This document shows positions 1 to 23,510 of a stretch of 23,510 nt of DNA, in pieces. The position numbers and the translations under genes are program-made. Within the stretch, counting starts at the first letter, position 1. Each line of letters begins with the position of its first letter. The notes below the pieces were generated by a model that saw only the letters and a program-made list of their open reading frames with translations, was not told the origin of the DNA and made no database searches. Source of the stretch: Promethearchaeota archaeon (lineage in GTDB: Archaea; Asgardarchaeota; Lokiarchaeia; Sigyniarchaeales; SOKP01); NCBI GenBank assembly GCA_011364925.1, contig RDOA01000054.1, positions 1 through 23,510 on the forward strand, written 5' to 3'.

Positions 1-642
1 AGTTGATTCTCGATCCTCTGCTTTAATTTCTTGACCTGTACAAGAAAATTTATTCCACATTAGGTCAAGATCTTTGTCCGTTATCCCACATTGTAAACAA
101 GCAGATCCTTGAGCTTTTGAATAGACTGCTTGGACAGATCCGAAATATTCGTCAATGCCAGAGTCGGTAAATGGAACATCGTAATAATACGCGTAATTGT
201 TCGCTTCTAATCGAGCTTCAATGTTGTCTAAACAAGAACATATTACATCGCACTCTTTATATAGCGTTTTATCAATTGTGTTTAGATCTTTTTTAATGGC
301 AATTACTTTAACTTCGGGATTCAATATCTCGCACGCTTTCTTTACGACATCGACTTTGTATTCGTTATTTTCCGCAGCTTTACTATTAAACAACACGCAT
401 CGATTCAAATTTGAGCTTTCTATGAAATCAAAATCGATTATATATAACGTTCCTACTCCAGATAAGACCAAATTTTTCACTACTTCGTTTCCAGTAGCAC
501 CAACCCCAATAACCATAACTTTTGCATTAGCAATTTTATCTTGATCCCAACCTTGAATTCTTTTTTGGCGATCAAATTTATCTGTGTCGATTGTATCTGT
601 ATCAATCAACTGGATATCCTGGGGGTCTTTTTGAGATGTCAT
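1..642 (-). CDS. E1-like ubiquitin/Ubl-activating enzyme (ThiF/MoeB/E1 family), 3'-truncated by the window edge
   Basis: Missing from the ORF track because it has no stop in the window. Hand translation from ATG 642 is open for 214 codons: MTSQKDPQ...KFDRQKRIQGWDQDKIANAKVMVIGVGATGNEVVKNLVLSGVGTLYIIDFDFIESSNLNRCVLF...CSCLDNIEARLEAN...ACLQCG...KFSCTGQE. It shows the GxGxxG loop, the SNLNR motif, LDN..AR, a CxxC Zn pair and a candidate catalytic Cys (FSCTG). Confidence 0.93.
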   Translation of the reverse strand, partial: MTSQKDPQDIQLIDTDTIDTDKFDRQKRIQGWDQDKIANAKVMVIGVGATGNEVVKNLVLSGVGTLYIIDFDFIESSNLNRCVLFNSKAAENNEYKVDVVKKACEILNPEVKVIAIKKDLNTIDKTLYKECDVICSCLDNIEARLEANNYAYYYDVPFTDSGIDEYFGSVQAVYSKAQGSACLQCGITDKDLDLMWNKFSCTGQEIKAEDREST

Positions 643-662
643 TTTAAAGGATTCTATTTTTT

Positions 663-1160
663 TTAGTCTATTTTAGGGGATATGATAGCGTGACTAATTT
701 CTTTATAACCCTCTTTGGAAGAATCATCTAATGTGAAAAATGAATACTCTTTTCTTATTGGATCTACGATTAACGCGACTTGGTAGGACTCTGGAAAGAA
801 AAATCTTTGCGTATGAACATCCGTTGTTGATAGAAAACACCCAAAATCTGGATGCGAATGCCACCACCCTAATATGCACAAATCGTCATCGCCTCTAATC
901 TCTCTTATCCCTTTTAATACGGTGTTGAAATTTCCCGCTGTACCATTGATCTGGGAAGTAAAGTATTGTTGACTATCAACTGCGTTCTCGTTATACAATT
1001 GGTCGGTGATAATCACGTACTTTTTCCCGTTCCATTCTGATACATTCCCAACTAAATACCCAAATAGCTCAAAATTGGATTTGTTACATATATCTTTTAC
1101 TACCTCAAGTACATTTTCGTAAATGTAAACGGGAAAAATAAAGTCGCGATTAATTAACAT
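663..1160 (-). CDS. JAMM/MPN+ metalloprotease (Rpn11/CSN5-like deubiquitinase)
   Basis: ELFGYLVG (catalytic Glu) and GWWHSHPDFGCFLSTTDVHTQ form a complete E...HxHx7Sx2D JAMM motif, followed by ALIVDP. The stop lies 20 bp before the E1-like start. Confidence 0.93.
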   Translation of the reverse strand: MLINRDFIFPVYIYENVLEVVKDICNKSNFELFGYLVGNVSEWNGKKYVIITDQLYNENAVDSQQYFTSQINGTAGNFNTVLKGIREIRGDDDLCILGWWHSHPDFGCFLSTTDVHTQRFFFPESYQVALIVDPIRKEYSFFTLDDSSKEGYKEISHAIISPKID

Positions 1161-1316
1161 TTTTCTGAGATAACTCCGCCCGAAGTAGTATGTTAATACT
1201 ATTGTTTAATAATACTAATTAAACTATCGGTTTTATAATTAATTTAATTAACGATAAGTACATTAATTAATGTGATCAATTGAAATTCAAATTAAAATCA
1301 AATATATGATAAACTT

Positions 1317-1448
1317 TTGACGAGAGAAGAAGATAATTCCCCTCCAACAATAATTAGCACCGAAGAAAAAGAGATTAAAAAGCAAAAACCTCCAAACAAC
1401 AAAATTATTTACTTTAACTTAGTAGAAGAGGACAAAGAGAAACCTTAA
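1317..1448 (+). CDS. Possible small hydrophilic protein (43 aa, TTG start)
   Basis: Open frame (M)TREEDNSPPTIISTEEKEIKKQKPPNNKIIYFNLVEEDKEKP*. Purine-rich, coding-like composition; fills an otherwise empty gap; its TAA overlaps the convergent TAA of the 1445..1642 gene. No family recognised. Confidence 0.3.
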   Translation: MTREEDNSPPTIISTEEKEIKKQKPPNNKIIYFNLVEEDKEKP

Positions 1449-1642
1449 TCTCGAGCTCTTAAATACAATATTAATCCAATGAAAAACGGTATAATCCATA
1501 CTGTTAGAACCCATATAAACGAATTTAATCTCTTTTTTTTTGAATCTCTATAAACCCAAATCGAAATCAATGCAGAGATAATAAAGGGAATCGCTAGAAA
1601 AATAATAAGAAGGATCAATATCAATTCAATAAATTCAGCCAT
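1445..1642 (-). CDS. Small membrane protein (PLDc N-terminal-like helical hairpin)
   Basis: 65 aa with two hydrophobic segments and the pattern IWVYRDSKKK...WVLTVWIIPFFIGLILYL. A GGAG lies upstream; the gene starts 18 bp after the 7TM-RING stop. Confidence 0.7.
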   Translation of the reverse strand: MAEFIELILILLIIFLAIPFIISALISIWVYRDSKKKRLNSFIWVLTVWIIPFFIGLILYLRARD

Positions 1643-1660
1643 AATTTTTCTCCTTTTGTT

Positions 1661-2674
1661 TTAATCGATTATAACTTCCTCATCGCTGGTTGATTCCTTT
1701 TTACTCGCTTTAGATTCGTCGAACGGAGTTTCACAAACCCAACACATATTCTCTAAATTAGACAAAGCGCTCGAACACTTATAACAATATAGTGTTTCGC
1801 ACTCAGGACAGACATATGTTAATCTCGAGATTCTGTTTTTACACACCAAACATAAACCTTTTTCTCTATACATTTTGACATCGTTTATGTTAATATTGAC
1901 AGGTCTCGTGAACATTTTAATTGTATCCTGAATTTCTTCTTTTCTAATTTCAGATTCTCTTTCTTGTCGTCTTACTACGCTAAAAATAATATAGACTGTG
2001 ACTAATATGAGTAACGATACCGATACTAATATAATAATAATACTCAATACATCTAACTGAAGATTGAAAACAAGCGTTAAGACTAAAAAGACTACAACGA
2101 ATCCAATTACAACAAAAATCACTATTCGAACAATGAGTTTATTAAAAAGCTCAAAATATCCAAAAAAGGGAGATAGTGTGATAAGAACTCCTATAGTCAA
2201 TAGGATAGGAGGAACAACTCGGGGAAATGGCGATACATTTTTTATGAAAAATATCTCTAATGCCCAACCAATCGAAAGAAGAATGTAACCTATTGCCATA
2301 ACGTATGAGATTGCTCGAGACTCGCGTTTTGACCTGAAAGAAGACCAAATATATATAACACATAAACCTAATAAGCTTATGAAATCAAACAGATATAGAT
2401 ATAAGTAGAAATATAATAAAATATAATTGTCAACATCATAAGTTTGGAAAATTGCGTCAATATTTCCCGTATAATATCCAGCTAAAAAATAGTCAATAAA
2501 ATAAAAGAAAATTCTTGTGAGCGCAATAAATAACCAAAAAACACCAAAGGCACGCATTAATACTTTCTCTTGCTTTTCTTCTCGGGACGATCCTCGATAG
2601 AAATAAAAGAAACTACACGCAATCAATAAAAATATAAAGAATGCAGAAAAAAATCGCTCGAAAGCATCGAACAT
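1661..2674 (-). CDS. Polytopic (about 7 TM) membrane protein with C-terminal C4C4 RING-like zinc finger
   Basis: Seven hydrophobic segments, a charged linker, then CLVC-x10-CPEC-x4-CYKC-x10-CWVC (1733..1852) and an acidic tail. Confidence 0.82.
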   Translation of the reverse strand: MFDAFERFFSAFFIFLLIACSFFYFYRGSSREEKQEKVLMRAFGVFWLFIALTRIFFYFIDYFLAGYYTGNIDAIFQTYDVDNYILLYFYLYLYLFDFISLLGLCVIYIWSSFRSKRESRAISYVMAIGYILLSIGWALEIFFIKNVSPFPRVVPPILLTIGVLITLSPFFGYFELFNKLIVRIVIFVVIGFVVVFLVLTLVFNLQLDVLSIIIILVSVSLLILVTVYIIFSVVRRQERESEIRKEEIQDTIKMFTRPVNININDVKMYREKGLCLVCKNRISRLTYVCPECETLYCYKCSSALSNLENMCWVCETPFDESKASKKESTSDEEVIID

Positions 2675-2791
2675 GTTAGATATTTCACCATTCTTAATTT
2701 ATTCAAAAAAAAATATAATGATTTTAATTATAATTCCTCATATATAAATAATTAAAGAATTTTATAATACTGACTCTCTTCTGGTTTGATA

Positions 2792-3805
2792 ATGAAAAAA
2801 AAAGCAATTTTTGCAATTATTTTAACAATAATTGTCTTTTTTAGCGGATTATTCACAATCCCGATCTCAATTTTAACTGAAAAATTTTTTGACTACGGTT
2901 TAATTAACGAAACCAGATCTTTCTACTATAGTCCAATTAATACCAATAATACGAAGGAATTAAATCTCAATATTGCTAAAAGTGAGGTTGTTATTAAATA
3001 CATTCACCCCCCTAATGCTTATGCAGCGAAAATAGAAGTCTTTTTCGAGATAAGTGGAGCAAACGCGTTAGGAAAATCTTACCAAACCTACTTTAACATA
3101 ATCTGGGAGAACAGTAGTTCTACTTTAAATTTTACTTTAGTATACAAAGCCGGTATTGACCCAATAGAAGCGATTTCTCTGTTCAGCAACATATCAATAA
3201 TTATATCATTAAGAGCTGATGTGACTTTTGATATTAATGCAATTATTAATGAAGGTAATTTTGATCTTTCAATCCCATTTATGGTCCCTATTAATAATAT
3301 TAACGTGAATCTAGATATTGGCAATATAGATTTGAATTATGTATCCTGCATTATAGGGGGTAATATCACTGGAAAAGTGAGATTAGGAAATATAAATTTT
3401 ATGGCATATAACGTACAGTTCACTCGCAATACAGCATGGAATCTTACAATTGACAAAGGCGATTTACTTTTTGACATTACTCAATATAAAGATATTGGTG
3501 CTAATGTGACTGGCGTAGGGGAGATTAATATAGGAGAGCTAAGAGTGCTTTACAAAGATTACAATCCAGACATAGGAGCGTTATTTATTTTCTATCACAT
3601 GTTTAATGTCGATGAGGATTATGTTGAGGGATTCAACATATTACCACCCGATATTGATGAAAGTCAATGGTGGCTAACTCGCTTTTTATTATATACTTTT
3701 GACTTTCCAGGTTTAAACTATTATAATATCTCGTTATATAAACTCAGTAGTAACCCTGATGCTCAATATGTCTACAATCTTTTAAACACTAACAGTACAA
3801 TATAG
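2792..3805 (+). CDS. Membrane-anchored or secreted beta-rich surface glycoprotein (DUF4097/adhesin-like repeats, tentative)
   Basis: MKKK plus a hydrophobic N-terminal helix (ATG 2792; alternative TTG 2786). Repeated GNFDL/GNIDL/GNINF/GDLLF/GELRV turns and about 10 N-x-S/T sequons. Confidence 0.65.
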   Translation: MKKKAIFAIILTIIVFFSGLFTIPISILTEKFFDYGLINETRSFYYSPINTNNTKELNLNIAKSEVVIKYIHPPNAYAAKIEVFFEISGANALGKSYQTYFNIIWENSSSTLNFTLVYKAGIDPIEAISLFSNISIIISLRADVTFDINAIINEGNFDLSIPFMVPINNINVNLDIGNIDLNYVSCIIGGNITGKVRLGNINFMAYNVQFTRNTAWNLTIDKGDLLFDITQYKDIGANVTGVGEINIGELRVLYKDYNPDIGALFIFYHMFNVDEDYVEGFNILPPDIDESQWWLTRFLLYTFDFPGLNYYNISLYKLSSNPDAQYVYNLLNTNSTI

Positions 3806-3891
3806 GATTAATAATCTAAAGTCAAAATAGGTAAGAATTAAAACTCTGAAGAAGAAAAATTAACTTAAATTTAAAAAAAGTATTCAAATGA

Positions 3892-5622
3892 CTATTGTAA
3901 AAAATACCATTCGTAGAAAGGAAGATTCCAATTATTATACAGGTTGTATCCTGCTATTTTTGATGAGAGTGGGAATCTAGTTAATGGTGTGTACCACAAT
4001 ATTACAGGACATAATTCTTCTATGAAATATTGTTGAATTTCTAAGTATTCTTGTTCTCTCAATGTTTCATTATATTCTTGAGCAGCATTCTCTAATAGAT
4101 CCTGAAAATATGTATCATTAACCCCAGCTAAATTATCATCAGCTTCGCGAGTGAAGGAGTGCATATTGTTGCTTGGATCATTATAATCCGGTTGCCATCC
4201 ATAAAGGATAAATTGAGACTTACCTGAAAAATAATCATCTCTATAATCCGGGAATATTCTAGGGGTAATAGTTATGTTGATTCCGATTTGCGTTAGATTG
4301 TGTTGAAACAATAGTGCCATTTCTCTGTGAAAATCCCAATTAACAACATACGAGAAATTAAACCTCGCAAGGGGATTTCCATCCTCAACAAGGCGTTCCC
4401 ATTCATTTCCCGCACTAACATTGTCGTTAGCTGTTAAATCTGCGGTTCCGGGCAGATTAGCTTCTTTTAGCACTTGCCTTGCTCTTGTAATATTAAGTAC
4501 AGGCAATTCAAAATCTTTCCAGTTGGAATAGAGCATGCCTAGTGAAAGAGGCGATCTGGCTCTAGTTACTTCTGGAGCACTGCCGATGAATTCCATACCA
4601 AGCGGTACTAAACGATCGTAATCGAGAGCATAAGAAATTGCTTTTCTCATCGTATTATTAACAATATCATTATTCATACAAATATAATAAACTTCAGTAC
4701 TTGTCCAATTAAACAGGTTAAGTCCAGCATTCTCATATACTATTGGATCAAATGGGTTAGGTTGTCCTCCTTGAATTTCTCCAGACAACAACGCCTCTGC
4801 CTTTTTAGTAGCGTTATCAAAAATCTTTATAACAATTTTATCAAAATTTGGTGTTTCCCCCCAATAGTCATCATATCGTAATAAGGTTGTTCCATTGATA
4901 TAATATTCGTCTAAATCCGAATCATATATAACATCACTCGAATAATGTTCAAATGGACCTGTACCAACTAATTTATCAGTTACAAAATTGGAAAAATTAT
5001 CGTAAGGAGTAGACAAAGGGGATACTATCTTTGGACCCGCTCCTAATAGTGCTTCGAATGGGAAAAAAGGCTTATTTAAGACAAATCTAATAGTGTATTG
5101 GTCAATTACACGGGTTTTGGTAAAATTTAGTATTGGAGTTCCATCAGGATGCACCCAAAAGGCCCAATAAATATAATCTTTTAATCGATAAATTCTATCT
5201 AAGTTCCACTTTACAGCGGAAGCGTTAAACGGTGATCCATCGTGAAATGTAACACCTTGTCTAAGAAAACAAGTATAATTCAAATGATCTGGGCTCCAAT
5301 TACCCCCTAAGGCAAGTTTTTGAACGATCTTCGGTCCATCAGCACTAAATTCGTAACCGAACAAAGTTTCTACGATATTCTCGAGAATTGCGAAATTTTC
5401 ACCATTTCCATATAACATAGGATCGATCGTTGCTAATCCTGTTGTACCCCAAATGAAAACACGCTCCTTTATCGGAGGAGGCGGTATTAAAAAAATACCA
5501 GTGGTAATTCCCGCGATAGCAACAGCAAGTATTAAACCTCCACCTAAAAATGTTTTTTTATGTTCTGCTAAATTGAGTTTTTTTCCCGATTTTTTCTCTT
5601 TTGGGGTTTTATGTTCAGTCAT
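3892..5622 (-). CDS. ABC transporter substrate-binding protein, family 5 (OppA/DppA-like)
   Basis: N-terminal TM anchor with a PPPP linker; LRQGVTFHDGSPFNASAVKWNLDR, GTGPF, MRKAISYALD and GWQPDYNDP motifs; many N-glycosylation sequons. Confidence 0.92.
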   Translation of the reverse strand: MTEHKTPKEKKSGKKLNLAEHKKTFLGGGLILAVAIAGITTGIFLIPPPPIKERVFIWGTTGLATIDPMLYGNGENFAILENIVETLFGYEFSADGPKIVQKLALGGNWSPDHLNYTCFLRQGVTFHDGSPFNASAVKWNLDRIYRLKDYIYWAFWVHPDGTPILNFTKTRVIDQYTIRFVLNKPFFPFEALLGAGPKIVSPLSTPYDNFSNFVTDKLVGTGPFEHYSSDVIYDSDLDEYYINGTTLLRYDDYWGETPNFDKIVIKIFDNATKKAEALLSGEIQGGQPNPFDPIVYENAGLNLFNWTSTEVYYICMNNDIVNNTMRKAISYALDYDRLVPLGMEFIGSAPEVTRARSPLSLGMLYSNWKDFELPVLNITRARQVLKEANLPGTADLTANDNVSAGNEWERLVEDGNPLARFNFSYVVNWDFHREMALLFQHNLTQIGINITITPRIFPDYRDDYFSGKSQFILYGWQPDYNDPSNNMHSFTREADDNLAGVNDTYFQDLLENAAQEYNETLREQEYLEIQQYFIEELCPVILWYTPLTRFPLSSKIAGYNLYNNWNLPFYEWYFLQ

Positions 5623-5650
5623 TTCTTGTTCATCCTTAAATTATTATATT

Positions 5651-5672
5651 AATTTAACAATAAATTTAACAA
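5651..5672. repeat. Tandem direct repeat AATTTAACAA x2 upstream of the substrate-binding protein gene
   Basis: AATTTAACAA at 5651-5660 and 5663-5672 (12-bp period). A partial inverted copy TTGTTAA lies at 5732-5738. Confidence 0.4.
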
Positions 5673-5788
5673 AAATGTCAATAATTATACAAGATTTCTT
5701 TATATACTAATAAATATAGTATTAATTCGTGTTGTTAATAAATCTTATGATCCTTCGTTGTAATAATAAGATGAGGACCTTTAATTGC

Positions 5789-5860
5789 CTATTCAGATAT
5801 AATGTGGAGTTTTTCCATGATTACATCAAATGTTTCACAAACATCTTGACCAGTTTTAGC
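5789..5860 (-). pseudogene. Remnant 3' end of a paralogous small GTPase gene
   Basis: Translates as AKTGQDVCETFDVIMEKLHIISE*, against AKTGQGVHNAFDMIINKLYNKSI* at 5866..5937. Same length, 12/23 identical, preceded by an in-frame TAG, no upstream start. Confidence 0.8.
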
Positions 5861-5865
5861 CTAAG

Positions 5866-6405
5866 TTAAATAGATTTGTTATACAACTTATTAATTATCA
5901 TATCAAAAGCGTTATGAACGCCTTGCCCTGTTTTCGCGGAGGTTATATAATATCCAAGAAATTTTTGGTCTTCTACAACTTGTTGAATTTTAGAATGGTC
6001 TAATTCTTCCTCGTTAATTAAATCCACTTTATTCGCAAACAATACAATTGGAATATTTCCACAAAACTGATGCACTTCAGCGCACCAATTCGCGATACTA
6101 TTAAAACTACGAGCTCCAAGCTGGTTCTCTTCAAGGCTATATACAATTATAGCCGCGTTGCTATCCCTATAGAAAGATGGTCGTAAAAAATCAAACGAAC
6201 CTTGACCAGCGATATCCCAAAACAGCAATCTAATACTATCGCCGTCAATATCTTTATCGAATTTAGAAAATTGAGCACCGATGGTCTCAACATAATCAGT
6301 ATCAAACGCACCGAGGGTGTATTTTGAGATTAGAGACGTTTTCCCTACCCTTCCATCCCCCACAACGGTGATTTTGTACCGTATTTTTTTTCCAGAGGTA
6401 CTCAT
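5866..6405 (-). CDS. Rab-like small GTPase (Ras superfamily, Asgard type)
   Basis: G1 GDGRVGKTS, G2 ETIG, G3 WDIAGQ, G4 NKVD, G5 TSAKTG. No C-terminal Cys prenylation motif. Confidence 0.95.
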   Translation of the reverse strand: MSTSGKKIRYKITVVGDGRVGKTSLISKYTLGAFDTDYVETIGAQFSKFDKDIDGDSIRLLFWDIAGQGSFDFLRPSFYRDSNAAIIVYSLEENQLGARSFNSIANWCAEVHQFCGNIPIVLFANKVDLINEEELDHSKIQQVVEDQKFLGYYITSAKTGQGVHNAFDMIINKLYNKSI

Positions 6406-6556
6406 GAAATTAGATAAATAGCCTTTATTTCAGTTCAGTTAATAAACTCGTACTTAATCTATCATATTGTTTTTGTATAATATAAAATTTTGGAGTTCGT
6501 GAAGGATAACATAAAATACCCTTTCACTTAATAGGTGGTATTTCTACTACAATCAT

Positions 6557-6572
6557 GAAAAAGCTTTAAATA
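6557..6572 (+). promoter_or_regulatory. Putative archaeal BRE/TATA promoter of arcC
   Basis: GAAAAAG-C-TTTAAATA about 63 nt upstream of ATG 6635. The AT-rich background limits specificity. Confidence 0.4.
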
Positions 6573-6634
6573 AAAAGTAAGATATTATTATTTTTCATTT
6601 GCTTTAATATCGCTTGTAGTAAAGGTACTCATTA

Positions 6635-7549
6635 ATGAAAACATTGATCGTTGCGCTTGGAGGTAATGCCCTCATTAAACCGGGGGAAAGTGGTACCCCC
6701 GAACAAATGATTAATAATTTGCAAGCTCCCATAAAGCAGATCGCTGAATTATCAGAAGAGTATAATATCATAATTACTCACGGGAATGGTCCTCAAGTAG
6801 GTGCTCTTCTCCTTCAACAAGAAGCTACTGACGAGATAACGAGAATGCCTTTACAAATCTTAGTAGCTGAAACTCAAGGACAAATTGGATTTTTAATCGA
6901 ATCTACGCTTGACGAAGAGCTCATGCGCCTTGGTAAAGATATGAGGAAATATTTCCTTACGGTGTTAACCTATGTAGAAGTGGACCCAAATGATAGGGCA
7001 TTTATAAGACCTACGAAACCAATCGGTCCCGCTTATAAGAGAAAACGCCCTGGATACATTAAAACTTCTAAAGGGTGGCGACGGGTGGTTCCATCACCAA
7101 AACCCTTAAGAATTGTCCAGTCGCGTGAAATTAAGAGACTGATGGAAGAAAATTTCATCGTTATTTCGTGTGGAGGTGGTGGAATTCCGGTAATTAAAGA
7201 TGGTACGCGTTTTCAAGGAGTTGAAGCTGTAATAGACAAAGATTTAGCTAGCGCAAAATTAGGAGAACAGATCGATGCTGACATTCTATTAATTGCTACT
7301 GATGTTGAAAAAGTGGCGTTAAACTATGGAAGAGTTGACTATAAATATCTGAATAAAGTCTCTACTAAAGACGCTAAAGAATATTTAAAGCAAGGACATT
7401 TCCCACCAGGCAGTATGGGTCCCAAAATCCAAGCTGTTATAAATTTTTTAGAATCTGGTGGAGAGCAAGCAATTATAACATCTATAGAAAAGATTAAAGA
7501 AGCACTAGAAGGAAAGGCTGGAACCCGTTTTTTTATCGATGAAGTCTAA
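6635..7549 (+). CDS. arcC: Carbamate kinase
   Basis: VALGGNAL, ITHGNGPQVG, PTKPIGP, GWRRVVPSP, GGGGIPV, EAVIDKD and GSMGPK motifs. Confidence 0.96.
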   Translation: MKTLIVALGGNALIKPGESGTPEQMINNLQAPIKQIAELSEEYNIIITHGNGPQVGALLLQQEATDEITRMPLQILVAETQGQIGFLIESTLDEELMRLGKDMRKYFLTVLTYVEVDPNDRAFIRPTKPIGPAYKRKRPGYIKTSKGWRRVVPSPKPLRIVQSREIKRLMEENFIVISCGGGGIPVIKDGTRFQGVEAVIDKDLASAKLGEQIDADILLIATDVEKVALNYGRVDYKYLNKVSTKDAKEYLKQGHFPPGSMGPKIQAVINFLESGGEQAIITSIEKIKEALEGKAGTRFFIDEV

Positions 7550-7721
7550 ATTTAACTCTATATGGCCGTTTTTTGGGAATATTTTATAAATTAAGAAGTT
7601 GAAGATTTTTAGATAGCTTTAAATTAAAAGATTTTTTAACTTCCTAAAAATACAATACTATTTAGAAAATAAAGATTTGAGCTTTAATTATATAAAATTT
7701 CACAAAAGAACAAGATAAATA

Positions 7722-9014
7722 ATGTATGAAATCGTTTCAGTCATCGTTTCAGCGGTTCTTTTTATAATTATAATGATAATCTTTACAAATGAGCGCGTTG
7801 ATTATGTCGCTTTCACAATTTTATCAGCTGTTATAGCTTGTGTTATTACTGGCACTATTTTTGGTGTTGGGTTCACGGAATTTATCACTTATATTCAATT
7901 TGAACCGATATTTTTTATAATCTGTATGCAAATAGTTATTGCTATAATGGAGGAACACAAGCTCTTTAGGTGGCTAGTTTTAAAAACGCTTCATTGGACG
8001 AAAGCAGACCATCGAAAGTTCTTTTTTTTAATTTGTTTTATGGCAAGCATGACCTCAGCCATAATATCTGATATCACAGTAGGTATTATATTTGTCCCCC
8101 TTGTAATACGAGCATGTAAAATTTTGAAAATAAATCCAGCCCCATATTTATTTGGTTTGAGCTTTACCATCAATATTGGTTCAATTTATACTCCATTTAG
8201 TTCTTCTGAAAATATACTTATATCAAACGCTTTTTCGCTTGACTTTTCTTACTTTATATTCAATTTCTCTCTAATTGTCATTCCTACTTTAATTTATACC
8301 CTTTTCTTAATAAATTACACTATGTTAAGAAAAAAGGAACCTCCATCTGAAGAGTACAAGATTATTCTACTTGATATCATGGATCCTAACATTGTCATTG
8401 CAAATAAAAAGAAATTCATCGTTAACTCTATTTTGTTTATAGGAATAATTGTTGGATTATTTATAGTCCCTGAAGCATATATCGTTGCTGTTGTAGGTGC
8501 AGTAATAGCGTGTATTATAAACCGTAAAAATTTTACAAACATACTTCTTAAAACGGATTTAAAAGTTATTGTGTTCTTTATAGGTATATTTCTTATCATG
8601 GGAACTATGCAAATAAATGGAACATTTATATTTATCGGTGATTTAATAGGAAGCTTTATTTCAGATAACGATCTTATCGCTGCCATAACTGTGTTGTTGA
8701 TGATAAGTGTTCTTTCCGGATTTTTAGCACAAATTCCAACTGCCCTTGTTTTTATTACACTAATGAATGACATCTATGGGGTTGGACAAGTTCCTAATCT
8801 AATTATTATGGCAATTCTGCTTGGAATAAATATAGGGTCAAACTTCCTGCCACAAGGAGCTGCTTGTGATTTAATCACTTTAAACTTAGCTGAAAAAAAT
8901 GGCGTCACCGATTTCAACTACAGATCGTTATTGAAAAACGGTTCGATGATGACATTATTGCATCTTGGTGTTAGTATAATCTATTTAACACTGTATTCTT
9001 TGATTTTCCCTTAA
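7722..9014 (+). CDS. ArsB/NhaD/SLC13-type (ion transporter superfamily) permease
   Basis: About 11-12 TM segments with the internally repeated IT-superfamily signatures SAIISDIT...NIGSIYTPFSSSENILI and SGFLAQIPT...NIGSNFLPQGAACDLI. Substrate unknown. Confidence 0.85.
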   Translation: MYEIVSVIVSAVLFIIIMIIFTNERVDYVAFTILSAVIACVITGTIFGVGFTEFITYIQFEPIFFIICMQIVIAIMEEHKLFRWLVLKTLHWTKADHRKFFFLICFMASMTSAIISDITVGIIFVPLVIRACKILKINPAPYLFGLSFTINIGSIYTPFSSSENILISNAFSLDFSYFIFNFSLIVIPTLIYTLFLINYTMLRKKEPPSEEYKIILLDIMDPNIVIANKKKFIVNSILFIGIIVGLFIVPEAYIVAVVGAVIACIINRKNFTNILLKTDLKVIVFFIGIFLIMGTMQINGTFIFIGDLIGSFISDNDLIAAITVLLMISVLSGFLAQIPTALVFITLMNDIYGVGQVPNLIIMAILLGINIGSNFLPQGAACDLITLNLAEKNGVTDFNYRSLLKNGSMMTLLHLGVSIIYLTLYSLIFP

Positions 9015-9022
9015 CGATTAGT

Positions 9023-10282
9023 TTATGCAACTAGCACATCTTCTATTATTTTTAACGCCCAATCGATTTGATCTTTAGTAATTATTAAAGGTGGAGCAAA
9101 CCGTATAATTTTAGAGTGTGTATGCTTAGCTAGGACTCCTTTATCTTTCAACATTTGAACGATATGTCTTGCATCAGTATAAAACTCAATCGCCATCAAT
9201 AATCCTTTGCCTCTAACATCCTTTATGGGTACAATAGTTTCCTTTTTTGCTATGTTTTTAAGGCCTTCTAAGAAATAAGCGCCAAATTCCTTGGATCGTT
9301 GGGCAAGATGGTCATCAAGATGGACTTCAATTGCTTTTAAAGCCACAGCTGAAGCTAAAGGATTCCCACCAAACGTGCTTCCATGCGTTCCAGGCTTAAT
9401 GACATCGGGTCCAATAACATTTCTTGTAGAAACTACAGCCGAAACAGGATAAACGCCGCCACCTAAGGCTTTTCCTAGTAAAATTACATCAGGTTTCACG
9501 TTCTCATGGTCGCAAGCAAATAATTCTCCAGTTCTTCCAAATCCAGTTTGAATCTCGTCAGCAACCATCAAAACATTATATTTCGTACAAATTTCTCTAA
9601 TCTTTTTAATAAATCCTTCAGGGGGGACCTTAACCCCTGCTTCTCCTTGAACTGGTTCAAATAAGAAAGCCGCTACTTTCTCAGGTCCAACTTCCAGTAT
9701 CGTGTTTTCCAATGCTTCAGCGTCTCCATAAGGAATAGTGATAAATCCCGGAGTATAAGGACCAAAATTACCGTAATATCTGACGGCTTCAATATCGGTA
9801 CTAAAACCTACAATTGTGATTGTTCGACCATGAAAGTTACCTCGGCAGACAATTATTTTTGCCTCGTTTTTAGGAATCTTCTTTTTAATGTAGCCCCACG
9901 CTCTTGCGACTTTGAGACCAGAAGATACGGCTTCTGTTCCTGTATTCATGGGTAAAGCCATAATACCCGAATTGGTTGGGTCGTTTATGTGCGCTCCTAC
10001 AACTTCGCATAGTCTTTTTAAGAATGGTCCCATTTTATCGTTATAAAACGCGCGAGATGTTAGAGTTACTTTATCAGCTTGCTCTTTTAGCGCTTTTATA
10101 ATTTCTGGATGACAATGTCCTGCATTGTGAGATGAATAAGCAGATAAGCAATCCATATACTTTCTTCCTTCTGGATCGTAAACCCAAACTCCTTCTGCTT
10201 TAGAAATAACCACCTCTATTGGGTGATAGTTATGAGCGCAATATTTATCGTCCATTTCCATATAATCTTTTGAACTTGGCAT
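9023..10282 (-). CDS. rocD: Ornithine--oxo-acid aminotransferase (class III PLP)
   Basis: AHNYHP and LSAYS (OAT-specific tyrosines), FHGRT, EPVQGEAGV, DEIQTGFGRTG, GKALGGG (PLP lysine), HGSTFGGNPL and IRFAPPL. Confidence 0.93.
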   Translation of the reverse strand: MPSSKDYMEMDDKYCAHNYHPIEVVISKAEGVWVYDPEGRKYMDCLSAYSSHNAGHCHPEIIKALKEQADKVTLTSRAFYNDKMGPFLKRLCEVVGAHINDPTNSGIMALPMNTGTEAVSSGLKVARAWGYIKKKIPKNEAKIIVCRGNFHGRTITIVGFSTDIEAVRYYGNFGPYTPGFITIPYGDAEALENTILEVGPEKVAAFLFEPVQGEAGVKVPPEGFIKKIREICTKYNVLMVADEIQTGFGRTGELFACDHENVKPDVILLGKALGGGVYPVSAVVSTRNVIGPDVIKPGTHGSTFGGNPLASAVALKAIEVHLDDHLAQRSKEFGAYFLEGLKNIAKKETIVPIKDVRGKGLLMAIEFYTDARHIVQMLKDKGVLAKHTHSKIIRFAPPLIITKDQIDWALKIIEDVLVA

Positions 10283-10420
10283 ATGAATTCGGTTTTTTTT
10301 TATTTAATATTTAGAACATGTATTAAAATGAAGAAGATCATTAAAACTATTAATATTTTTAATTTTAGAAAGAATGCCGGATTCTAAATACATTTTTTTC
10401 ATAAAAATGCAGAAACTATA

Positions 10421-10432
10421 AAAATTTATAAA
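10421..10432 (+). promoter_or_regulatory. Putative BRE/TATA promoter of the MFS gene
   Basis: AAAA-TTTATAAA about 80 nt upstream of ATG 10512, in the divergent rocD/MFS gap. Confidence 0.3.
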
Positions 10433-10511
10433 TGAGAAGAGAAAACCGAATAGAAGGAAATTATCAGAGGCAAAGGTTCTTTTTCTTTGTATTTTTTATT
10501 TATAAGAAATT

Positions 10512-11837
10512 ATGCGTATGAGTATTAACACTAAAAAAAAAGAAAAGGTACCTGAACACCACAAATTCACATCAGATTTTAATTCAGTCATATATATTGT
10601 TGTTTGGAACTCACTTGGATTTTTTTTTATTGAATATATTATGGCATACTTGATCAAACAAGTTTTAAATTATCCCGCTACTAACTTAGGTTTATTCTTT
10701 TCGTTTATCACGCTCGGAGGATTAATTAGTTCCAGTTTTATTGGATATTTGTCCGATCATTACTCCAAAAAACTCTTAGTTATGATTGGTTCATTCGGTA
10801 GAGGTGCTTCTTATTTCAGCCTTTACATCTCTATAATACTGCAATCTCTAATAGGAATGTATGTTAGTGCATTTCTCTTGGGTTTAGGTGCCAATATATT
10901 TTGGAATCCATTAGATACTATTATCTCCGATAAATCTTCGAAATATCACCGTTCCTCCGCATTTGGAAAGCGTAGGTTCGCGCTAGGTCTAGGTATGGTA
11001 ATCGGCACTATAGTAGGATTTGCTACATTTAGCACTGCAAATATACTTACACCATTTAATAATTTTATCGTATATGGCGCGATTCCAATATTTGGAATAG
11101 CAAACTTCTACGCAGGAATTCAATTTTCAAGAAAAGTGGATGAAGAGATAAAGTTTATTTATCCTAATGATATTGTAGACGATGATACATTATTGCAATC
11201 AGAAGTAGATACTACAAAACGATTGTCTGGAGCAAAGTACATGCGTATATATTTATTGGGGACTTTTTTGATATTTTTAGGATTATTCCTTAGCGCTATA
11301 AATGTCGGTTTATATCGTCCCTTTATTCAACCTTATGTTCTCGAGAACATCAACAGTGATGCTGGATTGGTTGCATGGTTTTATCTTCCTACTTCTATAA
11401 TCGGTTCTCTCATTGCTCCAAAATTAGGCACTATTGCAGACAAAATTAACCCTAATATTGCCATACTTGTTTCCAGCTTTCTTGGAGGAATAGTAACTTG
11501 GATGATTATTAACTCGGGAAATCTATGGTTCTTTGGTATATTCCTTGTCATAGATCAAACCATTATGCTTACTACGGGATTTGTAATGGTAAACGTCTTA
11601 AGCCGCGTTTCAATTAAGCATCGAGGGAAGATTTTTGGACTCATTACCTTTCTAGAATCGATCGGAATGATTGTAGGCCCTTTACTGGGAGGAATTGTGT
11701 GGGAGTCTATTAATCCGCAAGCACCTTTTATCATATCAATTATAGTTGAATGGTCTTTAATCCCATTTTTCATTTTAGGAATTTTAATTCTTAACCCATA
11801 TCTAGTTGAGTCAAAAGAAACTAAGGCTAATTTATGA
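10512..11837 (+). CDS. MFS transporter
   Basis: 12 TM in a 6+6 arrangement with a hydrophilic central loop; motif A GYLSDHYSKK and its repeat GTIADKINP; HRGKIFG and GPLLGG. Confidence 0.92.
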   Translation: MRMSINTKKKEKVPEHHKFTSDFNSVIYIVVWNSLGFFFIEYIMAYLIKQVLNYPATNLGLFFSFITLGGLISSSFIGYLSDHYSKKLLVMIGSFGRGASYFSLYISIILQSLIGMYVSAFLLGLGANIFWNPLDTIISDKSSKYHRSSAFGKRRFALGLGMVIGTIVGFATFSTANILTPFNNFIVYGAIPIFGIANFYAGIQFSRKVDEEIKFIYPNDIVDDDTLLQSEVDTTKRLSGAKYMRIYLLGTFLIFLGLFLSAINVGLYRPFIQPYVLENINSDAGLVAWFYLPTSIIGSLIAPKLGTIADKINPNIAILVSSFLGGIVTWMIINSGNLWFFGIFLVIDQTIMLTTGFVMVNVLSRVSIKHRGKIFGLITFLESIGMIVGPLLGGIVWESINPQAPFIISIIVEWSLIPFFILGILILNPYLVESKETKANL

Positions 11838-11896
11838 GAATTAGTAATTTTAGTAATAAAATGTAATTATCAATATAGAATAGGAGTAAGATTAGA

Positions 11897-13216
11897 TTGA
11901 AAATCACAAATAAATATATTATAAACATAATCGTGGCCAATCTACTTTGGAGTTTCATTCCAATAGTAGCAACAGGTTTATTTAAAGATGTTTCAATTCT
12001 TACAATTCTTTTTCTGCGATTTTTAACAGCTGGAGTCATCTTGTTAATAATCTCAATTTTAATTGTATTGGTTAACAATTATTTACAACCAGAGAAAAAA
12101 ATTTCACTTAAAGCTTTATTTACAAATCTAAGGCATAAAAATAGACGTTTTTATAATGTAAGAACTTATAATTATTACTTTTTAATTGGTTTTTTCGGTA
12201 TTATTCTCCACATCTTATTCTATTTCCTTGCTATAAAAAAAACATCAATTCCATTTGCTATGGTGGGTATGTTAATGACAATAATTTTTATTTCCATTTA
12301 TGAAGAAGGAATGAATTACGAGAAGTTTGATGTATTTAGAATATTATTTATCATAATGTTAACATTTGCAATAATAATAATCGTTTTTGTATCTTTTCAA
12401 GGAGCAGAGTTATCTGGTTCACCAATAGAGCTACATGGATTTCTTTATCTGGTTTTATACGCTGTAACTGGATCATTTTTATATATTAGCATCGATCGGG
12501 ATTCCTTCTCCAAAAAAGAATTGCAGAACATTAATCTGAACAGATATTACAAAATTCCACGTGCACTAATTAAAATGTCGATTGCCTTTATCACCGGTGT
12601 TATAATCCTTATTCCCTTATCATATATTTTCATATTTCTACCTATTGATACAGATATAACTTACGAAGTAGAATCATTTTTCACCAATTTAACCAATATA
12701 GGTTCAATTCTTATTCGTTGGGAAATTATTTACCTTATTGTATTTGCCACCATTCTTCCTTACCTCCTTATTTTTCTTGCTAATGTAAATTGGAAATCCA
12801 CAAATTTGACTTACAGTCAGTGGAATAGCATCTTGGGATTAATCGATCCAATGAGTACATTAATTTTCTCAGTAATTTTAGTCAATCAATTTTTTCCACT
12901 TGAATATCTGATGATAGTTATTGTCTTGTTGGTCATAACAATCGTGTTTCGTTATGCTCACGAAGTAAAAAATGTGGTCCATGCATACATTTTTTTAAAA
13001 ATTAAAAAAGGATTTCTTAAAATTCTTTCACTGAAAATTTTAAAGTTTTACGGTGTAAGACAAATTGATTCGCTTATTGGCGACTATGATTTGCTTCTAC
13101 ACATAAAACTTAATTCTTTTAAAGACTTCAATAATTTAGTCAATAGAAAACTCAAATCGATAGAAGAAATATTGGATTTAGAAGTACAGTTTATTAATAA
13201 AATCGAAAAAAATTAA
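11897..13216 (+). CDS. DMT/EamA-family transporter fused to a C-terminal Lrp/AsnC ligand-binding (RAM) domain
   Basis: TTG start with AGGAG at 11882-11886. EamA patterns LLWSFIPI..FLRFLTAG, LFYFLAIKKTS, LIVFATILPYL and LIDPMSTLIFSVIL, about 10 TM. Residues about 361-439 (12977..13213) carry the AsnC C-terminal signature SLIGDYDLLL. Confidence 0.85.
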   Translation: MKITNKYIINIIVANLLWSFIPIVATGLFKDVSILTILFLRFLTAGVILLIISILIVLVNNYLQPEKKISLKALFTNLRHKNRRFYNVRTYNYYFLIGFFGIILHILFYFLAIKKTSIPFAMVGMLMTIIFISIYEEGMNYEKFDVFRILFIIMLTFAIIIIVFVSFQGAELSGSPIELHGFLYLVLYAVTGSFLYISIDRDSFSKKELQNINLNRYYKIPRALIKMSIAFITGVIILIPLSYIFIFLPIDTDITYEVESFFTNLTNIGSILIRWEIIYLIVFATILPYLLIFLANVNWKSTNLTYSQWNSILGLIDPMSTLIFSVILVNQFFPLEYLMIVIVLLVITIVFRYAHEVKNVVHAYIFLKIKKGFLKILSLKILKFYGVRQIDSLIGDYDLLLHIKLNSFKDFNNLVNRKLKSIEEILDLEVQFINKIEKN

Positions 13217-13229
13217 GTGAAGAGATAAG

Positions 13230-13469
13230 ATGAGAGCCATTATATTATGTAAGTTAGGAATAAATGTTATAAAGAAAGTAATTGAAGAAATTAAAGCTAT
13301 CCCTCAAATTAAAAAAGTAATGTCTTTGACGGGCGATTACGACCTACTTGCTGAGATAGAAGTTGAAAGCACTGAGGAACTATATGAAATCTTCTCTGAG
13401 AAAATAGATGTGATCGATGGGATTATTGCTTCTAACACTCATGTAGTTATGAAAGCATGGGAAAAATAA
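13230..13469 (+). CDS. Stand-alone Lrp/AsnC ligand-binding (RAM) domain protein, no HTH
   Basis: 79 aa with SLTGDYDLLAEI and IDGIIASNTHVV motifs; no N-terminal helix-turn-helix; starts 13 bp after the EamA fusion stop. Confidence 0.92.
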   Translation: MRAIILCKLGINVIKKVIEEIKAIPQIKKVMSLTGDYDLLAEIEVESTEELYEIFSEKIDVIDGIIASNTHVVMKAWEK

Positions 13470-13583
13470 AAGTATTGTATAAACAATTTTATAATCCAAT
13501 TGCTTAGACTAATTTCGTAATTAGGCATATATCGTCGTTACGAACAGAAGGTTAAAATTCTAAAAATAAATTCCTCGTGTAAT

Positions 13584-13598
13584 AAAAACATTTATAAA
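13584..13598 (+). promoter_or_regulatory. Putative BRE/TATA promoter of the CocE/NonD hydrolase gene
   Basis: AAAAACA-TTTATAAA about 75 nt upstream of ATG 13673. Confidence 0.35.
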
Positions 13599-13672
13599 CT
13601 CTTCTGTCAAAAAAGTATTGAACAAAATTTTCTAAAAACCAAGAAATTCAAGAAAAAAGTTGAAAAAGTAAG

Positions 13673-15718
13673 ATGAACAAACGAAAATATATATTAATTG
13701 TAACAATTCTTTTATTTTCTATCAGTTTCCTATTCACTGCTATGCCTCCAGTCTATGCTGTAGAAGATGGACCGATTTTTGAAGATTTATGGGTTGATAT
13801 GGATGATGATGTAGGTTTATATACTAGAGTTTATCGTCCTGGTCCTGGAGCATACCCTGTAATTCTTACAAGAACGCCCTACGGGATAGCCGAACCAGGA
13901 GTAGTACCTGACCCCGATGATTTAACAGCATGGCCGCTTCAAGTTTCACACGGATACGCATTCGTAGAACAAGACACAAGGGGGCGGTATTCCTCAGAAG
14001 GAGTAGACCATCTGTTTTACGATGATGGACCAGATGGATATTCGACTATTGACTGGATTGCGTCCCAACCGTGGTGTAATGGTAAAATCGGCATGTCTGG
14101 AGGTTCAGCAACGGGAATAACCACCTACTTAGCTGCCGGGGAAAACCACCCGAATTTAGTAGCAGCGCTTTCATATGTAGCAAGTGCTAATCTCTATAAC
14201 GATGTTACTTTCGATGGTGGAGCTTTTCGTGCTGATTCTATGATTTGGACTTTCGGACAAACCGTAACTGGTCTTTCTATATCGCACATGCTTTCAGTTG
14301 CTCCTCCAACTTCATGGGTTGGCCATCTCACGGCTGTAGGCACTAGTTTATACGATATGTACACTCATACATCTTTGTCTCCCGGTTATCGAGCAGTCGA
14401 TTCACCTACATGGATGAATCTTCCTTTAATTGAGGGTAATATAGATTACAGCATAATGCAACCCTTTGGAGATGAGATACTAAGACACCCTAGTCAAGAT
14501 GCGTTTAGAGATAAGCTTAACGTTCAAGACACTATAGATATTCCTATTCTACATGTAGGTGGCTGGTTTGATTTTTTCTCTAGAAGCACATTAGATGCAT
14601 ATGTTAATTTACAACATTTAGGAAATCAAAAGTTCTTTATGGCTCCTGGAACTCATGGAGGTTTAGGCTCGTTACCTTACGATCCATATTATGATTGGTT
14701 TGATTATTGGTTGAAAGGAGAAGATACGGGAATAATGGACGAACCGGCTTTCGCTTATTATTGTTTTGGAGCCGAGGAGTGGCGTTGGGCCGATCAATGG
14801 CCTTTAGCAGATATCGATTATACTAAATTTTACCTACACGATGATGGGATATTGAACACTTGCCCATGGTCTTATGGAGCACCATACGAAAGCTATGTAT
14901 ATAACCCATTAGACCCTGTTCTAACGTGGGGCGGAAGAAATCTGGGTTTACCGGCAGGACCTAAGGATCAACGACCTGTTCAAGAAGGTAGGAGCGATAT
15001 TCTCTTCTATACCACTGATATTTTAAATGATGATACGGAGATTTCAGGTCCCGTTAAAGTACAACTAAGTGTTTCATCAAACTGTACGGATACAGATTTC
15101 ACTGCCAAATTAATTGATGTACATCCTGATGGAAGTACAATGTTAGTTCTAGATAATATACTTAGAGCTAGATACCGTAATTCCATGAGCAATCCTGTTT
15201 TAATGAAACCAAATAAGATTTACGATATTACAATAAACTTAGGAGACATTAGTTATGTATTTAAGGCTGGCCATCGTATTCAAATAGATATTTCTAGTAG
15301 TAATTTCCCAAAATATGATAGGAACCTTAATTCGGGAGGGGAGTTATATACAGAAACGGAAGCAGATATGAAAATGGCTTTAAATGAAATTCACCATCAT
15401 GGTAGGCATCGATCGTATGTAATACTTCCAATCATTACTCCAGAGACCAATGTATTTGAGGGTTGTGCAAACATAAAGATTTCTGGGTTAAAATACAAAG
15501 GTCCGGCTGAATTCTATATCTGTGATAATGCTGTCTTTCTACATTTTGATGATCAATGGATTAAATGGGACATCACTTATCATAGGAATTTCTGGCACAT
15601 GGATTATTATCGATGTAACGGTGATTTAGGAAAGTTAACTGTGACGAAAATAGTAACGAAGTGGGGAATTTATTTAAACGCAGCGGGACATCGAATCTCC
15701 TTTAGCGCAAAAGTATAA
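13673..15718 (+). CDS. Secreted CocE/NonD-family serine hydrolase (peptidase S15-like) with an extra C-terminal domain
   Basis: Signal peptide (MNKRK, hydrophobic stretch, VYA); RTPYG, QDTRGRYSSEG, QPWCNGKIGMSGGSATG (nucleophile elbow), GGWFD, PGTHG; PepX_C-type DTDFTAKLIDV and GHRIQIDISSSNFPKYDRNLN. Confidence 0.92.
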   Translation: MNKRKYILIVTILLFSISFLFTAMPPVYAVEDGPIFEDLWVDMDDDVGLYTRVYRPGPGAYPVILTRTPYGIAEPGVVPDPDDLTAWPLQVSHGYAFVEQDTRGRYSSEGVDHLFYDDGPDGYSTIDWIASQPWCNGKIGMSGGSATGITTYLAAGENHPNLVAALSYVASANLYNDVTFDGGAFRADSMIWTFGQTVTGLSISHMLSVAPPTSWVGHLTAVGTSLYDMYTHTSLSPGYRAVDSPTWMNLPLIEGNIDYSIMQPFGDEILRHPSQDAFRDKLNVQDTIDIPILHVGGWFDFFSRSTLDAYVNLQHLGNQKFFMAPGTHGGLGSLPYDPYYDWFDYWLKGEDTGIMDEPAFAYYCFGAEEWRWADQWPLADIDYTKFYLHDDGILNTCPWSYGAPYESYVYNPLDPVLTWGGRNLGLPAGPKDQRPVQEGRSDILFYTTDILNDDTEISGPVKVQLSVSSNCTDTDFTAKLIDVHPDGSTMLVLDNILRARYRNSMSNPVLMKPNKIYDITINLGDISYVFKAGHRIQIDISSSNFPKYDRNLNSGGELYTETEADMKMALNEIHHHGRHRSYVILPIITPETNVFEGCANIKISGLKYKGPAEFYICDNAVFLHFDDQWIKWDITYHRNFWHMDYYRCNGDLGKLTVTKIVTKWGIYLNAAGHRISFSAKV

Positions 15719-15744
15719 TTTAAATTCTAAAATTTTTTTTTCTT
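15719..15744 (+). terminator. Oligo-T tract between the convergent CocE and GGT genes (archaeal-type terminator candidate)
   Basis: Run of 9 T at 15733-15741, shortly after the CocE stop. Confidence 0.35.
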
Positions 15745-17337
15745 CTAATATCCGACTGCTTGACCATCTTTTCTCGGATCGGAAGCAGCAAGATATCCAT
15801 CCTTAAGTCTATAGATAATTTGACCACCACCAAATTCAAAATAGTGGCCTCTGTATACTTGATGACCCATGCGTTTTAATTGGTCTTGAGCTTCTTTATT
15901 AAAACTTGGCTCAAGATTCACTTGAAGTCCTTCCATAACCCGCCATCTTGGTGCGTCTAGTGCTGCTTGTGGATTTTGATTGTACTCGAAGATTCTAACC
16001 ATCATTTGAGCATGCCCTTGCGGTTGCATCGCGCCCCCCATTACTCCAAAACTCATAAGAGGTTCTCCATTTTTAGTGACAAATGCTGGAATAATGGTGT
16101 GATACGGACGCTTCTCGGGACCGACTTGATTAGGATGACCCTCGATTAAGTTGAACCCGTTTCCACGATCTTGAAGGCTAATACCAGTCCCTGGAATTAC
16201 AATTCCAGAACCAAATCCAAGATAGTTTGATTGAATGTAAGATACCATCATGCCCTCAGCATCAGCAGTAGTTAAATAAACGGTGTCTCCAGTTGGAGGG
16301 TTTCCAAAATTAAAACGTTGAGCTTTTTGCTGATCAATTAGATTCGCCCTATCTGCCAAATAGTCTGGAGAAAGAATAAGAGAAGGATCAAATTCTAAAA
16401 AGGTTTTATCGGAGATATATCGATATGCGTCCGAAAAGGCTAATTTCATCGCCTCTATTTGTAAATGCATAGATTGAGGCGAATCACATTCAAATTGGTC
16501 AAGATCAAAATTTTTTAAAATCCCTAACATAACAAGTGCTGTTACTCCTTGACCGTTGGGGGGTAATTCGTGTAAAGTTACACCGTTATACTCCATAGTT
16601 AGCAAATTTTCCCACATAACCTGGTGATTCTCTAAATCTTCGCGAGAGATTAATCCACCAGTATCTTTTGCATGATTTACTATTTTTTTCGCCAGCTCTC
16701 CAGCATAGAAGGATTCCCCATCAGTATTAGCAATCTCGGTTAATGTTGCAGCTTGATTGAGGTTTTTAAATAATTCCCCTGGCTTTGGAGCTCCCCCGGT
16801 AGGGAGAAAAGTCTCATGGAACGCGGGGAATTTATCCTTTTTATACATAACTGCGAGTTGTTTCCATAAAGTTGCTGTAATCGGGGACACTAAAAATCCA
16901 TTCTCAGCATAATAAATCGCTGGCTCAAATAATTCTTTAAACTTAAGCTGTCCATACTTCTTCGAAAGTGCAACCCACGCAGATACAGCCCCAGGTATTG
17001 TAACAGAATCCCATCCCAAAAGAGGCATTGTAGTGTATTTTGCAAAGTGATCAGGTGTCCATGCGGCGGGAGATTTCCCGGATGCATTTAACCCAGTTAA
17101 TTTTTTCCCGTCAAAAACAATTGCAAACGCATCGCTACCAATTCCATTATTAACCGGTTCGACCACTGCTAGAGTTATGGCAGTCGCGATTGCGGCATCT
17201 ACTGCATTTCCTCCTTTTCTAATCATACTTAATCCAGCTTGGCAAGCGAGAGGGTGAGATGTAGACACAATATTTTTTGCTAATATTGGCATCCTTCGAG
17301 AAGGATATTGGAACTCCCATTTGAATTTATTTGACAT
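15745..17337 (-). CDS. ggt: Gamma-glutamyltransferase family Ntn-hydrolase (YwrD/HpxW-like subgroup)
   Basis: GGNAVDAAIA, EPVNNGIGSDAF, VTIPGAV, ELPPNGQG, autoprocessing site GD|TVYL, GFGSG, KRPYHTIIP, GVMGGAMQPQGH and SDPRKDG. True substrate uncertain. Confidence 0.9.
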   Translation of the reverse strand: MSNKFKWEFQYPSRRMPILAKNIVSTSHPLACQAGLSMIRKGGNAVDAAIATAITLAVVEPVNNGIGSDAFAIVFDGKKLTGLNASGKSPAAWTPDHFAKYTTMPLLGWDSVTIPGAVSAWVALSKKYGQLKFKELFEPAIYYAENGFLVSPITATLWKQLAVMYKKDKFPAFHETFLPTGGAPKPGELFKNLNQAATLTEIANTDGESFYAGELAKKIVNHAKDTGGLISREDLENHQVMWENLLTMEYNGVTLHELPPNGQGVTALVMLGILKNFDLDQFECDSPQSMHLQIEAMKLAFSDAYRYISDKTFLEFDPSLILSPDYLADRANLIDQQKAQRFNFGNPPTGDTVYLTTADAEGMMVSYIQSNYLGFGSGIVIPGTGISLQDRGNGFNLIEGHPNQVGPEKRPYHTIIPAFVTKNGEPLMSFGVMGGAMQPQGHAQMMVRIFEYNQNPQAALDAPRWRVMEGLQVNLEPSFNKEAQDQLKRMGHQVYRGHYFEFGGGQIIYRLKDGYLAASDPRKDGQAVGY

Positions 17338-17377
17338 ATTTCATTTACTCCTAAAAAGACTTTAATTATTAAATTTA

Positions 17378-18175
17378 TCAATTTTCCCGCCTTCTAGAAA
17401 ATTTATCGTGAATTCCCGGATCTAAATACGGTTCTTTAGAATAGAGGATTTTAGTTCTTTTCTTTTTTAGTTCGTCAATTAGTGCGCCTTCAGTTAGCTC
17501 GTTAAGGTTTAATAATGTCCAACCATGAATACCTCCGCTTAATAAATCGTCTGGTTTATGCATATCAGTACCAGTGAGCATTCCAACTTCTCCTGCATGT
17601 TCCATACAAAAATCGTAGGATTCCTGATCAAACACATTTTCAGGTTGAGAATCGTCATTAACGATCTCAATAAAATCAACTCCCCATTCTAAAAGCGTTT
17701 CTCGGGAAGGATGATTTTCGTATTTAGCTTCAAATACACTCCATGGGATATGGTTACAGACAACAATTCCACCTTGATCGTGAGCCTTGTTAATAGCATC
17801 AATAATTTTTTCGTCTTTAGGTTTGTAAGGTACCCGTGATTCCCATTTTGAAATGCCTAAGAAATTCAAATGGATTCTAGTTGTTGTCCATTCAATCCCA
17901 CTAGTGATAAGGATACCTTTTTTAATGTATTCTTCCTTTACTTTCGTAATCTTCTCTATGTGCCGCATATTGTTGTGATCGGTTAGAGTTATAGCGTTGA
18001 ATCCCATAGCAATGTGCCATTCAACGTTTTGTTTGATTGTAAGCGCTCCGTCGCTATAATAAGTGTGAGAATGGTGGTCGTATATCACATTATAAGCTGT
18101 TTTATCATATGCCGGAGGAACATGAGGGTTAATATTCTTCCAATCGTCATCAGAATATCTACTTGAAGATGGCAT
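17378..18175 (-). CDS. PHP-domain metal-dependent phosphoesterase/hydrolase
   Basis: DHHSHTYYSDG, TDHN, GIEW..RIH, NHIP and GTDMH metal-ligand motifs. Confidence 0.88.
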   Translation of the reverse strand: MPSSSRYSDDDWKNINPHVPPAYDKTAYNVIYDHHSHTYYSDGALTIKQNVEWHIAMGFNAITLTDHNNMRHIEKITKVKEEYIKKGILITSGIEWTTTRIHLNFLGISKWESRVPYKPKDEKIIDAINKAHDQGGIVVCNHIPWSVFEAKYENHPSRETLLEWGVDFIEIVNDDSQPENVFDQESYDFCMEHAGEVGMLTGTDMHKPDDLLSGGIHGWTLLNLNELTEGALIDELKKKRTKILYSKEPYLDPGIHDKFSRRREN

Positions 18176-18190
18176 TAGTCTCTTCTCTTC

Positions 18191-18979
18191 TTATTTGGAT
18201 TTTCGGTCGTAGAGCTCTTTTACAAAAAAAGTTGCTACGTGCTCCGAGAACGTATTTGGTCCGAAACCCGCATCGTATCCTAATTCTTTCGCAAGTTCGT
18301 TCGAGATACGAGGGCCACCGCAGATTAAAATAACCTTATCTCTAATCTCTTCTGCCTCCAGAAGGTCGACAAGGTTAGTCAAATTCTTCACATGAATATC
18401 TTTTTGGGTTACAGTTTGGGATACAAGAAGCACATCTGCTTTTAATTCTATGGCCTTTTTTACGAATGCTTCGTTAGAAACTTGACTGCCGAGATTATAC
18501 GCTTCAATCATTTCGAATCTTTCTAAACCGTAATGTCCCGCAAAACCTTTTCTGTTCATAATAGCGTCGATGCCAACTGTATGTGCGTCAGTTCCAGTTG
18601 TTGCGCCTAGAACAATCACTTTTCGGTCGAAATTTGTTTTGATATAACTATCAATTTCTTCCAAAGTCATCAATTCAACTTCTACAGATTCTATTTTGAT
18701 TCTTGTAAAATCGATCGAATGTCTTAAACTTCCGTACATTACGAAATATGTGAATCCTTTATCTAAAGGAGTATGGTATGCTACAGAAGGATATTCAATC
18801 CCCATCTTATTTGCTAATTCTAAAGCGGCATAAATTGCTTTTTCTCCATCGTTTACAGGAAGAGTAAAGCTAACTTGAATTTTTCCATCGTTCATTGTAT
18901 CTCCGTAGGGTTTGATTTTGGTTAAATCTAAATTCTTGTCAAAATCTTTCTTTTCTGTGAAATAAAGTCCGCCACCCAT
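18191..18979 (-). CDS. kamE: Lysine 5,6-aminomutase beta subunit (AdoCbl-binding)
   Basis: PYGDTMNDGKIQVSFTLPV dimerisation region; DAHTVG base-off/His-on motif; MNRKGFAGHYGLE (PLP lysine); LVSQTVTQKDIH and GYDAGFG. Confidence 0.96.
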   Translation of the reverse strand: MGGGLYFTEKKDFDKNLDLTKIKPYGDTMNDGKIQVSFTLPVNDGEKAIYAALELANKMGIEYPSVAYHTPLDKGFTYFVMYGSLRHSIDFTRIKIESVEVELMTLEEIDSYIKTNFDRKVIVLGATTGTDAHTVGIDAIMNRKGFAGHYGLERFEMIEAYNLGSQVSNEAFVKKAIELKADVLLVSQTVTQKDIHVKNLTNLVDLLEAEEIRDKVILICGGPRISNELAKELGYDAGFGPNTFSEHVATFFVKELYDRKSK

Positions 18980-18993
18980 TATATATTACCTCC
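18979..18993 (-). promoter_or_regulatory. Shine-Dalgarno site and TAATG stop/start overlap coupling kamD to kamE
   Basis: The minus strand reads GGAGGT-AATATA-TAATG; the kamD TAA shares base 18979 with the kamE ATG. Confidence 0.75.
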
Positions 18994-20562
18994 TAGTTGT
19001 AATTCTCTTGACATAAGTTCTAAAAAGGGATTAATGTAATCTTTACTCTTAAGAAAAACTCCGTCCAATCCCTTCCCTCCATCGATGGGTCTTTTTATCT
19101 GTGCAAAGATTCCTTTTTCAATTGTCTTGAATAATCCTTCTTTCTCGATATTCATCAGAAGGTTAACTGCATTGTTCAATACTTCACCTGCGCGTTTTTG
19201 TATCATTCCATCTTTCTTGAACTCGAGTTCGTCACCTAAATTCTTCATATTTTTAAAGATGTATCTTGCATTTTCTATGGAAAGCGCTCGATCTGACATA
19301 AAAGGGGTGTGAATAGCTTCTGTTAACATGCCCAGCAAGTGAATTCGTTGATTTGTAAGAATTGTAATCATGTTAAAGAGTGCATCTTGCACGTGTCCCT
19401 TAAAAATGTTGCCAGTCATGTATTTTGTTGGAGGCATGTATTTTAGTGGAGCGCTTGGAAAGATTTCCCGTGCCATTTGCGCTTGAGCAAGTTCAAAAAC
19501 AAATCCATTCTCCAAATCAGGATCCATCTCAAAAGCGTGTCCTAAACCCATTTGTTCCTGTTTTAAACCTGCTAGTTTTGCAAATTGTTCATTAATAAAT
19601 TGAGAAGCGAAGACTGTATGTGCTGCTTCGTAGGCGTCATCAGTGGTGAGATAATTATCCTCCCCAGTATTGATTATTACACCCGCATACGCATTTATCA
19701 TTCTTGAGAAATATTGATCAATCATCGTTCTTTGCATATTTATGTCTCTAAACAAGATCCCGTATAAAGCATCGTTTAACATCATATCTACTCTTTCGAA
19801 CGCCCCCATTGCAGCGATTTCTGGCATACAAAGTCCCGAGCAATAATTCGTTAGTCTAATATATCGCCCTTCTTCTTCGCTTACTTCGTCTAAAGCCGAT
19901 CTCATAAGGCGGAAATTTTCTTGTGTTGCGTAAGTTCCTCCAAAACCCTCAGTGGTTGATCCATAGGGCACATAATCTAACAAGCTTTGTCCAGTAGAGC
20001 GTATTACAGCTATAACATCTGCTCCCTGTCTAGCAGCAGCTTGAGCCTGAACCATATCTTCAAATATGTTTCCTGTTGCAACAATTAAATATATTAGGGG
20101 TTCTGTTTTTTCTCCGTATTCATTAATCATATCTTCTCTTTGTTGCTTGTTTCGCTCGATAATATCCAAATTTTTCTGTGTAATCGAAAAAAGAACCTCT
20201 TTTATCTCAGAGATCTCTTTTAAAGGGAACTCCGTTAAGTTTAATTGTCCTTGAGAGACTTTTTCGGCAATATTTTGGGGAGAGTTATTTGTGTGTAAGA
20301 TAGCATTTCCAAGGTAGAGTGCAATACCGTTGTTGAGAAGATCCGATTTGTGAATGTGATCTACTACAACATTAGGTAGTGGAACTCCAAACTCGTCTAT
20401 TCCATCGATCCCTAACAGTCTACAAATGGTTCTCTCAATCGAGACGGTGGAATGTTTGTCAATAAACTTTTGAGTGTCATTTGCTATTTTTTTAGCAATT
20501 TCCCTAGCCTTTTCGACCAAATTATAATCCAAATTTAACTTACTTCTTGGTTTCATTTCCAA
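18979..20562 (-). CDS. kamD: Lysine 5,6-aminomutase alpha subunit (PLP TIM barrel)
   Basis: IVATGNIFED, AVIRSTGQSLLDYVPYG, NYCSGLCMPEIA, NDALYGILFRDIN, INTGEDNY and KYMPPTK. Start is TTG 20562 or ATG 20556. Confidence 0.97.
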   Translation of the reverse strand: MEMKPRSKLNLDYNLVEKAREIAKKIANDTQKFIDKHSTVSIERTICRLLGIDGIDEFGVPLPNVVVDHIHKSDLLNNGIALYLGNAILHTNNSPQNIAEKVSQGQLNLTEFPLKEISEIKEVLFSITQKNLDIIERNKQQREDMINEYGEKTEPLIYLIVATGNIFEDMVQAQAAARQGADVIAVIRSTGQSLLDYVPYGSTTEGFGGTYATQENFRLMRSALDEVSEEEGRYIRLTNYCSGLCMPEIAAMGAFERVDMMLNDALYGILFRDINMQRTMIDQYFSRMINAYAGVIINTGEDNYLTTDDAYEAAHTVFASQFINEQFAKLAGLKQEQMGLGHAFEMDPDLENGFVFELAQAQMAREIFPSAPLKYMPPTKYMTGNIFKGHVQDALFNMITILTNQRIHLLGMLTEAIHTPFMSDRALSIENARYIFKNMKNLGDELEFKKDGMIQKRAGEVLNNAVNLLMNIEKEGLFKTIEKGIFAQIKRPIDGGKGLDGVFLKSKDYINPFLELMSRELQLGGNI

Positions 20563-20631
20563 TCGAACCTCTAAAAGGAGATAAAATTTCTAAAAGCTTT
20601 AAGTCATTTAATTATTCAAACAAATTATACT

Positions 20632-21669
20632 TTAGTATTCACTAGGGCCTAGGTCATATATAGGGACGCTGATTCCTTTTTTCAATTCACTTAAAAATTT
20701 AGTTTTATTAAATTCGTATCCTAACGGCGACATAGGATTAATTGTAATCATGACTATTTTTATTTCGTTTAAAACTCTTATTACTCCACCTTTTTTTGAG
20801 TATTTGTCAAATGTTCTTTTACTTAAAAATAATTTTGTTGCATCAGGGATTAAAATTGTGATATTTTTATATATATCAGACTTTTTAATCAATTCCTCGA
20901 GAAAAAAATCCGTGATCGCACCATTTATTACGAGATATTTCGAAGTGCGATTAATGTGCGTCAAAATTTCTTCTACGGAATCTAATGCTGTTAAAATTTC
21001 TAAATTTTTTATTGAAAAATCACTATTTATAACCCCAACCTTTGCTTTAGATATAACCTTATTAGCTAACTTTATTACATCCATATTTTTTTCTTTTTTG
21101 AGTGTAAGTAAATTAAATGTGTGGTTAGTCAATTCAACTACTTTTTGCATATCCTTCGTAACTGAAGCTCCTGTTGAGAGAATTGTTGCGTTAGAAATTA
21201 GTGGAGTTGCGTAGGAACGCCTATCGAAAGCTCCATCGATTAAAACAAGGTTACATCCTAATTCAAGTAATTCATCACAGACACTTTTAATTTCTTTATT
21301 TGTGGATGGACCAGCAATCTCAATCAAGCCATTATTTAGCGATCGAACAAGTTGTATTTCACCCATCGGAGTATTGATTCCCGTTTCTTTTAATAGCTCT
21401 GATTTAAGGCTACTATTCCTTAAACTTTGAACAGCAGTAGCGATAATAGTTCCCGACTGAACCATTATTCGTGGCTTTGGAAGTTGAGTAATGGCGTCGT
21501 ATTCTTCACCATCGCGTCCAATCGAAGTTAAGCCAAGTTTCAGTTTTCCTTTTGAGAACTTAATAATGTGGTTTAAAGTCGTCGTCTTACTTACATTTTT
21601 TGAAAGACCTATTATTGAAATGACCTTATACTTATTAAGATCTGTAAAAACTTTATCTAAATCTTCCAT
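20632..21669 (-). CDS. kamB: KamB-like P-loop protein (putative lysine 5,6-aminomutase reactivase subunit)
   Basis: SIIGLSKNVSKTTTLN, GLTSIGRDGE, KPRI, TPMGEI, EIAGP and LIDGAFDR match my recollection of the protein encoded upstream of kamDE in lysine-fermenting bacteria. Its position next to kamD supports the call. Confidence 0.75.
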   Translation of the reverse strand: MEDLDKVFTDLNKYKVISIIGLSKNVSKTTTLNHIIKFSKGKLKLGLTSIGRDGEEYDAITQLPKPRIMVQSGTIIATAVQSLRNSSLKSELLKETGINTPMGEIQLVRSLNNGLIEIAGPSTNKEIKSVCDELLELGCNLVLIDGAFDRRSYATPLISNATILSTGASVTKDMQKVVELTNHTFNLLTLKKEKNMDVIKLANKVISKAKVGVINSDFSIKNLEILTALDSVEEILTHINRTSKYLVINGAITDFFLEELIKKSDIYKNITILIPDATKLFLSKRTFDKYSKKGGVIRVLNEIKIVMITINPMSPLGYEFNKTKFLSELKKGISVPIYDLGPSEY

Positions 21670-21741
21670 CTTCGAACGACCTGTAGTTAAAATAATGCTC
21701 CTTGTTTAAAACTTTAATTCTTTCAGATAAATAAAAAAGAG

Positions 21742-23510
21742 TTATATGTTTGGAATCCCATTATTATTCCAATTGCGTTTTTCGTAGTACATCCGAAGTA
21801 GATTTTCCAATGGTGGGACATTTTTCCTTGTTCCGCCTTTTTCGAGTGGTGTAGAGAATCGATTTCCAAAAGCATCATCAGCTTTACTAATCCCGCATTT
21901 TACATTGAATTTTCTTTTCATATTGACAATTCGCTGTCCTACTTCCATGAATGAATCTACAGTGTAAGAGCGACCTGTGATGCCGTTTAAACCATCAATC
22001 CATGGTTGAAGCTTATGAATAAACCAAAATCCAAATATACAGCCCCCCATAGCGCTGTAAGCCTCGCTAGCATCTTGAATTTTGATTACAGCTTCAGCTA
22101 TATCCTCAGTTGCTCCAAATTTATCGTTGCCACCAGTTAACCCAATTTCTTCTTTCTGGTTCATATACGACGATAAATGCATTGGTTCGTAGCAATGATA
22201 CGCCCCTCGAGGAGTTGTAGCATAATCAAGAGCAGTCATATTATTGGCTCGTGGTTCGTGAGCGGGAACTTCAAGTCCTTTACCTTGAATTGAGAGTTCT
22301 TCGGGTAAGTTTTCGTTTTTACAAAAGACTCTAACGCCATCAGCTAATTTATCACCAACTCCTTCTCGATTGGCAATCATAGGAATTAATTTTTCAATCG
22401 CATTAGAGTTGCCCCAAATTTGGTCTTCCGAGAAACCTAAATTCTCATAGGACTCTGACAACAATTTTCTTTCAATAACTTCAAGAAAGCATCCTAGCAC
22501 GCCCCCGAGCGAAATGCTATCTAATCCAAGGTCGTTTACCAAGAGATTCCATTTGATAAGCACTTCTAAATCATCAACCATAAGATTTGAACCGAGCATT
22601 CCAAGCGTCTCGTATTCCGGTCGCGATACCCAATCACCCTGATATTCCACATATCCTCGGCAAGCGGTTGGGCAATTGAAGCAACCGTGCATCTTTACTT
22701 CACCTCGCGCATTTAGGGCTTTTGCGCCTATATTTTTTACTCCAGGCCACCTTCCTACTGTCCAATTTTTCATATTTATATCACCAACACTTGCCATAGA
22801 ATCCAAATGCACAGGTGTTCCTGAGTCCGCCATCACCATACCTAAACCAGATGTACTTAACAGTTCTCTTAATTCCTTTGCAGCATTCATTACTTTATCT
22901 TTATCCTGAACGGCTATTTTTTGCGTTCCTTTAACTGCGATTGCTTTCAATTTCTTGCTACCCATCACAGCACCGAGTCCACAACGACCCGAAGCGTGGT
23001 GCTTATCATTAATAATACAAGCATATTTTACAAGCTTTTCGCCCGCAGGGCCTATTGTGGCTACTTTTATGCTGCTATCACCTAATTTCTCTTTGATAAG
23101 TTTATCTGATTCTTGCGTACCTTTACCCCAGATATCTGAAGCATCTAAAAGCTCTACGTTATCATCGTTGATATATATAATAACGGGTTCTTCGCTCTTT
23201 CCGTTGATGACAACGAAATCATAACCAGTCGATTTAAGCTCTTTCCCAAAGAAGCCACCCGATGAAGCTTCACCTAAAATATTCGTTAATGGTGATTTTG
23301 CCATTAAGAAATACCGCCCACAGAAAGGAACAGCAGTACCGCAAATTGGACCCGTAGAGAGGATTAAAAGATTCTGCTCACTAAAAGGATTTATATCGCT
23401 TGGAACTTCTCGAGTAAAGATTGCCGTCGAAATTCCCATTCCTCCTATTAGTTGTTGTTCATCGTCGAGAGAAACTTCCTCTTGTTTAACTTCTTTATTA
23501 CTCAAATTAA
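21742..23510 (-). CDS. aor: Tungsten-dependent aldehyde:ferredoxin oxidoreductase family protein, 5'-truncated by the window edge
   Basis: KSPLT, GGFFG, IGPAGE, GRCGLGAVMGSKKLKAI, CFNCPTAC (4Fe-4S), PEYET, DLGLDSIS, KGLEVPAHEPR and GGCIF. The frame stays open to the window end (..NLSNKEVK.., the usual xNLS segment near the AOR N-terminus), so the real start is probably outside. Confidence 0.93.
   Translation of the reverse strand, partial: NLSNKEVKQEEVSLDDEQQLIGGMGISTAIFTREVPSDINPFSEQNLLILSTGPICGTAVPFCGRYFLMAKSPLTNILGEASSGGFFGKELKSTGYDFVVINGKSEEPVIIYINDDNVELLDASDIWGKGTQESDKLIKEKLGDSSIKVATIGPAGEKLVKYACIINDKHHASGRCGLGAVMGSKKLKAIAVKGTQKIAVQDKDKVMNAAKELRELLSTSGLGMVMADSGTPVHLDSMASVGDINMKNWTVGRWPGVKNIGAKALNARGEVKMHGCFNCPTACRGYVEYQGDWVSRPEYETLGMLGSNLMVDDLEVLIKWNLLVNDLGLDSISLGGVLGCFLEVIERKLLSESYENLGFSEDQIWGNSNAIEKLIPMIANREGVGDKLADGVRVFCKNENLPEELSIQGKGLEVPAHEPRANNMTALDYATTPRGAYHCYEPMHLSSYMNQKEEIGLTGGNDKFGATEDIAEAVIKIQDASEAYSAMGGCIFGFWFIHKLQPWIDGLNGITGRSYTVDSFMEVGQRIVNMKRKFNVKCGISKADDAFGNRFSTPLEKGGTRKNVPPLENLLRMYYEKRNWNNNGIPNI

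Follow-up and report, generated by a model that had tools for sequence, protein, structure and literature searches.

A candidate amino-acid-gated transporter module of Asgard archaea, composed of a DMT carrier with a degenerate fused RAM domain and a stand-alone RAM protein

The window analysed in this work, a stretch of 23,510 nt from contig RDOA01000054.1 of a Promethearchaeota archaeon (assembly GCA_011364925.1), contains a DMT/EamA-type carrier gene whose product ends in a degenerate RAM domain, followed directly by a gene for a stand-alone RAM protein that retains the complete set of Lrp-type ligand contacts. We infer that the two proteins constitute a transporter gated by an amino acid and capped by a RAM hetero-oligomer, and to this proposal, which covers the pairing, the ligand, the gating and the direction of transport, we give an even chance. 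More specifically, the degenerate tail and the intact free subunit or subunits may form a gate through which an amino acid directly operates a DMT secondary transporter, with ligand sites split between the GxxD loop of the transporter and the S/T-x-T strand of the partner; for this arrangement we would put the chances slightly below even.

The fusion gene (11897..13216, plus strand) encodes 439 aa between a TAA stop and a TTG start, the latter in agreement with the N-terminus of the family consensus. Pfam assigned EamA (PF00892) to aa 6-163 (E 1.2e-9, 39 bits versus a cut-off of 28.2), detecting the first repeat only, and AsnC_trans_reg (PF01037) to aa 381-433 (E 3.2e-6, 27.4 bits versus a cut-off of 25). 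The AF2 model of the protein, computed with 87 sequences (pLDDT 90.4, pTM 0.88), displays ten TM helices, which make up the carrier domain (aa 1-359, 11897..12973), and TM10 (aa 335-359, 12899-12973) enters the strand of residues 361-369 of the fused RAM domain (aa 361-439, 12977..13213) without a linker, a junction that is rigid in the model. VIA-align with the model of a 73%-identical orthologue gave Z scores of 21-23 to SLC35B1, TPT, PfCRT, Vrg4 and LicB and of 19.2 to YddG, and Foldseek with the model of the window's own protein led to the same DMT families. The carrier thus shares its fold (Z 19-23) with the 10-TM DMT carriers, among them YddG, the EamA/RhtA exporters, LicB, SLC35/Vrg4 and TPT, as well as the Pfam EamA match, but it differs from ordinary members in its very divergent sequence, the fused cytoplasmic sensor-type domain and the obligate small partner gene. 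The RAM domains are modelled in the order beta-alpha-beta-beta-alpha-beta and superimpose on DM1 and FL11 with rmsd values of 0.9-1.5 A (Foldseek, VIA-align), those of the tail being 1.0-1.5 A. The residues most conserved among distant members of the family are E142 in loop 4-5, W299 and W309 in loop 8-9, and R352, Y353 and E356 at the end of TM10, all of which are predicted from the model to lie on the cytoplasmic face, on the same side as the RAM domain.

The stand-alone RAM gene (13230..13469, plus strand) begins after a spacer of 13 nt (13217..13229) and in a reading frame different from that of the transporter gene. Its 79-aa product is a RAM domain alone (AsnC_trans_reg, E 1.1e-16, 60.9 bits versus a cut-off of 25), with TTHA0845, FL11 and DM1 as sequence matches in the PDB. 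BLASTP aligned the last 79 aa of the transporter with the free protein at 27% identity over 66 aa (E 3e-7), and the ungapped identity of 19/79 was equalled in 0/20,000 shuffles. The free protein has the Lrp-type backbone contacts G35 and D38 in its GxxD loop (13332-13343) and S68 and T70 in the S-x-T-H strand that ends with H71 (13431-13442), while the fused tail keeps only the GxxD loop (G395 at 13079-13081, D398 at 13088-13090) and has L428 and V430 at the S/T-x-S/T positions (13178-13186). Further contrasts between tail and free protein are IGDYD versus TGDYD, LEVQF versus SNTHV, and HIKLN versus EIEVE. An HTH was found by Pfam in neither protein. The initial annotation, made from the letters alone, had described the EamA-RAM fusion with an adjacent RAM protein 13 bp downstream, the gapless 79-aa alignment, the missing DNA-binding HTH in both proteins, and Thr residues in the free copy replaced by Ile and Val in the fused one, all of which is borne out here; its hand counts of charged residues, 14 K/R versus 9 D/E in the tail and 10 versus 14 in the free protein, are exact. 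An HTH is missing from just two of the 10 RAM matches in this genome, the tail and its neighbour, and 8 HTH-bearing Lrp-type genes are present. A frame of 335 aa on contig C70 was considered as a second stand-alone RAM gene and rejected, as it is an HTH-bearing Lrp-type regulator. The Lrp-type regulator at 72745-73731 of that contig (G000:C70; L084:446-1432, minus strand) is unusually long, with 328 aa and extra N-terminal HTH-like segments preceding the AsnC-type HTH and the RAM domain.

We found 166 homologues of the fused protein, nearly all of 434-444 aa and 55-86% identical, in independent assemblies that bear the names of Lokiarchaeota, Promethearchaeota, Hermodarchaeota and Hodarchaeota MAGs. 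An exhaustive phmmer search with the fused protein over 1.84 billion representatives returned only 78 matches, many of them full-length at 21-30% identity, and did not reach ordinary EamA proteins, suggesting a small distinct family. PF01037 was detected in 29/38 and PF00892 in 22/38 distant family members. Where a distant member bears a name, it is that of Promethearchaeota, of Ca. Harpocratesius or, once, of a Spirochaetota bacterium; among the most distant ones (P0149, P0155, P0171), those with names are all Promethearchaeota. With a family HMM, about 95 out of 400 Asgard genomes gave a full-length match, a count in which related genomes do not weigh as independent samples. These matches come from the majority of genera in the window's own family, from the remaining families of the order and class to which it belongs, and, outside that class, from a single further family; the rest of the phylum gave RAM-only matches. 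A profile search with the alignment of the distant members reached no other phyla and returned only already-known Asgard proteins, and the ESM Atlas suggests putative look-alike clusters in Thermoplasmatota. The scan of the genome contigs with a single protein had found only 5 loci.

Gene neighbourhoods were surveyed for 77 unique fused genes (L001-L083), with P0149, P0155 and P0171 lying outside the survey. Throughout the clade of the window, every locus has one free RAM gene, or two in some lineages, directly downstream on the same strand, with spacers from -4 to 124 nt in orthologous loci, while the other neighbours vary between loci. The gene pair, whose conservation the initial annotation had proposed to examine, is strictly kept in this clade down to 22-30% identity, and the apparent exceptions are contig ends or mis-called starts. 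An adjacent free RAM gene is missing in seven loci of two paralogous subfamilies (L053, L054, L047, L044, L046, L049 and L050), of which L053, L054 and L047 are second copies in genomes G135, G137 and G138. The genomes of one partnerless subfamily do carry small RAM genes elsewhere, and in two of the seven loci an Asp/Glu-racemase-like gene comes next. In one group of partnerless loci, with the racemase-like gene next, the Asp of GxxD is lost as well (LGRYG, FGRVG).

The pairing of the tail with the free RAM protein is suggested by a natural fusion, by a tree and by a structural model. The Spirochaetota homologue P0140 (541 aa) carries a tail-type RAM domain right after TM10, then a basic linker of about 35 aa and a free1-type RAM domain that keeps R-S-H, and its gene is followed by a free2-type RAM gene. 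Since both partners are joined here in one chain, P0140 provides a Rosetta-stone argument for association of tail and free RAM. The 541-aa tandem-RAM protein is encoded on a JGI metagenome contig (L007:4001-5897), an identical protein being named Spirochaetota; the bacterial locus may have arrived by transfer. The tandem-RAM locus resembles a three-gene Asgard-type locus in which the first two genes are fused. In the tree, all free RAM domains form one clade (support 95/87), within which the second RAM domain of P0140 nests, and the Asgard tails fall outside. The free and the tail subtrees follow the same family structure, implying joint inheritance of the pair from a time before the divergence of these orders. 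As the two genes of the window lie in different frames, a read-through model was made on L070, a 73%-identical orthologue with an in-frame spacer, by reading the stops as Gly and folding a single chain with 24 similarly paired rows and fused-only rows. In this model (pLDDT 88.4, pTM 0.83) disorder is confined to the linker, both RAM domains have a lengthened last strand, and the tail and free RAM adopt the canonical RAM dimer arrangement, although the 12-residue tether and AF2's prior for RAM dimers favour such a dimer, and the model does not distinguish a heterodimer from a tail-tail homodimer. The hetero-oligomeric sensor cap put forward in the initial annotation is partly supported, P0140 and the read-through model both favouring an association of tail and free RAM.

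The same findings bear on a sequestration or transceptor scheme, in which the tail would capture or release the free RAM protein according to the transport state, and the freed protein would join Lrp-type regulators and alter transcription. DM1 makes hetero-octamers with full-length FL11, the 8 HTH-bearing Lrp-type genes of the genome offer potential partners, and GlnK is sequestered at the membrane by AmtB (PMC10710835). However, the free RAM gene is strictly linked to the transporter gene and to no Lrp gene, the modelled rigid TM10-RAM junction suggests coupling to the carrier, and the free1-type RAM domain of P0140 is covalently tethered to the transporter and thus unable to shuttle, which weakens the scheme. 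We consider it improbable.

The two RAM types differ in their ligand-binding residues. In the complex of Grp with glutamine, the amino group of the ligand is held by D102 of the GxxD loop, and the carboxylate by T132 and T134 from a subunit of the neighbouring dimer (PMC2504300). The free RAM proteins carry GxxD in 72/75 and [ST]x[ST]H in 58/75 cases, the others retaining at least the second hydroxyl; in the partner-bearing Asgard tails [ST]x[ST]H occurs in 0/69, the strand reading LEVQF, IEILF or VKILF, and GxxD is retained. Of the two partners, only the free subunit has the complete amino-acid-binding motif. With the strand motif confined to the free RAM proteins, all carboxylate-binding hydroxyls would come from the soluble subunit, and the tail could contribute just the amino-binding loop. 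Judged by sequence, this split fits composite sites across tail-free interfaces, the alternative for GxxD in the tails being retention for structural reasons. The two types also differ in charge, with means of +5.2 for the tails and -3.7 for the free RAM proteins, and in 66 pairs the tail is basic in 60/66 and the free protein acidic in 64/66. The pattern of a basic tail and an acidic partner holds across these pairs, although the basicity of the tails could come from membrane proximity or positive-inside bias.

A purely structural role would explain part of this picture, the RAM tail and its partner then serving as an oligomerisation or stability module, for example by covering a dimerisation surface that would otherwise be sticky, without any part in sensing a ligand. 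The tails have lost one half of the ligand site, certain RAM proteins either do not bind amino acids or bind different metabolites (PMC2995911), and there are paralogues without an adjacent free RAM gene, some lacking even GxxD. On the other hand, the free RAM proteins retain the entire ligand-contact motif despite deep divergence, and the tails of distant members keep G395 in 97% and D398 in 82% of cases, which is hard to explain without ligand binding; a structural role of this kind is in our opinion improbable.

The closest structural match of the two-domain assembly raises the question of an enzymatic role. Residues 357-529 of the L070 model superimpose on the pseudo-dimer of the siroheme decarboxylase NirDL with Z 17.2 and an rmsd of 2.6 A over 162 aa, and NirDL and AhbAB likewise contain two Lrp-like RAM units in a hetero- or pseudo-dimer (Z 17 for the tail-plus-free model). 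By this likeness, and given a hydrolytic stand-alone RAM protein reported from P. furiosus, the pair might be a dimeric alpha+beta barrel enzyme that acts on or handles the transported compound. NirDL and AhbAB, however, are an enzyme type with HTH-like domains and no membrane part, the similarity amounts to fold plus 14% identity, the sequence affinity of the pair is with ligand-binding Lrp-type RAM domains, and the positions it conserves are the contacts of the amino-acid backbone, so that we regard catalysis as very improbable. The last concern, raised in the initial annotation itself, that the fusion arose through an error of assembly or a frameshift, has next to no probability and is refuted by the same single ORF, free of internal stops, across hundreds of independent assemblies, closed genomes among them, by the homologues, the distant full-length members and the spread over Asgard genomes described above, with no point found in its support.

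Returning to the amino-acid-gated transporter with a RAM cap, we propose that the two-gene module would work as a ligand-gated secondary transporter. The tail, which lacks the Thr/Ser half of the pocket, would be the docking and transducing subunit, and the free RAM protein, with the whole pocket, would pair with it under the transporter as a canonical RAM dimer or a dimer of dimers. A cytoplasmic amino acid, with Lys, Orn and other basic or omega-amino acids as candidates, would bind at the RAM interfaces and change the geometry of the oligomer, and the carrier would be locked or released as this change is transmitted by the rigid junction at TM10 and by the conserved loops on the cytoplasmic side. 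The outcome could be either trans-inhibition of uptake or the opening of an overflow exporter. Precedents exist in that RAM dimers form higher oligomers in a ligand-dependent manner, and the stand-alone DM1 and FL11 assemble into ligand-dependent hetero-octamers (PMC2995911); in the module proposed here, the carrier would take the place of the HTH-bearing partner of DM1-type assemblies.

Compared with known systems, the module shares its domain, by Pfam and fold, with the Lrp/AsnC regulators and stand-alone RAM proteins (FL11 and DM1 of P. horikoshii, Grp of S. tokodaii and TTHA0845 of T. thermophilus), and its free protein resembles Lrp-type RAM domains in the retained GxxD and T-x-T ligand contacts. 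Likewise, DM1 and FL11 provide a documented case in which a stand-alone RAM protein forms hetero-oligomers with another RAM-bearing protein. Unlike the Lrp/AsnC regulators, the module has no N-terminal HTH, the partner is a membrane carrier instead of a DNA-binding protein, and one of its two RAM types is systematically degenerate. By analogy, the logic resembles that of the MetNI C2 domain in methionine trans-inhibition, of ModBC, and of the AmtB-GlnK and SbtA-SbtB pairs, where the transporter is locked by a small ferredoxin-like regulator that responds to a metabolite of the cytoplasm; glnK-amtB is a conserved gene pair too, a likeness of analogy and not homology. The module differs from these systems in the class of transporter, in its fused-plus-free hetero arrangement, and in the fold of the sensor, which is neither that of MetN C2 nor that of PII, the window's partner being a RAM domain according to Pfam and hence outside the GlnK-AmtB type. 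On our reading of these analogies, the module would be a case of transporters controlled by cytoplasmic sensor domains, which is a known kind of control.

Important amino-acid exporters as well as the SLC35 family belong to the DMT carriers, and the mechanism, if true, would represent an undescribed form of control for this class and the first ligand-gated DMT carrier. It would also give stand-alone RAM proteins their first physiological role, the strictly conserved partnership with a transporter providing a concrete, testable job for them, and the division of one ligand site between two subunits, of which the fused one is degenerate and the free one intact, would be an unusual allosteric design. 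Lokiarchaeia-type Asgard archaea live by fermenting amino acids and peptides, and the module, being widespread among them, may control a central nutrient flux; as Asgard archaea are the closest prokaryotic relatives of eukaryotes, this would bear on their physiology. In the literature consulted we found no paper linking EamA/DMT proteins with RAM domains, whether fused or stand-alone, in line with the initial annotation, to which no characterised EamA-RAM fusion was known. Known EamA-Lrp links are confined to transcription, as in the control of PA2576 by PA2577, and a 2023 review of post-translational transporter control mentions no case that involves DMT, EamA, Lrp or RAM proteins (PMC10710835).

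The neighbouring genes provide some indication of the possible ligand. The window is AT-rich and carries Ras-family GTPase, JAB and ThiF genes, and within it the pair is flanked by an MFS transporter gene (10512-11837), which lies between a class-III aminotransferase gene (rocD-like; 9023-10282, minus strand) and the pair, and by a gene for a putatively secreted S15 peptidase. The latter, an S15/X-Pro dipeptidyl-peptidase of the CocE/NonD type (13673-15718, plus strand) with an N-terminal signal or anchor segment, is probably an extracellular peptidase. Besides the aminotransferase, genes for the lysine 5,6-aminomutase kamDE (18191-20562, minus strand), a gamma-glutamyltranspeptidase (GGT), AOR and a peptide-binding protein are found near the pair, with a PHP-domain protein (17378-18175, minus strand) encoded between kamE and the gamma-glutamyltranspeptidase in one co-oriented gene string. 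Three further ORFs of 337-345 aa, at 1661-2674 (minus), 2786-3805 (plus) and 20632-21669 (minus), have no Pfam match at E 0.001. Within the same archaeal family, the aminotransferase gene stands divergently upstream of the pair in 13 loci and kamD downstream in 9, in genomes that are related. These neighbours give only a hint of basic or omega-amino acids, and Lys, Arg or Orn as the ligand is likewise only hinted at by the neighbouring kamDE and class-III aminotransferase genes. A protein combining an alpha/beta-hydrolase with a membrane part adjoins the pair in 11 loci of the same family, and the window's S15 peptidase was rejected as an orthologue of that protein from L001, L003 and L008 (best E 0.18). 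The alpha/beta-hydrolase-membrane protein (L001:1970-3931, L003:5669-7639, L008:6090-7961) has 620-656 aa; its N-terminal portion is an alpha/beta-hydrolase and its C-terminal portion a multi-TM region.
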